A stretch of 64,000 bases of DNA from a virus. The notes below the pieces were generated by a model. That model worked only from the letters and a program-made list of their open reading frames with translations. It made no database searches and was not told the origin of the DNA. Numbering within the stretch: position 1 is the first letter of the stretch; each line of letters opens with the position of its first letter. The DNA is taken from positions 13,188-77,187 of the IMG/VR virus record IMGVR_UViG_3300040801_001687, one strand, 5' to 3'. The translations under genes and the position numbers were made by a program. Below are positions 1 through 64,000 of the stretch, piece by piece.

Positions 1-1556
1 TGCCAGTATCAAAAGAAACATTTTCATTGGGCCATTCTCTTATTTCAAATAAGATGCCTAAAGGAGTTGCTTTGGATAAACTAGATGAAATAGAAAAGGA
101 GATTAATAGGGAAATGGATTTGGAATCCCTAGGCCTATTTAATACTTCCTCACCTGATTTCAATAAGTTTTATCCAAACTTAAGCCCCGAAGATTTAGTA
201 CCACAAGATAAGGATTTTGCTTACCCCTTATTTAGAGCTTTATCAAAAGTAATTGTAAATAAGTACGGGCCAATTGATTTTTCTAAACCTGGAGTATTAG
301 AGGCTTCAACTAAAAAATTATCAGGCCAATCTGTTTACACCAACCATGAGGTTATTACTGGGAATGAGGTTGGTTCTATTTCAGAAGTATTTTTTGAACA
401 AGAGAAAAAGATAAACGGAGTAACTATACCTGCAGGTATTAATGTAAGATTAAAACTTGATGGAAAGGCTAACCCCAAATTAGTAAGGGGTATTATGATG
501 GACCCCCCTTCAGTACACTCAGTTTCAGTAACTGTAATGTTTGTTTGGGAAAAGTCACATGATATGACTGATGAAGAATTCTACACAAGATTAGGAACTT
601 ATAGTGATAAAGGGGAGTTAGTAAGACGTGTAGTGAAAGAAGTATTCTCCTATGATGAGATTTCACTTGTTCCTCATGGGGCTGACCCATTCGCTCAAAA
701 AATCAATGAAAAGACTGGAAATATAACTAATCCTGAATATGCTGATAATAGGTATAGTTTTAGTGAGGAAGATTTTAAAGAGATGGCTCACCACTTTGAT
801 TGGAAATGTGGTAATGTTGAAGAGTTATCACTTTCAGTAAATAAGACAATACCCAATGATAATAATAAAGAAAGTTTTAACAATAAATTAACAACTATGA
901 ATGAAGAGTATTTGAAATTTTTAAGAAATCAACTTAAGCTTTCTGATGATACTCCTGAAGCCCAAGTAATGGAAAAGCTTAAAGCAGGGTTACCTGACCT
1001 TTTGGCTTCTTCTGATAAAGTAGGGACTTTAGAGAGCGAACTCACAGAAGCCAAAGATGATTTAAAGAAACTCCAAGAAAAATACCCCGAAGGTACTATA
1101 GTCTTAGGAGAGACGGAAAAGGAACAGTTAAATGAATACAAAACTGTTAAACCCATAGCTGATGCAGCTTTAGAGGCTACTAGAAGTGAAGCTTTAAAAC
1201 TTTACCACTTATCATGTGGTGGAGCAGACAAAGCAGACACTGCAATGACTGAACTTATTGCTAAAGCAAATTTTGAAACTATCACTGCTTTACAAAAGCA
1301 ATATAGAAATCAGGTAGAAAAAGAATTCACTGCTACTTGTAAAGATTGTAACTCTACTAATATTAGTAGAATGTCAACTGCAGATAGAGAGACTGGGATT
1401 GCTAACCCTAATGATGATGGAAACTCTAATGGGGGTGATAAGGATAAATCCAAAGAAACATTTACTGAAAAATCATTAGGTGAGGCTATGGATGATATTA
1501 TGAAAAAGAAATCCAAAGGTATTTCTGCTCATATAAGCGAAGAGGATAATAAATAA
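1..1556 (+). CDS. Prohead protease / scaffold protein (5' end truncated by window edge)
   Basis: The frame is open from base 3, and bases 1-2 'tg' suggest an ATG one base before the window, so the TTG at 27 is probably not the true start. Protease-like N-half (NH..., SVSV, EISLVPHGADP), coiled-coil C-half, position upstream of decoration and capsid genes. Confidence 0.75.
   Translation, partial: PVSKETFSLGHSLISNKMPKGVALDKLDEIEKEINREMDLESLGLFNTSSPDFNKFYPNLSPEDLVPQDKDFAYPLFRALSKVIVNKYGPIDFSKPGVLEASTKKLSGQSVYTNHEVITGNEVGSISEVFFEQEKKINGVTIPAGINVRLKLDGKANPKLVRGIMMDPPSVHSVSVTVMFVWEKSHDMTDEEFYTRLGTYSDKGELVRRVVKEVFSYDEISLVPHGADPFAQKINEKTGNITNPEYADNRYSFSEEDFKEMAHHFDWKCGNVEELSLSVNKTIPNDNNKESFNNKLTTMNEEYLKFLRNQLKLSDDTPEAQVMEKLKAGLPDLLASSDKVGTLESELTEAKDDLKKLQEKYPEGTIVLGETEKEQLNEYKTVKPIADAALEATRSEALKLYHLSCGGADKADTAMTELIAKANFETITALQKQYRNQVEKEFTATCKDCNSTNISRMSTADRETGIANPNDDGNSNGGDKDKSKETFTEKSLGEAMDDIMKKKSKGISAHISEEDNK
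897..1556 (+). CDS. Probable nested in-frame scaffold protein (internal start MNEEYLKF...)
   Basis: In-frame ATG at 897 preceded by an A-rich intergenic-like leader (aataaattaacaactATG) and a variant late motif ACAATACCCAAT at 846. Confidence 0.5.
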   Translation: MNEEYLKFLRNQLKLSDDTPEAQVMEKLKAGLPDLLASSDKVGTLESELTEAKDDLKKLQEKYPEGTIVLGETEKEQLNEYKTVKPIADAALEATRSEALKLYHLSCGGADKADTAMTELIAKANFETITALQKQYRNQVEKEFTATCKDCNSTNISRMSTADRETGIANPNDDGNSNGGDKDKSKETFTEKSLGEAMDDIMKKKSKGISAHISEEDNK

Positions 1557-1582
1557 ATAAATAACTTTAAATTAAATAGATT

Positions 1583-2029
1583 ATGCCAAGTACTATAGGA
1601 GAAAAGACTCCAAACGCTATATTTCTCAATGACCCTGAAGCTCACAAGCTTCATTTGGAATTTGAGGTAGCCACAGGACAATCCGTTCAATTTGGTGGAC
1701 CAGTAGTATTGAATACTAATGGTACCATTCAAAATGCACCTGCTGGAGTTGCAAGAAACTTAAATTTAGGTTATGCAATTCAAAGTGGAGCTGCTGGAGA
1801 AAGAGTTACAGTTGCCGTAAGAGGTTATGCTGTTGTAAGGGGGATTGCTGCTGCTGATGGCCAAACTGCTGGGTCAGTAGAGGCTGGAGCTGTAAGTACA
1901 GACCCTGCTAGAAGAACATATGCAGCTGTTACAGGAGCAAGCCCTGAAGCACAGAATACCAGAGCTGTTGGATTTCAATTAACAGCTACCGCAGACACTG
2001 GTGATGAAATTGATGTTTGCGTATTGTAA
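1583..2029 (+). CDS. Head decoration / capsid cement protein
   Basis: 148 aa, Gly/Ala-rich beta protein between scaffold and capsid genes. Confidence 0.7.
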   Translation: MPSTIGEKTPNAIFLNDPEAHKLHLEFEVATGQSVQFGGPVVLNTNGTIQNAPAGVARNLNLGYAIQSGAAGERVTVAVRGYAVVRGIAAADGQTAGSVEAGAVSTDPARRTYAAVTGASPEAQNTRAVGFQLTATADTGDEIDVCVL

Positions 2030-2057
2030 GTTTTGAACTTTTAATAATAAATTATAT

Positions 2058-3158
2058 ATGAATTTAGCACAAGCAAAGAAATCAAAATACGCAAAGGACT
2101 TAAAAGAATCTGTCCTTTCTTGCGAATCCATGAGAAAGAACAAAGATAACCCGGTAGACGTATCTATTGGTGAATTTGTTAACTCTCGATGGGGAATCAG
2201 TATGGAGGGGTTATATGAGGACCTAGGACTTAATGCTGGTATTGATACAATCCAAAACATCTTCACATTGCCGGATGAGAGTAATAGATGGTTAATACCT
2301 GAAATTATTAGAGATGCTTTGAGATTGGGTTTAAGAAAGTCACCTATTTGGGCTGATATAATTGCTGCGGAGCAAACAATTGCAAACCCTTCAGTAATTA
2401 TGCCACACCTTAATATGTCGGATGCTGCTCCAAGATATGTAGGTGAAGGTGAGACTATTTCTAAAGGAGCTATCAGCTTCGGGGAGAAAACCTTGAAAAT
2501 CCGTAAAATGGGTAGAGGTATTAGAATTCCTTATGAAGTAGCTCAATATGTTACAATCAATGTAATGTCAATCTTTTTACAAGATTTTGGGGTTAAGTTA
2601 AACCATGGTATTGATGCATTAATGATTGATGTATTAATTAATGGTGAGCAAGCTGACGGTTCTGAATCTGCACCGATTGTTGGAGTAGGAACTAGTGGAA
2701 CTTTTGGTTACCGTGATTTATTAAAAGTTTGGATTAGAATGGCTAGAATTGGTAGAACTCCTTTCGGTATTATCGGGGGTGAGGAAGCTGCTATTGATAC
2801 TTTATTCTTGGATGAGTTTAAAAAGAGAGAGTCTGGAACAGTTGAGAAACAATTAAACTTGAGAACTCCAGTTCCCCAATCATCTGCTTATTACATCCAC
2901 GGAAGTATGCCAGACGACCAACAAATGGTAATAGATAGAACTTCTGCTATTATCAAATACAATGCTCAACCTCTATTAGTAGAATCTGATAAGATTGTAT
3001 CGAATCAAACTTTAGAAACTTATGCTTCTTTAACTACTGGTTTTGGTATTTTATATAGAGATGCTCGAGTTATCATTGACTCTTCATTAGAGTTTGCTTC
3101 AAATGGATTCCCTGCCTATATGGATGTTGACCCATTAGAGCAAATTGAAATTAGCTAA
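2058..3158 (+). CDS. Major capsid protein (HK97 fold)
   Basis: 366 aa; LIPEII, VGEGETI and KMGRGIRIPYE motifs; position. Confidence 0.9.
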   Translation: MNLAQAKKSKYAKDLKESVLSCESMRKNKDNPVDVSIGEFVNSRWGISMEGLYEDLGLNAGIDTIQNIFTLPDESNRWLIPEIIRDALRLGLRKSPIWADIIAAEQTIANPSVIMPHLNMSDAAPRYVGEGETISKGAISFGEKTLKIRKMGRGIRIPYEVAQYVTINVMSIFLQDFGVKLNHGIDALMIDVLINGEQADGSESAPIVGVGTSGTFGYRDLLKVWIRMARIGRTPFGIIGGEEAAIDTLFLDEFKKRESGTVEKQLNLRTPVPQSSAYYIHGSMPDDQQMVIDRTSAIIKYNAQPLLVESDKIVSNQTLETYASLTTGFGILYRDARVIIDSSLEFASNGFPAYMDVDPLEQIEIS

Positions 3159-3187
3159 ATAAATCTTAAATTATAAAATATAAAACC

Positions 3188-3622
3188 ATGGGAAAGAAAG
3201 GTAAAAAAAGATACTTTGTATTGGGAAAGAAAGCTTCGGTATTCTTTGACCCGGTTACAAGATTAAAAGTAACCTCCACAGATACTTCAAAACCGGATGA
3301 GACTGATGCTCCTCTATCTAAGAGGGTTAAGATGGCATTAGAGGCGGGACATATCAAGAGTTTAGACGGTCCTACCGATGCTCCTGAAACCGATACTTCG
3401 GAAGATAAAGATGATACTCCTAAAGAGTTAACAGTGGAGGCTTTGAAATCAGTTAAAGCTAAGGATTTAGCAAAGGCTCATTCAGGTGAAGAGTTCATGA
3501 CTTTCTATAAAGAAAATTATGAGGTTTCAGAAGAGGATGAGAAGGCTTTTGAAAAAATGAACAAAACCGCAAAAGCTAAATTCTTACAAGATGCTGAAGA
3601 AGAAGGCGAAGATGATGAGTAA
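3188..3622 (+). CDS. Hypothetical head-associated protein
   Basis: ORF directly after the capsid gene, followed by a terminator. Confidence 0.6.
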   Translation: MGKKGKKRYFVLGKKASVFFDPVTRLKVTSTDTSKPDETDAPLSKRVKMALEAGHIKSLDGPTDAPETDTSEDKDDTPKELTVEALKSVKAKDLAKAHSGEEFMTFYKENYEVSEEDEKAFEKMNKTAKAKFLQDAEEEGEDDE

Positions 3623-3649
3623 TATTTCATAATTAGATATATAATTTAG

Positions 3650-3678
3650 AACCCCAACAATAGTTGGGGTTTTATTTT
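3650..3678 (+). terminator. Rho-independent terminator
   Basis: AACCCCAAC-aata-GTTGGGGTT followed by a T-rich tract. Confidence 0.85.
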
Positions 3679-3680
3679 GT

Positions 3681-3692
3681 ACAATACTTAAT
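3681..3692 (+). promoter_or_regulatory. Candidate late promoter motif ACAATACTTAAT
   Basis: Exact 12-mer repeated in intergenic gaps at 3681, 9486 and 9939; this copy lies just after a terminator. Confidence 0.6.
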
Positions 3693-3717
3693 ACTTATAT
3701 TCAAAAGGATTATTTAA

Positions 3718-4578
3718 ATGGAAACCTATAAAACAAAAGACTTTGATTTTATCGTAATTGAAAACTCAATTATAGATAAATCATTCTATCCAATAAACCC
3801 CGATGGAACACCTTACTCTATGTCGGGCTCTTCAGTGTCAATGAAGATATACACTGACCCTGTAACTTCTATGGGCTTAACTTTAAATGGAACAGATGAT
3901 ACAGTTGGTACTGTTAGGTTAGATTCTTCAATAACCTCCACTCTTCAAACTTTGGAATATTCTATTGTAGAGACTAAAACTAATGGGGAGATAATAACCC
4001 TTTTCCAAGGTACTATATCTATACAATCGGAATCTCAATTTACCACATCAGTTAATTCTTTAATAGAAGGGTTAAAACCTGATGGTATTAATTTAGACCC
4101 TAATTTTAAAAACCAACAAATTACTTATTGGAGATTATACCTTCAACCTTTAACTACTCCTCCAATAGATGATGAAAATTTAAATAGCGATGAAAACTGG
4201 CCCCCTCTAGTAAACTTTCTTATTGCTTATTTAGTCATTTATGATTTCTTAAAGAAATATGCTAGAAAAGCATTTTCTGATATGTTTGGAAATGGAGCTG
4301 CTGATACTGAAGGAGCTCAAATAAAGAAGATAGAAACTGGCCCCACTAATGTGGAATACTTTGATTCGGCTTCAGCCTTACAAAATGTATTTAAAACTAA
4401 TACCCAAGGAATGTCACCTTTTGATAAGTTGGCAGAAGAAGCTTGTATGCTTTCAAAAAGGTTGAGGATATACTTACCAATATGTGGACATTTAAGTCAC
4501 AACCCAGTAATTCCCCACAAGGTTGGACGACCTCCAATTAAAGATGCTATAACTATTCTAAATAAATACTATGGGTAA
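3718..4578 (+). CDS. Head-tail adaptor/connector with N-terminal Ig/BppU-like extension
   Basis: Position; C-terminal IKKIETGPTNVEY typical of adaptor proteins. Confidence 0.6.
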   Translation: METYKTKDFDFIVIENSIIDKSFYPINPDGTPYSMSGSSVSMKIYTDPVTSMGLTLNGTDDTVGTVRLDSSITSTLQTLEYSIVETKTNGEIITLFQGTISIQSESQFTTSVNSLIEGLKPDGINLDPNFKNQQITYWRLYLQPLTTPPIDDENLNSDENWPPLVNFLIAYLVIYDFLKKYARKAFSDMFGNGAADTEGAQIKKIETGPTNVEYFDSASALQNVFKTNTQGMSPFDKLAEEACMLSKRLRIYLPICGHLSHNPVIPHKVGRPPIKDAITILNKYYG

Positions 4579-5038
4579 TATCGGAAAAGCTCGTTGGAAT
4601 AAGTATAAAAACCTTATAAATAAAATTCATAAGGAGTTTAACCAGGACACCTTAACTTGGAGGAAACATACTCCACAAGGTGTAACTCAATTTAATGAAG
4701 GTATTGAGAATAATTATGAAGATTTTGAATTAAAAATTCTTATTGGTTATAACTCTTATAGAACATGGCCAATAACAAAACATAATCAGGATACTGGAGA
4801 AATAGATAACCAAAATTTAGTGGTATATATTAATGTTAGCTATCTAAAAGAGTTGGGATATACTGACCAACATGGGTATTTTCAATTTAATCCCGCTAAT
4901 GATAAATTTATACATAGGGGTATAATCTATAAGGGTGAAGGGGATACATTTTTATCTCAAGCAAGTGATGAGCCTTTATTATTTATATTGGTATTGAGAA
5001 GAGAAGAGGAGATAACAGGTAAGAGTAGATTTAACTAA
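4571..5038 (+). CDS. Head closure / stopper protein
   Basis: Size, beta-rich sequence and position in the neck module. Confidence 0.55.
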   Translation: MGNIGKARWNKYKNLINKIHKEFNQDTLTWRKHTPQGVTQFNEGIENNYEDFELKILIGYNSYRTWPITKHNQDTGEIDNQNLVVYINVSYLKELGYTDQHGYFQFNPANDKFIHRGIIYKGEGDTFLSQASDEPLLFILVLRREEEITGKSRFN

Positions 5039-5040
5039 AA

Positions 5041-5532
5041 ATGATAGGGGTTAGTTTTATAGGTGATTGGACTGGGGTTCAAGCAGGATTAACTGCTTTA
5101 CCCCAGATATTAAAATCTTCAGCTGACTGGGGAAATAGAAAAGCTGCAGAAAAACTAGTTAAAATTGCCAAAGCTCACATTGATAACCAAGATTTGGGAT
5201 GGCCTGCTTTATCATCAAGTAGTAATTCAGGTGACCCACGAATCCTAGTAGACACTGAAGATATGAGAAACTCCATAAAGGCATGGAGACAAAATTATAA
5301 ATATTATGCGGGTATTCCAATGAATGCTCACAACTCAAGAGGTATTAGAATAGCTGACATTGCTATTATGCACGAGTTTGGATATGGAAATATGCCCCAA
5401 AGGTCTTTATGGGGACCATCTATCCAAGACCTAGGGGGAAGAAAGGGTATACAGAAGATTGTTTCAGATGCAATTTATAATAAAATTAAATTCCTAAGAA
5501 CTAAAGGTATTCAAGTAGACTATAGATTATGA
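5041..5532 (+). CDS. Neck / tail completion protein (virion morphogenesis family)
   Basis: Motifs WPALS, LVDTEDMRNSI and AIMHEFGYGNMPQRS. Confidence 0.75.
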   Translation: MIGVSFIGDWTGVQAGLTALPQILKSSADWGNRKAAEKLVKIAKAHIDNQDLGWPALSSSSNSGDPRILVDTEDMRNSIKAWRQNYKYYAGIPMNAHNSRGIRIADIAIMHEFGYGNMPQRSLWGPSIQDLGGRKGIQKIVSDAIYNKIKFLRTKGIQVDYRL

Positions 5533-7601
5533 GAGAGATTTTAGACACTCAAAAACTTGTGGAAAGAACTTTCGAGAATGAGGTTTATAAAATCTTGTTA
5601 GGGGAGGGGTGGATTCCTAATAGGTTAAATTATACAAATGATTACCAAGGCTATATTGATGAAAAAAATCAGATAGCTAATAATAGAGGTTTTGCTGTAG
5701 AGGTTTTTGGACATGGCTCAGCAAGGGATAGAGAGATAAAAGAAGTTCCAAGAATAGTTATAACGGGTTCAGGTTTTTATACTGGAAGTGTAGGAGATAA
5801 TTTTCCAGGTTCAATAGAAAGTAACAATGACGGTACTTTTAGAAAACAAAGGTATAAAGGTACATCTTCAACCTATAGAATAGAGGTTACCCTAATTTCA
5901 CAAACTTCTACTCAAGATAGAATTTTGGAGCAGGTTAGACAAGCAGCTTTACCCAATTTAACATTTTTAGGATTTTATAATAACCCCGAAAGTAGGTTTG
6001 TAATTACTTATGGGTTTGTTAAGGAGAACAGTGATTATAATCATAGGATTATAGAAAGAACTTATATATATGAAGCCTTAGATGTAGAGGAACAAGGACA
6101 AGATGTAGTAGATTCTAACATATCTAAAATCAGAGAAATTGATACAGGTATTGGGGAGGATAATTTAATAATTAAAGCTAAGGCTAAATTATTAATTAAC
6201 ACCGAAAACCTAACCATACAAGAAAAAACTATTTCTTTAGAGATATCTAAAGGCCCATCAGTTAACCTTAACATATCTAAAGAATCATTAACATTAACCG
6301 AGAAATCAATCTCGTTTAGTATTAATAATCAATTAGTAAACCTTAATATTATTAAGGAATCATTAACTTTAGAAGAAAAGCCATTAACTTTTAGTATTAA
6401 TAATCAATTAATAAATCTAAACCTAAATAAAGAATCCCTAACCTTAGAAGAAAAAATATTAACCCTTGTTGTAAATAACCAAATACAAGAAATTAACTTA
6501 AATAAGGAATCTTTAATTTTATCCGAAAATATTATAGTTGTTGAATCCCCTATAGGTGTAAATAATAATATTATAACTAATGATGGAGGTGAATTACTAG
6601 GGGGTTATACTCTATCTAATTCTCCTTCATTAGAGAATAACCAACCACCTTTAGTAGATAATATTACCTTTAGTGGAACAGAATCAGAAGGTGAAGATTT
6701 AACTGTTACTGTTATTTGGGAAAAGAATACTCAAGCTAATGAAGGAACCCACGAATTAAAAATTTATAGGCATTCCGATATAAACGGTTCTGGTAGAGTT
6801 TTAGCATCAACATTAACAACAAGTACTACAACATATTTAGGGGATAATAAATACTCAACTGAATTTACTTATACATTAGTACTTGGGGATGTTAGTAAGT
6901 ATTTAGCATTTGAGGCTATAGTAAAAGTAACCGGAGTTGAAAATACAGACTCTTTACCTAACAGCTCTGATTTTACAGAATTAATATCTAGTACCTCATT
7001 TAACCCTGCTAACCTGGGGGCTGGAACTTCTAATGTATCTTTAAGAAATATAGGAGTTCCAGGTAATTGGAATAGCGACCCTAATCCAGTTTGGGTAAAT
7101 GAGGGTAGTACTACAAACGCAACAGTAGGTACAGGAAAACCTGTTTGGAATGATGTTGACCAAAGAATGGAGTTTACAAAAGCTTCTTTACACCAACTAT
7201 TAGTAGCTAAAGGAACAATATCAGAACCTTGTGAAATATGGATTAAGGGTAAATTTGATATTACTGATGTAATGGTAATGTTTGGGTTTAGTTCATCCAT
7301 AGAATTTAGGAAATCTGCCTCTAGCTTTAGAATGAATGGGCAAAATATAGCCCCGGCTGATTTAAATGAACATTTGTTCAGGTTTAGACTTAACGGAGTA
7401 AACAGTTTTCTAAAAATAGATAGTGATACTCCTATAACCTTTGATTCAACTAGTTCTACTTTGGGTTCAGGAGATTTAGAGTTAGGAGCTAATAATAGTG
7501 GAAATTACTTAGAAGGTTTTATTAAGAATTTTCACCTATATAATTTTTTAGTTGAAAATCAAGATGAGACGGATATGAACTCTTATTTTAACGTAACTTA
7601 A
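5529..7601 (+). CDS. Tail-terminator-like protein fused to 25-aa repeats, an Ig-like domain and a LamG/ConA-like domain
   Basis: N-terminal ~210 aa occupy the terminator position; repeats are visible; C-terminus ends LELGANNSGNYLEGFIKNFHLYN (LamG-like). Confidence 0.55.
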   Translation: MREILDTQKLVERTFENEVYKILLGEGWIPNRLNYTNDYQGYIDEKNQIANNRGFAVEVFGHGSARDREIKEVPRIVITGSGFYTGSVGDNFPGSIESNNDGTFRKQRYKGTSSTYRIEVTLISQTSTQDRILEQVRQAALPNLTFLGFYNNPESRFVITYGFVKENSDYNHRIIERTYIYEALDVEEQGQDVVDSNISKIREIDTGIGEDNLIIKAKAKLLINTENLTIQEKTISLEISKGPSVNLNISKESLTLTEKSISFSINNQLVNLNIIKESLTLEEKPLTFSINNQLINLNLNKESLTLEEKILTLVVNNQIQEINLNKESLILSENIIVVESPIGVNNNIITNDGGELLGGYTLSNSPSLENNQPPLVDNITFSGTESEGEDLTVTVIWEKNTQANEGTHELKIYRHSDINGSGRVLASTLTTSTTTYLGDNKYSTEFTYTLVLGDVSKYLAFEAIVKVTGVENTDSLPNSSDFTELISSTSFNPANLGAGTSNVSLRNIGVPGNWNSDPNPVWVNEGSTTNATVGTGKPVWNDVDQRMEFTKASLHQLLVAKGTISEPCEIWIKGKFDITDVMVMFGFSSSIEFRKSASSFRMNGQNIAPADLNEHLFRFRLNGVNSFLKIDSDTPITFDSTSSTLGSGDLELGANNSGNYLEGFIKNFHLYNFLVENQDETDMNSYFNVT
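6189..6545 (+). repeat. Five imperfect ~75-bp (25-aa) tandem repeats, consensus LNLNKESLTLEEKxLTFSINNQLxN
   Basis: Visible in both translation and DNA (aaagaatcattaac... units). Confidence 0.85.
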
Positions 7602-7603
7602 TT

Positions 7604-9484
7604 ATGGCTAATAGAGTAGTAACAAATGAAACTTCCGAAAGAACTACTTACAATAACCCTATTGTAAATGGGAGGCGTATTGTTAATGGGGATATAATTA
7701 TAGATACCTTTACTAATGAAAGTAAAAACGTTATATTCTATACAGATTCTGAAACAGTGTTTTCAGGAGCTAGGTTAGGAGCTACAATTTGGATTAAAAA
7801 CCCTAATGGTAATCCTATATCAGCTTTTTGGTTAAGAACTACAGATGATTTAGAGTGGGCAATTAGTGATGTAAATAATCCAGTTGTTATAACTGCTTTA
7901 GAAGGTCAAGTTATATTTAGAAAGATACCCAATAATGATAACCCTTACAATATTAATATTACTAACCTAGCTTATGTATCTCTTTGGGGAGAGACAGAAT
8001 CCCACCCAGGTATGAGGAATGGTTGGGGTCCTTTTAAACACGGTACTTTTGGAATACAAGTTGATAGGTGGGGAAACCCTGAACCGGGTCAAAATAATTT
8101 TACAATAGGTGGAGACTTTTTAAGTGGTATAGAAGTAATAGGGGTAGAATCAATCCATGGTTTTGCTAGGTATAGAAGTGAACCCACTGCTCCAGGTTTA
8201 GAAAGTAGAAGGGTTGATTATTTTAGATTAAAGAGAAGCTTTCTTCATACTGGGGAAACAGGGGAAGGGATATATATAGGGTCTACTAAAGCTCCTCCTT
8301 ATGCATTATTTGAAAATGTATTAATTGAAGATGTTCTTTGCACTAGAGCAGCTGCAGAAGGATTTCAAATGCAACATATGGTAACTGGTTCAAGAACTGG
8401 AATTATAAGAAATACTATATGGCATGCTAATGGAGCTGATTGGAAAGCAGCCTTTCAAAACTTTCAATCAGCAGGTTTACAGTTATCCTACGATGAGGGT
8501 GATATATTATTTGAAAATTCTATTGTAGATGGTTGGGGTAGTAATGGTTTAACTTTATTTAAAGCTGATGAAGGTTTATTAGTTAATAATAAAAAAGTAA
8601 GGTTTAGGAATGTACTTTGGTTAAATGGGAGAAATAGGGGTATATATTTCAATGCCAACGATGATGCTATACCAATTGAATTTAATCAGTGTGAGTTTGG
8701 GGAGATGGTAGATAATTGGGAAGAGACTTACCCTAATGAGGTTGCAGCAGACCACCATATGGATGTAGCTAATGACATTGACCTTATTTTAAAATATTGT
8801 AAATATAGAAACAATAAAACCTTTTACACAGGAACTTATCAAGGTAATGTTAAAGAAGTTGAGAATAATGGGTTTCCAACTCAAGAGTACCCAGAGTATT
8901 TAAACTCAGACCCCATATCCCAAGATACTGAAAAATATGAGGTTTGGCATGAAGAGTATGCAGACTGGACTGTTAACCAAGGGCATGCTGCTAACACAAA
9001 AATTGAATTTAACCAAGGGGATACTGTATTTAATACCCAAGATAAAAGATTTTACAGGTGTCTAATAACTCATACAAGTTCAGCTTCAACACGACCTGAT
9101 TTAGATAATACTAATTGGTTATTACTAACTTGGGATAAAACTAATGGGGTTGCTAATGATAAACCCGGTTGGGATTTTAATAACCCACAAAGTATATACC
9201 CACCTGATGATTATAGGTTAGCTATAGGTAATACTCATAATACTTTAGGAAGGGGGTTAAGTAGTAACCCAACCCCCTACACTTTCTATAATTGGCAATA
9301 TAGTGAAGATGATGGTTCTAATAATCCCGATGGAATTTGGGTTAATATAGCGGATATAGAATCTAAAAAATTAAACTATACTCCACCTACTGGGTTGAAT
9401 AGACATTATAGGAGAGTAGTAACAGTTAAAAATACAACAGGTCAAGAAATAGAGAGTATATCAAATACTATTCAAGTTATTTAA
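7604..9484 (+). CDS. Putative virion beta-helix (pectin-lyase-like) protein with CBM5/12-like and Ig-like domains
   Basis: GEGIYIGS and AAAEGFQMQ beta-helix rungs; FNQGDTVF...YRCLITHTS...W module; C-terminal YNWQYSED...YRRVVT. Confidence 0.55.
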   Translation: MANRVVTNETSERTTYNNPIVNGRRIVNGDIIIDTFTNESKNVIFYTDSETVFSGARLGATIWIKNPNGNPISAFWLRTTDDLEWAISDVNNPVVITALEGQVIFRKIPNNDNPYNINITNLAYVSLWGETESHPGMRNGWGPFKHGTFGIQVDRWGNPEPGQNNFTIGGDFLSGIEVIGVESIHGFARYRSEPTAPGLESRRVDYFRLKRSFLHTGETGEGIYIGSTKAPPYALFENVLIEDVLCTRAAAEGFQMQHMVTGSRTGIIRNTIWHANGADWKAAFQNFQSAGLQLSYDEGDILFENSIVDGWGSNGLTLFKADEGLLVNNKKVRFRNVLWLNGRNRGIYFNANDDAIPIEFNQCEFGEMVDNWEETYPNEVAADHHMDVANDIDLILKYCKYRNNKTFYTGTYQGNVKEVENNGFPTQEYPEYLNSDPISQDTEKYEVWHEEYADWTVNQGHAANTKIEFNQGDTVFNTQDKRFYRCLITHTSSASTRPDLDNTNWLLLTWDKTNGVANDKPGWDFNNPQSIYPPDDYRLAIGNTHNTLGRGLSSNPTPYTFYNWQYSEDDGSNNPDGIWVNIADIESKKLNYTPPTGLNRHYRRVVTVKNTTGQEIESISNTIQVI

Positions 9485-9485
9485 A

Positions 9486-9497
9486 ACAATACTTAAT
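9486..9497 (+). promoter_or_regulatory. Candidate late promoter motif ACAATACTTAAT
   Basis: Exact repeat of the motif at 3681 and 9939. Confidence 0.6.
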
Positions 9498-9522
9498 ATT
9501 ATTAAAAATAAATTATATAGAT

Positions 9523-9936
9523 ATGCCAGTACTTAATGCTTTTAAAAGAAGAATGTTCGATAGCCAATTGGCTTTAGGGGATTTAAAAATGATGTTATTG
9601 GATGATAACCATTCAACAGATATAGACACTCAAGAGTTTATTGATGATATTTCTGCTAATGAGGTATCATCTTCCGGCTATACCGCAGGGGGAGTAACTT
9701 TAGCCAACCCTAATGTAGTAGTTGATAATGCTAATGACGAAGCCTCGATTGATGCTGACAATGTTTCTTTAGTGGGTATAACTGCTACCGTAAGATATCT
9801 AGCTTTCTATGTTGACACGGGAACTCCTGGTACTTCTCCTATTATAAACATCTATGATTTAACTACTAACCAAGTTTTGAATAACCAAGATTTGGATATT
9901 AATTTTGAATCTACTGGTATAATAGGTTTAGCATAA
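9523..9936 (+). CDS. Small virion structural protein
   Basis: Motif NEVSSSGYTAGGVTL, recognised from phage minor structural proteins. Confidence 0.6.
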   Translation: MPVLNAFKRRMFDSQLALGDLKMMLLDDNHSTDIDTQEFIDDISANEVSSSGYTAGGVTLANPNVVVDNANDEASIDADNVSLVGITATVRYLAFYVDTGTPGTSPIINIYDLTTNQVLNNQDLDINFESTGIIGLA

Positions 9937-9938
9937 AA

Positions 9939-9950
9939 ACAATACTTAAT
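9939..9950 (+). promoter_or_regulatory. Candidate late promoter motif ACAATACTTAAT upstream of sheath
   Basis: Exact repeat of the motif at 3681 and 9486. Confidence 0.6.
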
Positions 9951-9979
9951 ATTTCTAATATAAATAAATGTAATTAATT

Positions 9980-11536
9980 ATGCCAAATTCTGCAAAAGTT
10001 AAATTTAATGAAATTGACCTTTCTTCTTTTATTGATTCACTAATAGGGGGTATAGCTGCAGTTTCATTACAAACCCTAAGAGGCCCTTATGGACATGATG
10101 GTTCTGTAATTGCTACTTGGCCTGAGTTTGTAAAGAAATATGGGGGAGAGGTTGAAGGTTTAGAAGGTGCATCTTTAGTAAAGAGAGCATTTTCTTATGG
10201 TTGTGCATTAAGGGTAAATAAGGTTGGTAATTATACTGACCCGGCAGATGCTGGAACTCTTACTGCTGAAAAAGCAGCTTTTGATGCTGCTCTGGGTTCT
10301 AATGCTGTTGATACAGAGGATTATTTTGAAGTAGTTCCAAAATATGCCGGAGCTGACTATAATAACTTAGTAGTTCAAATATTAGAGGCTTCCAATGGAG
10401 ATGCTGATGCCTTTGATTTAGTTGTATCACACCTTAATGAGCCATCTTTGGGAGAAATTTATCAAAACTTAAAAATTGAGGGTACTCCTACTATTGCTGA
10501 ATCCGATTATCTTAACAGAGTAAAATCTGGTTCAGCTCTTATAGATATTAACTATTTGGATTGCTCTGGATTATCAGGACAATTAAGACCCGATGATGGT
10601 ACATATTCAGCAACAACTGGTTCTAATGGTGACCCAGTAACAGCAGCGGACTATGAAGGCGATGAAGCCGGGGGTACTGGAGTATATGCTTTTGACCAAT
10701 ACAGTGATTTTGAGGTTATAGCTTCTTTAGATAATTCAGATACTTCGGTATTACAAGCATATTCAGCTTACACTGACAGTAGACAAGATTCAGTAACATT
10801 TGCACACCTTAAGAATACTTCTAATACTGTAACTAAATTAATTACTGAAAGAGGGGATACAAATATAGATTCTCGATTCACTGCTTTCTTTGCGGGGGGT
10901 TTAGAAATCCCTGACCCATTCCTAGAAAATACTCAAAAAGAAATTTCTGAATTAGGGGATGTATTGGGGTTAGCAATGTTCTCTTCAAGAGAATTTGGCC
11001 CATGGTGGAGTTTTGCTGGAACCCAAAGGGGGGTAATAAGAAATGCCTCTGATGTAGTTAATAATTTCTATGGGGCTAACACTATTAAGTTAGACCAACT
11101 TGCTCAAAGACAAATTAACGTAGTAGTTAATCAAAACGGTAGAATCTATATTAAAGGAAATTTTTCTGCCCAAATGGCTTCTTCAAGAAAAAGCTTTTTA
11201 AATGTGGTTAAATTAATTATATTTATTAAGAAATCACTAAGGCCTAATATGGAACTTTATTTAGAAGAACCGAATGACTTTAGAACCTTCTTACAAATAT
11301 ACAACGAAGTGGAACCGTTTTTATCATCTTTAGTAGGGGGAGAAAAAAGAGCTTTAGTTGATTATGAGTGGAGGGGTGACCAATTTGCTACAAAGGATTC
11401 TGAGTTAGTGATTAATAATAGAGCTGATTTAGACCAAGGTAAATATAGAGTTCAACTTTGGTTAAAAGAAGTAGTCTCTTTACAAGAGTTTACTATTGAT
11501 ATTATCTCTGCACCATCCGGCGTATCTTTTGAATAA
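9980..11536 (+). CDS. Contractile tail sheath protein
   Basis: 518 aa; GPWWSFAGTQRG, FLNVVKL and LEEPND sheath motifs. Confidence 0.92.
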   Translation: MPNSAKVKFNEIDLSSFIDSLIGGIAAVSLQTLRGPYGHDGSVIATWPEFVKKYGGEVEGLEGASLVKRAFSYGCALRVNKVGNYTDPADAGTLTAEKAAFDAALGSNAVDTEDYFEVVPKYAGADYNNLVVQILEASNGDADAFDLVVSHLNEPSLGEIYQNLKIEGTPTIAESDYLNRVKSGSALIDINYLDCSGLSGQLRPDDGTYSATTGSNGDPVTAADYEGDEAGGTGVYAFDQYSDFEVIASLDNSDTSVLQAYSAYTDSRQDSVTFAHLKNTSNTVTKLITERGDTNIDSRFTAFFAGGLEIPDPFLENTQKEISELGDVLGLAMFSSREFGPWWSFAGTQRGVIRNASDVVNNFYGANTIKLDQLAQRQINVVVNQNGRIYIKGNFSAQMASSRKSFLNVVKLIIFIKKSLRPNMELYLEEPNDFRTFLQIYNEVEPFLSSLVGGEKRALVDYEWRGDQFATKDSELVINNRADLDQGKYRVQLWLKEVVSLQEFTIDIISAPSGVSFE

Positions 11537-11556
11537 ACTTAAATAAAATATAGATT

Positions 11557-12012
11557 ATGGCTAACGTATCAAATCCACATAAAAAGTTTCAATTTAGTAT
11601 AGCTATATTGGGCATGAATCCATTTCTTGCTCAAAAAGTTACTACTGCGGAAAGAGATTTAGACCAGGTGGAACATGGAGAAGGAAACCATGTTATTAAA
11701 ACAGCTGGTATGGTAAAATTAGGAAACATAATGGTAGAAAAGATTTCATCTGCCGATGGGCCTGATAGATTATTTTGGGATTGGATTGCTTCAATTCAAA
11801 ATGAATTTATAGGTGGGGGTTTAATTCCTGACAATTATAAATTCCCAATACAAATACAGAAATATGCCACTGATGGTCTTACTGTAATTGCAACCTGGAA
11901 CTATATAGGATGTTGGGTAAAGAAAATCAATGGGGTGGAACTCGACAGAGTATCATCTGAAAATACCATTGAGAGTTTGGAGTTATCAGTAGATAGACAA
12001 GCTTATTTATAA
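11557..12012 (+). CDS. Tail tube protein (T4 gp19-like)
   Basis: FWDW, WNYIGCWVKKI and NTIESLELSVD motifs. Confidence 0.9.
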   Translation: MANVSNPHKKFQFSIAILGMNPFLAQKVTTAERDLDQVEHGEGNHVIKTAGMVKLGNIMVEKISSADGPDRLFWDWIASIQNEFIGGGLIPDNYKFPIQIQKYATDGLTVIATWNYIGCWVKKINGVELDRVSSENTIESLELSVDRQAYL

Positions 12013-12031
12013 AACTAAAATTTACTATTTG

Positions 12032-12067
12032 AAAGAGCTATCGGATTTAATCTAATAGCTCTTTTTT
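12032..12067 (+). terminator. Rho-independent terminator
   Basis: AAAGAGCTATCGGAT...ATCTAATAGCTCTTT plus T tract. Confidence 0.8.
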
Positions 12068-12092
12068 GTTTAACCCTTAAATAATTAAAACA

Positions 12093-12872
12093 ATGTCAGA
12101 AAAAATTGTAAGGGATGTGGCTAATGATGGATATCAGCTTACACCTAATACAGAAACTTTTAAATTACCTGATGGTAGAATGATTACCATTAGAGAGAGA
12201 AATGGTGAGGATGAGGATATTCTTTCCAAGGTACAGAATAATGATGATGGTAGTGCCTTTGATAAATTTCTTTATAATATTATAGAGGATTTAGATAATC
12301 AAGGTAAACCCACTAGAGCCCAAATATCTTCTTTTAAGAATCGTTCAAAATATTACATTTTATATAAATCAAGGATTCAAGCTTTGGGTGATGAGATGGA
12401 GTTTGAACATACCTTTGAAAATGGTGATAAGTTTGAATTTACCGAAGATTTAAAAATCTTTGATTTTGACTGGGAAAAGAAAGATTTAGAAGATAGAGAA
12501 GAATTTCAAATAGAACCTTATAAAGAGGCAGGAGATTCATTCTCATTTACATTATCTAGTGGATTAACTTGTAAAATGGATTATCTGACTTCAGCAATGG
12601 AATCCACAACGCTAGCAAAGGATATATCACAGCTTAGCATCAATGAGAAACTAAGGATAAGAAACTTTAGAGTTGCTGATAAAGGGGGAGACTTTGTTCC
12701 GGTAGTAAACTTTAAAATGTTTCCTACTAGATTGATGCAAGAAATAAGAAAATACCTTAAAGAGTATGATTCAGAGTTTACATTAACAACAAGTTTAAAG
12801 CATCCTTCAAAACCAATTCGAGAGGAGGTGTCATTGTTTATGTACTCGGATTTTTTCTTCCCAAAGGTTTAG
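12093..12872 (+). CDS. Tail assembly chaperone (G-like)
   Basis: Between tube and tape measure; GEDEDIL motif; ends DFFFP at slippery sites. Confidence 0.75.
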   Translation: MSEKIVRDVANDGYQLTPNTETFKLPDGRMITIRERNGEDEDILSKVQNNDDGSAFDKFLYNIIEDLDNQGKPTRAQISSFKNRSKYYILYKSRIQALGDEMEFEHTFENGDKFEFTEDLKIFDFDWEKKDLEDREEFQIEPYKEAGDSFSFTLSSGLTCKMDYLTSAMESTTLAKDISQLSINEKLRIRNFRVADKGGDFVPVVNFKMFPTRLMQEIRKYLKEYDSEFTLTTSLKHPSKPIREEVSLFMYSDFFFPKV

Positions 12873-13030
12873 GTGAATTCTTTTACCAGCCTTTGGAATA
12901 CCAATATTTTTATGTATGCCAGGCAAAATTTAATTTTAGTGAATATGAATTTAGAAGGCTTCCAACTTCAAGGAGGTTAGTATATTTAAATATTGCTAAA
13001 AATTATGCTGAAAAGATGGAAAATATATGA
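12851..13030 (+). CDS. -1 frameshift extension of tail chaperone (GT-like), not in the ORF track
   Basis: In-frame slippery heptamers T TTT TTC (12851-12857) and C CCA AAG (12860-12866). The -1 frame reads FFLPKGLGEFFYQPLEYQYFYVCQAKFNFSEYEFRRLPTSRRLVYLNIAKNYAEKMENI and stops at a TGA overlapping the tape-measure ATG. Confidence 0.8.
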   Translation, partial: FFLPKGLGEFFYQPLEYQYFYVCQAKFNFSEYEFRRLPTSRRLVYLNIAKNYAEKMENI

Positions 13031-15132
13031 TTAATTTAGGTTCTAACGTAATGGGTATCGGTCTTTCAATAGTTTTGAGAGACCGTTTTACTGCGCAAGC
13101 TAATCGAGTAGCTGCATCAATGGGTATAATGAATAAACAAGCCCGTACTTTGCAAGCTTCTCTAGGTGCTACTCAAATAATGGGCTTTGGGTTAGCAGCG
13201 GGGGGTTTATTAATGGCTCGTTCTTTTAAGAAGGCTGTTGATATATCTTCTGACTTTCATTACACATTAAAAGGTGTACAAGCAGTTTCCCAAGCTACTA
13301 CAGAAGAACTTAATCAAATAGAGGCTTCAGCTTTAAGGATAGGTAAATCCACTATATTTACTGCAAGGGAAGTAGGTTCTGCAATGCATTATTTGGGTGT
13401 TGCAGGTATGAACGCTAAACAAATATTAGGTTCAATTGATGCTACTGCTTTATTAGGAGCGGCAACAGACACTAAAATTGGGGGTCAAGGGGGAACAGCT
13501 GATATTCTAACTAATATAATGACCCCCTTTGGTTTAGCTGCTAATCAATCTATGAGGCTTGCGGATATTCTTGCTAGGGGTACAACTCGTGCAAATATTG
13601 AAATGCATGATTTAGGCCAATCCATGAAGTATGTGGCTAATGCTGCAAAACAAGTGGGGGTAGATGTAGAAGAAGCTACTGCAATGGTTACAGTATTAGG
13701 TAATGCAGGTATTAGAGGAGGTATGGCAGGTAGAGGACTTGCTAACGTATTAACATATATGTCTAGGATTCAATCCGAGTGGAGAACTCCAAAACAAGCC
13801 GAAATGCTTAAATCCATAGGAATGAACCCATCGGATTTAAGAGATTCACAAGGGGAGCTTAGAGATATGGCTGGCTTACTTGATGTCTTTAGACAAAAGA
13901 TGAGACACTTACCTGGAACTGAAAGGTTAGCTATACTATCAGGAGTATTAAATATTAGAGGTGCTAGAGCATTTATGCCTTTGTTTGAAGAAGGTACTAA
14001 ACTGGGTTTGGGCTTTGCTGAAATGTTAACTTTATTAAGAGATGGCTCACAAGGAGCAGCAGAGGAGATTGCTAGAATGAGATTAGATAACCTTAAGGGT
14101 GATATTATTATATTAAAATCAGCATGGGAGGCATTTAAGATTGCTCAGGGTTCTGCATTAGAAGGAACTTTAAGATTTATTACACAGGGATTAACTAAAG
14201 TAGTTAACCTAATGACTAGGGTTGCAGAACATCCAATAGGTAAAGCTTTAATGGTATTAGGTTCTGTATTTGCAATTGCTACTTTGGGTTTAGGAGCTTT
14301 CTTAGTACTATTCTCAACCTTTGGGTTAATGATTACTACTTCAAGAACTTCCCTCAAATCAATGAGGGCTGCATTAGTTTGGACTTGGAATTCAGGTACT
14401 GCTGCTGTGGCTAGATATATTGCTGCTGCTCAAGGTGCTAGTTTTGTGGGTCCCGGTGGAAGTTTTGTTCAAAAAGGTAAAAAAGGTTTCCAATCAATTA
14501 ACAAACCCAATACATTAATGGGAAGCTCATGGATTGCATCTAAGTTAGGATTGGGTGAGAAAGCTAAAGGAGCTACTCAAGCGGGAACTAAAGGAATGAA
14601 AGGATTCATTTCATCATTAACTAAATCCAGTGGACTACTGGGGAAATTAGGAAGAGTTTTAAAATTAGTATTAGGACCTATTGGTTGGATTATAGGTTTA
14701 GCCGTTTCTTTTATGGGTCTTAAAAATATAGTTAATCTATTGGTATGGGGTTTAGGAAAATTCCTACACTCTATTATGTTTATCTATGATTATATAAAAG
14801 GAGTATTTACTCAGGGGGATTTATCAGGTAGAAGGGCTAGAGAAAATTGGAATAAAAGGTCTAATAAATTAAATAAAGCTACAGGTTTAGATTTAAATGC
14901 TGGAGTATTGGGTTGGGGACAACCTGCTTCACCTGGAGTTTCTAAATCTCAAAAAGAATATGAGAAGAAGGAGATGGGTAGAATGATAGAAACCCTAGGA
15001 AAGATGGCTGGTAAAGAAACTAAAGTATCAGCTTCTAATGTAAACCTTGATGGAAAAAAAGTGGGTGAGATAATATTTGAAAATGAGGAGTATTCAAGTT
15101 TAAAGGATTTTTTAAATAACACAAGTCAATAA
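13027..15132 (+). CDS. Tape measure protein (TP901-like)
   Basis: TIFTAREVGSAMHYL, LGQSMKYV and GIRGGMAG motifs; hydrophobic segments. Confidence 0.92.
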   Translation: MINLGSNVMGIGLSIVLRDRFTAQANRVAASMGIMNKQARTLQASLGATQIMGFGLAAGGLLMARSFKKAVDISSDFHYTLKGVQAVSQATTEELNQIEASALRIGKSTIFTAREVGSAMHYLGVAGMNAKQILGSIDATALLGAATDTKIGGQGGTADILTNIMTPFGLAANQSMRLADILARGTTRANIEMHDLGQSMKYVANAAKQVGVDVEEATAMVTVLGNAGIRGGMAGRGLANVLTYMSRIQSEWRTPKQAEMLKSIGMNPSDLRDSQGELRDMAGLLDVFRQKMRHLPGTERLAILSGVLNIRGARAFMPLFEEGTKLGLGFAEMLTLLRDGSQGAAEEIARMRLDNLKGDIIILKSAWEAFKIAQGSALEGTLRFITQGLTKVVNLMTRVAEHPIGKALMVLGSVFAIATLGLGAFLVLFSTFGLMITTSRTSLKSMRAALVWTWNSGTAAVARYIAAAQGASFVGPGGSFVQKGKKGFQSINKPNTLMGSSWIASKLGLGEKAKGATQAGTKGMKGFISSLTKSSGLLGKLGRVLKLVLGPIGWIIGLAVSFMGLKNIVNLLVWGLGKFLHSIMFIYDYIKGVFTQGDLSGRRARENWNKRSNKLNKATGLDLNAGVLGWGQPASPGVSKSQKEYEKKEMGRMIETLGKMAGKETKVSASNVNLDGKKVGEIIFENEEYSSLKDFLNNTSQ

Positions 15133-15133
15133 T

Positions 15134-15754
15134 ATGCCATTCTTTGAAGAACTAAGAGATTTAACAACCCCAAATAGGTTTGGGAGTAGGGGTCGTAATG
15201 AAAGGGAAAAAGGTTTTAATAACACCTCCACTATTTACAACCCCCATGAATTAGCTATTGTAAGAGTTGATGAGAGGGAGAAAAAAGTAGAAACCTTAAA
15301 AATTCAAGTTGTTCCAAAAGAATTAGATTATCAGCCTTCTTCTAATTGGGCAGTAATTCCAAGCGTAGGAAGAAACAACCCATTCTACAATTACACAGGA
15401 GGGGAAGATACTTTAAAATTTACTTTAGATTGGTTTTGTAATGATGAAAGAAGAACTGATGTAATACAATCCTGCAGGTGGTTAGAATCCCTTTCTAAAG
15501 CGGATGGGTATAATACAGAACCCCCAAGAGTAATATTACAATTTGGTAGGTTATTTAGATTTGAGAAGTGGATTATAGAATCAGCCCCTTATAAATTATC
15601 ATTATTTAATAGAGAATATTCAATGCTTCCAGGTCAAGCTTACCAGGAAGTAACTCTTAAAAGGGTAACAGGTTTTAACCTGGGTATTAAAGATATGAGA
15701 ACAGTTTGGGGTGCAAAAGGAGAAAGAACAAATGACACAAGTAATTTCTATTAA
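15134..15754 (+). CDS. Baseplate tube initiator (contractile injection system tube-like)
   Basis: GRNNPFYNYTGG and PPRVILQFG motifs; position. Confidence 0.75.
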   Translation: MPFFEELRDLTTPNRFGSRGRNEREKGFNNTSTIYNPHELAIVRVDEREKKVETLKIQVVPKELDYQPSSNWAVIPSVGRNNPFYNYTGGEDTLKFTLDWFCNDERRTDVIQSCRWLESLSKADGYNTEPPRVILQFGRLFRFEKWIIESAPYKLSLFNREYSMLPGQAYQEVTLKRVTGFNLGIKDMRTVWGAKGERTNDTSNFY

Positions 15755-16058
15755 CAGACAGAATCTAAGGCTACCTAAAGAGAACTTATACTCTAACGGT
15801 TATATAGTGGACTTAGGAGAAGAAGGCATGCTTTTAAAAAGGGATAGGTTAATTTATAACTTTAAATCCGAAAGAGATGTAAGACATAGAGTAACTGCTG
15901 GGGAAACTCTTAGCTCTTTAGCGTATAGATATTATAATAATTCTTTATCATGGTTTATATTAGCTGATGTTAACAATATATACAACCCCTTTAATTTAAC
16001 TCCAGGCTCTATATTACTAATACCTGATATTGATATAATTGAAAACCTTAGAAGATGA
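15732..16058 (+). CDS. LysM-domain baseplate protein (P2 gpX-like)
   Basis: HRVTAGETLSSLAYRYY...W..LADVNNI.NP..L.PG..L.IP; the ATG at 15732 is preferred to the GTG at 15711. Confidence 0.85.
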   Translation: MTQVISINRQNLRLPKENLYSNGYIVDLGEEGMLLKRDRLIYNFKSERDVRHRVTAGETLSSLAYRYYNNSLSWFILADVNNIYNPFNLTPGSILLIPDIDIIENLRR

Positions 16059-17617
16059 GTGATATAAAAAAACAAGGTTATGCTGGTATATTTATTAGAG
16101 TATTCAATGCTAATAACTCTGAACTTATCCAAGGTGTTACCTCTATAAAATATACTCATTCTGAAAGAGCAGATGATGCCTCTACTATAACCATAAAAAG
16201 TAAAGAAGTTGGTATAGTGGATTCTCCTGATATTCAGGAAAACAAGATGTTGAATTTAGTTTTTGGTTACACTAGTGGAGAGAAACAAAAAAGACAAGTT
16301 TGGATTTGGGATATACAAACTGAATTCACTACGGAAGGTGTAACACTAAGGATAGAGGCTTATTGTAAAGCTGCTTACTTATTATTAGATTCATCTAAGG
16401 ATGTATGGAATAATACTAACCTAGAAGATATGGCAAGACAAATTGCTGATTCAAGTGGGTTAGAATTTGAAAATGAATTCGATGAGGCTTATGTAGATTT
16501 TGCAAAGGGTTCAGAATTTGATGAAGAGACTAACCAATTTACTCAGGCTAGGGATACAACTTCAAGACCTAGAGTATATAGGTGGAAAAACCAACAGGTT
16601 GTTGCAGCTAATCGTTCCAAAGCTCGTATACTTCAGGATATGAAAGAAAAAGAACCAACTCCTGATGTTGTTATAGAGGGTAGGGATGATAAACTAATAC
16701 TAAGAAGAAGAAATTTAAAACAAAGCCCTTATAAATCATTAGTATGGAGAGGGGAACCAGGAAATTTTTTACAATTTGAACCCCGTTCTAATTTAAGGTT
16801 AAATAAAAAATATGGTATTAGTAATTCGGTATCTACTTGGGATGAGGAGAATAAAGAATACACTCAAGGCTCTGTAGGTAAACCCCAAACTGGTATAACC
16901 TCTTTGGGAGATAATGAGGAAGTAACTTGGGGTCAACAAAAGGCCGAAGATATACAATCAGCTTTAAATGAAGATATATTAACCGGGTCACCTTATACAG
17001 TTGATGGGGTATATGTAGAGGAGGAAATTGATGAAAAGGATGAAAACGGTAACCCCATAATAAAGAGAAGGTTTAATAAAAAACTAGAGATTGGGGATAA
17101 TGCTTTTGTAGGTTGGGTAAAAAGGGGTACTAGAAAATCTAATTTAGTATTAGATAAAAAATTTATTACTGTAGAAACTGATGTAACCGGAAGAATAGAA
17201 CAAAGGGGTTTTGATGTTATACCCATAACTAAAGAAAATTTACCCACTGGAGATGGAACACCAGAAGAAGAAGCAGGAGCGGGAGCAAATAGAAAAGCTA
17301 GAAATGAGTTAGATTTATATGAGGCTAATATCATGGTATTGGGTGACCCCGATTTAGTATCAGGTAAAATAGTAAATATAAAAGGTACAGGAGTTAAGTA
17401 CTCAGGTAATTGGTATATAAAGTCTGCTACCCACGAATTGGAAACAGAAAGTGGTTACATTACTAGATTATTAGTATGTAGAAACTCATTAAATAGTTTA
17501 GATAATGAAAACCCTTTAAAATTAAAAACATCTCAAATTAATATAGAATCCAATAATGGTATATTAACTGAAGATGGGACTATTAACCTATTAAACGTAC
17601 CAGTTAGAAATGATTAA
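16055..17617 (+). CDS. Baseplate hub (P2 gpD-like)
   Basis: GDPDLVSGKIVNIKG...YSGNWYIKSATH motif. Confidence 0.85.
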   Translation: MSDIKKQGYAGIFIRVFNANNSELIQGVTSIKYTHSERADDASTITIKSKEVGIVDSPDIQENKMLNLVFGYTSGEKQKRQVWIWDIQTEFTTEGVTLRIEAYCKAAYLLLDSSKDVWNNTNLEDMARQIADSSGLEFENEFDEAYVDFAKGSEFDEETNQFTQARDTTSRPRVYRWKNQQVVAANRSKARILQDMKEKEPTPDVVIEGRDDKLILRRRNLKQSPYKSLVWRGEPGNFLQFEPRSNLRLNKKYGISNSVSTWDEENKEYTQGSVGKPQTGITSLGDNEEVTWGQQKAEDIQSALNEDILTGSPYTVDGVYVEEEIDEKDENGNPIIKRRFNKKLEIGDNAFVGWVKRGTRKSNLVLDKKFITVETDVTGRIEQRGFDVIPITKENLPTGDGTPEEEAGAGANRKARNELDLYEANIMVLGDPDLVSGKIVNIKGTGVKYSGNWYIKSATHELETESGYITRLLVCRNSLNSLDNENPLKLKTSQINIESNNGILTEDGTINLLNVPVRND

Positions 17618-18326
17618 AAACATAGCTAAAGTATTTAGGGATTTAAGTTTATATGGGTTAGAGAAGTTAGGGTTGTACTACTCTAAGTATAGAGCTTTTG
17701 TTTATGATAGAGACGACCCAAAGGGTTATGGGAGATTAAGAGTTCAAGTTCCCGAAGTATTTGGGGATATGGTTTTAGATTATTGGGCTTGGCCTGCTTC
17801 TAATTATTCAGGAATAGGTTATGGAGCTCAAGTGATACCTCAAAATAATGATATGGTATGGGTTGAATTTGAAAAAGGAAATCCAAGAAAACCCCTTTGG
17901 AATTATGGGTACCATTCAAAAGGAGAAAAACCTGATGATTTAAAAGACCCAAATAAGTATTGGTTTAGAACTCCAAAAGGTTTACATATTGAGTTTGATG
18001 ATAATCTTTTAAAGACCAAGATTACAACACCAAATGGGTATATATTTGAAATGGATGAAGATTCTGAAACCATAAAAGTTAGTGGGGGAGTTATCTCATT
18101 AAACGGAGACGGGGAAGGGGGTTTAGTTTTATCACAAGAGGTATCAGATAAGTTTAATGATTTAGAATCAGAAATAAATGAATTAAAAACTATATTTACA
18201 TCTTGGGTAGTGGCTCCAACTGATGGGGGTTTAGCTTTAAAAACTTTAGTAACTAATTGGGCTTCAGGACAATTAACACCTTCTCAAAAAGGAGAGTTTG
18301 AAAATGACAATGTAAAACATGGATAG
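17610..18326 (+). CDS. Baseplate spike (gpV / gp5 OB-fold)
   Basis: DDPKGYGRLRVQVP and VWVEFEKGNPRKPLW motifs. Confidence 0.9.
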   Translation: MIKNIAKVFRDLSLYGLEKLGLYYSKYRAFVYDRDDPKGYGRLRVQVPEVFGDMVLDYWAWPASNYSGIGYGAQVIPQNNDMVWVEFEKGNPRKPLWNYGYHSKGEKPDDLKDPNKYWFRTPKGLHIEFDDNLLKTKITTPNGYIFEMDEDSETIKVSGGVISLNGDGEGGLVLSQEVSDKFNDLESEINELKTIFTSWVVAPTDGGLALKTLVTNWASGQLTPSQKGEFENDNVKHG

Positions 18327-18711
18327 TATTAATAAATTTATAGGTACAGGAATATCTTTCCCAATAATACTTCAAGGTGGTAAGCCAGTTATATCTTCGG
18401 GTTCAGAGCTTATTAGTTCCTCTATAAAGATAATACTATCTTGGACAGTGGGGACAAGGTTAATGAATTCTTCTTTTGGTTCCTTAGTGGATGATTTAAT
18501 AGAGGAACCCAATGATAGCTTTATAAGGGGTTTATTAGAAGAGTTAATTTTTGATTCTTTAAGTACCTTTGAAAAAAGAATTACGGTTTTAGATATTAAT
18601 GTATCTAAAATAGAAAATGAAAAATTAGAAGTTTTTGTGTTGTATAGAATTAAAGGCTCTAGGATTGAGGACTCATTAACTTTTCCATATTATAAAACTT
18701 TATCGAATTAA
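18319..18711 (+). CDS. Baseplate wedge / sheath initiator (gp25/GPW family)
   Basis: GTRLMNSSFGS and FEKRI motifs. Confidence 0.9.
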   Translation: MDSINKFIGTGISFPIILQGGKPVISSGSELISSSIKIILSWTVGTRLMNSSFGSLVDDLIEEPNDSFIRGLLEELIFDSLSTFEKRITVLDINVSKIENEKLEVFVLYRIKGSRIEDSLTFPYYKTLSN

Positions 18712-18713
18712 TT

Positions 18714-20417
18714 ATGGCTAATGTAAAAAATAATTGGGTAGGCTTTTTAGATAGGTCTTATCAGCAAATAAAGAATGCTCTTCTATCCCGAGTTACTATA
18801 AGTAACCCCGAGTTGACAGACCATAGCCCATCAAATCCTTTTGTTATAATAATTGATATGTTTGCTGCAATAGCAGAGATGCTCAACTATTATATTGATA
18901 ATGTTGCAAAGGAATCATTTTTTGCTACTGCTAGTAGAAGAAGTTCCATAATTAATCATTCTACTGGACTTGACTATAGAATTAAAGCTAGAAGTCCTGA
19001 ATCAGTAGATGTAGTACTAACTTTCGATAGTCCAGGTGGAGCAAATTTTAGTATATTAAGTAACACCTCCATAAATTCAAATGATGGGTATACTTTTAGA
19101 ACTTTAGAGGACCATGATGTATTAGCTGCAGATACCTTTGCAAATATACCTTTTGTACAAGTTGATTTAATAAGTAGAACACTAGGTTCTTCTAATGGTG
19201 CTTCCAATCAAAAATTCCAAATAAGCGATAAGTATGTACATAAAACTATGGAGATAACCATAGCTGGTCAAGATTATTTTGAAGTAAATACTTTTGCTAA
19301 TTCTAATCAAGAGGATAGGCATTATGTAGTGGATATAGATACTGATGGTTTTGCTTATGTAAGATTTGGAGATGGTAAAAAGGGAGTAGTTCCCCAAAAT
19401 GGTGAGGATATAATAGCTAATTACCAAGACACTGAAGCGGGGGACAATAAAATTGATGCTAATGATTTAGATATAAATACATTAACCTTAAACTTAAGTC
19501 AAAATTTAGTAACAGTAGATACTGCAAATAACCCAACATCTTCATCGGGGGGAGCATTTTTTGAATCAACTGAAGATATTAGGGACAATGCAATGAGAAG
19601 CCTAAGAACTTTGGATAGAGCTGTAAATGTTCAAGACCATGTAGATATTATTAATGCTTTACCTGGGATAAGGGATACTGCTATAAACTTCTGTTGTGGG
19701 GAAGATATAAATTTATACATTGTACCCCAAGGGGGTGGCTTAGCTCAACAATCATTAATTAATCAGGCTCAAGAAGAAATTAATGATAAGTCAATGGTTT
19801 TAGTAAACCCAATAGTTAGAGCAGCTGGAGAGAGTAGGTTATTCATTAGAATGAAAGTTTATGCTAGACCTAGAAAATCCTTAATAGATGTAAAACAAAC
19901 AGTAGAACAAGCTTTACTAGATTACCAGGATTCATCTGATATAAAAATAAATAGTAATATAAGGTTATCTGATATTCAAGCCTTAATAGATAATTTACCT
20001 TCTGTTGATTATTTGGATATAACAGAACTCTGGGTAGAACCTTATGCTAGACCCATAGGTCACAACAATCAATTAAATTGGACTAGGATAGGGGGTAAAG
20101 CTATGGACCAAATAAGGGATTGGAGATTGGAAGTTGACTCAAATGGTGATTTTCTAGTATACATGGACAATGTTTTACAAGAGATATTAGAAGTAGGCCA
20201 AGAGTGGAACAGCCCACTAGGTAGTACAAATAACCCATATTTTACAATAACTATAAACTCTGGTTCTTATAACGTAGGGGATAGGTGGGAATTTAAAACT
20301 TACCCTTATTTACAAAATGTATCTTTAAGGGATTTCACAATTGTAAAGATGGATTTAAACTTTATAAAGGTATCTGTAGTTTCTAGTCAAAACCAAGAAA
20401 GTTCTTCATCATGTTAA
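18714..20417 (+). CDS. Baseplate J-like protein
   Basis: ESFFATA, VRFGDGKKG, GGAFFES and RAVNVQD motifs. Confidence 0.9.
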   Translation: MANVKNNWVGFLDRSYQQIKNALLSRVTISNPELTDHSPSNPFVIIIDMFAAIAEMLNYYIDNVAKESFFATASRRSSIINHSTGLDYRIKARSPESVDVVLTFDSPGGANFSILSNTSINSNDGYTFRTLEDHDVLAADTFANIPFVQVDLISRTLGSSNGASNQKFQISDKYVHKTMEITIAGQDYFEVNTFANSNQEDRHYVVDIDTDGFAYVRFGDGKKGVVPQNGEDIIANYQDTEAGDNKIDANDLDINTLTLNLSQNLVTVDTANNPTSSSGGAFFESTEDIRDNAMRSLRTLDRAVNVQDHVDIINALPGIRDTAINFCCGEDINLYIVPQGGGLAQQSLINQAQEEINDKSMVLVNPIVRAAGESRLFIRMKVYARPRKSLIDVKQTVEQALLDYQDSSDIKINSNIRLSDIQALIDNLPSVDYLDITELWVEPYARPIGHNNQLNWTRIGGKAMDQIRDWRLEVDSNGDFLVYMDNVLQEILEVGQEWNSPLGSTNNPYFTITINSGSYNVGDRWEFKTYPYLQNVSLRDFTIVKMDLNFIKVSVVSSQNQESSSSC

Positions 20418-21196
20418 CAACCTATAAAGAATATTTATCTCAAAAACTATTACCTAGTTATTTTACATCAGAGGATAGCTATAAGGATTCTAATGGTAAA
20501 GGTTTTCTTCAAAGGTTTTTAGAGATATTTGGAGAGGAACTAGACGATTATAGTGATGAGGCTATAAATGAATTGGAGAGTTTAGCTAACCCTTTATTGT
20601 TAAGCGATATAGAATTTTTAAATTATAAAGCTTTTAGAAGTGGGGATTTAAATTTAACCTCACTTCTTTTAAGTACTGGGGAGTATCAAAACCTATTAAC
20701 CTATATATTTACAATCTATAAAGTAAAAGGAACTAAAAAATCCTATGAGGCTCTTTTAGCATTACTTAATATAACTGAAGTATCTTTTCAAAGATATCCA
20801 ACACCTGATATAAGGTATGATGTTGAGGGGATAAATTATGATGATAACCAAGTAAGATACGATGATTCAATTTGTATAACCTGTTTTGAATATGATTTAA
20901 TAATTACAGGAACAGAGTCTATAAGCTCATTGTTTTATAGTAATGTAATTAAATTAGTTAAATTAGTAGAACCCATAAATGCTAAATTAATAAAAATTAT
21001 ATATAATGGAACTGAACTATCAGAAGCTCCAATCACGGTATATGTAGATGAGAATGGAGATTTAGTATATGATAATACAAATGACCCTGGTTTAATATTA
21101 TCATTGGACGATAATGGAAATTTAATTATTTCAGGGCCTAGTGAGGACAACTATTTTGTTGACGACCAAGGTAATTTAATCTATATAAATGACTAA
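20411..21196 (+). CDS. Baseplate wedge protein (P2 gpI-like)
   Basis: LLPSYF, FLQRFLEIFG and YKVKGTKKS motifs; three C-terminal xxVDxxGxLxx repeats. Confidence 0.8.
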   Translation: MLTTYKEYLSQKLLPSYFTSEDSYKDSNGKGFLQRFLEIFGEELDDYSDEAINELESLANPLLLSDIEFLNYKAFRSGDLNLTSLLLSTGEYQNLLTYIFTIYKVKGTKKSYEALLALLNITEVSFQRYPTPDIRYDVEGINYDDNQVRYDDSICITCFEYDLIITGTESISSLFYSNVIKLVKLVEPINAKLIKIIYNGTELSEAPITVYVDENGDLVYDNTNDPGLILSLDDNGNLIISGPSEDNYFVDDQGNLIYIND

Positions 21197-21198
21197 AT

Positions 21199-22782
21199 AT
21201 GATTAATGTAGGAAATGTAGTTGGTTTAATTAAGTCAGTAAACCCACCATCAAAGACTTATGTACTATGGGGTAAGATATTAAATCCATCTTTCCCCAAT
21301 GTTGTAGATATACTATACTACGACAACCTGGGTGGGGAATGGATAAGTATAACTGACCCAACTCTACAATATTGGTTAAAACCTGTTATCCAAGTTTTAG
21401 GAGCCCCACCTAGTAGCCCTAGTGAAAGAGATAGGTACCTAATAACTGATACAGGTGCATCTGGTGACTTTGTTAATAAAGAGGACCAAATAGCTACATA
21501 TATAACTGGGGAATGGCAATACGCTATACCAAGAGATGGTTATATAATTACTGTTAGAAATCAAGCTAATAAACTTTATGAGTATGTAGGAGAATATGGG
21601 AACGGAGGTGAATGGACTATAAATGATTTTCAAGTACCCATATCACCTGATGATTATATACCTAATGTAGAAAAGGGTTTACCCGAGGGAGTAGCTACTT
21701 TAGATGAATTGGGTTGGATTCCAATAAATCAAATAAATTCAGAAACCTTACCTTATGATACAGACTACCCAAGCCTATGGCCAAGTGGTAATCCGTCTAC
21801 TATTGTTAATGCTTTAGAAGAGTTAATACAAATTATAGGTAATCAAGCTGATTTAAGTGGTTATGTTCAAAGTGTAAATGGAGAAGGACCAGACCCCTCT
21901 GGTAATGTTGATATAGATACCAGCTCCGAAGAAGAGATAACAGTTAATGTTGATATACCAGAAGCGGGCTACCAAAGTGGTGATGTTATACCCCAAGGTA
22001 CTTCATTTACTGATTTTCTTAAAAACTTTTTAACTAAAGTAAAAAATCCTACTTTTTTAAACCCAAGTTTTAATTTAGTAAGAGATTACCCTGACCAATT
22101 ACAAGTGATTGGAGCTCTAGTAGAAGTTAAGGTTATATTTAATTTTAACAGAGGACAGATAAGAGGGGACCTAGTGAATGGAGTTTGGGATGCTAATGAA
22201 GTTCAAGGGGAAAGAGCAGGAGAAGCTACTAGCTATGATATAATGGGACAAATAAGAACTGTGGGAGTAGATGCAGACCCTAACGAATATATAGATACTA
22301 TAGAAATCCAGAGTGGTGATAATGATTTCACTGGAGAAGTTACTTACTTAGAAGGGCCCCAACCTTATAACTCAGACCAAGTTGATTTTGATTCACCTTA
22401 TCCGGCTGGAACTTCTCCACAAGAGGTTGCTTCTGTTATAGGGGTATACCCTTTATTTGCTTCTACAGTTGATATTACAGTTGACACAGAACAACCTTTA
22501 TATAATATGTTTAATGTAAATTCAATAGAACTAGATTTAGTAGCTGAATCAGGTGGAGAAAAACAATTCTTCGAGATTCCACAGGCTTGGTTGGATGTAA
22601 ACCCAATAGCTGCTATACAATTTTTTAATCCGGTTTCAAATCAATTTGACCCGACCAATCAACTATCAACCTTTATACAAGAATTTTTTACAAAAACTAT
22701 AGAAGGTAACGTAGTTGATTACGTAAGATACAGAAATTCCTCAGCTGATAGAGGAGCTTTAACAATAAAATTAATATTCTAA
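21199..22782 (+). CDS. Tail fibre-associated protein (DUF2793-like domain)
   Basis: PPSSPSERDRYLI...GEWQYAIPRDG; KGLPEGVATLD; VQSVNG motif. Confidence 0.65.
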   Translation: MINVGNVVGLIKSVNPPSKTYVLWGKILNPSFPNVVDILYYDNLGGEWISITDPTLQYWLKPVIQVLGAPPSSPSERDRYLITDTGASGDFVNKEDQIATYITGEWQYAIPRDGYIITVRNQANKLYEYVGEYGNGGEWTINDFQVPISPDDYIPNVEKGLPEGVATLDELGWIPINQINSETLPYDTDYPSLWPSGNPSTIVNALEELIQIIGNQADLSGYVQSVNGEGPDPSGNVDIDTSSEEEITVNVDIPEAGYQSGDVIPQGTSFTDFLKNFLTKVKNPTFLNPSFNLVRDYPDQLQVIGALVEVKVIFNFNRGQIRGDLVNGVWDANEVQGERAGEATSYDIMGQIRTVGVDADPNEYIDTIEIQSGDNDFTGEVTYLEGPQPYNSDQVDFDSPYPAGTSPQEVASVIGVYPLFASTVDITVDTEQPLYNMFNVNSIELDLVAESGGEKQFFEIPQAWLDVNPIAAIQFFNPVSNQFDPTNQLSTFIQEFFTKTIEGNVVDYVRYRNSSADRGALTIKLIF

Positions 22783-22785
22783 GTT

Positions 22786-25737
22786 ATGGCCAGACAACAA
22801 GGAACATTTCCAATTAGTGCAAACTACGAAGTAAGGATAAAAGGAACATTTGATGCAAGGCAACTTGTGGATGATGTAGCCGACTTATACAACTTTAATA
22901 GTGCAAACTATATACCTTATGGGTTTACTGTATCAGTTAAAGGTTTAGCTGATTCAGCCACTAGGGGTATATATATGTGTATAGATGAGAACAACTTATC
23001 ACTTCCAGCCTCATGGATAAAAATTACTGGAACAGGAGGGGGAGCCTCTAATTGGGGGGATTTAGCGGGTAATGTTGAGGACCAAACCGATTTAGTTAAT
23101 TACATAGATTCTAAAACTACTTTACAAAATGTATTAGAACAAGGTTCTGATTACTTAGGCAGTAATAATATAGACATAACTGTAGAAGATGTTACAAACC
23201 CTTTAACTGATTATGTTTCTTTTACTATAGAAGGTGACCCGGTAAACTCTAGTGGTTTTGTTAAAAGAGTTGGTGTAGGAGGAGGGGATTATAAAGAAAG
23301 CTCTATATTAGTATCTGATGGGGTTGCAAATTTAAGTGTATTTACTAGTGATAATGGTTCAGGGTCTTTTGGAAGTACCTTTGTTAGAGCCTCCGATGAT
23401 GAGGGAATTGTTTTATTAGACGGTATAAACTCGATAGGTGCTAGGTATACTTCTGATTATTCTGCTAATAATACTGGAGCTAATTATAACCCAAGATGGA
23501 TACCCGATTTAGAGTATGTGAATTCCATATCAGATTTACAAGGGACTATAGAGGCCGGAGGTTTTTACTCGGGAACTGATTCTGTAATTATAGCAGTCCA
23601 AGACCAAGTAGATACAGGTAGGGAATCAACTTTTTATTTAGGTAATGGTGCTTTATATTATTTATCTTCCAAAAAAGGAATAAGCTCACAAACTAACTAT
23701 AGAGAAAGTATATTAACTTTTGACCCCACCCGAATACAATATACTATATTAAAGGGTAATGGTACTTCTAGTGATAGAGCCGGGTTACATATTCAAACTA
23801 TGGGTTCTCAATATGAGGACGGAATTGTAATAGTAGATGATATATACAACCAAGGGGTATTATATGATAAAGATTTTTCAGCTAATAACCTGGGAGTTAA
23901 TGAGAATGATAGGTGGATACCTGATGTAGCAGGAGTTAAATCTTTAATATCTACTTACTCAGGGGGAGGGGGAAGTTCTACCTGGGGCTCTATTACAGGA
24001 ACAATAACAGACCAAACAGATTTAACTGGTTATATAGACGACCAAATACCCGAAGGTACAAACGGTGTTGAGTTTTTAAACGGTTCTTATCAATTGTCGG
24101 GAGAATCCGATTTAACTAAAAGTGTACTTTTGGGTGGAGGATATAGTTATACATTTGATTTTGGAGGAGCATTTTCAGGGTTTGGAGATTTATATAGTCC
24201 TTTTGCTGAATTTGGAATAATGTCATTGAACACACAAATATATAATGAAAATTATGATGGTTTAAGAATAACAGATTCAATACAACATTTATCAGGAATT
24301 AATCTACAATTAAGAAATAATAATGGTACTCTAAGAATATTAGATTTAGGGCAAGGAGGAAATGATGATGATAAATCAATATTTAAAAATGATGGGGGAG
24401 ATGTATATATTAGAGGACATCAAGCTCTTGCTCTTTATAGAGGAGGAGGAGACTTCTTCGATGATACAGGACTATTATTTGCTTCTTCTCCTAGTACTTC
24501 TGCTTCCCAAGGAATAGAAATAGGAAATGTATTTTATCAAAATATTAGATTTAAAAGTGGTTTAAGTTATAGTAATCCTTTAGATGTAGTTCCTAAAACT
24601 TATATAGATAGTAATTTTGCTTTACAATCTTCTCTATCTGATTACTTAACTGTATCTCAATATAATAGTGAAAGACATTTTAAAGGTACTTATACTTCTT
24701 TAGCTAATCTTACAACTGCTGAACCAACTGCAAATGCGGGTGATTTTGCAAATATAGATGCAGGAGTTGGAAGTACAGTTCAAAGAGCTATATGGGATAA
24801 TGATGATAGTGAGTGGGTTATAAGTGCTAGTGGAGGAGGTAGTGTAGAATCAGTTAATGGACAAATTCCTGATGGTTCAGGTAATGTATTATTAAATTTA
24901 ACTCATATTAGTGATACTGATTTTACATCTTTAACTAATGGAGATTTAATAAAATATAATGGCACTAATTTTGTAAATGTACCTGATACAGATTATGCCA
25001 GACCTTTAGATAAATCCACGAGTGAAGCACTACCAACAAGTATTGATTTTAGTTTAGCAGCTTTTCAACCTAAATCACTTTCAGGTACTCTTAACATTAC
25101 AGCTATTACAAACCCCCAATTAGGTACCATAGTATTACCTGTAACAGGGGGAAGTGATATAACTATAGATACTGGATTAATACCTGCTGAAAGAATTAGG
25201 GGAGCATTTAATAGTTCTAAATCAACCAATGTTTTAAAAATAACTTGTTATGATGCTTCAGCCCCTTCTTATTTTGCAGTATGGGAATTAGAAGGAGGAG
25301 GTACAGGGGGAGGTACTAGTTTAATTGAGTATGAGAAAAATACTAGTTTAACTGTTACTGGAACAGTTGCAGATATAACGAGTTTAGATGCTTCCCCTAT
25401 TGATATTAGTAGTGAAGGGGTAACTGTTAATGAGACTACAGGTGTAATCACGTTAGCAGCTAACGGTAATTATAATCTTAGTATAAGTGCTAATTATTTA
25501 GCTACTAGTGGTACTGATAGAAGTACTATAGATGTTTTGTTAACTCAAGCAGATAATACAGAAATATGGAAAGCTCATAACTATATAAGAGCAAGTGGAG
25601 ACAGAAGTACTTTATCTTTCTCTAAAACTGTAATGGTTGGAGGAACTGATTTAGATGTAAAATTTAGACATGTACTCTCTAAAGGTACAATGCCAATTGA
25701 TTTAGAAAGTGCTTTAATAAAAATACAGAAAATATAA
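22786..25737 (+). CDS. Long tail fibre protein
   Basis: 983 aa, Gly/Ser/Thr-rich; repeated WGxxxGxxxDQTDL and SVNG fibre motifs. Confidence 0.75.
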   Translation: MARQQGTFPISANYEVRIKGTFDARQLVDDVADLYNFNSANYIPYGFTVSVKGLADSATRGIYMCIDENNLSLPASWIKITGTGGGASNWGDLAGNVEDQTDLVNYIDSKTTLQNVLEQGSDYLGSNNIDITVEDVTNPLTDYVSFTIEGDPVNSSGFVKRVGVGGGDYKESSILVSDGVANLSVFTSDNGSGSFGSTFVRASDDEGIVLLDGINSIGARYTSDYSANNTGANYNPRWIPDLEYVNSISDLQGTIEAGGFYSGTDSVIIAVQDQVDTGRESTFYLGNGALYYLSSKKGISSQTNYRESILTFDPTRIQYTILKGNGTSSDRAGLHIQTMGSQYEDGIVIVDDIYNQGVLYDKDFSANNLGVNENDRWIPDVAGVKSLISTYSGGGGSSTWGSITGTITDQTDLTGYIDDQIPEGTNGVEFLNGSYQLSGESDLTKSVLLGGGYSYTFDFGGAFSGFGDLYSPFAEFGIMSLNTQIYNENYDGLRITDSIQHLSGINLQLRNNNGTLRILDLGQGGNDDDKSIFKNDGGDVYIRGHQALALYRGGGDFFDDTGLLFASSPSTSASQGIEIGNVFYQNIRFKSGLSYSNPLDVVPKTYIDSNFALQSSLSDYLTVSQYNSERHFKGTYTSLANLTTAEPTANAGDFANIDAGVGSTVQRAIWDNDDSEWVISASGGGSVESVNGQIPDGSGNVLLNLTHISDTDFTSLTNGDLIKYNGTNFVNVPDTDYARPLDKSTSEALPTSIDFSLAAFQPKSLSGTLNITAITNPQLGTIVLPVTGGSDITIDTGLIPAERIRGAFNSSKSTNVLKITCYDASAPSYFAVWELEGGGTGGGTSLIEYEKNTSLTVTGTVADITSLDASPIDISSEGVTVNETTGVITLAANGNYNLSISANYLATSGTDRSTIDVLLTQADNTEIWKAHNYIRASGDRSTLSFSKTVMVGGTDLDVKFRHVLSKGTMPIDLESALIKIQKI

Positions 25738-26795
25738 TGGCAGCTACTCACACTAAAGATTTAACAACATTTGATTTACCTGCATGGGTTTATAAACCCG
25801 ATGGTTATGAAAATGCAGACCCTTTAAGTTATCCTGTACTTGTATTTTTGCATGGTAACGGTATTCAAGGTAGTGGCATTGATGCAATGCTAACTGCTGA
25901 TGCACCAACCCCATGTACAGAGATTGATGATAAAATTAATACCGTTGATTGGCCTTATAATTTTATTGTTATATGCCCTTATAAGGATACTGGAGATTGG
26001 TTTCCTAACCCTGTTTATAACCTTATGCAAAGTATAGTAGATAATGCTAGTGCATACAAAATAGATATTAATAAAATAGCTTTAACAGGTTTATCTTTAG
26101 GGGGTATAGGTATTTCTCAATGGATTCAAGACCCAGTTGCCAACAATAGGTATGTAAGTATAAAGGCTGCATTTCCCATTGCCGGGGGTAGTCAATCGGG
26201 TGCTGATGTTGCACAGGATGCTGTAGATAGAAATATATTAGTTAAGGGGTGGTACGGTGAAAATGACCCAAGCTCATTTGCTAACCCTAGAATGATTAAT
26301 GATAGAGATGAGATGAATGCTATTGAAGCAGGGTATTACGAACTGTTTGAAATAGCTGGAGGAACTCATAGTTCTTCAACTTGGGGAAAGGTTTATAATA
26401 GGCAAGATGCTAATGCTGTTAGTTATGATATATACAATTATCTTGAAGGTTTATCCAACCCACCCGACACTACTCCACCTACAATTCCCAACAATTTATT
26501 AAGTAGTAATATAGAAAAACACTCCTTTGAGGTTAGTTGGGATGCTTCTACTGATGCTGAAAATTCGGTAGACTACTATAATATCTATTTAGATGATATA
26601 CTAATAGGAGATACTACTTTATTAAACTTTAATTTTGGGTATAGGCTAGCTCCTAATACTGAATATAAAGTAGAAATATCTGCAGTAGATACACTGGGTA
26701 ATGAGAGTAATTTAAGCACAGCCTTATTTGTTACAACCCTTGAAGATTTAGCCTCTGTTAACATGGGGGGATTTTCTAAAGAAACTCTTTTATAA
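25737..26795 (+). CDS. Alpha/beta-hydrolase (esterase-like) with C-terminal fibronectin type III domain
   Basis: YPVLVFLHGNG; nucleophile elbow GLSLGG; candidate Asp (GEND) and His (GGTH); FN3 DTTPPTIP...VSWDASTD...YNIY...LAPNTEY..ISAVD..GNES. Confidence 0.85.
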   Translation: MAATHTKDLTTFDLPAWVYKPDGYENADPLSYPVLVFLHGNGIQGSGIDAMLTADAPTPCTEIDDKINTVDWPYNFIVICPYKDTGDWFPNPVYNLMQSIVDNASAYKIDINKIALTGLSLGGIGISQWIQDPVANNRYVSIKAAFPIAGGSQSGADVAQDAVDRNILVKGWYGENDPSSFANPRMINDRDEMNAIEAGYYELFEIAGGTHSSSTWGKVYNRQDANAVSYDIYNYLEGLSNPPDTTPPTIPNNLLSSNIEKHSFEVSWDASTDAENSVDYYNIYLDDILIGDTTLLNFNFGYRLAPNTEYKVEISAVDTLGNESNLSTALFVTTLEDLASVNMGGFSKETLL

Positions 26796-26832
26796 ATTAA
26801 CTATTATAATAGAATAAAAAACATAAATAATT

Positions 26833-27117
26833 ATGACTAAAGAAACACAATCAAAAAAGAACCTTGATTTTCCTATAAGGGATTTAGAAGGTGGAGTTTA
26901 CAGAGGTATAGAGAGTTGCTCTAAATTCATAGCCGAAAGAATTGCCTCAACCGATAGTAAACAAGACTTCTTTAAGATATTTAATATATCTAAGGAGCTT
27001 TATGAGAAAGGGGAATTATCAAACCCCGAAGATGAAGCCAAACTTTTAGATGAAATAAAAAAGTTAAGGCTTCCAGTAATTGTTAAAGGTCAAATTTTAG
27101 AAACTTTAAACTCATAA
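26833..27117 (+). CDS. Putative tail fibre assembly chaperone (paralog A)
   Basis: Similar to the next ORF; lies after the fibre genes. Confidence 0.45.
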   Translation: MTKETQSKKNLDFPIRDLEGGVYRGIESCSKFIAERIASTDSKQDFFKIFNISKELYEKGELSNPEDEAKLLDEIKKLRLPVIVKGQILETLNS

Positions 27118-27119
27118 AC

Positions 27120-27434
27120 ATGAAGGTATTTAATCTTAATTTCAAATTTAAAGATTTAAAAGGTAGTGAATTGGATGTTGCTCCAGCTAACCAAGTAGTT
27201 GCAAACCACTTATCAGAATATATACCAGATGCTCAAGAAGAAGATTTAATCCTAAAATACTATGGATGGGTCAAATCTTTACAATCAGGTGAATCTATTA
27301 CTTTAGATAATTCAGATTTACAAAAATTTAAAAATATAGTACGGGATAAGTTAAGTCTTACAAATATTGCTAAAGCTCAAATATTTGAGGCCTTGGAGAA
27401 AAATTTAAAGGACACCCTAAAAGAAGATAAATAA
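27120..27434 (+). CDS. Putative tail fibre assembly chaperone (paralog B)
   Basis: NLNFKFKDLKG...IAKAQIFEAL versus NLDFPIRDLEG...IVKGQILETL. Confidence 0.45.
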   Translation: MKVFNLNFKFKDLKGSELDVAPANQVVANHLSEYIPDAQEEDLILKYYGWVKSLQSGESITLDNSDLQKFKNIVRDKLSLTNIAKAQIFEALEKNLKDTLKEDK

Positions 27435-27464
27435 TCTAACTCTTAATCCAAAATATAAAGTCCA

Positions 27465-27863
27465 ATGGTGCATTTATTATTAATTCTATTCCTTCAAGTA
27501 AAAGAAATCATAAAGGATGATGATACTTTTTTTAAAGCACTAGAATCAGAGGATTTTATATTTTGGTTTTTTGGGGCTTTTATTATATCATACCTAGATT
27601 TTAAGGAATATAAAAACAACCTAGAAGAAGAAGGTAAACCTTTTGTATGGAAAACCTTTTGGTCAGAAAATATAGAGGATACTCTATGGGCTTATTTGGG
27701 CTCATTTGTTGTACTTATAATTTATGGTATAACCGGTAATATTTTAATTTTAAAAGGGGTAATAAACCAGGATAACTCTTTTGAAGTTTATACACCTTTC
27801 ATTATAGGTTTACTTGGAAGCTGGGCTATTGAAAAATTAGTTTATAAATATAAAAAGAAATGA
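27465..27863 (+). CDS. Membrane protein, possible holin
   Basis: About three hydrophobic helices and a basic C-terminus (YKYKKK). Confidence 0.5.
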   Translation: MVHLLLILFLQVKEIIKDDDTFFKALESEDFIFWFFGAFIISYLDFKEYKNNLEEEGKPFVWKTFWSENIEDTLWAYLGSFVVLIIYGITGNILILKGVINQDNSFEVYTPFIIGLLGSWAIEKLVYKYKKK

Positions 27864-29533
27864 CACAAACTAGATACCATAGTTATTTAAGACCCCTAGA
27901 TTCTTTTGATGAGAATTCAAGAATATCAGGTATAGCTGCTAAAGGAGTTATTTGTGGGTTTGATACTTACTTACCTTCCCCATCAAGTAGAAATTTTTCA
28001 ATATCACATTTAGCTTCGGGAATTAAAAAAGGAACAAAGGATAATTTAACATTATCAGACCCCCAAGGTTGTGTAATATCTCCTCACGGGGTTGTAGTAT
28101 ATGAAGATGAAGCTATACAATTAACTTTATCTGATAATTCCACTAACTCAAACAGAAGAGTTTACCTTGTAATAATGGAACACCAATGGGTATCATCTGA
28201 AAATGGTTCCCCCGCTACATACTCTTTAGTAGTTGGGCCTTCTAATGGAAGTATACCTGTGATACCAAACCCTGAAAGACAAGTATTAATAGCTACTATA
28301 GAACAACCCGCCAATTCTACAAATGCTTCCGAAGCAGTATATTATAGAGCTAACCCAAAACTAATGGGGGGTAATGAAGTATTTTCTTATTTAAACGATG
28401 GAGTAAATTTACCTAGTATAACTCCATTAGAAGGTAGGTTAGATAATATAACAAAATCAGGTTTATACTATGTGGGAAATAATTCAAATATACCTGATAG
28501 GCCAGGAGGAAATACTGAAGATAGAGGCTTTTTAATGGTACTTATAAATGGCAACTATGTTCATCAATTTTATTTATCGAGTAGAAGTGGAAGGGTTTAT
28601 GTAAGAGGGGGAGGAATGACAAACAATGCGGGTAATGTAGCTTATACTAAATGGGGCTCATTAAATAATGTTGAAATTGATTCCGATGTTACTGAATTAT
28701 TTGATATAATAGGTGATAGAGAATACAACAGTAACCTCCTAACTGATGGAGTTACAATAACTGCATCTTTAAATACATTAGCCGATGAGTTAGATACTGC
28801 TTTAGATGATATAGTTAGCCTTCAAACCGGTAAAGCTGATAAAAGTATAGAAGTAATTGGTGACGGAGCTCTAACCGGGGGAGGAAGTTTAAGCCAAAAT
28901 AGATTTATAAGTATTAAACCGGGTGGAGTTACTGGGGCTATGATTGATAGTAAAACTATCTCAGCTTCAAATATTGCTGACTTTTCTATAAGCTCTTTAA
29001 ATTTAGGTGATTTTATAGTTACCCATAATAAATTAGGCCCCAATGCAGTAGAGAATGATAATATTGATGCGGGAGCTGTGGATACTGGGGAATTAGCAAA
29101 CTTTGCAGTTACTAATACTAAATTGGGTGATAATTCTATATCTAATATAAAAATTCAAGATGGAGCAGTAGGAACTTCTAAATTAGCTATAGGAGGTTGG
29201 ACTACTTCAGGGGTTAGTTCCAATTGGACTACATCCGGCAGTGGAACTGATGAAGGCTTTAGGTATAGAAAAAATGTAAATGAGGTTGTAGAATTTAAGG
29301 GGTTAGTTTGGAGAAACACCGGAACAACAGTTGATTTTTTTTTAACTTTACCCGTATCTTATAGGCCTTCGGGAGACAGGTATTTACCTATATTAGATTA
29401 TGCCGGGGACCCAATATATTTATTTGTGGATGCTTCAACTGGTAGGTGTACTATATACCCAATAAGGAGTGGAGCAGCAACCTCACCTTCTACTAATAAT
29501 GGAGCTTATGTTGAAACTGTAATGCCTTTATAA
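27860..29533 (+). CDS. Second tail fibre protein (knob domain plus 10-aa repeats)
   Basis: LDNITKSGLYY knob-like motif; GDGALTGGGSLS; repeated AVTNTKLGDN-type decamers; C-terminal FRYRK...TLPVSYRP. Confidence 0.75.
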   Translation: MTQTRYHSYLRPLDSFDENSRISGIAAKGVICGFDTYLPSPSSRNFSISHLASGIKKGTKDNLTLSDPQGCVISPHGVVVYEDEAIQLTLSDNSTNSNRRVYLVIMEHQWVSSENGSPATYSLVVGPSNGSIPVIPNPERQVLIATIEQPANSTNASEAVYYRANPKLMGGNEVFSYLNDGVNLPSITPLEGRLDNITKSGLYYVGNNSNIPDRPGGNTEDRGFLMVLINGNYVHQFYLSSRSGRVYVRGGGMTNNAGNVAYTKWGSLNNVEIDSDVTELFDIIGDREYNSNLLTDGVTITASLNTLADELDTALDDIVSLQTGKADKSIEVIGDGALTGGGSLSQNRFISIKPGGVTGAMIDSKTISASNIADFSISSLNLGDFIVTHNKLGPNAVENDNIDAGAVDTGELANFAVTNTKLGDNSISNIKIQDGAVGTSKLAIGGWTTSGVSSNWTTSGSGTDEGFRYRKNVNEVVEFKGLVWRNTGTTVDFFLTLPVSYRPSGDRYLPILDYAGDPIYLFVDASTGRCTIYPIRSGAATSPSTNNGAYVETVMPL

Positions 29534-29536
29534 ATT

Positions 29537-30115
29537 ATGGAAAGTCCTTTAGAGATGGTAATTTATGGAGTAGGGGGTTTATTAAGTAAAGTAACCTTCG
29601 ATTACATAAAGAAAAAGATAAATATAAATAACTCATTTAGAAATATATTATTAGCCATAAAAGAGGTTTATGGTAATATGTCAAATTTAGCTGCAGTAAC
29701 TGGAGCTTATAGAGTAGTTATATATAAAGGGGAAAATGGAGGGGGAGTACCTAAACTGGGAAACTCTTTATACTCTTCGGCTATATATGAGATTTACAAA
29801 GATTCACCTATTAAGGTATTTTGGCAAAGACAACCAATGGATGCTAAGTATACTGAAAATCTATTGCAAGTATATTCTAATAAGTTTCTATTAATAATCA
29901 CTAGAAATCTTCCAAAATGTCAACAAAGAACTCTTTATGATGCAGAAGGGATAAGGAGAGTAGAGATGCATAAGATAAGAGTTGATAAGACCAGATTTAT
30001 ATACCTGGAATTACAATTTACAGATGAGGATGAATTAAACCCAAAAATAGAACACGTAAAAAGGGCATCTATAAATACCCTTATTAACCTATTTGATAAA
30101 AATTCTTTAGACTGA
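29537..30115 (+). CDS. Possible holin with N-terminal membrane anchor and GAF-like soluble domain (T4 T-like architecture)
   Basis: Short hydrophobic N-terminus, then GAYRVVIYKGENGG...YSSAIYE; last gene of the late operon. Confidence 0.4.
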   Translation: MESPLEMVIYGVGGLLSKVTFDYIKKKININNSFRNILLAIKEVYGNMSNLAAVTGAYRVVIYKGENGGGVPKLGNSLYSSAIYEIYKDSPIKVFWQRQPMDAKYTENLLQVYSNKFLLIITRNLPKCQQRTLYDAEGIRRVEMHKIRVDKTRFIYLELQFTDEDELNPKIEHVKRASINTLINLFDKNSLD

Positions 30116-30760
30116 TACTGGGTTTTTTCTAAAATGTTCTTGGGCTTCTAAAATCATTTGCTTTATCTCTCTTCTATAACAATTGATTATTTTAATGGAT
30201 TCTTTTGAAGTATCCATTCCAAAGAAATCGGCTATAATCTCGGAAGGAATTTTTGAGGTTGTAGCTTTATTGTGTTTGGATAATTTATTTAGTATAAATG
30301 GGGGTGGGTTTAATTCAAGTTTTAATACCTCATAAGCTTGTTCAGATAAATTATCCTTCATAAAATTCATGCAGGTATCTAAAAAGATAGAATTTTCATC
30401 TATGGGTTCATCTTCAAATTCTAATTCTTTATAACCATAGGCTTCTGATATATCTATAGTATCATTTATTTGGTTCTTTTGAGAATAGATACTTCTTAAT
30501 ATTCTTTGTTTAAAGAATTGAAGTCCCGAAATAATATGCCCTTTAAGAACCTCCTCATCATGTTTATCACAATATCTATTAAAGATAAATATTATCTTAA
30601 CATCGAACCAAGATAATATTTCCTCATAATCCACTCCTAATCTTCTACAATCAATTTGATGGGCTAATTTTCTTTTAAGAGATTGAGTATTCTTATATAT
30701 GTTCATGAATACCTCATTATTAAACTCTTCCTTCATTGGGGTTAATCTGTGCTCTTCCAT
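30107..30760 (-). CDS. Phage sigma70/ECF-like factor
   Basis: Region-2-like N-half (IYKNTQSLKRKLAH...YEEILS) and region-4-like C-half (NLSEQAYEVL...IIADFFGM); the only convincing minus-strand gene. Confidence 0.6.
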   Translation of the reverse strand: MEEHRLTPMKEEFNNEVFMNIYKNTQSLKRKLAHQIDCRRLGVDYEEILSWFDVKIIFIFNRYCDKHDEEVLKGHIISGLQFFKQRILRSIYSQKNQINDTIDISEAYGYKELEFEDEPIDENSIFLDTCMNFMKDNLSEQAYEVLKLELNPPPFILNKLSKHNKATTSKIPSEIIADFFGMDTSKESIKIINCYRREIKQMILEAQEHFRKNPVSV

Positions 30761-30799
30761 AATTTTAAAGATTTTACTATTATTAAATGATTATTTCAT

Positions 30800-30831
30800 C
30801 AAATAAAGATATAAATTTTCTAATTTCCAAA
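30800..30831 (-). promoter_or_regulatory. Bacteroidota-type host promoter for the sigma-like gene
   Basis: Minus strand reads TTTG-N20-TTTATTTG (one mismatch to TAnnTTTG); the spacer closely resembles the promoter at ~50580-50609. Confidence 0.55.
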
Positions 30832-30902
30832 TAATTTTTATAAAGTTATTGATTTTCAGTCAGTTATAAAGTTTTACTTTTATATATAAATAATATTAAA
30901 CC

Positions 30903-32321
30903 ATGAGTAATGATAAGTTTGATTTTGATATAGATTTTCAATGGCAAATAATAAAATATACTCTAAAAGATAAGTCAGGATATAAACTTCTTAGACTTTA
31001 TAAACACTCTTATTTTGAAATAGACGACCAACAAATTGTAGCCCATGCAATAGAGAGGTACTTTAGAAGAAAACAGTCAATTCCTAAATCAGCTTCTATT
31101 CTTAACCAAGAGATAAACCAATTATTTAGAACTAAAAACTATGCTAAATCCTTTCTACAACCTGATAGGGATAGAGTAAAAAGAAAAACTAAAAAATTAT
31201 ATAAGTCAGTTTTAAAAGATGCCGATGAAATTTATGAACAGTGTAAACTATTTGCATCTTATATAGAATTAAAGAAAACTTTGGAAGAGGTTGATTTAAA
31301 AGACTTCTCTAAATACTCGGGTTACTCTAAAAAAATACAGAAAGCAGTTAACATAGGAATGGAGCTTGATGATAAAAGGGGTAGCTTTATTGTATCCGGT
31401 GCAAAGACCCGAATTTTAGAAAGACATCAACAAGAAGAGACTATACCTACACCTTACCGTCAAATTAATAAACTCACTAATGCTAATGGTTATACTAAAG
31501 GAAGTATTATAGTTCTTGTAGATAAACCTAAGATGGGTAAAACCCTATCCATGGTCAATTTTGCAAGGGATTATATGAGCCGTAAGGGTAAGTATAAATC
31601 CAATAAAAAAGTTATCTACTTTGATTTAGAGAACGGTGAAACCTCAATAAATATAAGAATAGACCAAGGGGTTTTAAATAAATCTAAAAAAGATATCATA
31701 TCAGGCCAATATGATTCTCTATTAATAAAACAATATAGAAAATATAAGAGGCTTGGGGGTGAGATTTATGTTATAAGAATGCAAAATGGTTCTACTGTTA
31801 ATGATTTTCAAAAAGAACTAGACGACCTATATAATGAGTTTGGTTTAAAATTTGAAGTAGCAATAATTGATTACATCGGAATTATGGGTACCACTACTGG
31901 AAAGAAAGATGATAATGAGAGAATCAGTGATGCCTATTTAGATGTTAAGAACTGGGCTAAACAAAATGACTTAGATGCAGTTATAACGGGACACCATGTT
32001 AAAAGGGAGGGATACAAAAGAAGGTACACTAAATACAGAACAGAAGATTTAGCTAAGTGTATTGATATCGAAAGGCATGTAGACACTTTATATGGGATTC
32101 AACAAAACCCCGAAGAGTTTTCAAACAATATAATTAGATTAGAGACAATGGCCCAAAGAGATGGGTTAAACGGTAAAGCTTTATTCCATGTAAACCAATC
32201 ATATCAAAAAATAAAAGAATTTACTAAGGAGGAGATAGAAGCTTATGATGAGTTCTATAAGGATTACTCAGAGGATGAAGGAACTTCACCCAAAAGAAAA
32301 CCATCAGAAGATTTAGATTAA
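30903..32321 (+). CDS. dnaB: Replicative SF4 helicase (DnaB-like)
   Basis: KPKMGKT Walker A; YFDLE; IIDYIG. Confidence 0.88.
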   Translation: MSNDKFDFDIDFQWQIIKYTLKDKSGYKLLRLYKHSYFEIDDQQIVAHAIERYFRRKQSIPKSASILNQEINQLFRTKNYAKSFLQPDRDRVKRKTKKLYKSVLKDADEIYEQCKLFASYIELKKTLEEVDLKDFSKYSGYSKKIQKAVNIGMELDDKRGSFIVSGAKTRILERHQQEETIPTPYRQINKLTNANGYTKGSIIVLVDKPKMGKTLSMVNFARDYMSRKGKYKSNKKVIYFDLENGETSINIRIDQGVLNKSKKDIISGQYDSLLIKQYRKYKRLGGEIYVIRMQNGSTVNDFQKELDDLYNEFGLKFEVAIIDYIGIMGTTTGKKDDNERISDAYLDVKNWAKQNDLDAVITGHHVKREGYKRRYTKYRTEDLAKCIDIERHVDTLYGIQQNPEEFSNNIIRLETMAQRDGLNGKALFHVNQSYQKIKEFTKEEIEAYDEFYKDYSEDEGTSPKRKPSEDLD

Positions 32322-32322
32322 T

Positions 32323-33300
32323 ATGAAGGCATTTCAAAGAGAGACTACCGAGAAACTTACTACATACTTTATTGAGAAGCTAGAGTGTACTCCAGCATCT
32401 ACAGGTTGGCTTAGAAGAGGTACTTGCCCCTCTTGTGAAGAGAGTATGAAGTTTGGAGTTAACCTTTGGCTTAATAGAACAAATTGTTTTAAATGTGGTT
32501 ATCATCCAAAGCCCATAAACCTTCTCATGGATTTAGAAGGTTTAGAAACAATGCCCGCCTTCTATAATTTTATAGGTACTTTTGAATCCACTGATGTATT
32601 AGATAAACCTGTAGAGCTTCTACAACAGAAGTTTGGAAAATTACCGGAGAGTTATAAGCTTATAATATTTGGGGAATCGACATTCGGTAAGTTAGCTAGA
32701 AAATACATGAAAGGTAGGGGGTATGATATAGATGAACTTGCTTTAAAAGGAGTAGGTTATTGTACTAAGGGGCCCTATAAGGGTAGAATAATAACTCCTT
32801 TTTATGAAAACGGTAGAGTGGTATATTTTAATGCAAGAAAATTTATAGATGTAGGAGAGAAGCATAAAAACCCTTCAATTAATGAGTTTGGGGTTGGTAA
32901 ATCCTTATTAATATACAATGTGGATGCTTTATGGTTATACAATAGGACCTATCTAGTTGAATCCGCCACTAATGCTTTAACATTAGGGGATAGAGCAATA
33001 GCTACTGGGGGTAAAAAATTATCAAATTATCAGGTATCTAAAATAATAAAATCCCCATGTAAAGAAGTTAGTATAGTTTTAGATAAAGATGCCTGGTGGG
33101 AAGCATTACAATTAGGTTTAAAGTTATCACCCCATAAAAGGGTTAGGTTAATAGAGATGCCTGATGATAGAGATGTAAACGAGTTAGGAAAAAAGAAAAG
33201 CCTTAAGTTAATTAAGAAATCAAAAGTATTATCTTATAAAGAGATATATAAACTATTTATTAATACGGAAAAACCCGAACATTATTTACCTACAGTATGA
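32323..33300 (+). CDS. dnaG: DNA primase (zinc ribbon plus TOPRIM)
   Basis: CPSC...CFKC; YLVES; VLDKDA; DVNE. Confidence 0.85.
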   Translation: MKAFQRETTEKLTTYFIEKLECTPASTGWLRRGTCPSCEESMKFGVNLWLNRTNCFKCGYHPKPINLLMDLEGLETMPAFYNFIGTFESTDVLDKPVELLQQKFGKLPESYKLIIFGESTFGKLARKYMKGRGYDIDELALKGVGYCTKGPYKGRIITPFYENGRVVYFNARKFIDVGEKHKNPSINEFGVGKSLLIYNVDALWLYNRTYLVESATNALTLGDRAIATGGKKLSNYQVSKIIKSPCKEVSIVLDKDAWWEALQLGLKLSPHKRVRLIEMPDDRDVNELGKKKSLKLIKKSKVLSYKEIYKLFINTEKPEHYLPTV

Positions 33301-34142
33301 GGAAAGCATCAATACATATTACTTTAGATACTTTGGAATCCATATTAGATAAATGGTTCGACGGAGACACTGATACAGAAGCTCTAGTAGAGTTCATTGC
33401 TAAGAGTGGAAAGTCTAAATCACTTTCTCATAGATTGATACTAGACTCCTTAGATAAGAAAACTGAAAAGAAAGTAAAGAACACTTTAAAATACTCATCC
33501 AAATCGGACTCAGTTCTATTTGCTAACACCTTAATAAATGTTAGAAGAAAACTAAAACATAGGGGTATATCCTTAATAAAGGAATCTTCTAAAGATTGGG
33601 AATTTATAAGGCAGGGTTCAGAATTAGCATTCTCATTCTGTAAAGATTTTAACCTTTCTAAAAAAGAAGGTTTTAAAGTTTATATAGAGAATGCCTTAAG
33701 GTTAATGGTTAGATTTAACCTTAGACAATTAAACTCTAAACATGAACAGATATGTGAAAGATATGAGGCTATGGATAATATGACCAATGACCCTAATAAA
33801 GAAATAACTGAAAAGGCCTATGAAGTTTATATAGAAAGAGTTTATTCTAAAACTGGTATGGCCCCTAAATATAAAGAGAAACAGCCAGAGAAATATTTAA
33901 ACTTTATAAAAGTAGGAGCAACATGTAAGGAGTTGGGTATTAACCCAAAGGATTTTATAGTAGGTAACTTTGAATCTTTAGAATGGACCTCTTCAATCCC
34001 TATGCCTGAACAACTGGTTACAGATAATGCGGTTAACAGAGTTATCAAATGGGCTGCTGAAAATGAAGTAAGGATAGGTAAAACTTCTACTGTAGATAAA
34101 TCTAAATCATTACAAGATATACTTAAAAAAGCAAGGGGATGA
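33297..34142 (+). CDS. Hypothetical replication-module protein
   Basis: 281-aa ORF coupled by ATGA overlaps to primase and helicase. Confidence 0.6.
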   Translation: MRKASIHITLDTLESILDKWFDGDTDTEALVEFIAKSGKSKSLSHRLILDSLDKKTEKKVKNTLKYSSKSDSVLFANTLINVRRKLKHRGISLIKESSKDWEFIRQGSELAFSFCKDFNLSKKEGFKVYIENALRLMVRFNLRQLNSKHEQICERYEAMDNMTNDPNKEITEKAYEVYIERVYSKTGMAPKYKEKQPEKYLNFIKVGATCKELGINPKDFIVGNFESLEWTSSIPMPEQLVTDNAVNRVIKWAAENEVRIGKTSTVDKSKSLQDILKKARG

Positions 34143-35572
34143 GATTAATATTAGACAATAACCAATCGAAGATAGAGTGCACAGCTAAAGAACTTATTAA
34201 GATAAGGAAGTATAATATGTTTTCTTTTAAATCACCAGGTGCTTTCTTCTCTACAGCATTTAGGAAAAGACACTGGGATGGTATGATAAGATTTGTTACA
34301 GAAAATGGTTATATTCCTACAGGTAAGGTTCCCCAACTATTAGAGTATGTAGATGAAAAAATGGATTCCAGTATTGATATAATTGATACTAGAGAAGATG
34401 TAAAGGTAAGAAAAAAGGTACCCAATAAATTAAAAGATTTAACTTTAAGACCTAACCAAAGAAACTTAATAAAACAAATAGTTGATAATAAGTTAGATGA
34501 TGGTACTCCATTTCCAAGGGGTATACTTAAAGCTGCAACCAATGCGGGTAAAACTTTAGTATCTGCTGGAATATATAAAACTATAAAAGAGCCTACTTTA
34601 TTTTTAATTAATTCAAAGGACTTATTTCAAGAAGCCCTAATGGAATTACCCAAGTACATGGACGGGGATGAGTTTGGTTGGATAAGTTCTGATAAGGGTA
34701 TAAAGTGGGCTCCCTTTATGATAGTAATGGTAAAGACTGGGCTTAATAAGATAGATGAAATCCATAATGATATAGCTAAATATAGAGTTCTTTTAGTTGA
34801 TGAGTGTGATTTATCTACTTCTGATACCTATAAAAACTTTATCAAATATACCTACAGATGTTATTGGAAAATAGGAATGTCGGGTTCAGCCCTTGTGGAT
34901 AAAAGAAAATCCAAACTACAAAAGAATGAAACTATAAGGGCTCAATTCGGTGAAGTACTAGGAGAGATAACAAACAAAGAGCAAATAGATAAAGGTTATT
35001 CAGCTAAGGTAATTGTAAATATTTGGAAAGGAAATACCGAGGTTAAAATAAAAGGTGACTTTCCACAAGAATATTTAAGGGGTATAATTGAGAGTCCCGA
35101 AAGAAATAAAAAAGTTATAAAGAGATTAAAGACTCATATAAGGAAGCAGAGATTACCCATCCTAATTCTAGTAAAGAATCATGCTCATATAAAGAAGTTA
35201 TTTCCAAAGATAGAAAAAGTTGCTAGAAAGAATGGATTAAAAGCCGACTGGGTTCACCATAAAAAGAAAGGAAGATTCGATATATCTAAGAAATTTAAGG
35301 ATGGTAACTTAGATATACTTTTGGGTTCTTATATTTTAAAGAGGGGTAAAAACTTTCCACTAATGAGGGCTTTAATAAATGCCTCTGGTGGAGACTCAAT
35401 GGAAAACACCTTACAAATACTGGGTAGAGCAACAAGGGCTCATGAATCAAAGACAAAAACATACCTAGATGATTTTCATGATGAAGGGGTCTATTTAAAA
35501 AGACATGCTAACAGAAGGTACAGAGTATATAGAGATGAAAAACTAAGGGTTATTAGAAGGTATAAAGATTAA
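34139..35572 (+). CDS. Superfamily 2 helicase (UvsW-like)
   Basis: LRPNQ, ATNAGKT, VDECD and QILGRATR motifs. Confidence 0.9.
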   Translation: MRLILDNNQSKIECTAKELIKIRKYNMFSFKSPGAFFSTAFRKRHWDGMIRFVTENGYIPTGKVPQLLEYVDEKMDSSIDIIDTREDVKVRKKVPNKLKDLTLRPNQRNLIKQIVDNKLDDGTPFPRGILKAATNAGKTLVSAGIYKTIKEPTLFLINSKDLFQEALMELPKYMDGDEFGWISSDKGIKWAPFMIVMVKTGLNKIDEIHNDIAKYRVLLVDECDLSTSDTYKNFIKYTYRCYWKIGMSGSALVDKRKSKLQKNETIRAQFGEVLGEITNKEQIDKGYSAKVIVNIWKGNTEVKIKGDFPQEYLRGIIESPERNKKVIKRLKTHIRKQRLPILILVKNHAHIKKLFPKIEKVARKNGLKADWVHHKKKGRFDISKKFKDGNLDILLGSYILKRGKNFPLMRALINASGGDSMENTLQILGRATRAHESKTKTYLDDFHDEGVYLKRHANRRYRVYRDEKLRVIRRYKD

Positions 35573-35588
35573 ACTATTATCAGATATG
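35573..35588 (+). promoter_or_regulatory. ACTATT-N7-ATG candidate phage (middle) promoter
   Basis: ACTATTATCAGATATG; 15/16 identical to 41739-41754; same spacing at 38442. Confidence 0.5.
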
Positions 35589-36050
35589 AAAAGAAAAGCG
35601 AGAGATAAAGAAGTAAAAAATAAACATGATGTTTCCAAACCTATATCTATTGATATATTCGGAACAGAGGACGACCCCTGTTTCGGAAAACACTATTCTG
35701 AAAAAGCAGATGAGTGTAGTATGTGTGGAGATTCAGAATTATGTTTTATAATCAAATCTCAAAAACAACACAAGGTTAGAGAGTTTGAAGAAGAAGAGGC
35801 TAATTTTAAAGATTTGGAAGAGCCTTTCTTTAATCTAGTTAAGCTAGAGGAATATTTAATTAAGAAACTAAAACCGAATAACAAATTGTTAATTACTTCA
35901 GTTTACTCTAAAGTGAATAAAAGATTTAATAAATTGGGTCAAGTTTCAAAGAAAGAAGTTAAGTCTGCTGTATTAAAGGTAGTTAAGAACTCTAAAAAAA
36001 TAGTACTTTACAAAAATAGAGGAGTTAGAAAAATAAAACTTAAACAATGA
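35586..36050 (+). CDS. Hypothetical protein with Cys cluster (possible Zn-binding)
   Basis: PCFGKHY...ECSMCGDSELC. Confidence 0.6.
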   Translation: MKRKARDKEVKNKHDVSKPISIDIFGTEDDPCFGKHYSEKADECSMCGDSELCFIIKSQKQHKVREFEEEEANFKDLEEPFFNLVKLEEYLIKKLKPNNKLLITSVYSKVNKRFNKLGQVSKKEVKSAVLKVVKNSKKIVLYKNRGVRKIKLKQ

Positions 36051-36742
36051 GAAAACAAGATTATTTTCAAAAAGGAGAGATTACTAATGCTATTATAGAG
36101 TTATCTAAAATAAGGGTATACCAAGAAGGTAACTTAAATAGTGAGCTACGGCTTATATTAGAGGCCTTTATAAAAAAGTCAGTAAAATTTAATAACACTT
36201 ACCAAGAAGCTATTGAATTTATTAATAGTGTTAATTTTCTTGAACTGGAGAATCAGGTTAAGGTATTTAATAAGATAAAACAATTAAACCTTCAATTTAA
36301 AGCTATTATTATAGATTTATTTTCAATATTCGGTTTAACTAATAAGAACTCTGATGATTTAATAATACCTATTAAAAAACACCTAGATGGTGCAGGTATA
36401 ACTTCAACATTCTACTTCCCAGGTGATGTATTAAAAACAATGATAACCTATATTAATTACATCCAACTAAATGATGAGAGGACTAGGTTACCCAAAACAA
36501 AATTATATAAATTTGATGTGGGGGATGAACCTTTCGGATTTACTAGGTTAAGTGAAGAGGTGTTAATGATAAATAATGGTTTGTTTTTAGAAATAATTCA
36601 ATCAGTATACCTTATGATTGATAAGGAGGAGCAAGTTGTTTATAAAGAGGATTTAACTGCTGACCTATTATTTAGAATTTCAGAATTTTTAAGCTTTAAT
36701 GATTTTGATAATTTAAAACTTTATAACCTAATAAGGAAATGA
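36047..36742 (+). CDS. Hypothetical all-alpha protein, possibly a degenerate dimeric dUTPase/NTP-pyrophosphatase
   Basis: Helical character and position before the TS-like pair; no intact EExxD motif, so the function call is weak. Confidence 0.3.
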   Translation: MRKQDYFQKGEITNAIIELSKIRVYQEGNLNSELRLILEAFIKKSVKFNNTYQEAIEFINSVNFLELENQVKVFNKIKQLNLQFKAIIIDLFSIFGLTNKNSDDLIIPIKKHLDGAGITSTFYFPGDVLKTMITYINYIQLNDERTRLPKTKLYKFDVGDEPFGFTRLSEEVLMINNGLFLEIIQSVYLMIDKEEQVVYKEDLTADLLFRISEFLSFNDFDNLKLYNLIRK

Positions 36743-37662
36743 ATAAAATTACAGACAGTGATTCAGGAATAGTAACCACATTAAAATACCCTAATCTACA
36801 AAAAGGTTGGGAGGGTATTAATGAATTTCTATTTTTAGAGGCTGATAGAATAGCTGAAAATTCAGGGGGAGTCCATGGACCAGAGATGGTATCCTATAAT
36901 AATTTTGTAGTTATGGATAAAGCTTGGGTAGACCCTGAGTTTAATTTCGGAAAGGTATTAGGGTATTCAATAGCTAAATGGTCAGCCTTAGTAAATAATT
37001 ATGTAGACTTTTATTACCTTGATTTATTAAGAGCTGAAATAAGCAGAAGAGTTAAATCAAAAGCAAGAGCCTATAACTATACTTACCACTTTGATAATAA
37101 ACATGGGGGAGGTAAAGACTGCTTAGTTGCAATCACTTTTACAAAAAGGATGTTCTCAAGGCGACCAGTTGTAGTATTTCAAATAAGAACTTCTGAAGTA
37201 ACTAAAAGGTTACTCTTTGATTTCTTACTAGTACAGAGGATAACAGAGTATATTTATGGACATAATGATGTGGAAGTGCACTTTTTTGCTCCATCCTATT
37301 ATGTTACACGGGAATCATTTGTAATGTATAATAATGTAAAATCAATAAAGAAGCTTTACAAAAACCATATTAGGAAAAATGGTAAACCTTTACCTGATAA
37401 TCAGAAGTTTCAAAAGAAAGTAAAAGAAACCTTTAAAGAATACATGAACCACCCTGACCCCATGAGTGTAATGTATAGAGTTAACAGACGCTCAATGATG
37501 CAAATCCAAAAGGATGAAAATGGGGAACCTATATCAGGTGTTAAAGATTTATTTGCTAAGGATTTAAAACTTAGAGAAGAGAATGATAACTTACCTAAAG
37601 ATGTAATATCACCATCAAAGGTAAGGGGTTATAAAAGAATCCAAAAAAACAAAAAGAAATGA
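36739..37662 (+). CDS. Divergent thymidylate-synthase-fold protein A
   Basis: GKDCLVAITF (candidate catalytic Cys) and QIRTSEVTKRLLFD, which aligns with TS RSCDxxxGxxxN. Confidence 0.6.
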   Translation: MNKITDSDSGIVTTLKYPNLQKGWEGINEFLFLEADRIAENSGGVHGPEMVSYNNFVVMDKAWVDPEFNFGKVLGYSIAKWSALVNNYVDFYYLDLLRAEISRRVKSKARAYNYTYHFDNKHGGGKDCLVAITFTKRMFSRRPVVVFQIRTSEVTKRLLFDFLLVQRITEYIYGHNDVEVHFFAPSYYVTRESFVMYNNVKSIKKLYKNHIRKNGKPLPDNQKFQKKVKETFKEYMNHPDPMSVMYRVNRRSMMQIQKDENGEPISGVKDLFAKDLKLREENDNLPKDVISPSKVRGYKRIQKNKKK

Positions 37663-38429
37663 ATACTATAATAAAAAACCAACAGAAACAACTATACCAT
37701 GTTGGCCAAAAATACTCAGTAGAGAAATGGCAGGGGGTGGATTCACCTGATGATATGATTGAATTGTTAAACCAAAGGGTAGTTATAGATACTTCTTTAT
37801 TGAAAAATAAGTTAGAAGAGGAAATAAAACCCCACTTACCTTGGGCTGAACTTCAATTCCAAGAAAGGGTATCGGGTAAACCCTTAAACCCCGGTGAATC
37901 TTATAAAGAATGGCCTTTTTATAAACACAAAAAAGAGGATGATAAATTTAGAAATACAGAAGAAGGCCAATTCAGTCACACCTATATGGAGAGGTTTTGG
38001 CCAAAGCAAGCCCCCATGTTTAATGGTAGAATTAATGCAGATATAAATATAGGTATAAGGTATGGATATGGGGACCTTGATGATTTAATTCAACTACTAA
38101 TGGACCAACCCCATACAAGGCAAGCTTTCTTACCTATCTGGTTTCCCGAAGATTTAAAGGCATCAAATTTAGGTGATAGAGTTCCATGTTCATTGGGTTA
38201 TGATTTCATTATAAGAAACAATAGACTTCACATGGTTTATTATATGAGGTCATGCGATGCCCTTAGACATTTTAGAGATGATATTTATATAGCCATTAGG
38301 TTGATGCAATGGGTATGCCAAGAGTTAAATATGTTACATGACATAGATACTGGGATGTTCACTATGTATATTAAGAATTTCCACTGTTTCTATAAAGAAA
38401 GAGAAAGTTTACTATCAGATAAATTTTAA
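37659..38429 (+). CDS. Thymidylate-synthase-fold protein B (dCMP methyl/hydroxymethyl-transferase-like)
   Basis: HTRQAFLPIW, RVPCSLGY, MRSCDALRHFRDD and NFHCF motifs. Confidence 0.85.
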   Translation: MNTIIKNQQKQLYHVGQKYSVEKWQGVDSPDDMIELLNQRVVIDTSLLKNKLEEEIKPHLPWAELQFQERVSGKPLNPGESYKEWPFYKHKKEDDKFRNTEEGQFSHTYMERFWPKQAPMFNGRINADINIGIRYGYGDLDDLIQLLMDQPHTRQAFLPIWFPEDLKASNLGDRVPCSLGYDFIIRNNRLHMVYYMRSCDALRHFRDDIYIAIRLMQWVCQELNMLHDIDTGMFTMYIKNFHCFYKERESLLSDKF

Positions 38430-38454
38430 AAGGAGAGGTAGACTATTAAAAATT

Positions 38455-38895
38455 ATGGAAAGGATTAATAGAAACGAACTTAATTTAAGAATTGCCTACC
38501 TTATATCCCAAAGAGCTACTTGTCAAAGGTTGGGGGTGGGAGCAATAATCACTAGGGATAATCGAATAGTTGCAACGGGTTATAATGGACCGGTTAAAGG
38601 TTCTCCTCATTGCTCTATACTGGGATGTGATACTTCGGAACACTGCCAACATGCAGTTCATGCAGAAGCTAATGCAATTTATTTTGCAGCAAGGTATGGA
38701 GTATCACTTGAGGGGTGTACTTTATATGTAACCCATTCCCCTTGTAGAAAATGTGCAGAGGCTATAGTAAATGCAGGCATAGACTCAGTTATATATGATA
38801 TACAATTTAGGGACACCTCTTCACTTAAATTTTTAACAAGTAATGGGGTAGGAGTTTCACAACATATACTAAATAATAATGAAGAAAAGTTATAA
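38455..38895 (+). CDS. dCMP deaminase
   Basis: ATC.R..VGA, TGYNG, HAEANAI and SPCRKC motifs. Confidence 0.93.
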   Translation: MERINRNELNLRIAYLISQRATCQRLGVGAIITRDNRIVATGYNGPVKGSPHCSILGCDTSEHCQHAVHAEANAIYFAARYGVSLEGCTLYVTHSPCRKCAEAIVNAGIDSVIYDIQFRDTSSLKFLTSNGVGVSQHILNNNEEKL

Positions 38896-41107
38896 GATAG
38901 TTACAACTTTTGCTGAAATAGAAAATGTAATCAAATGGTGTCAGGAAACTAGATACTGTTCCTTTGATTATGAGACTAGAGCTCATGGACCTTTAGGACC
39001 TTCTTATAAAGGAAAGAATTCAGACAATCCCGCAGGGCCCCAATTTAAAGAAGATAAACCTACAATCCTAGGTATATCTTTTCAAATTGGGTTTGCTTAT
39101 GTAATACCCCTATTTCATTTAGAGTCACCTTTTTCTAATAGAGAGGTATTAAAGATATTCACGATGTTATCTCAAGGTATATTTGAGAATAAAGAAATAA
39201 TTAAGATAGCCCATAACTTTAAATTTGAATACAAATGGTCTACAAGATATGGTTGTAAATTCAATGGTAGAATATTTGATACCATGCTTGCTAAATATTT
39301 ATTAGATGAGGAAAGACCACATGGTCTAAAAGATTTAGTAGCTCTTAAATTTCCAGAGTATGCCGAATACGATGATGAGGTAGAGGAATGCGTAAAGAAA
39401 GGTGGGGGTTGGCATTCAGTTCCTTTAGATACTCTTTCTGAATACTGTGCATTAGATTGCGATATGACCTTAAGGCTAATGATTATACTTGAGGAGAAGC
39501 TAATGGATATGGGTTTTTATTTATTATTTAGAAACATGACTATGATGCAGACCAGGGTATTGGCTGAATCAGAAATTCAGGGTTTTATAATTGATAAGGA
39601 TTACTTATATGATTTGGAAGAGAAAGAGGCTAAGAAGATTGAGGAAACCGAAGAAGCTTTACAAGGGCATAAGAAAATTAGAAAATTCTTAAAACAAAGA
39701 AAGAAAGACCACATTAAAAAATTAATAGAGAATACTCAAGATGAGATTAGAAAGATAAGGTCAGGGGAAATTGAGTATGCTAATATAGATAGAGCAATAC
39801 AAAATAGGGAGGAGAAGGTTAGTAGATACCTAGCAGGAGAGCTAGTGACCAATAAAGAGAAAATTGAAGATAGAGTTAACTTTAATTCTACTCCTCAACT
39901 ACGAGAGTTATTATTTACATCTAAAGCAGGTTTTAAATTTGGTATAGTAAAATATACTTTAGATAAAAAGAAACAACCTACTGAAAACCCTTCAACTGAT
40001 GAAGATGTATTATTAGAACTTGAACTTAAAGATAAGTCGGGTTTTATATCTAACCTTTTAAAGCTTAGGGGTTTAAATAAGATTTATTCTACCTATATAA
40101 AAGGGCCAATGAAAAGGATAAACCATAAAGGTAGACTAAATACTGACTACCTTATACATGGAACGGTAACAGGAAGGCTATCATCAAAGAATCCAAATTT
40201 ACAAAACATTCCAAGAGGTACAACTTCTAATATAATCAAAAGGATGTTTATTCCACCTAAAGACCACCTTATTTTAGAAGTCGACTATGGACAGGCAGAA
40301 TTAAGGGTAGTGGCTGAAATATCAAATGATAAAACCATGATTGAATTATTTGATAAAGGCTATAATATTCACGTTGCTACTGCTTGTAAAGCTAATGATT
40401 GTATAGAAGATTATGACCATATAAAGAAGGTTGTACTAAAAGATGAAAACCATCCTGACAATTTATTTTGGACCAAACAAAAGAAAAGGGCTAAGGTTAT
40501 TAATTTTGGTATTATCTATGGACAGACACCTAAAATGCTTGCTGAATCACTATCATTACCTGGGGACCCGGTAACGGAAGAAGAGGCTAGACAATTTAGA
40601 GAGGAATGGTTGAACTTATACCCAGGTGTTAAGAGATGGTTTAAGAAACAAGAAAGGTTTTTAAAGAAACATGGATACGTTAAAAATATATTTGGAAGAA
40701 AGAGAAGGCTTCCAGGTATATGGGATTCTCAAATAGGAGTACAGAATAAGGCTATAAGGGATTGTATTAATGCTCCTATTCAGGGGGCTTCATCTGATAT
40801 GACCCAATTCTCATCTGTAGTTATAAGGGAGCAGGTTATAAAGAATGAAATTATAATGAGTGATTATGCTGAATTTAGAAACCAATTATACACAGTACAT
40901 GATTCACTAGGTTTTTACATACAACCTAAATATATACATACTGTAGTTCCCCAATTAAAGGCAATATGTGAGAATCCACAAACCCAAAAATACTTTGGAT
41001 TTCAAATGAAAAAAGTAAGAATGAAAGTATCAGCGGAGATAGGATTAAATTGGGGAGAATTAAAGGACTACAATAAGGAAGAAGATTACCAAAAATGGAT
41101 TAGTTAA
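38879..41107 (+). CDS. polA: Family A DNA polymerase with 3'-5' exonuclease
   Basis: FDYET, AHNFKFE, TGRLSSKNPNLQNIP, DYGQAELR, AKVINFGIIYG and VHDS motifs. Confidence 0.96.
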   Translation: MKKSYKIVTTFAEIENVIKWCQETRYCSFDYETRAHGPLGPSYKGKNSDNPAGPQFKEDKPTILGISFQIGFAYVIPLFHLESPFSNREVLKIFTMLSQGIFENKEIIKIAHNFKFEYKWSTRYGCKFNGRIFDTMLAKYLLDEERPHGLKDLVALKFPEYAEYDDEVEECVKKGGGWHSVPLDTLSEYCALDCDMTLRLMIILEEKLMDMGFYLLFRNMTMMQTRVLAESEIQGFIIDKDYLYDLEEKEAKKIEETEEALQGHKKIRKFLKQRKKDHIKKLIENTQDEIRKIRSGEIEYANIDRAIQNREEKVSRYLAGELVTNKEKIEDRVNFNSTPQLRELLFTSKAGFKFGIVKYTLDKKKQPTENPSTDEDVLLELELKDKSGFISNLLKLRGLNKIYSTYIKGPMKRINHKGRLNTDYLIHGTVTGRLSSKNPNLQNIPRGTTSNIIKRMFIPPKDHLILEVDYGQAELRVVAEISNDKTMIELFDKGYNIHVATACKANDCIEDYDHIKKVVLKDENHPDNLFWTKQKKRAKVINFGIIYGQTPKMLAESLSLPGDPVTEEEARQFREEWLNLYPGVKRWFKKQERFLKKHGYVKNIFGRKRRLPGIWDSQIGVQNKAIRDCINAPIQGASSDMTQFSSVVIREQVIKNEIIMSDYAEFRNQLYTVHDSLGFYIQPKYIHTVVPQLKAICENPQTQKYFGFQMKKVRMKVSAEIGLNWGELKDYNKEEDYQKWIS

Positions 41108-41125
41108 ACTTTAAACAATAGAAAA

Positions 41126-41737
41126 ATGAAAATTGCATTTACAGGGAGTTCAGGCTCAGGAAAGACTACACTTGCTACTTGGTTAGCAGAGGAGAAAGAT
41201 TTAACATTTATACCAGGTTCATCAGGTGGATTGAAAACTGATGAGGATAGAAAGTTTTTAAAAGAAAATTTTGGATTTGAAGGGGGTAAAGGCCATGCAA
41301 ATGTTATACAACAATCTCATATTAACCCCGAATTGGGTTACTATATCCAATCTACAGTACGTAGAAGAAGGGCTGAATTAATTAGAAACAACGATGATTT
41401 TGTAACTGACAGAAGCCCTTTAGATAATTGGGTATACTTTATATTACAAGCATCTACTTATCAGAGCCAAGAGAATTGTAATAACTTTCTTGTAAAGGTT
41501 ACAGAGATGTTTAAAGATTTGGATGCAGTTATATATGTACCTTCAATGTTTTCTAATATTGAAAACAACGGTTCAAGAGTTTCCAATGTATATTTTCAAC
41601 AAGCAGTAGATGCTTATTTTGAATTATGCTTTAGAAATTTCCAAAGAAGTTTAGCTGCTGACTATGGTACTAAATTTTTAAGGATTCCTATGGTAGACCT
41701 TCAGTTAAGAAAGGATTATATCATTAATAACCTTTAA
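41126..41737 (+). CDS. P-loop nucleoside-monophosphate kinase-like protein
   Basis: GSSGSGKTT and VTDRSPLD motifs. Confidence 0.75.
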   Translation: MKIAFTGSSGSGKTTLATWLAEEKDLTFIPGSSGGLKTDEDRKFLKENFGFEGGKGHANVIQQSHINPELGYYIQSTVRRRRAELIRNNDDFVTDRSPLDNWVYFILQASTYQSQENCNNFLVKVTEMFKDLDAVIYVPSMFSNIENNGSRVSNVYFQQAVDAYFELCFRNFQRSLAADYGTKFLRIPMVDLQLRKDYIINNL

Positions 41738-41751
41738 TACTATTATCCGAT

Positions 41752-42192
41752 ATGGGAAAATTATCAAAATACTCATCAAAATCCTCTATAATGGATGTTA
41801 AAATCAAGTACGGTAAGGAAGTATTTGAATTTAACCTTAATGATGAGTTAAAGATTTCGGATTCTAATAGGGATAATGAGATTAGAAACCATCCAAGAAG
41901 TTATGCTTTTCTATGTATGTTAAGTGTAAAACTTAAAACTATAGTAAAGGAACTTCACCAAGAATCTAAAAGGGTTTATGCTAAAAGGATGGCTTATCTT
42001 AGAGAAAAGGCTCCTTCAGTTAAAGAAGCTGAAATAAAAATAAGGTATGATAAAAAATACCTTAAGGCTTTAGATGATGTAACTAATGCTGAAGAGTTAA
42101 AGGATATAGTTGATGTATCAGTAAGGGCCTTTGAAGAAAGGAAAGATTTATTACAAACTTTATCTGCAAATACACGAAGAGAAAATAAATAA
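41752..42192 (+). CDS. Recombination mediator (UvsY-like)
   Basis: Helical 146 aa ending AFEERKDLLQTLSANTR; next to SSB and RecA. Confidence 0.6.
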   Translation: MGKLSKYSSKSSIMDVKIKYGKEVFEFNLNDELKISDSNRDNEIRNHPRSYAFLCMLSVKLKTIVKELHQESKRVYAKRMAYLREKAPSVKEAEIKIRYDKKYLKALDDVTNAEELKDIVDVSVRAFEERKDLLQTLSANTRRENK

Positions 42193-42213
42193 ACAATTTA
42201 AATTTCAAATTTT

Positions 42214-42969
42214 ATGCCAACTAAAGAACAGATTAAAAAATTAAAAGCTAGAAAGAAAAAGCTTAAAGAGAAATCAGAAGGTGGAGCATTTATATTCTTC
42301 AAAGCTGATGAGACTCAGAGGTTAAGAGTTCTTCCAGTGCCGGAAGATGAGGAGTTTGGTTTAGAAATAATCCAATTCTATTTAGGTAATGATATTAAAG
42401 GGGTTATTTCACCTGCTACTTTTGGAGAGCCTTGTGCAATAATGGAAACCTTTGAAAAATTAAATGCTGGAGATGAGGACGATAAAGAGTTAGCTGCTAC
42501 ATTTAAACCTAAATCTAAATACGTAATTCCAGTTGTAAAGTATAAAGATATAAAAGGAAAAGAGGTTGACCATCAAATAGGGGAAAGGTTAGCAATGCTT
42601 ACATCGGGTCAATACCAAGACCTAGTAGATTACTTTTTAGATGAGGAGAAGGGGGACTTCACTAACCCAAAAACGGGTTATGATATTAAATTTAGTAGAA
42701 CGGGGTCAGGTCAATTTGATACTGAATATTCTACAATGGATTGTAAACCTACTAAATTGGATAAAAAATACATTAAGAAGATTTATGACCCCGAAGAGAT
42801 GCTCAGAAAAGAGATGCCTTCATATGAAGATACCGAAGAGCTTATAAATAAATTCTTAGGGTTAGATGATGAAGATGAATCACTAAAGAAGAAGAAAAAG
42901 AAGAAGTCTAGTAAGAAAACTTCTACTAAAAAGAAATCTTCTAAGAAAAAGAAAAAATCTGACTTATGA
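42214..42969 (+). CDS. Single-stranded DNA-binding protein (gp32-like)
   Basis: LRVLP, PCAI and DFTNPKTGYDIKFSRTGSG..DTEY motifs. Confidence 0.75.
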   Translation: MPTKEQIKKLKARKKKLKEKSEGGAFIFFKADETQRLRVLPVPEDEEFGLEIIQFYLGNDIKGVISPATFGEPCAIMETFEKLNAGDEDDKELAATFKPKSKYVIPVVKYKDIKGKEVDHQIGERLAMLTSGQYQDLVDYFLDEEKGDFTNPKTGYDIKFSRTGSGQFDTEYSTMDCKPTKLDKKYIKKIYDPEEMLRKEMPSYEDTEELINKFLGLDDEDESLKKKKKKKSSKKTSTKKKSSKKKKKSDL

Positions 42970-44096
42970 GTTCAAAAGGTATAAAATTACTTTCTGACTC
43001 AGCTATTAGGAAAAAATACCCTAACTCTTATAGAGCGGATACCATTATATCAGAGGAGGAAACTATATGGCTACCCTCAAGTTGTTTACCATTAAATAAT
43101 CAACTTGGGGGTGGCATCCCTTACGGAAAAATCCTTGAGTTGTTTGGTTATGAGTCTACTGGGAAATCAATTCTAGCTTTAGATTTTGCTAAATCTACAC
43201 AGAAGCTTGGGGGTATAGTTCTTTGGGATGATGCAGAAGGGGCTTTCACTAAATATTGGGCTGAAGCTAATGGAGTAGACCCAAGTATGGTAGAAGTTTA
43301 TCCTGAAAATGATGTAGAAGGTTATTCCGATTGGCAAAGGGATATGATTATTTATCACAGAGCTAAGTTAACTAACAATGAACCCATATTATTAGTATGT
43401 GATTCTATTGCTGCTCTTGAATGCCTTGCTAATATAGATGCTACTCAAACAGATTCTAAAGCTGAAATGGGTAATAGAGCAAAGGCTATATATAAGATGT
43501 ATAGAATTAGAAATAACCTTTATGCTAAATATGGGGTATGTGTTATAATGATTAACCAGGTTAGAGATAAGGTAGGGGCTTCAATGTTTGAAGCAGCAAC
43601 TACTACACCAGGGGGTCAGTCTACTAAATTCTATGCTTCACAAAGAGTAGGTTTATCAGGCTCTTCAATGATTAAAGGTAGATTAGTTAAAGGAGAGTTT
43701 AAAGAGGATAAAACTAAAGGTCACAGAATAGGTAGAAACATATATGTGAAGATTGATAAAAATAAGGTAGCCCCACCTAGGGATAATATTAAAACCCAAG
43801 TATACTTTACAAATGAAAGGTATGGGTATGTGGGTTATTCAAGATATCATGGGTTAGCTGATATCCTAGTAGAAAAAGGAAAACTTAAAAAGAAGGGTTC
43901 TTATTATAAATTGGATGGAGAGAGTATAGCTCAAGGTGAGGACCAATTTATTAACCTAATGATGGAAGATAAAGACTTTAGAAAGAGGATGATTAAAGCT
44001 TCTGGTATAAATACTATATCCAAAACAAGAAAAGTTATTAATTCAATTTCTAATAATCTTTATCCGGTAAAACTTAAAGGAGGGGAAGATGAGTAG
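42966..44096 (+). CDS. recA: RecA/UvsX recombinase
   Basis: GGGIPYG..ELFGYESTGKS, DSIAAL, INQVR, TPGG...KFYAS and KNKVAPP motifs. Confidence 0.95.
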   Translation: MSSKGIKLLSDSAIRKKYPNSYRADTIISEEETIWLPSSCLPLNNQLGGGIPYGKILELFGYESTGKSILALDFAKSTQKLGGIVLWDDAEGAFTKYWAEANGVDPSMVEVYPENDVEGYSDWQRDMIIYHRAKLTNNEPILLVCDSIAALECLANIDATQTDSKAEMGNRAKAIYKMYRIRNNLYAKYGVCVIMINQVRDKVGASMFEAATTTPGGQSTKFYASQRVGLSGSSMIKGRLVKGEFKEDKTKGHRIGRNIYVKIDKNKVAPPRDNIKTQVYFTNERYGYVGYSRYHGLADILVEKGKLKKKGSYYKLDGESIAQGEDQFINLMMEDKDFRKRMIKASGINTISKTRKVINSISNNLYPVKLKGGEDE

Positions 44097-44991
44097 GTTA
44101 TTATTAATAGATTCTAACAATAGATGTTGGGCCTCATATCATGCATATAGTAGGCTTTCATATAAAGGTGAATCAGTTTCTATACTATATGGGTTGCCTT
44201 CGATTGTTAGTTCTACTATTAAAAAACTTAATGCTGATAAAACTATAATGGTTTGGGATGGTAAACATGATTCGGAAAGAGTAAAAATACACCCGAATTA
44301 TAAAGAGAGGGATAAAAAGAGTTTAGTGGATTATGAAAGCTTTATGGAGCAAAAGTCTACAGTATACTCTATGGTTAGGTTTTTAGGAATACCCCAAGCC
44401 CTTAACGCTACGATGGAAGCTGATGATTTAATTTATTCTTTGGTTAGAAAAAACCTTAAGAAGTATGATGAGATAACTATTGTATCGGGTGATAAGGATT
44501 TTAACCAATTAGTAAGACCCTATTCTAAAAAGAAGGGTACTGCTGCAGTTAATATTTTTAATGACTCCAAGAAGTTAACTCTTGACCATAAAAATATGGA
44601 AACCCAATTTGGTTACACTCCTAAACAGACGGTGGATTATCTTTCATTAGTAGGTGATAAATCGGATAACATACCGGGGTATCCAGGTATAGGTGATAAA
44701 AGGGCTAGAGATTTGTTATCAAAATATGGGAGTGTAGCGGGATTCTTGAAATCAAGTGATTCTCACAATCAAATTAATAAGGAGAAGCTACTAGAAGTCA
44801 TGGAGATTAATCGTATACTGATTGATTTAAGATACTTCCATAAGACTTTTATAAAAGGGAATCCAAAAAAGAAAATAAAGTGGATAAACAATGAAGAGAA
44901 CCCCGAAAAGGATATAAAGAAATTTAAAAAATTATGTGCTAAGTATGGGATGAAAAAATTAATGGGTAAATCATTTTTAAATACATTTTAA
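44089..44991 (+). CDS. 5'-3' exonuclease / flap endonuclease
   Basis: LLID, EADD, SGDKDFNQ and GDKSDNIPG.PGIG.K motifs. Confidence 0.93.
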   Translation: MSRLLLIDSNNRCWASYHAYSRLSYKGESVSILYGLPSIVSSTIKKLNADKTIMVWDGKHDSERVKIHPNYKERDKKSLVDYESFMEQKSTVYSMVRFLGIPQALNATMEADDLIYSLVRKNLKKYDEITIVSGDKDFNQLVRPYSKKKGTAAVNIFNDSKKLTLDHKNMETQFGYTPKQTVDYLSLVGDKSDNIPGYPGIGDKRARDLLSKYGSVAGFLKSSDSHNQINKEKLLEVMEINRILIDLRYFHKTFIKGNPKKKIKWINNEENPEKDIKKFKKLCAKYGMKKLMGKSFLNTF

Positions 44992-44992
44992 T

Positions 44993-45484
44993 ATGGGTAA
45001 AAAATATAAAAAATTCAATCCAGTAAAAAAGGTAGCAGAGTTTCATAAGGTATCAGGTAATTCAATATTACCTAAACCAGAAATTCCTAAAGCCGAAAGG
45101 TTAAAACTAAGAGTAATACTTATTCAGGAGGAACTGGATGAATTAAAGGAGGCTATAGAACAAAACGATTTTGTTGAGATGGCTGATGCTCTTACAGATA
45201 TTCTTTATGTAACTATAGGTTCTTTCTTAGAGTTAGGGTTAGGGAAGATAACCCATAAGTTATTTAAAGAAGTTCATAGGTCTAATATGACTAAATTTTG
45301 TGATACTGAAGAACAAGCAAAGGCTCAGGTTAATTGGTATATGCAGAATAAAGGTATAGTTGCTGACTACTATGAGAAAGGGGGTAAGTGGATTCTATTT
45401 AACACTGCCACTGAAAAAACAATAAAGAGGCGGGACTATTCACGACCTGATTTAAAATCAATAATTCAAAAGGCCTCTAAATAA
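44993..45484 (+). CDS. MazG-like / PRA-PH NTP pyrophosphohydrolase
   Basis: LIQEELDEL, EMADALTDILYV and EVHRSNMTK motifs. Confidence 0.88.
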   Translation: MGKKYKKFNPVKKVAEFHKVSGNSILPKPEIPKAERLKLRVILIQEELDELKEAIEQNDFVEMADALTDILYVTIGSFLELGLGKITHKLFKEVHRSNMTKFCDTEEQAKAQVNWYMQNKGIVADYYEKGGKWILFNTATEKTIKRRDYSRPDLKSIIQKASK

Positions 45485-45496
45485 GAGGCTTTTTTT
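45468..45496 (+). terminator. Rho-independent terminator
   Basis: GCCTCT-aaata-AGAGGC plus T7. Confidence 0.75.
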
Positions 45497-45515
45497 ATCA
45501 CTTAAGTAGTCTACC

Positions 45516-46481
45516 ATGAAAAAGAAAGTAATATTTATAGCATTTTCAGATATACAAATAGAAGATTGGAAACAATATTCCAAAGACCACTCAAGGCTTT
45601 ATGATAATGAGAAGATACTTAAAAAGATATACGAGAAGGCCGAAAAATATAAATGTCCTGTTCTATTTGGGGGTGATTTGTTTGATAATCCTTATGGCCT
45701 ATCTAACAGAGTCCTTAATGAGATGGCCAAATGGTTTAAGAAATTTAAAAGGCCGATTTATGCAATATCTGGAAACCATGACCAACAAGAGAAAAATACC
45801 TTAACTAATAAAAGCCCCACCTATATGGATTTCATGTCCATAGCTTTTGATAATTTTGTAAACTTAGATAATGGGTATCACCTATTTGCTAAAAATGAAA
45901 CTATTGTTGCTGGTATACCATATTATGCCTCCTCTAAAGATTTAATTGAGGCTATAAAGACAATGAATAAGAAATTAAAAAGAAGGCCAGAAAGAAAGAT
46001 TCTCCTATTACATACACATTTACCTGGTGCTAAAGAACCTTCTGGCCTACAATTGGAATCAGATTTACCCTCCACAATATATAGACATCTAAAAGGTTAT
46101 GATTTAGTTTTATCGGGTCACATTCATAAACCCCAAAAGATATTTAAGAACACGTTAAATATGGGAGCTACCCATAACCAAAGGACTTCAGATGAAGGGT
46201 GTAAAATGGGTTTTTGGTTAATTTATGATGATTTAACTTATAAGTTTATAGATGCTAAGGCCCCAATGTTTAAATATATAGAAGAAGATGAAGAACCCGA
46301 AGATGATTACAATTTCTATATTAGGGTATCGAAAGAAGAGGAGTATGAGGAAACAGAAGAGGTATCGGTTAATTTTAAACCAAATTCAAAACCGGAAACT
46401 CTTGCAAAAGAATACCTCAAAGCCAAAAATATAAAATCAAAGGCTAAATTAAAAACACTTAAAAAATATCTAAAACTATGA
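45516..46481 (+). CDS. sbcD: SbcD/Mre11-like metallophosphoesterase nuclease
   Basis: FSDIQ, GGDLFD, GNHD and GHIH motifs. Confidence 0.9.
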   Translation: MKKKVIFIAFSDIQIEDWKQYSKDHSRLYDNEKILKKIYEKAEKYKCPVLFGGDLFDNPYGLSNRVLNEMAKWFKKFKRPIYAISGNHDQQEKNTLTNKSPTYMDFMSIAFDNFVNLDNGYHLFAKNETIVAGIPYYASSKDLIEAIKTMNKKLKRRPERKILLLHTHLPGAKEPSGLQLESDLPSTIYRHLKGYDLVLSGHIHKPQKIFKNTLNMGATHNQRTSDEGCKMGFWLIYDDLTYKFIDAKAPMFKYIEEDEEPEDDYNFYIRVSKEEEYEETEEVSVNFKPNSKPETLAKEYLKAKNIKSKAKLKTLKKYLKL

Positions 46482-48346
46482 TAAAGTTTAAAGAGATAGA
46501 AGTTATCGGGTTTGGTTCAATCAAAGGACCTTTTAAATACCGATTAGATAAAAAGGGAATCAATATTATATCAGGTAAAAATGGTTCGGGAAAGACTACT
46601 TGGTTATCAGCTTTTTCATGGTGCTTATTTGGAAAAACTTTAAAAGGAGGCTCATCCATTACCATGTGGGAGCACCTAAGAGATAAGGGTTATAAAGGAG
46701 CTAAGGTAACTAATACTTTCCAGGCCAATGGAAAAGAGTGTATAGTTATTAGGTGTAAAGATTATAAAGGAAAAATAGAGAATATAAAAGGAGCCTCTAA
46801 GTTATTTCTTTACATTGATGGAAAATACCAAGAGAAGTTAAGAAATGTTAAAGATGTACAAGATAAAATAATAGAGTTACTGGGTATGAGTTTTAAATTA
46901 TTTAAGAACTCTATTTTATTTGGTCAAAAGGTTACTAGGTTATTATCTGAAAAAGGTGATGAGCAAAAAAGGATATTTGATGAGGCATTTGCTACTGGAT
47001 TTATTAATCAGGCTAAAATAGATGCTAAAAATGAATTGGATAAACTATACTCTGAAAGCTCTTCATTGGCTGTAGAAGTGAATCAATTAGAGGATAAACT
47101 TTCTGAACTAAATAATAAGGAAGAGGAGCTAAGAGAACTCCAAAAGAATTTTACTATAGAGAAACAGGAAAACCTTAAATCTATAAGAGAAGAAATAAAA
47201 ACCAAGAAAGAAAAAATAAAAGAGGTAAAAAATCAAATAAAAGAAAAGAAAGAATTTAAGGCTAAAAGAGTAGAAGTAGAAAATAAATTAATAGAACTTT
47301 TTAAAAAAATTGATAGCCTTAAAGATGAAGAAAATGAACACTTTAAATTAGACCTACATATTGATGGCCAAAAATCTGAAATAGAATCATTAATGGTTAA
47401 ATTAAAAAAGGAGCAGGCCAAATCTTTAAATAAGGTTAAGAAATGTGATAAGTGTGGCTCTGTATTAAATAAAGAGCAGGCCAAAAAACAAAAGAAAGAA
47501 ACTCAAAAAAATATTAAAGATTATAAAAAAGAAATAGAAACTTTACAATCCAAGTTAAATGGGGATGAGTTAAGGCTATCAGAGTTACAATCTAGTATAG
47601 ATAATTTAGAATCACTAAAGAAAGAGAAGAGAGATTTATCCAATAAACTAGATAATGTAAATAGGCATATAGATAAACTACCTTCTAAAGATTATCTTAA
47701 ATCTTTAAAAGAAGATTTATCAAACACCAAAGAGAGGTTAAAATTAGAAAAGGGAAGAGAGTTTAGCTATGATTTCACTAAATTACATAAAGAAAGGGAT
47801 GTTATAAAAAACAAACTTAAAAAATTAGAACCCGATGTTAAAAAACTTGATAAAAAAATAAAGGTACATGAATGGGTAATATCTGATGCATTGTCTAATA
47901 AGGGTCTAAAGGCATATATATTTAAAAATATGATTACTAATATAAATAAAATGCTACGATACTATGACAGACATTTGGGTTTTCAGGTTAAATTTGAAAT
48001 AGACCTAGATTCAGGTAATAAATCATTTGGAGCATCCATTTATAAAGAAGGGGGTCAAGTTAGTTATGATGATTTATCAGGTGGCCAACAACAATTAGTA
48101 GATGTATCATTAGCATTTGCAGTGAATGATGTATATAATGAGGTTAATCCAGTTAATATATTGGGTTTAGATGAATTATTTGAATCATTGGATGAATCTA
48201 ATATTGCCATAGTTTCAGATATACTCTACAAAAAATCTCAAAATTTAGCTATACACCTTATCACACATAGAAAGGAATTTATATCTTCAAGAGTGGTTAA
48301 TAAAATCGAAATGGTTAATAGCAGTGGTATATCCAGTGTTGTCTAA
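46478..48346 (+). CDS. sbcC: SbcC/Rad50-like ATPase
   Basis: GKNGSGKT, coiled coil with CDKC hook, LSGGQ, LDE and ITH. Confidence 0.92.
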   Translation: MIKFKEIEVIGFGSIKGPFKYRLDKKGINIISGKNGSGKTTWLSAFSWCLFGKTLKGGSSITMWEHLRDKGYKGAKVTNTFQANGKECIVIRCKDYKGKIENIKGASKLFLYIDGKYQEKLRNVKDVQDKIIELLGMSFKLFKNSILFGQKVTRLLSEKGDEQKRIFDEAFATGFINQAKIDAKNELDKLYSESSSLAVEVNQLEDKLSELNNKEEELRELQKNFTIEKQENLKSIREEIKTKKEKIKEVKNQIKEKKEFKAKRVEVENKLIELFKKIDSLKDEENEHFKLDLHIDGQKSEIESLMVKLKKEQAKSLNKVKKCDKCGSVLNKEQAKKQKKETQKNIKDYKKEIETLQSKLNGDELRLSELQSSIDNLESLKKEKRDLSNKLDNVNRHIDKLPSKDYLKSLKEDLSNTKERLKLEKGREFSYDFTKLHKERDVIKNKLKKLEPDVKKLDKKIKVHEWVISDALSNKGLKAYIFKNMITNINKMLRYYDRHLGFQVKFEIDLDSGNKSFGASIYKEGGQVSYDDLSGGQQQLVDVSLAFAVNDVYNEVNPVNILGLDELFESLDESNIAIVSDILYKKSQNLAIHLITHRKEFISSRVVNKIEMVNSSGISSVV

Positions 48347-48375
48347 TTTGTACTATTAAGTATAAATATAAAACG

Positions 48376-48921
48376 ATGGCGATTAACCAAAGAAGAAAAG
48401 GTAAAAAAGGAGAACAGAAGGCTATAAACTTCTTTAAACAATGGACTGGGATGGATTTTAAAAAATCCCCAGCTTCAGGGGGATTAAGAGGTCACGTTGT
48501 GGAATATACGGTAGGAGATATTATATGCGTAGAAAAGAATTATGTATTTCCTATATCTGTAGAATGTAAATTTTATGCCGATATAAACTTTGCTCATCTC
48601 CTATATGATGTAAATTCTGAAATTTTTAAATATTGGGACCAATGCCTGGAAGATGCAGAGAGAGCTGAAAAATTCCCCTTACTTATGATGAGATATAATC
48701 GCCTTCCCGCTGACTTCTTCTTTATTGTGATGCTTTACAAAGACTACAGGTTATTAAAAGATAAAGGCCTTAGAATAAGGGGTAGAAGGTTTTTAGTTCA
48801 TAACCCCGAAGGAGGAAACCTATTAATAACTAACACAGAAGAACTAGAGAAGTTAAATTGGAAGAGAGTTGAAAAAGTTTTAATGAAAAACCTAAAAAAG
48901 AGATGGCAAAAGAACCGATAG
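48376..48921 (+). CDS. Holliday junction resolvase (PD-(D/E)xK, Hjc-like)
   Basis: KGKKGE, SPASGG, GDI, VECK and WDQC motifs. Confidence 0.8.
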   Translation: MAINQRRKGKKGEQKAINFFKQWTGMDFKKSPASGGLRGHVVEYTVGDIICVEKNYVFPISVECKFYADINFAHLLYDVNSEIFKYWDQCLEDAERAEKFPLLMMRYNRLPADFFFIVMLYKDYRLLKDKGLRIRGRRFLVHNPEGGNLLITNTEELEKLNWKRVEKVLMKNLKKRWQKNR

Positions 48922-49604
48922 TTTGGATATGTGCCTATATATCTTCTAAGTATCTTAACAAATTAAATGCTGATATAAGAAAGCATAAAAAGTATTTGGG
49001 AGTAAGAACTTTTATACCTATTATAAGGGTATTAAAGAAGAGGTATAAAGGTAATGAGTATTTTGAAGATGTACCTTTTTTATTTAATTACGGTTTTTTT
49101 AGAGTTCCCAAATATTTTATAACAAATCCCCATTTTTTGGATGCCATGAAAGAGGATATATCTTGTATATATTCATGGGTATTTGATAGAGCTAGAGAGA
49201 ATAGGGGTGAATTTAAAAAAGGTAATAAATCATATCTTTACAACCCTAAGGGTATATCCATAGTTAGCCAATCTGAATTGTTATTAGTTAAAAGAATGCA
49301 GGGTTATAAATCCATATTTACTAAGAAAGATGTAGATAATTTATATCCAGGTAAAGTGGTTATATTAAAAGGGTATCCATTTGATGATTTAGAAGCAGAG
49401 GTTGTAAAAATACATTCCAAAGCTAAAAAAGTAGAGGTTAGGTTATTGGTATCAAATAATATAAGCAGGGTAACTGTATCTTTTGAAAATATATTTTTTA
49501 CAATGTACCAATCTAATTATATGAACACTCCAATGAAAGAACAGTCATTGGAAGAGTTTAAAGAGAAGTCAGGTAATATAAGTAACCTAATGAGAGATGA
49601 GTAA
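48903..49604 (+). CDS. NusG/RfaH/UpxY-family transcription elongation factor
   Basis: NGN domain (W....., TFIP, PFLFNYGFF) plus KOW domain (PGKVVILKGYPFDDLEAEVVKIHSKAKKVEV). Confidence 0.82.
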   Translation: MAKEPIVWICAYISSKYLNKLNADIRKHKKYLGVRTFIPIIRVLKKRYKGNEYFEDVPFLFNYGFFRVPKYFITNPHFLDAMKEDISCIYSWVFDRARENRGEFKKGNKSYLYNPKGISIVSQSELLLVKRMQGYKSIFTKKDVDNLYPGKVVILKGYPFDDLEAEVVKIHSKAKKVEVRLLVSNNISRVTVSFENIFFTMYQSNYMNTPMKEQSLEEFKEKSGNISNLMRDE

Positions 49605-50589
49605 TATTAATGATAAAGCCTGGAAGTTATTAAGTGAAGATGAGCAATTAGCTGTTACCTTAAAATATGGCCATAATAAGTCTACATGGGAAGCAGGTGA
49701 AATAATGAACAAATCCCATTATAAGTTTTTAGAGATAGAGGCTAGAGGTAAAAAATTTCTTCAGTTATTTACTGAACACTATGAGTTTTATGAAACCTTA
49801 ATACCTCCTTACATTAAAATGGACATTAGAGTAAGAAAATATTTTAGGGCTACTATAGAGAAGAGATTAAAGCCCAAAGAAATAGTAGAGGATTTAGATG
49901 ATACAATTTTCAATATCAAATCCATGAGGGAAGAGCTTATTTCAAAGGAAATAGAGAAGCTAGTGAACTCAAAGAGTGCAGTTGATAAGAACTTAGCAAA
50001 TGTTATACTTGATTTCGATAGATGGAACAATTATAGAATATTACCTTCTGATATTCAAGAACCTTCAGCATTCAAAAGAAGAAACAAAAACAACGATAAA
50101 AATAATATAAAACATTTAACCTCAATGAATACCTTTACTGTTGAGAAGATAGTGGAGAGGTATAAATTTGAGGCCAAGTCCAATAATTCAAAAGAACTAT
50201 TTGTACCTATATTTTCAAGGTTTATAATACCCGAAGAATCTATATTACCTATAAGAAATGATAACGATATTATAAAAGAACTTTCAAAAATAGGTTTCTT
50301 TATATTTACAAATATGGAACATGCCCAAAACCTATATAATTTAATATATAATTATGACATTAACCAGAAAAAAAGTTGTAAGGAAGGTCAGAAGTTTTGG
50401 CCTAAATATAGACTAATAACTAGAAGAGCTATTAATCACAATATGATTAGAAAAAGAATAGCTTCACGTAAATTCTTAGAATCAGCTTTAAAGGATATGG
50501 ATTTAAACTATTTAAACCCCAAGGATAGGGATTCCAATAACCCAAGAAGAAAACGAAGAAAAAATATAGATTTAGGTTTAGATAAATAG
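49597..50589 (+). CDS. Hypothetical regulator with N-terminal sigma-region-4-like HTH
   Basis: AWKLLSEDEQLAVTLKYGHNKSTWEAGEIMNKSH...IEARGKKFL. Confidence 0.55.
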   Translation: MSNINDKAWKLLSEDEQLAVTLKYGHNKSTWEAGEIMNKSHYKFLEIEARGKKFLQLFTEHYEFYETLIPPYIKMDIRVRKYFRATIEKRLKPKEIVEDLDDTIFNIKSMREELISKEIEKLVNSKSAVDKNLANVILDFDRWNNYRILPSDIQEPSAFKRRNKNNDKNNIKHLTSMNTFTVEKIVERYKFEAKSNNSKELFVPIFSRFIIPEESILPIRNDNDIIKELSKIGFFIFTNMEHAQNLYNLIYNYDINQKKSCKEGQKFWPKYRLITRRAINHNMIRKRIASRKFLESALKDMDLNYLNPKDRDSNNPRRKRRKNIDLGLDK

Positions 50590-50627
50590 AAAAATTATAT
50601 CTATATTTGGATAAATCAAATAATCAA
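50577..50627 (+). promoter_or_regulatory. Bacteroidota-type early promoter with conserved leader
   Basis: TATATTTG at 50602-50609 followed by GATAAATCAAATAATCAA. Confidence 0.7.
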
Positions 50628-50634
50628 TATTCCA

Positions 50635-51225
50635 ATGGCAAAGAAACACGATTCTAAAAAAGCTAAATCTCAATCTATCTATGATAAGATTGGAAACATG
50701 AGAGTAGTTGAACTACAAGCCTCTTGTATTATGAGAGGATTAGACTTTACCGATGTAGTTGAATGGGACTTCGGGAAATTAGCCTCATGGCTTATCAAAA
50801 ACTATGACAAAGATTCCAACAGGGACCTATTAGAAGATTTTGATATTTGGGTGGATGGAAAATTAGAAGGAAGAGGTTATGAGGAAAATGACCCAATTAG
50901 GCAATTTAGGAAATTCTCTAATTTAGATGATGAACAGAATCCCCAGGTAAAAACAAAAGCCTTAAAAAAGGCTGGAGTTCCTAAAAAGAAAAGAACTAAA
51001 AAAGAAAGAAATGGGCTGGGAATCTTTAAGGGAACTAAAAAAGAATATACGTATAGCTTAGCCAAATCTCTTATTGAAAAATATGGAGATAAGTACACAA
51101 ATAAAGAGATTTCAAAGAAATTTAGCTCACAACTATTTAATAAGGTTTTAAAGAAATATAGTGATGCTAAAGACAAATCGGTTAAAATTTGGATGAAAAG
51201 AGCTTTAGATGGTTACCGTAAATGA
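50635..51225 (+). CDS. Hypothetical basic protein
   Basis: 196-aa ORF behind a promoter. Confidence 0.6.
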   Translation: MAKKHDSKKAKSQSIYDKIGNMRVVELQASCIMRGLDFTDVVEWDFGKLASWLIKNYDKDSNRDLLEDFDIWVDGKLEGRGYEENDPIRQFRKFSNLDDEQNPQVKTKALKKAGVPKKKRTKKERNGLGIFKGTKKEYTYSLAKSLIEKYGDKYTNKEISKKFSSQLFNKVLKKYSDAKDKSVKIWMKRALDGYRK

Positions 51226-51577
51226 TATACTTAATAAAGTAGAGCCAGAATCTTATTATGTAGTTGATTTTAGGGTTATGGATAAACCCGAACTGTTTAA
51301 AAATGAATTTGAAACTGAAGATGAGGCTTTAACTGTAGTAGAGAAATACTTAAAATTTGATTTAAAGAATTACCCAGTAATTAAGGGTATAGATGCTATT
51401 AGGCATAATATTCCGTTTAGGAGTAGGAAATCAAAAGTAGGCCCAGATGGTATAGTAAAGAATGGATATATAAGGGCTTTAAAGTATGATTACCCTGCGG
51501 AAAGGGTTCATAAGCAAAAAAGAAAAACTTGGAGAACTATTCAAAGAAGAAAACAAAGGAAAAATAAACTCAAATAA
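51209..51577 (+). CDS. Hypothetical protein
   Basis: ORF in operon context. Confidence 0.6.
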   Translation: MVTVNDILNKVEPESYYVVDFRVMDKPELFKNEFETEDEALTVVEKYLKFDLKNYPVIKGIDAIRHNIPFRSRKSKVGPDGIVKNGYIRALKYDYPAERVHKQKRKTWRTIQRRKQRKNKLK

Positions 51578-51578
51578 A

Positions 51579-51842
51579 ATGGATGCAAAAATTTCAAAAT
51601 TTAAGATTCCGGTTATTCTAAAAAGAGATAACCAAGGCCAAATATCCTTAGAATTACAAGAGGATAAAAAGGAATTTGTGGGACATGATGAATTACCTAA
51701 TGGTTTTACTACTAATGAGGTACCTAAAATCTCATCTGAGCTATCTTCTTACAATGAGAAGCAAAAGGATATTGTAAAAGGTACCCTTATGGATAGTGAG
51801 GATGAGAGAGAAACTTCTATAGTGTTTAAATATCTTTCATAA
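51579..51842 (+). CDS. Hypothetical protein (start revised to MDAKISKF)
   Basis: In-frame ATG one base after the upstream stop. Confidence 0.55.
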   Translation: MDAKISKFKIPVILKRDNQGQISLELQEDKKEFVGHDELPNGFTTNEVPKISSELSSYNEKQKDIVKGTLMDSEDERETSIVFKYLS

Positions 51843-51909
51843 AACTTGATTTTATTAATTAAGGTTAACTATTTCAAAATCTAAAACAATTAAATTTAAT
51901 ATTAAAGTT

Positions 51910-52383
51910 ATGGGTAGAAAGAAGAAAAACCCTTTGTTGGGTAAGGAAATTTCAGAGGTAATAGAATTATCCTCGGGTGCAGTTAGAATCGTTTTTGCAG
52001 ATGGTAGTTCTATCATTGCTTCGATTCATGTTAGTGGGGAAGAGTTAGAGGCTATTGCTCCGGTACCAGAAGATGAAGATGATGAGGATGAGGATGAAGA
52101 TGAGGATGAGGATGAAGATGAGGATGAGGATGAAGATGAGGATGAGGATGAAGATGAGGATGAGGATGAAGATGATGATGATGAAGATGAGGATGAAGAT
52201 GAGGATGAAGATGAGGATGAAGATGAGGATGAAGATGAAGATGATGAGGATGAGGATGAAGATGAGGATGAGGATGAAGATGATGAGGATGAGGACTGGG
52301 ATGATGAAGATGATGAAGATGAAGAAGATGAAGAGCCTGAACCTCCTAAAAAGAAGCCTGCCAAGAAGAAAAAGAAAAAATAA
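51910..52383 (+). CDS. Poly-acidic protein (small beta domain, 89-aa Asp/Glu tract, Lys tail)
   Basis: A-rich leader, ordered N-terminal domain, downstream terminator. Confidence 0.8.
   Translation: MGRKKKNPLLGKEISEVIELSSGAVRIVFADGSSIIASIHVSGEELEAIAPVPEDEDDEDEDEDEDEDEDEDEDEDEDEDEDEDEDEDDDDEDEDEDEDEDEDEDEDEDEDDEDEDEDEDEDEDDEDEDWDDEDDEDEEDEEPEPPKKKPAKKKKKK
52069..52335 (+). repeat. GATGAR hexamer / 18-bp (GATGAGGATGAGGATGAA) tandem repeat encoding poly-DE
   Basis: Directly visible in the sequence. Confidence 0.95.
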
Positions 52384-52386
52384 TAT

Positions 52387-52413
52387 AAGGGAGCCTCAAT
52401 GCTCCCTTTTTTT
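52387..52413 (+). terminator. Rho-independent terminator
   Basis: AAGGGAGC-ctcaat-GCTCCCTT plus T tract. Confidence 0.85.
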
Positions 52414-52431
52414 AACCTAAATTTTAAAACA

Positions 52432-52626
52432 ATGAATGAGCTACAAGAACTTCAAGATTTAAAAACAAAACTAAAAACTATAGAGGAAAGGGATTTTAGA
52501 TTTATGAACCCCTTAGAAGAAGTAGCCTTTAAAAAGGTATTGGGTTTTATTGATAGAAAAGAGAATGCTATCAGAAATTCAAAACCAGGTGAAGATTATG
52601 GTAATTTTATGAAGGTATCACTATGA
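52432..52626 (+). CDS. Hypothetical protein (start revised to MNELQ)
   Basis: The ATG at 52399 lies inside the terminator; 52432 has an A-rich leader. Confidence 0.55.
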   Translation: MNELQELQDLKTKLKTIEERDFRFMNPLEEVAFKKVLGFIDRKENAIRNSKPGEDYGNFMKVSL

Positions 52627-53048
52627 AGAAATTTAAAGATATAAAAGAAGGGGAAAAGCTTTATATGCTTAATCCTGAAAACTTGGACATAGATGAGTTG
52701 GGAGTAATCCAATCAAAACCCCATCCAAAATCTAAAGGTCAAGTATGGATTATTCAAGCCTATACCAAATTAGCTGATAGGTTCTCTTCCGTTACAGAGG
52801 ATAAATTAAAGATTGCAAAAGAAGAGGGAGTAACCAATACTAGTCACATATTTCTTTTAAACCAAGAGGAATCTATGCAAATGGTTATGACTAGACCCGT
52901 ACCTACAATTATTTCATCAGATAAAGAATATTTAGAAGAATGGCTAAAGAAGAATCAAAAGGAACTAGACCTGGATTTCAAGAGATTTCAGGGGATGGTA
53001 AAACAAGGAAAAATAGAATACAAAACCCCGACGAAGAAGGGGAGATAA
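52623..53048 (+). CDS. Hypothetical protein
   Basis: ATGA-coupled ORF. Confidence 0.6.
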   Translation: MKKFKDIKEGEKLYMLNPENLDIDELGVIQSKPHPKSKGQVWIIQAYTKLADRFSSVTEDKLKIAKEEGVTNTSHIFLLNQEESMQMVMTRPVPTIISSDKEYLEEWLKKNQKELDLDFKRFQGMVKQGKIEYKTPTKKGR

Positions 53049-53275
53049 TAGAGTTAAGCCTATCTTTAAGACAGGCTTCATCTCTTTACATTATGGCCTC
53101 TAATTATAAAGAGACTATCCGAAAGGATTTAGCAGAGCTTCAATCTTCAATACCTAAATCAGAAGGTAAAGAAAGGGAGAAAGCCGAAGAATTAAGGGAT
53201 ATATTATTGGCTATACTTGAAGATACTAAATTCTTTGAAAAGGAGGCCGGGGAAGTAATTAATGAATTAAGCTAA
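52940..53275 (+). CDS. Hypothetical coiled-coil protein (start uncertain)
   Basis: Fills the gap 53049-53275; the annotated start overlaps the upstream gene by 109 nt. Confidence 0.5.
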   Translation: MAKEESKGTRPGFQEISGDGKTRKNRIQNPDEEGEIIELSLSLRQASSLYIMASNYKETIRKDLAELQSSIPKSEGKEREKAEELRDILLAILEDTKFFEKEAGEVINELS

Positions 53276-53935
53276 ATGAAACAATCACAAATAATCGGAG
53301 AATTAAAAACAATCCTAAGGCCCTTTTCCCTAGAAGCTAAACCCAAAAGAATAGAGAAAGCATTACCCAAGAAATTCTTTGCTATAGAGGAAGCCATTAA
53401 GGGAGTAATTGCAAAGAAGCCCCAAAGGCCTGAGTTATCCTTTTATATAATTGAAATACCTGATTACATTCCAATCAGTATAGCCCATCAGATAGTTAAT
53501 TTCTTTAAATTCATTCCTTTCAGGGCCTTTCTAAAAGAAGAAGTAGTGGGGGATAGGATAGAGCCTTTTCTGATTATTAGAATTATTGCTTGTGAAACCT
53601 ATGCTCTAATGTTGGGTAGGATAATAGAATACCTATTTAACACTATATATATTTACCTCGCCAAAGAATCTCGCTATTTCAAGAGAGAAGCCCGAAAGAA
53701 ACGAAGAAAAGCCAGAAAAGAGGGAATTGATTTTAAAGCTGAAACCGATGCAAGAAAACATATTTCTAGTAAACGAATAGATATAATGCATATCATTAAC
53801 GATTATTCAGATAGAATGATGCTAGATATAGTTTATAACCATCTTCCGAATAATCCTGCTATAGATAAGGGATTGCAAAGGATGAAAGAAGAACTAATGG
53901 CAAAAGAAATTATTAAAAATGGAAAAGAGCTATGA
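53276..53935 (+). CDS. Hypothetical protein
   Basis: 219-aa ORF. Confidence 0.6.
   Translation: MKQSQIIGELKTILRPFSLEAKPKRIEKALPKKFFAIEEAIKGVIAKKPQRPELSFYIIEIPDYIPISIAHQIVNFFKFIPFRAFLKEEVVGDRIEPFLIIRIIACETYALMLGRIIEYLFNTIYIYLAKESRYFKREARKKRRKARKEGIDFKAETDARKHISSKRIDIMHIINDYSDRMMLDIVYNHLPNNPAIDKGLQRMKEELMAKEIIKNGKEL
53907..53931 (+). repeat. 25-bp direct repeat, copy 1 (AAATTATTAAAAATGGAAAAGAGCT)
   Basis: Exact copy at 54310-54334. Confidence 0.92.
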
Positions 53936-54338
53936 TTTTTTATACCATATAACTAAGTTATGTTTTTTAGATAATATTATAACTGAAGGGCTTTTAATTA
54001 ATTCTAATAAAAATGGTTTTGTTAAAAAGGGATATATAAAAGAATACTATAAAAAATATGATTTACAACCCATATTTTTAACTAATAACTACAATTACAT
54101 TATAGAAACTCAATTAACCCCTTCTTTTTTTAAAAAATGTATTGTTTTAAAAATAAACTCGGTGGGGTTAGATATAGAAGATGAGTTTGAATATTTAAAC
54201 CAAAGATGGAATTTATACTTTAAAACCAAGAAAGATTTTATAAAAAATATAAGTAAAAACCCCAACAGAAGTTTTATTTGTAAAGAAGATATAAAACCTG
54301 AATTAATAAAAATTATTAAAAATGGAAAAGAGCTTTAG
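53919..54338 (+). CDS. Putative ADP-ribosyltransferase-fold protein
   Basis: LYHIT...NIITEGL...PIFLT...VLKIN...IKPELI pattern typical of Tpt1/PARP-like small phage proteins. Confidence 0.55.
   Translation: MEKSYDFLYHITKLCFLDNIITEGLLINSNKNGFVKKGYIKEYYKKYDLQPIFLTNNYNYIIETQLTPSFFKKCIVLKINSVGLDIEDEFEYLNQRWNLYFKTKKDFIKNISKNPNRSFICKEDIKPELIKIIKNGKEL
54310..54334 (+). repeat. 25-bp direct repeat, copy 2
   Basis: Exact copy of 53907-53931. Confidence 0.92.
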
Positions 54339-54711
54339 GTATTTATGGATGCAATACACTGAAACTTTAACTCTTTTACAAAATGAACAAGCAAGAGAGG
54401 ATTTAGCCAAGTTAAATGTAAGGGATAGAGAGTACAGTGCACAGTTAGAAAAGAAAGTAAATTTTTATGAGAAAAAATTAAAAGAATTTGGCTCCGGTAT
54501 AATTATTCAAATCACTGGAAAATATTGGAAAGAGCCTGATAAAAGAGATAAGATAGCAAAGTTAACTGATTTCGAGCTACTATTAGTAAATACTGAAATG
54601 AATGAAGCCAAGGAATATTTTAAAGTTTTTATGCAATATAACTCGATAAAGTTTGAAAAGGCTACTATTCAATTTAAAGAAATTAAAACAAATAAACTTT
54701 TAACAATTTAA
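54322..54711 (+). CDS. Hypothetical protein
   Basis: 129-aa ORF. Confidence 0.6.
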   Translation: MEKSFRYLWMQYTETLTLLQNEQAREDLAKLNVRDREYSAQLEKKVNFYEKKLKEFGSGIIIQITGKYWKEPDKRDKIAKLTDFELLLVNTEMNEAKEYFKVFMQYNSIKFEKATIQFKEIKTNKLLTI

Positions 54712-54716
54712 TAATT

Positions 54717-55331
54717 ATGGCAACTAAAAAAAAGAAGTCTGCAAAAAAAGAGAAAGCTGAATCTCCAGCTAAAGAATCTTCTACAAAGGAAGAAGGTAAT
54801 GATTTGAAATCTCAAGTGAAGGGGGTATCCTCTGCTTTATCTGAAAAGAGAAATGAGATGAGGGCTTTCTTAAAAGAGAATAAACTCAAGAAAACCGAGG
54901 ACCACTCCAAACACAAGGACAAGAAGATTGCTTCGGCATTTAAGAATCTTAAAAAGGAGATAGCTGGCCTTGAGGATGAGAAGAAGGCTCTTCAAGAACA
55001 ATTGAAGAAAGAGAAGCCTAAGAAAGAAAGAAACTCTAAATACAATTATCCCGAAAACATCGTCACTTCGGATGATAAAAAGAAATTTAGAGCCTCAATC
55101 AGGGGAAAGGCCAAAACTGCGGGAGTATCTGTAGATGAATATTTGAATGACCCCGAAAAATATGAGGCCTTAAAGAAAGAGAAGAAAGCTTCTAAACCTA
55201 AAAAAGAGAAGAAAGAGAAGAAGGCCAAAGAAGAGAAGAAAGAGAAGCCTTCTAAGAAGGAGAAAAAAGAGAAGGCCAAAAAACCTTCTAAGAAAAAGGC
55301 TGCTGATGCCGAAGATGAGGATGAGGACTAA
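54717..55331 (+). CDS. Lys-rich, histone-H1-like putative DNA-binding protein
   Basis: KKEK repeats; core YNYPENIVTSDDKKKFRASIR shared with 62448-62789; own terminator. Confidence 0.55.
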   Translation: MATKKKKSAKKEKAESPAKESSTKEEGNDLKSQVKGVSSALSEKRNEMRAFLKENKLKKTEDHSKHKDKKIASAFKNLKKEIAGLEDEKKALQEQLKKEKPKKERNSKYNYPENIVTSDDKKKFRASIRGKAKTAGVSVDEYLNDPEKYEALKKEKKASKPKKEKKEKKAKEEKKEKPSKKEKKEKAKKPSKKKAADAEDEDED

Positions 55332-55359
55332 TTTCCTGTCATGATACTCATACCTCAAA

Positions 55360-55386
55360 AGCCCATCAGAAATGGTGGGCTACTTT
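55360..55386 (+). terminator. Terminator-like hairpin
   Basis: AGCCCATCA-gaaa-TGGTGGGCT followed by a weak T tract. Confidence 0.65.
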
Positions 55387-55408
55387 ATGTTTACTAAAAG
55401 CTATAGCA

Positions 55409-55939
55409 ATGGACCAACAATATATTGATACAATTAAAGAGATTAAAAAGAAGCCTACTATTGAAAAGGTAGTAAAACTTCTAATGCAGTGCAATTATAG
55501 GTTTGTTCATATGAACTTTATACAAACCCAAAAAGTATTTAAAAAAATCAAATTTGAAAAAGCTCATAAGAAATACCAATTTATGGTCAGGATGGACCAT
55601 ATAGATGAGGACCCGACCAAAGATAAATATAATTTTGATTTTATGGTGGGCATTAGGTTTTATGATAAAAGGAAAAACCTAATACACATATACTATAAAG
55701 GAAAGTTTGTAGAGACTATAAAGATACCTTGGGCTATTACTCAAACCCAAAACATGAAGAAGAAAAAGGTACCTTTGAAATTCCCTGACCCAATGTCTAT
55801 ACAGGATAGGATTGACTGGAGAAGGACACATGATAAATTTAACAAAGGAAAGGACATACCTAAAGACGAACTAGACTACTACTTAAAGTGGAAACCCCAC
55901 ATCGAAAATATTGATAAAGAAGAGAATCATTTAAAATAA
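55409..55939 (+). CDS. Hypothetical protein
   Basis: 176-aa ORF. Confidence 0.6.
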   Translation: MDQQYIDTIKEIKKKPTIEKVVKLLMQCNYRFVHMNFIQTQKVFKKIKFEKAHKKYQFMVRMDHIDEDPTKDKYNFDFMVGIRFYDKRKNLIHIYYKGKFVETIKIPWAITQTQNMKKKKVPLKFPDPMSIQDRIDWRRTHDKFNKGKDIPKDELDYYLKWKPHIENIDKEENHLK

Positions 55940-55946
55940 TTTTTAT

Positions 55947-55954
55947 TATATTTG
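55947..55954 (+). promoter_or_regulatory. Bacteroidota -7 element TATATTTG
   Basis: Intergenic, 35 nt before the ATG at 55990. Confidence 0.55.
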
Positions 55955-55989
55955 ATAAATAAATTTAATAATTAAACCTATATAAAATA

Positions 55990-56349
55990 ATGATAAGATT
56001 ATCAAGAGCGCAGTATAGCATTATTAGAAGAATTGCAAAAGAACAAGAGGAATCTTTTATGAGGATTATCGAGAATAAATTATTTATGGAGGCTTATCAT
56101 TCCTTAAATGAAAATGGTTATGATGTAGATGTAGCCGATGTTCTTGAGGCAATTACAAGATTTATGCAGATGTGGGAAGAGGTAAAACATGACCCTGCTT
56201 CCTTTATTGAGGTTTTAGATGATTTAAACATGAAGATGATTAAAGAGCATTTAAAACATGATTTCGGTAATGATAAATTCATCAATCCTTTATTAAAGGG
56301 AATTACCGATAAAGTTGATTTATTTTCCAATAAACCATTAGCTAATTAA
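55990..56349 (+). CDS. Hypothetical protein
   Basis: ORF behind a promoter. Confidence 0.6.
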   Translation: MIRLSRAQYSIIRRIAKEQEESFMRIIENKLFMEAYHSLNENGYDVDVADVLEAITRFMQMWEEVKHDPASFIEVLDDLNMKMIKEHLKHDFGNDKFINPLLKGITDKVDLFSNKPLAN

Positions 56350-56351
56350 TT

Positions 56352-56687
56352 ATGGTAGTTATAATTCAAGGAGTTCGATTAGATTTAAACCATCTTTATA
56401 AAATTTCAAAAATATATGAGGATGAACGTTATGGTAGAATTGTATTAGGTTTTTCACTTAAATTTATAAATGGAAACAGTGTACATATAGGTATAACCAA
56501 TGCTCCATACGAAATAATAGATAATGAATTTAGTATTATTGATATTTTAATAGAAAAACCTAAAGTAACTAAAAGGTTACTTATGGTGGATTTAGTATCT
56601 ATAAGAACTTTTATCGAAAAACATTGGTCAAAGGAATCAAAGATACCTTCAATAGAGATTACTGAAACTAGAATAATAGAATTATGA
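56352..56687 (+). CDS. Hypothetical protein
   Basis: Operon-coupled ORF. Confidence 0.55.
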   Translation: MVVIIQGVRLDLNHLYKISKIYEDERYGRIVLGFSLKFINGNSVHIGITNAPYEIIDNEFSIIDILIEKPKVTKRLLMVDLVSIRTFIEKHWSKESKIPSIEITETRIIEL

Positions 56688-57199
56688 AGCATGTAGTATT
56701 TCCCGAATATCAAGGGTTTTTACCTAATTTAAATCCCTATGATATTGCAAATAGAGCCTTTAATAAAGACCCTAAAGATAATCTCTTTATGGTAAGGCCT
56801 ATTTGCTCAATGGTTACAGGAATACCAGATTTAGATAACCTGGAAGTTACCCCAAAAGCTTACTTTGAATGGTATTTAGATTTTTATAGAAATTACAACT
56901 ATATAATGGGGGCTTTAGAACAATCTAAAAAAGAAAACCTTCAAATGATTGATTTCTTCCATAAAAAGAAATCAATACTTATCAAATATCTAAAGAAAGC
57001 AGTATATTATATACCTAAGGATGAATCTAGTCAAAAGTATATAGATAAACTATTAAGGATTAGAAGTATTCTTCAAGAGTTACTAGAAATGGGAATTTAC
57101 TTCTTTAATTTAAACACATATAAACATGGAGAATTTCACAATGACGACCGTAGTCTCATCGAACATCTCAAGGCTGGGATACAACGAGGAGACTTCTGA
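56684..57199 (+). CDS. Hypothetical protein
   Basis: ATGA-coupled ORF. Confidence 0.55.
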   Translation: MKHVVFPEYQGFLPNLNPYDIANRAFNKDPKDNLFMVRPICSMVTGIPDLDNLEVTPKAYFEWYLDFYRNYNYIMGALEQSKKENLQMIDFFHKKKSILIKYLKKAVYYIPKDESSQKYIDKLLRIRSILQELLEMGIYFFNLNTYKHGEFHNDDRSLIEHLKAGIQRGDF

Positions 57200-57350
57200 A
57201 ATGCTGGTAGAATTTAAAAATGGGACACAATATAAATATTGGCCTGTTCATTTTAATGATTACCAAGACTTGGTAAATGCACCATCAGTAGGTAGAGCAT
57301 TTGCTGCAGATTTTAAGAATAACTCAAGTTATGAATACGAAAGGATTTGA
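57126..57350 (+). CDS. KTSC-domain protein
   Basis: VVSSNISRLGYN....LVEFKNG..Y.Y..V....Y..LVNAPSVGR.F. Confidence 0.92.
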   Translation: MENFTMTTVVSSNISRLGYNEETSEMLVEFKNGTQYKYWPVHFNDYQDLVNAPSVGRAFAADFKNNSSYEYERI

Positions 57351-57393
57351 TTATACTATTTAAACTTGATTTTAAACTAAATTTTTAAAGAAA

Positions 57394-57573
57394 ATGGGAA
57401 TACAAGACAAGTATAACGCAATCAAAGGCCTAGTAGATGAAATGGGTGATGATGTTGAGAAAGTAGAGAATTCTCAAACTAAGGCAGCTGGAAAAAGAGT
57501 TAGAAAAGGCCTTCAAGAGGTTAAAAAACTATCTCAAGAATTAAGGCTAGACATTATGGACGAGATTCGTTAA
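57394..57573 (+). CDS. Histone H1-like protein of the Hc1 family (59 aa, not in the ORF track)
   Basis: Hand translation MGIQDKYNAIKGLVDEMGDDVEKVENSQTKAAGKRVRKGLQEVKKLSQELRLDIMDEIR; KAAGxRVRKGxQExK signature; A-rich leader and own terminator. Confidence 0.82.
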   Translation: MGIQDKYNAIKGLVDEMGDDVEKVENSQTKAAGKRVRKGLQEVKKLSQELRLDIMDEIR

Positions 57574-57611
57574 AAGTAGTAGTTAGTAGTTTAATTTAGT
57601 GGTTTAATGGG

Positions 57612-57643
57612 AAAGGAAGGACCAGAAATGGACTTCCTTTTTT
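57612..57643 (+). terminator. Rho-independent terminator
   Basis: AAAGGAAGgaCCA-gaaa-TGGaCTTCCTTT plus T tract. Confidence 0.75.
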
Positions 57644-57670
57644 CTTGTTTTATATTTGATATTTTATTCT

Positions 57671-57698
57671 TAAATTTGAATAAATCAAATAATCAAAA
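57671..57698 (+). promoter_or_regulatory. Early promoter -7 element with conserved leader
   Basis: TAAATTTG then AATAAATCAAATAATCAAAA; 25 bp identical to 60649-60673. Confidence 0.75.
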
Positions 57699-57700
57699 AT

Positions 57701-58111
57701 ATGATAGAATTAAGAGAAAAAGGAACAAATAAAACGATTGCCTATATTCAATCGGATGAGCAATTCAGAGAATTTTGTAAAATAAAAGAACCCGATATGG
57801 AATTTTATAATGCTAATGATTGTTTTCATTATGCTCACATGGAGTATACAATCATTATTCATTATAAAACGGGAATACCTAATCGGATGAATTTATTAAA
57901 ATCCACCTGCAAAGGGGTATACTCTGATATGAGCTCCTTAAATCCTAACCATATAGTTAGCCATAATTGGACTGATTGGGTTATTGAGAATTTCATGGAT
58001 TTAGTAACCGGAAGGTTCGACTATTGGTTCGATGGAACAATAGATGGAGACCTAACCGAGTTTGAATTAGATTATATTAAAATGTATTGGGATAATGAAG
58101 GAAAACTATGA
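57701..58111 (+). CDS. Hypothetical protein, C-terminal part paralogous to 60676-60969
   Basis: Shared DxVIENxMDxVxxRFxxW...LTxxELxYI. Confidence 0.65.
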   Translation: MIELREKGTNKTIAYIQSDEQFREFCKIKEPDMEFYNANDCFHYAHMEYTIIIHYKTGIPNRMNLLKSTCKGVYSDMSSLNPNHIVSHNWTDWVIENFMDLVTGRFDYWFDGTIDGDLTEFELDYIKMYWDNEGKL

Positions 58112-58392
58112 TAACAAATTTTAAAACACTCGTGGATGCTATATATCTAGGAGAGGATAATGGCTATTTAAATAAGAATAGGATTTTAGGGGAATATGAA
58201 GCCTTAACTGATAATGATTATGAACTATCAGAATGGCTATTACAGATATGCCCTAAATTGGAATTATTGGAATTTTCAGAGGATGAATTAATAAACCTTG
58301 AGGCTAAAGGTAAGAAGAAACACCTTTATATCAGGTATTATGATAAATCCACTAAAATAATTTTATCACCTTTTAAATTAGATTTAATATGA
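58108..58392 (+). CDS. Hypothetical protein
   Basis: ATGA-coupled ORF. Confidence 0.55.
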   Translation: MITNFKTLVDAIYLGEDNGYLNKNRILGEYEALTDNDYELSEWLLQICPKLELLEFSEDELINLEAKGKKKHLYIRYYDKSTKIILSPFKLDLI

Positions 58393-58574
58393 CTAGAGAA
58401 GAGGCTAAAAAAGAATTAAGAAAAGGAAATAAAATAACTCATAAATATTTTCTTTCCCATGAGTATATAATCCTAGTTAATGGGGTAGAGACTTTTGAAG
58501 ATGGAAATAAAGTTCCACTGGGTTGGTGGGATAGGTATGATTATTTAAAACAAAGTTGGAAAATTTATAAATAA
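58389..58574 (+). CDS. Small protein resembling the DUF2829/Tad2 family
   Basis: MTREEAKKELRKGNKITHKYF...W...W pattern. Confidence 0.35.
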   Translation: MTREEAKKELRKGNKITHKYFLSHEYIILVNGVETFEDGNKVPLGWWDRYDYLKQSWKIYK

Positions 58575-58581
58575 TAAAATT

Positions 58582-58965
58582 ATGAAAAGCTGCATGACAA
58601 CTATATTTGGAATCTTTATAGCCTTAGTTATAATCTTTATGATTATTGATGATAGGCCTGATAAAGAAGGTCCAACTTCTTACACTCAAGAGCATAAATA
58701 CCCTGACCCCGAAAGGGAGGTATATAAATTTGATTGGGAAACCAATGAATATGTATATAAGGATGAGGTGGATATGAGTAGACCCAAAGACACTCCTATG
58801 GAGTCTTATCCTGACTTTACAGTTAGGATAGAAGGGCAAACCCAAGGAAGAAAGGTAAGGGGTTCTTCCTCTTCTTATGCTAATAAGACTATTGAAATCA
58901 ATGGGAAACGATATAAAGCTCGAAGGATTAACGAGAGAAATGTAGAATTAATTGAAATCAAATGA
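58582..58965 (+). CDS. Membrane-anchored hypothetical protein
   Basis: N-terminal hydrophobic helix. Confidence 0.6.
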   Translation: MKSCMTTIFGIFIALVIIFMIIDDRPDKEGPTSYTQEHKYPDPEREVYKFDWETNEYVYKDEVDMSRPKDTPMESYPDFTVRIEGQTQGRKVRGSSSSYANKTIEINGKRYKARRINERNVELIEIK

Positions 58966-59264
58966 GTGCAGAAAAACTTAAAATAGGGGATGAGCTAGGT
59001 GGGGGAAGAGTTCTTTATGAGAGCTCTTTCTATCGTTCTGAAAAAAGGAGAGCACCTGATAGTATAATTCATTATTTTATAACTATAGATAATAAAGGTA
59101 AATATACCTTGTATTATTCTTTAGGTAATGGTAACCCAATAAACAGGATTTATTCTACAAAAAAGATGAAGAAGGCCTATATGAGGCTTTTTAAAGAAAT
59201 GAGATATGAGGCTAAATTAAAGTTTAAACCTCATGATTTAAGAAACCCTTGGAAACCCCAATAA
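58962..59264 (+). CDS. Hypothetical protein
   Basis: Coupled ORF. Confidence 0.55.
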   Translation: MSAEKLKIGDELGGGRVLYESSFYRSEKRRAPDSIIHYFITIDNKGKYTLYYSLGNGNPINRIYSTKKMKKAYMRLFKEMRYEAKLKFKPHDLRNPWKPQ

Positions 59265-59265
59265 G

Positions 59266-59676
59266 ATGAAAAAGATATTCTCTATAAAAGGCCTTGAAGA
59301 TTGGATTAAAGAAAATAAAGACCATAAGAAATATGAGGAGGTAACCCATCAATATTACCTTATCGCGGCATTAAGAAATTCATTGCATAAACATGATGAT
59401 GATGAATATTTATCTAATTTCTTTGATTCATCCTCTAGGGAAATAAAGGAGCTTCTATTAACCCGAATGGAAGAGGATAAAGGCTCTACCTATGTTTATA
59501 AATTTAACTCAGAGAAAGAAGCCTGGATTGAATTTGCTAAACCCACATTTAAGGAATATAGAATGATAGATGAATATGGGCATATAATGTGCCATCATGA
59601 TTTTAGAATTTGGTCAGAGATAAAACGTGAACTCTTACTTATTAACAAAATCATTAACGAATGGGATTGGTTATAA
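59266..59676 (+). CDS. Hypothetical protein
   Basis: Coupled ORF. Confidence 0.55.
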   Translation: MKKIFSIKGLEDWIKENKDHKKYEEVTHQYYLIAALRNSLHKHDDDEYLSNFFDSSSREIKELLLTRMEEDKGSTYVYKFNSEKEAWIEFAKPTFKEYRMIDEYGHIMCHHDFRIWSEIKRELLLINKIINEWDWL

Positions 59677-59704
59677 AAAGGTTTTTTATTTAAAATATTA
59701 TTCT

Positions 59705-59730
59705 TAATTTTATATAAATCAAATAATAAA
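59705..59730 (+). promoter_or_regulatory. Degenerate early promoter/leader
   Basis: TAATTTTA followed by TATAAATCAAATAATAAA. Confidence 0.5.
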
Positions 59731-59734
59731 AGAA

Positions 59735-60070
59735 ATGACATATAACCCAATTAATGCTTCTAAGGAGCAAACCGATAAAATATTTAAAAAACACCTAAAG
59801 CCTTTTATGGGCATAGGTAAGATATTAAATAAAACCTTTTCATGGGATGATGAAGATGATATAGGTTTTGTAGAATTGACAACAACCACTGGAAAAACTA
59901 TATCATATCAATTAAGAGGAGATAAGCCCATGTTTGTAGAAGTAACTGGGTTCGGTTCTATTAGATATGATATACACTACCCCGATGAGATAAACATGGA
60001 GATGTATAACCTATTGAAAAGATATGGGTTAGAAGTTAAAAAAGCTTTTTGGAAAGGAGCTCAAATATAA
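59735..60070 (+). CDS. Hypothetical protein
   Basis: ORF behind the leader motif. Confidence 0.6.
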   Translation: MTYNPINASKEQTDKIFKKHLKPFMGIGKILNKTFSWDDEDDIGFVELTTTTGKTISYQLRGDKPMFVEVTGFGSIRYDIHYPDEINMEMYNLLKRYGLEVKKAFWKGAQI

Positions 60071-60099
60071 ACAAAGACTATTAAATTAAAATAAACTAA

Positions 60100-60477
60100 A
60101 TGCTTATGGAAAATGTAAGAGGACCGTGCTACCTAAAGTACAAAGAAAGAGTCTCTAAAAAGACTTGGGCTATTTTATCCTTAACCTTTATTGTAAATTT
60201 AATATTTGCATTAACTTTAGGGATAACCCATTTTGAAGAGATAATTGCAGGTAATTTTATAGTATATGTTCTCCAAGTTGGAGGCTTTGCTTTATTGACT
60301 GGAATACTTGCTTTATCGGTTATTGCTCTGATTGCTGACGCAGAGTTCAGAGTTTACACTAACCGGATTAGAGATGGAGATGATAATGGGCTTACTAATG
60401 AACAATTCAAATTCCCTTACTTACAAGAAGAAATAAAAACGATCAGAGGAATACAAAAAGCCCACTTATATATTTAA
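60100..60477 (+). CDS. Two-TM membrane protein
   Basis: Two long hydrophobic segments. Confidence 0.6.
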   Translation: MLMENVRGPCYLKYKERVSKKTWAILSLTFIVNLIFALTLGITHFEEIIAGNFIVYVLQVGGFALLTGILALSVIALIADAEFRVYTNRIRDGDDNGLTNEQFKFPYLQEEIKTIRGIQKAHLYI

Positions 60478-60483
60478 AAAAAA

Positions 60484-60512
60484 GAAGAGCCTTTCCTAAG
60501 AAGGCTCTTTTT
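60484..60512 (+). terminator. Terminator (possibly bidirectional)
   Basis: A tract, AAGAGCCTT...AAGGCTCTT, T tract. Confidence 0.8.
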
Positions 60513-60622
60513 CTGTGTTTAAATATTAGATTCTAGTATTTTAAAATCAATTGGATAAGTGATTAATCATCTATATAAGGATATTATACTAGAATATCAT
60601 AAGAATAACCATGGAATTAAAT

Positions 60623-60673
60623 TTTGATATTAAAAGGAATTAATCTATATTTGAATAAATCAAATAATCAAAA
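60623..60673 (+). promoter_or_regulatory. Consensus Bacteroidota promoter with conserved leader
   Basis: TTTG (60623-60626), N19, TATATTTG (60646-60653), AATAAATCAAATAATCAAAA. Confidence 0.85.
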
Positions 60674-60675
60674 TT

Positions 60676-60969
60676 ATGAATAGATTAATCTTAATACACT
60701 CAATTGCTTGGGGATGGATGAATGAAATAAAGGCAGTAAATCCCCAACTCTCACCTGATTCCAAATATTGTGATTTTGTTATAGAAAATATTATGGATAA
60801 GGTTTGTTCAAGGTTTAAGGATTGGGTTGAACACTTCAATGATACCCAAGAAGATACAAAGCCTATGGATTTGGAATTAACAAGTGAAGAGCTAGAATAT
60901 ATAGTTTTAGCTTATAAATCATTTATTTATCACTATAAACCCAAAGGAGATGGAATTTACAAGAATTAA
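60676..60969 (+). CDS. Hypothetical protein, paralog of 57701-58111
   Basis: Shared motif with 57701-58111. Confidence 0.65.
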   Translation: MNRLILIHSIAWGWMNEIKAVNPQLSPDSKYCDFVIENIMDKVCSRFKDWVEHFNDTQEDTKPMDLELTSEELEYIVLAYKSFIYHYKPKGDGIYKN

Positions 60970-61225
60970 TTCAAATTCAAGTGGACACCCAAGATTTGTT
61001 ACCCATTTCTTAAATCTTCTTACAAAGACCGAGAAGGAAGAAGAGATGGATATACCTACACTTTATAGAAAGGCTCTTAATAGAGCAAGGAAATGGGGTG
61101 GAAGGAAATTTGATAACAAACAATATGGAGGAGGTATATGTTTTGTATCATGGGATACCAATACCTTAGAGAAATATATTAAAAAGGAATTAAAAAGAGA
61201 GGAGGCTAAGAATGGGGACGATTAA
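60950..61225 (+). CDS. Conserved phage early protein of unknown function
   Basis: GHPRFVTHF...GGRKFDNKQYGGGICF motif recalled from other phage early regions. Confidence 0.6.
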   Translation: MEFTRINSNSSGHPRFVTHFLNLLTKTEKEEEMDIPTLYRKALNRARKWGGRKFDNKQYGGGICFVSWDTNTLEKYIKKELKREEAKNGDD

Positions 61226-61505
61226 TGGATTCTCAACCAATGCCACATTTTATCTGGTAAGGTTAATGAGTGAAGAGAAGGTATTTTATAACATGATGAA
61301 GGTATTTCATTCATTTGAATACCTTTCAGATGCTCAACATGATGCCTTATTAGATTTTTGCAAACAGGAGGACTCAAAATTTGTAATCGAGAACCAAGAT
61401 ACAATTAATTGGGTAGAGTTTAAGCTTTGGATAATTGAAGAGGCTTACAAATACTTACGAGAAGATAATTACACCATTAAACAAATTTTAAATTTAGAAA
61501 GATGA
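61212..61505 (+). CDS. Hypothetical protein
   Basis: Overlap-coupled ORF. Confidence 0.55.
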   Translation: MGTINGFSTNATFYLVRLMSEEKVFYNMMKVFHSFEYLSDAQHDALLDFCKQEDSKFVIENQDTINWVEFKLWIIEEAYKYLREDNYTIKQILNLER

Positions 61506-62065
61506 ACACCGAGAAAATTAAAGAAAGGATTAAGACTGATTATGAGGCTGAATTAATGGATAATGTGCTTAAAGCAAGAACTTTTGTAGATGAGATTAAC
61601 CTAAACAAAGATAGAATAGGTTTTATATCAGATTTTGAGTTTGGGGATTTAAAGATGGTAAGGCTTATATCAGACCCGGTAATTATGATAAATACTAACA
61701 GTAATACCAAAACCTATGTTGCTGAGCAGGTATTTCAATTAAGGTTTGAAGAGGATTTCTCTTCTAATATGTCAAGCCTGGAACATGATGAATTAACAGC
61801 TATAAATATAGAGCTTAATTATTTAAAACATAATTTAGGTTTTGAAGATATAGCTAATATAAGTCTACTAAGCCATTGGGATGAAGATGAGCATGTATTA
61901 TCAATAACCTTCTTTATAAATGAAGATAGGGTAGGGGAAGAATATAATCTAGGCCAAGAGAATCAAGATTTACTTGACCACCTAGAAGATAGGATAGCTG
62001 CATTAGAGACTATTACTAAGGAAATAAAAGAAACCTTTAACACCTTGAAATATGGGACAGATTAA
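61502..62065 (+). CDS. Hypothetical acidic protein
   Basis: 187-aa ORF. Confidence 0.6.
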   Translation: MNTEKIKERIKTDYEAELMDNVLKARTFVDEINLNKDRIGFISDFEFGDLKMVRLISDPVIMINTNSNTKTYVAEQVFQLRFEEDFSSNMSSLEHDELTAINIELNYLKHNLGFEDIANISLLSHWDEDEHVLSITFFINEDRVGEEYNLGQENQDLLDHLEDRIAALETITKEIKETFNTLKYGTD

Positions 62066-62363
62066 ATACCAAGAATGGGTAGATGCTAACCTAATAAGGG
62101 AGGCCTACCTTTTACAAAAGCTTTTAGCCGAAAGGGATTTTAGAACCCTAAGGAAATATATTACCAACTTTGATTTAGAAACCTTAATGCAATTACCTGA
62201 AAAGTATTATGAAGGTATATGGTTTATATCTCCTCAATTAGCTGATTACCTTAAGAGCAAAGGTAGATTGGTATGGACTGATGGAAAGGAGTTCTATTGG
62301 GTAAGAGATAATAGGCTTGATGTTAAGAATATTTATAATAACATGATGTTAACCACTGATTAA
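62052..62363 (+). CDS. Hypothetical protein
   Basis: Overlap-coupled ORF. Confidence 0.55.
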   Translation: MGQIKYQEWVDANLIREAYLLQKLLAERDFRTLRKYITNFDLETLMQLPEKYYEGIWFISPQLADYLKSKGRLVWTDGKEFYWVRDNRLDVKNIYNNMMLTTD

Positions 62364-62377
62364 AATGAAAAAGGTTA

Positions 62378-62407
62378 TTGCATAATCAATAATTCTTTTT
62401 AAATTTG
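62378..62407 (+). promoter_or_regulatory. Bacteroidota-type promoter
   Basis: TTG-N19-TAAATTTG followed by AATATCAAATAAT. Confidence 0.75.
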
Positions 62408-62447
62408 AATATCAAATAATTAATAATCATTTAAATAATTTTCAATT

Positions 62448-62789
62448 ATGAAAACAAAAGAAAAGAAAACCGAGAAAATTGCAGGAAAAACTAAAAACAC
62501 TGCAAAGAAAACATCTACCAAGAAATCAAAAGATAAAAAGGTAGATGAAGAAAACATCAAAAATGTTGAAAAGAAGATTACCGATAAAAAAGACCTTCTT
62601 TACATTTATCCTCAAAATTGTGATACCCTACCTGAAAGAAAGAAATTCAGGCATTCTGTAAGAAGAAAGGTGAGAGCATTTGAAAAGAAGATTGCAAAGG
62701 CACAGGATAAAAAGGAGAAAGAGGCTCTTTTAAAGAAAGCGAGAGCATTCGGAAATAAGGTATATACAAAGGGTAATAATCCCTTTTAA
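62448..62789 (+). CDS. Lys-rich protein, paralog of 54717-55331
   Basis: YIYPQNCDTLPERKKFRHSVRRK; own promoter and terminator. Confidence 0.65.
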   Translation: MKTKEKKTEKIAGKTKNTAKKTSTKKSKDKKVDEENIKNVEKKITDKKDLLYIYPQNCDTLPERKKFRHSVRRKVRAFEKKIAKAQDKKEKEALLKKARAFGNKVYTKGNNPF

Positions 62790-62828
62790 GATTAGATTTT
62801 TGATTGATGATTGATTGATTAAGTTTGG

Positions 62829-62857
62829 AAAGGGGGCATTATTGATGCTCCTTTTTT
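62829..62857 (+). terminator. Rho-independent terminator
   Basis: AAAGGGGGCAT...ATGCTCCTTT plus T tract. Confidence 0.8.
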
Positions 62858-63054
62858 CATTTCAAATCAACGCCGTTAATCATTAATAAAAACCTTATAA
62901 CCCATTGATAATCATAACCATTACCTTAAGATATTAAAAAGAGCCAATACTATATGTAATTACTACTACTAAACTTAAAAGTTGGGCTCTTTTTTTAAAA
63001 ATCATTTATTAAATAACCTAATGACTATTTATTTTAAATTTAACCTATTAAAAG

Positions 63055-63429
63055 ATGAAAAAGAAATATAACTTTAAAAAGAAAGATTTTGTATACCCTA
63101 ATATCCCACTAAAGGAGGTTAAAATAAGTAATACAAAATACTTAGTAGGAACACCAGAAGGTTATCACGTTCCTTTATTTGAACTCAAAAAAGGTAAGGC
63201 AGTATCTAATACCCCTACTATGGAGATGCCTTATAACCAATACAGTGACCATTGTATAAATGAGAGAAACCAATGGAAAGGAGATAAAAACGAGAAGAAA
63301 GGAAAAATGACCAACGAGGCCCAAAAGAAGATTCAAAAAAGAAAGGATTCTGAATTTAGAACTATGCTTTGGGTAGTAGCAATCATAATGTTTGTATTAA
63401 TATTGAAAATATTTTTAAATATACAATAA
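63055..63429 (+). CDS. Hypothetical protein with C-terminal TM helix
   Basis: MLWVVAIIMFVLILKIFL. Confidence 0.55.
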   Translation: MKKKYNFKKKDFVYPNIPLKEVKISNTKYLVGTPEGYHVPLFELKKGKAVSNTPTMEMPYNQYSDHCINERNQWKGDKNEKKGKMTNEAQKKIQKRKDSEFRTMLWVVAIIMFVLILKIFLNIQ

Positions 63430-63430
63430 T

Positions 63431-63733
63431 ATGGCTAAGAAAAAGAAAAGAGGACTTAAAGAAGCTCTAGACCAAACTCCAATGGGAGCTAGAGCATCTC
63501 AACAGGCTTTTAAAAAAAGACAAATGACCCAAGATGAGTTGGCTAATAAGAGACTTCAACGGGATTTGGATGATGCTGAAAAAGAAAGATTAAATATACT
63601 TCTTAATATGTTGGGCTATGAAAATGCTACAAGAGACCATTTTTTAACTAGTGAATATGAATTTGCTAGAAACCTATTAAAGAAATACTCTTACCCATAC
63701 TTACACAACAAAGGATATGAACCGGAAGTATAA
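63431..63733 (+). CDS. Hypothetical protein
   Basis: Coupled ORF. Confidence 0.55.
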   Translation: MAKKKKRGLKEALDQTPMGARASQQAFKKRQMTQDELANKRLQRDLDDAEKERLNILLNMLGYENATRDHFLTSEYEFARNLLKKYSYPYLHNKGYEPEV

Positions 63734-63947
63734 AACAACCATCAGATTTAAAGACGGAGGCAAAGCTGAACACATATCTGCTGATATAGAGGAGATACTA
63801 ATACAATCAGATTCAGGCCTTGAAGATATTAAAATATCTAATGGAAAGATTGAGGTATTTAGGAGAGGAAATATCCCAGTAAAAAATGTAGAGACCATAC
63901 CAATCACCTTCACACCTAAACAAAAAGGCTCCGATGAAGAGACTTAA
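63717..63947 (+). CDS. Hypothetical protein
   Basis: Overlap-coupled ORF before a terminator. Confidence 0.5.
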   Translation: MNRKYKTTIRFKDGGKAEHISADIEEILIQSDSGLEDIKISNGKIEVFRRGNIPVKNVETIPITFTPKQKGSDEET

Positions 63948-63954
63948 TATTAAT

Positions 63955-63985
63955 ACCCATAATTTTTATTGATTATGGGTTTTTT
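63955..63985 (+). terminator. Rho-independent terminator
   Basis: ACCCATAAT...ATTATGGGT plus T tract. Confidence 0.75.
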
Positions 63986-64000
63986 ATTTGAAATATTATT

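Follow-up and report, generated by a model that had tools for sequence, protein, structure and literature searches.

Two adjoining genes of a phage of microbial mat origin, here called A and B, raise the question of whether enzymes with a thymidylate synthase (TS) fold make a modified DNA base in this phage, and from which nucleotide. Base modifications of phage DNA determine whether a genome is open to restriction enzymes, CRISPR nucleases and sequencing chemistries, and the enzymes that introduce them are now laboratory tools. The analysis presented here indicates that the phage probably makes an altered cytosine building block.

Gene organization of the locus

The source phage genome is complete, with a size of 77 kb, and the window, that is the whole stretch of DNA analysed, comprises 64,000 nucleotides of it. 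The stretch was present in three sequencing runs of one microbial-mat study, in all of them as contigs, and none of the runs listed was an RNA run. In 80 related viral loci the gene order was UvsW, small protein, A and B. A homologue of the small Cys-rich protein was found upstream of A in most of these loci and also in MT121964, and in relatives its gene is kept between the gene for the UvsW-like helicase and A. The protein itself matched no Pfam or PHROG family and gave only a weak match in NCBIfam, to DpdI (E 0.007). The ORF that follows it in this phage (Table 1) has no family match, and none of the 80 loci contains a homologue. It does not encode a TS fold and lies outside the conserved pair; the module that the initial annotation had drawn from 36047 to 41737 therefore begins too early, its first 700 bases (36047–36742) being this unrelated, lineage-specific ORF.

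Table 1. Features of the A–B locus and its surroundings, in coordinates of the window
Feature	Position	Strand	Evidence or remark
Small Cys-rich protein, 154 aa	35586..36050	+	function unassigned
Lineage-specific ORF, 231 aa	36047..36742	+	inserted between small Cys-rich gene and A
Protein A, divergent TS-fold enzyme (predicted), 307 aa, basic C-terminal tail	36739..37662	+	model fold; phrog_34294
A Cys128, candidate catalytic nucleophile (TS Cys146 position)	37120..37122	+	79/79 invariance; codon checked; aligns with B Cys177
A motif RTSEVTKRLLFD, with putative equivalents R150 (TS Arg166), E153 (TS Asp169), D161 (TS Asn177)	37186..37221	+	register and invariance
Protein B, short cytosine-type TS homologue, 256 aa	37659..38429	+	PF00303, phrog_160
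B active-site strand RVPCS: R174 (Leu143 site), C177 nucleophile, S178 (His147 site)	38178..38192	+	alignment to E. coli ThyA and T4 gp42
B motif RSCDALRHFRDD: R197, D200 (TS Asp169, kept), D208 (TS Asn177 replaced by Asp)	38247..38282	+	alignment
dCMP deaminase, zinc-dependent	38455..38895	+	PF00383 5e-24, PF14437 8.5e-20, phrog_174 6e-50
Family A DNA polymerase with 3'-5' exonuclease domain, 742 aa	38879..41107	+	PF00476 1e-80, PF01612 2e-17
P-loop kinase-like protein, candidate dNMP kinase	41126..41737	+	AAA_28 8.6e-8, weak dNK, phrog_2107 'thymidylate kinase' 5e-12
MazG/PRA-PH-type all-alpha NTP pyrophosphohydrolase, candidate dCTPase/dUTPase	44993..45484	+	PF01503 9e-16

The neighbours of the pair are those that the initial annotation had named, namely a dCMP deaminase, a family A polymerase (PolA), a P-loop kinase-like protein and a MazG-like protein. 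The family of UDG-fused PolA proteins of T-modified phages (PMC13697223) was considered and is not applicable to the 742-aa polymerase found here. No solved relative of the P-loop protein was found by sequence, and its assignment as a dNMP kinase is a weak, candidate one. The closest solved relative of the MazG-like protein is DR2231 (5e-10); the protein is also homologous to the NTP pyrophosphohydrolase whose gene immediately precedes the A-like/B pair of Brevundimonas phage Strzyga.

The absence of a canonical TS and of a glycosyltransferase, noted initially for the window, extends to the phage genome: ThyA and ThyX are absent from the complete genome, in which B is the sole PF00303 match, and neither a glycosyltransferase nor any other post-replicative modifier was found. 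In one relative, a gene with a glycosyltransferase domain lies directly 3' of B. A DHFR profile found no match in the complete genome, nor did TET/JBP profiles in the genome, and no thymidine-hypermodification genes were seen among the ORFs scanned. A DNA C5-cytosine methyltransferase (PF00145) with intact PC and ENx motifs is encoded by the phage genome and by 5/5 complete or near-complete relatives. If every cytosine carried a non-methyl group at C5, this methyltransferase would be left without a substrate.

Protein B and its active site

Protein B matched PF00303 with an E-value of 4.7e-9 and 36.2 bits, above the curated cut-off of 24.3. Its model aligned with ThyA at a Z-score of about 20 and an rmsd of 2.7 Å over about 214 residues, covering residues 1–221 only of the E. 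coli enzyme, as the C-terminal segment of ThyA is absent from B. Chains of AfhB and ThyA tie among its best structural matches (Z 19.6–19.7), and the best match among PDB sequences, obtained with the family profile, was the CMP hydroxymethylase MilA (E 4e-8). TS profiles align with about residues 137–253 only; the N-terminal half of B contains a large conserved insertion.

Alignment of RSCDALRHFRDD in B with RSCDVFLGLPFN in E. coli ThyA places D208 at Asn177. D208 was invariant in a 40-sequence alignment, as were C177, R197 and D200 at the sites of the catalytic residues Cys146, Arg166 and Asp169, and in a wider set Asp was present at this position in 76 of 77 B sequences. In the active-site strand, R174 and C177 are invariant in the family and position 178 is near-universally Thr or Ser. 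Thus, where canonical TS has Asn177, His147, Leu143 and a C-terminal segment, B has Asp, Ser, Arg and a truncation. Asp at 177 and Thr or Ser at 147 are the hallmarks of cytosine-type enzymes (PMC8670742, PMC13326640), and the Asn177Asp change turns the preference of TS from dUMP to dCMP (PMC8670742). B is probably an enzyme that transfers a one-carbon unit to C5 of dCMP. The published hydroxymethylase signature does not fit it, because Arg, and not Asp or Glu, occupies the Leu143 site. Family B, matched by 131 records of phages and by over 2,000 metagenomic proteins, is a widespread cytosine-type branch of TS which breaks the published rule separating methylases from hydroxymethylases.

Homologues of B have been deposited as thymidylate synthase, and an explanation by ordinary metabolism would take this label at face value: B would act on dUMP, the deaminase and a MazG-like dUTPase would supply this substrate, and the DNA would contain canonical bases only. 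The genome indeed encodes no other TS, both the deaminase and a DR2231-like hydrolase give dUMP, and the C5-methyltransferase is compatible with unmodified cytosine. However, the near-universal Asp and Thr/Ser of the B family, the effect of Asn177Asp on TS preference (PMC8670742), the missing C-terminal segment and the absence of DHFR all argue against a dUMP-acting enzyme. Moreover, Microbacterium phage Triscuit has a canonical TS besides its A-like/B pair; therefore the pair is not simply a dTMP synthase there. We consider this explanation very unlikely.

Protein A and its association with B

No match to A was found in Pfam, NCBIfam or the PDB sequences, either with the single sequence or with the family profile, and its sole PHROG match, phrog_34294, is of unknown function. 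The family comprises 113 cluster representatives without a Pfam domain, and Pfam scans of ten distant and ten longer relatives revealed neither a bridging nor a fused domain. The AlphaFold model of A (pLDDT 91.9) has a TS fold. Foldseek gave MilA as the top match, with T4 dCMP hydroxymethylase and AfhB also leading, and VIA-align gave Z-scores of 13.8 for AfhB, 12.2 for MilA and about 10 for ThyA; 396 chains had a Z-score of at least 8, and the best 50 of the 396 all belong to the TS family. The view of A and B as two coupled TS-fold ORFs, which the initial annotation had made dependent on A having this fold, is therefore supported, for B by PF00303 and the model and for A by the model fold.

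Comparison of the A and B family profiles paired C128 with C177, R150 with R197, E153 with D200 and D161 with D208. With narrow alignments the probability was 0.4%, which is not significant, and with broad alignments the E-value was 0.0011 over 191 columns. The residues of A are assigned to TS sites from this weak profile register and from their invariance, not from superposed coordinates, and the equivalences are putative in this sense. C128, R150 and D161 were invariant in 79/79 family representatives, which are 19–51% identical to A, and E153 was Glu in 77 of the 79. At the Leu143, His147 and Asn177 sites the register gives Gly125, Leu and Asp, respectively. The earlier reading of a candidate nucleophilic Cys and of an Asp at the specificity position in both proteins agrees with these results, with C177 and D208 placed by alignment in B, and C128 and D161 by the register in A. 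In actinophage A-like proteins Tyr replaces E153, while the Cys, Arg and Asp are retained; as E153 is the putative equivalent of Asp169, use of folate by A is therefore doubtful.

Several properties of A would suit a TS-fold protein without catalytic activity, a regulator or scaffold which, with a cytosine nucleotide bound, modulates B or anchors it at the replisome: no TS profile was matched, the C-terminal extension is long, basic and not present in TS, and divergence is so fast that BLAST from one lineage fails to reach the others. A role of this kind is nevertheless quite unlikely, as the Cys, Arg and Asp do not vary, either among representatives with as little as 19% identity or in the A-like proteins of cultured phages, a pattern expected of catalysis rather than of binding alone. 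Family A escapes every curated profile, yet it retains the TS-type catalytic set and always stands alongside B. No description of the family or of the pair was found in the literature on AfhB, Gordonia phage TS, dCMP methyltransferase and the named cultured phages, and the paper on Yersinia phage P744 does not mention DNA modification.

B was located directly downstream of A in 77/77 testable viral loci, A without B was not met, and an A-like gene preceded B in 8/8 sampled cultured-phage lineages; carriers of the pair include cultured phages of Gordonia, Mycobacterium, Streptomyces, Serratia, Pseudomonas, Yersinia and Clostridium, among them Clostridium phage P21, Yersinia phage vB_YenM_P744, Serratia phage Serbin, Mycobacterium phage FF47 and Gordonia phage Elinal. 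The co-occurrence across phages suggested as a check in the initial annotation is one-sided, however, for B occurs without a detectable A in 47/76 viral loci and in the complete genomes of three jumbo phages (positive control run). The 42 conserved positions of B are identical with or without A, and the active-site residues are unchanged. As B is frequent without A and keeps the same residues, it appears to be self-sufficient, with A a dependent add-on, and a second step carried out by A therefore fits better than an obligate heterodimer.

TS-fold enzymes are dimers in which Arg126' and Arg127' are shared across the interface, and in a heterodimer with shared active sites A might lend or borrow phosphate-binding residues in this way. 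The Arg pair of the phosphate loop is indeed not conserved in A, where Arg104 is found in 28/79 representatives and a Lys aligns with Arg154 of B. The end of ORF A and the start of ORF B overlap in ATGA, and a 4-base overlap of the A-like gene and B was also found in Elinal, Strzyga and KimJongPhill (3/7 cultured pairs examined). However, four-base overlaps are frequent in the phage genome, and the unrelated ORF upstream overlaps A likewise. Structure prediction of the A–B complex, with a separate alignment for each protein, scored 0.00 in both runs, which were without controls, and weighs neither for nor against binding. With B so often alone and unaltered at its conserved positions, an obligate heterodimer is improbable, so that from the initial proposal of a heterodimer or a two-step pathway we retain the second.

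Proposed pathway and comparison with known systems

Tentatively, we favour a pyrimidine pathway that acts before replication, as in T4, with B at its centre and A as a second enzyme that depends on B. What we observe are the folds, the conservation of residues, the coupling of the genes and the content of the cassette; the substrates, products and order of steps are as we infer them. The MazG-like hydrolase would convert dCTP (and dUTP) to the monophosphates. Cys177 of B would attack C6 of dCMP while Asp208 reads the cytosine, and B would move a one-carbon unit from methylene-tetrahydrofolate to C5, the intermediate most likely being trapped by water to give 5-hydroxymethyl-dCMP. The P-loop kinase and host enzymes would raise the product to the triphosphate for incorporation by the phage PolA, and the dCMP deaminase would provide dUMP for the host thymidylate synthase. 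A would be a catalytically active TS-fold enzyme which binds a cytosine 5'-monophosphate via Cys128, Arg150 and Asp161. Because A is found only where B occurs, it would most likely act on the product of B, or on dCMP alongside B, to give a further or different C5 derivative.

A bolder version, which seems to us doubtful, makes A the founder of a new folate-independent TS-fold branch that acts on the product of B to yield, at the level of the nucleotide, a new hypermodified cytosine. In this scheme Cys128 would attack 5-hydroxymethyl-dCMP at C6, and loss of water would regenerate the exocyclic methylene intermediate, to be trapped by a nucleophile other than water or hydride. If true, more than 100 cultured phages that infect Actinobacteria, Proteobacteria and Clostridia would contain this base without having been suspected of modified DNA.

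The deaminase may instead act after B, the alternative raised in the initial annotation. B would then modify dCMP at C5 and the deaminase would convert the product to a dUMP derivative, namely dTMP if B methylates and 5-hydroxymethyl-dUMP if it hydroxymethylates; the outcome would be dUMP-free thymidylate synthesis or replacement of thymine, and the cytosine of the DNA would be unmodified at C5. B adjoins the deaminase here and in most cultured carriers, and the natural protein P0219 of a relative is B fused to a dCMP deaminase, which is more in keeping with successive steps on the same nucleotide than with two uses that compete for dCMP. The conserved C5-methyltransferase implies a free cytosine C5, and the phage is without a TS of its own. 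On the other hand, the deaminase is present in 4/5 complete or near-complete relatives and absent from one complete relative and from most of the 16-kb loci around the pair, A is left unexplained, the domain set is tied by MetaGPA to fully modified cytosine and not to thymine, and the scanned ORFs included no thymidine-hypermodification genes. This coupling is possible, though on balance unlikely; the methyltransferase and the fusion caution all the same against the T4-like reading of cytosine.

As the pair occurs in easily grown phages, its chemistry is accessible to standard mass spectrometry of nucleosides and to work with two recombinant proteins. If the pair makes a modified base, many phages annotated with 'thymidylate synthase' are mis-described, which would bear on phage therapy candidates and on host-range prediction.

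Among the known systems, MetaGPA found PF00303 with Asp177, PF01503, PF00383 and PF14437 to co-occur on contigs enriched for fully modified cytosine (PMC8670742). All members of this set are in the window, a likeness at the level of Pfam domains; because the study was made at that level, it was blind to family A. The carbamoyltransferase characterised in that study as a partner has no counterpart here. Xp15 gp40, a hypothetical protein encoded beside the Xp15 carbamoyltransferase, was tested as a relative of A and found not to be A-like.

MilA, a CMP 5-hydroxymethylase (PDB 5b6d, 5jnh), has Asp at 177 and Thr at 147. It differs from B in that it acts on a ribonucleotide in antibiotic synthesis, has Asp at 143, is longer and lies outside phage replication modules. 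The flavin-dependent 5-hydroxy-dCMP synthases (RB69 gp48, DLP3 gp80, HY126 AfhB; PDB 9iqu, 9iqc) are short, cytosine-type and of TS fold, as is B, and A aligns best with AfhB in structure, by a small margin over MilA. The change of Asp169 to Asn (D169N) is diagnostic of the flavin-type hydroxylase (PMC13326640). This change is absent from both proteins, with Asp200 in B and, by register, Glu153 in A; as B keeps Asp169, it is not a flavin-type hydroxylase.

The deoxycytidylate methyltransferase of XP12 (MT664984), the phage to which the initial annotation had pointed, modifies cytosine at the nucleotide level and is, like B, a TS homologue with Asp at 177 and a dCMP deaminase directly downstream. 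The analogy is weak for B, however. The XP12 enzyme is full-length and ThyA-like, with Arg21, the Arg126-Arg127 pair, GLPYD and the C-terminal segment, none of which B has; its gene adjoins a DHFR gene, whereas the phage here is DHFR-less; and no A-like gene is annotated beside it.

The T4 pathway, with gp56 dCTPase/dUTPase, gp42 dCMP hydroxymethylase, gp1 dNMP kinase and cd dCMP deaminase, has a set of activities like that found here beside the polymerase. T4 gp42 and B have in common the nucleophilic Cys, Asp at 177, Thr/Ser at 147, a kept Asp169 and a short C-terminus. They differ in the large conserved insertion, which belongs to B, and at the Leu143 site, where B has Arg174 and T4 gp42, MilA and Xp15 gp36 have Asp. 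T4 lacks an equivalent of A; no glucosyltransferase was found here, and the lineage here has a DNA C5-methyltransferase. With its short C-terminus, a polar residue at the Leu143 site and a phage without DHFR, B is nevertheless closer to the dCMP hydroxymethylase of T4 than to the dCMP methylase of XP12.

The A and B proteins

Searched singly or as a profile, protein A found no match in Pfam, NCBIfam or PDB sequences; its confident model (pLDDT 91.9) has the thymidylate synthase (TS) fold. Foldseek ranked highest MilA (a CMP hydroxymethylase), the dCMP hydroxymethylase of T4 and AfhB, a dCMP hydroxylase from phage, and VIA-align gave Z scores of 13.8 for AfhB, 12.2 for MilA and about 10 for ThyA, with 396 chains at Z of at least 8. 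Protein B matched PF00303 above the curated cut-off as well as phrog_160, and among solved structures MilA is closest to it in sequence. The B model (pLDDT 86.4) superposed on ThyA with a Z of about 20 and an rmsd of 2.7 Å, over E. coli residues 1-221 only. The ends of genes A and B overlap in ATGA.

Alignments to E. coli ThyA, T4 gp42 and MilA placed R174, C177, S178, R197, D200 and D208 of B on Leu143, Cys146, His147, Arg166, Asp169 and Asn177 of ThyA, whose numbering is used for all sites; the six residues of B are invariant or almost so across the family. Profile-profile comparison (E 0.0011 over 191 columns with the broad alignments) set C128, R150, E153 and D161 of A on C177, R197, D200 and D208 of B, equivalences that come from the alignment register and not from superposed coordinates. 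K80, Y88, C128, R150 and D161 of A are unchanged in all 79 cluster representatives (19-51% identity to A), and E153 is Glu in 77 of them. The initial annotation had proposed twin TS-fold proteins here, and its description of the pair was correct, with the A sites read from the register. Its span, starting at 36047, took in 700 bases of an unrelated lineage-specific ORF outside the pair.

Genomic setting and co-occurrence

The window covers bases 13188-77187 of the phage genome, which is a single contig of 77,187 bp with a 117-bp terminal overlap, a CheckV completeness of 100% and a G + C content of about 32%; the sequencing runs containing the stretch came from one microbial-mat study only. 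It carries a T4-style replication and recombination module with genes for DnaB-like helicase, primase, UvsW, PolA, UvsY-like, gp32-like, RecA/UvsX, flap endonuclease and Mre11/Rad50-like proteins. The Mre11-like, SbcC/Rad50-like and PD-(D/E)XK genes are ordinary content of such a module. The small Cys-rich protein has no family beyond a weak DpdI match (E 0.007), and the 231-aa ORF has neither a family nor a homologue among 80 related loci.

Features of the A/B region and of compared loci
Feature	Position	Strand	Size	Remarks
Cys-rich protein (CFGK...CSMCGDSELC)	window 35586-36050		154 aa	kept directly 5′ of A in relatives
Lineage-specific ORF	window 36047-36742		231 aa	inserted between Cys-rich protein and A; 4-base overlap with both
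A	window 36739-37662	+	307 aa	
B	window 37659-38429	+	256 aa	
Mre11-like metallophosphoesterase and SbcC/Rad50-like ATPase	window 45516-48346			after MazG-like gene
PD-(D/E)XK nuclease	window 48376-48921			3′ of Mre11-like and SbcC/Rad50-like genes
DNA C5-cytosine methyltransferase	genome 7649-8641 (L092, outside window)	+	330 aa	PF00145, E 1e-20; CGGNG, PDC and ENL motifs; adjoins amidase
Tandem A paralogues, human-gut phage MT121964.1	L001, 7968-8957 and 8950-9735			followed by B homologue
Canonical ThyA-like TS gp67, Microbacterium phage Triscuit	L091, 5777-6574			right after B homologue gp66; A-like protein is gp64
FkbM methyltransferase-GT34 glycosyltransferase fusion, 118-kb viral contig	L105, 4763-6304	+	513 aa	directly after B; no A
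TS homologue cluster, Xanthomonas phage Xp15	L173, 30076-33499	-		

An A-family profile search of IMG/VR returned 453 relatives. In 77 of the best 80 loci, B lies directly 3′ of A, and the remaining three end at A; the kept order is UvsW, small Cys-rich protein, A, B, sometimes deaminase, PolA, sometimes kinase, UvsY and gp32. MT121964.1 has three consecutive TS-fold genes. Full-length relatives of B (36-43% identity) occur in about 100 cultured phages, from which eight lineages were sampled: Yersinia P744, Gordonia Elinal, Brevundimonas Strzyga, Mycobacterium FF47, Streptomyces KimJongPhill, Clostridium P21, Microbacterium Triscuit and Pseudomonas PMBT14. All eight have directly 5′ of B a gene for a protein of 250-350 aa, mostly annotated as hypothetical, with a small ORF intervening in Triscuit. 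All eight proteins match the broad A-family profile, strongly for P21 (2.5e-41) and P744 (1e-14) and weakly in the actinophage cases, at 2e-6 to 8e-5 with a small search space; structural comparison also matched that of PMBT14 to the A model (E 6e-9). All eight retain the Cys, Arg and Asp, and the actinophage proteins have Tyr instead of Glu at the Asp169 site. The cassette in these phages comprises kinase, dUTPase or MazG, A-like, B, dCMP deaminase and PolA.

Among 76 testable viral loci recovered with the B profile, just 29 had a detectable A-like gene beside B. Many loci without A lie on contigs of 100-434 kb among unrelated neighbours, such as metallophosphoesterase, methyltransferases and nuclease. 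The broad A profile found no A in three complete B-bearing jumbo genomes; as a positive control it recovered A in five of five genomes. Very divergent A-like genes could nonetheless have escaped these searches. The conserved positions of B are identical with or without A nearby. B accompanies every testable A, but many B genes stand without an A; A depends on B, and B does not depend on A.

Probable product of B and role of A

The Asn177-to-Asp change turns the enzyme toward dCMP, and modified and unmodified contigs differ at position 147 (PMC8670742); Leu143 versus Asp/Glu tracks methyl versus hydroxymethyl products, and Asp169-to-Asn marks flavin hydroxylases (PMC13326640). At sites 147 and 177 B is of the cytosine type, and it retains Asp169; its invariant Arg at site 143 fits neither published class. 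To our knowledge, the XP12 enzyme is the sole nucleotide-level dCMP methylase. It resembles ThyA over the full length, having Arg21, the Arg-Arg loop, GLPYD and a C-terminal segment, and its gene adjoins deaminase and DHFR genes; B, in contrast, lacks the C-terminal segment, as does T4 gp42, and the complete phage genome has no DHFR gene. The TS C-terminus closes the active site for hydride transfer. Since B is without it, a hydroxymethyl product is favoured, with moderate confidence only. The FkbM/GT34 fusion beside B is a lead that the product bears a hydroxyl that is decorated.

Because its Cys, Arg and Asp are invariant across very divergent sequences, A most likely performs catalysis on a cytosine 5′-monophosphate and not binding alone. 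Its one-way dependence fits a protein that uses or diversifies the B product. Folate use by A is doubtful, given the Tyr in the actinophage proteins; a folate-independent reaction with 5-hydroxymethyl-dCMP as the substrate is conceivable.

The window holds PF00303 with Asp177, PF01503, PF00383 and PF14437, exactly the set that MetaGPA found to co-occur on contigs of fully cytosine-modified DNA (PMC8670742). The closest relative of the MazG-like protein is DR2231. The phage genome encodes no ThyA, ThyX or TET/JBP. It does encode a DNA C5-cytosine methyltransferase, and each of the five complete or near-complete relatives tested, all with the A/B pair, has a homologue. This enzyme is hard to square with cytosine being fully substituted at C5 and counts against full replacement. 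It would suit a route in which the dCMP deaminase converts the B product to a uracil derivative, as would P0219, a natural 409-aa fusion protein in which a B-family domain with the RDD motif is joined to a dCMP deaminase domain at the C-terminus; the fusion hints that the two act sequentially or as a complex. A 1982 paper on XP12, cited in PMC8543423, names 'a new thymidylate biosynthesis' in its title. Triscuit has a canonical TS besides the pair, so there the pair is not the dTMP synthase. We regard the deaminase route as unlikely.

The Xp15 cluster encodes a gp42-type TS homologue, a dCMP deaminase and a Nol-like carbamoyltransferase, and matches the carbamoyloxymethyl-cytosine cluster of MetaGPA; the phage also has ThyX. 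Its TS homologue, which has Asp at site 143 as well as at site 177, is not a member of family B. Our literature search found no paper on family A or the A/B pair. The cassette represents a variation on the T4 scheme, and A is a new family inside a known fold.
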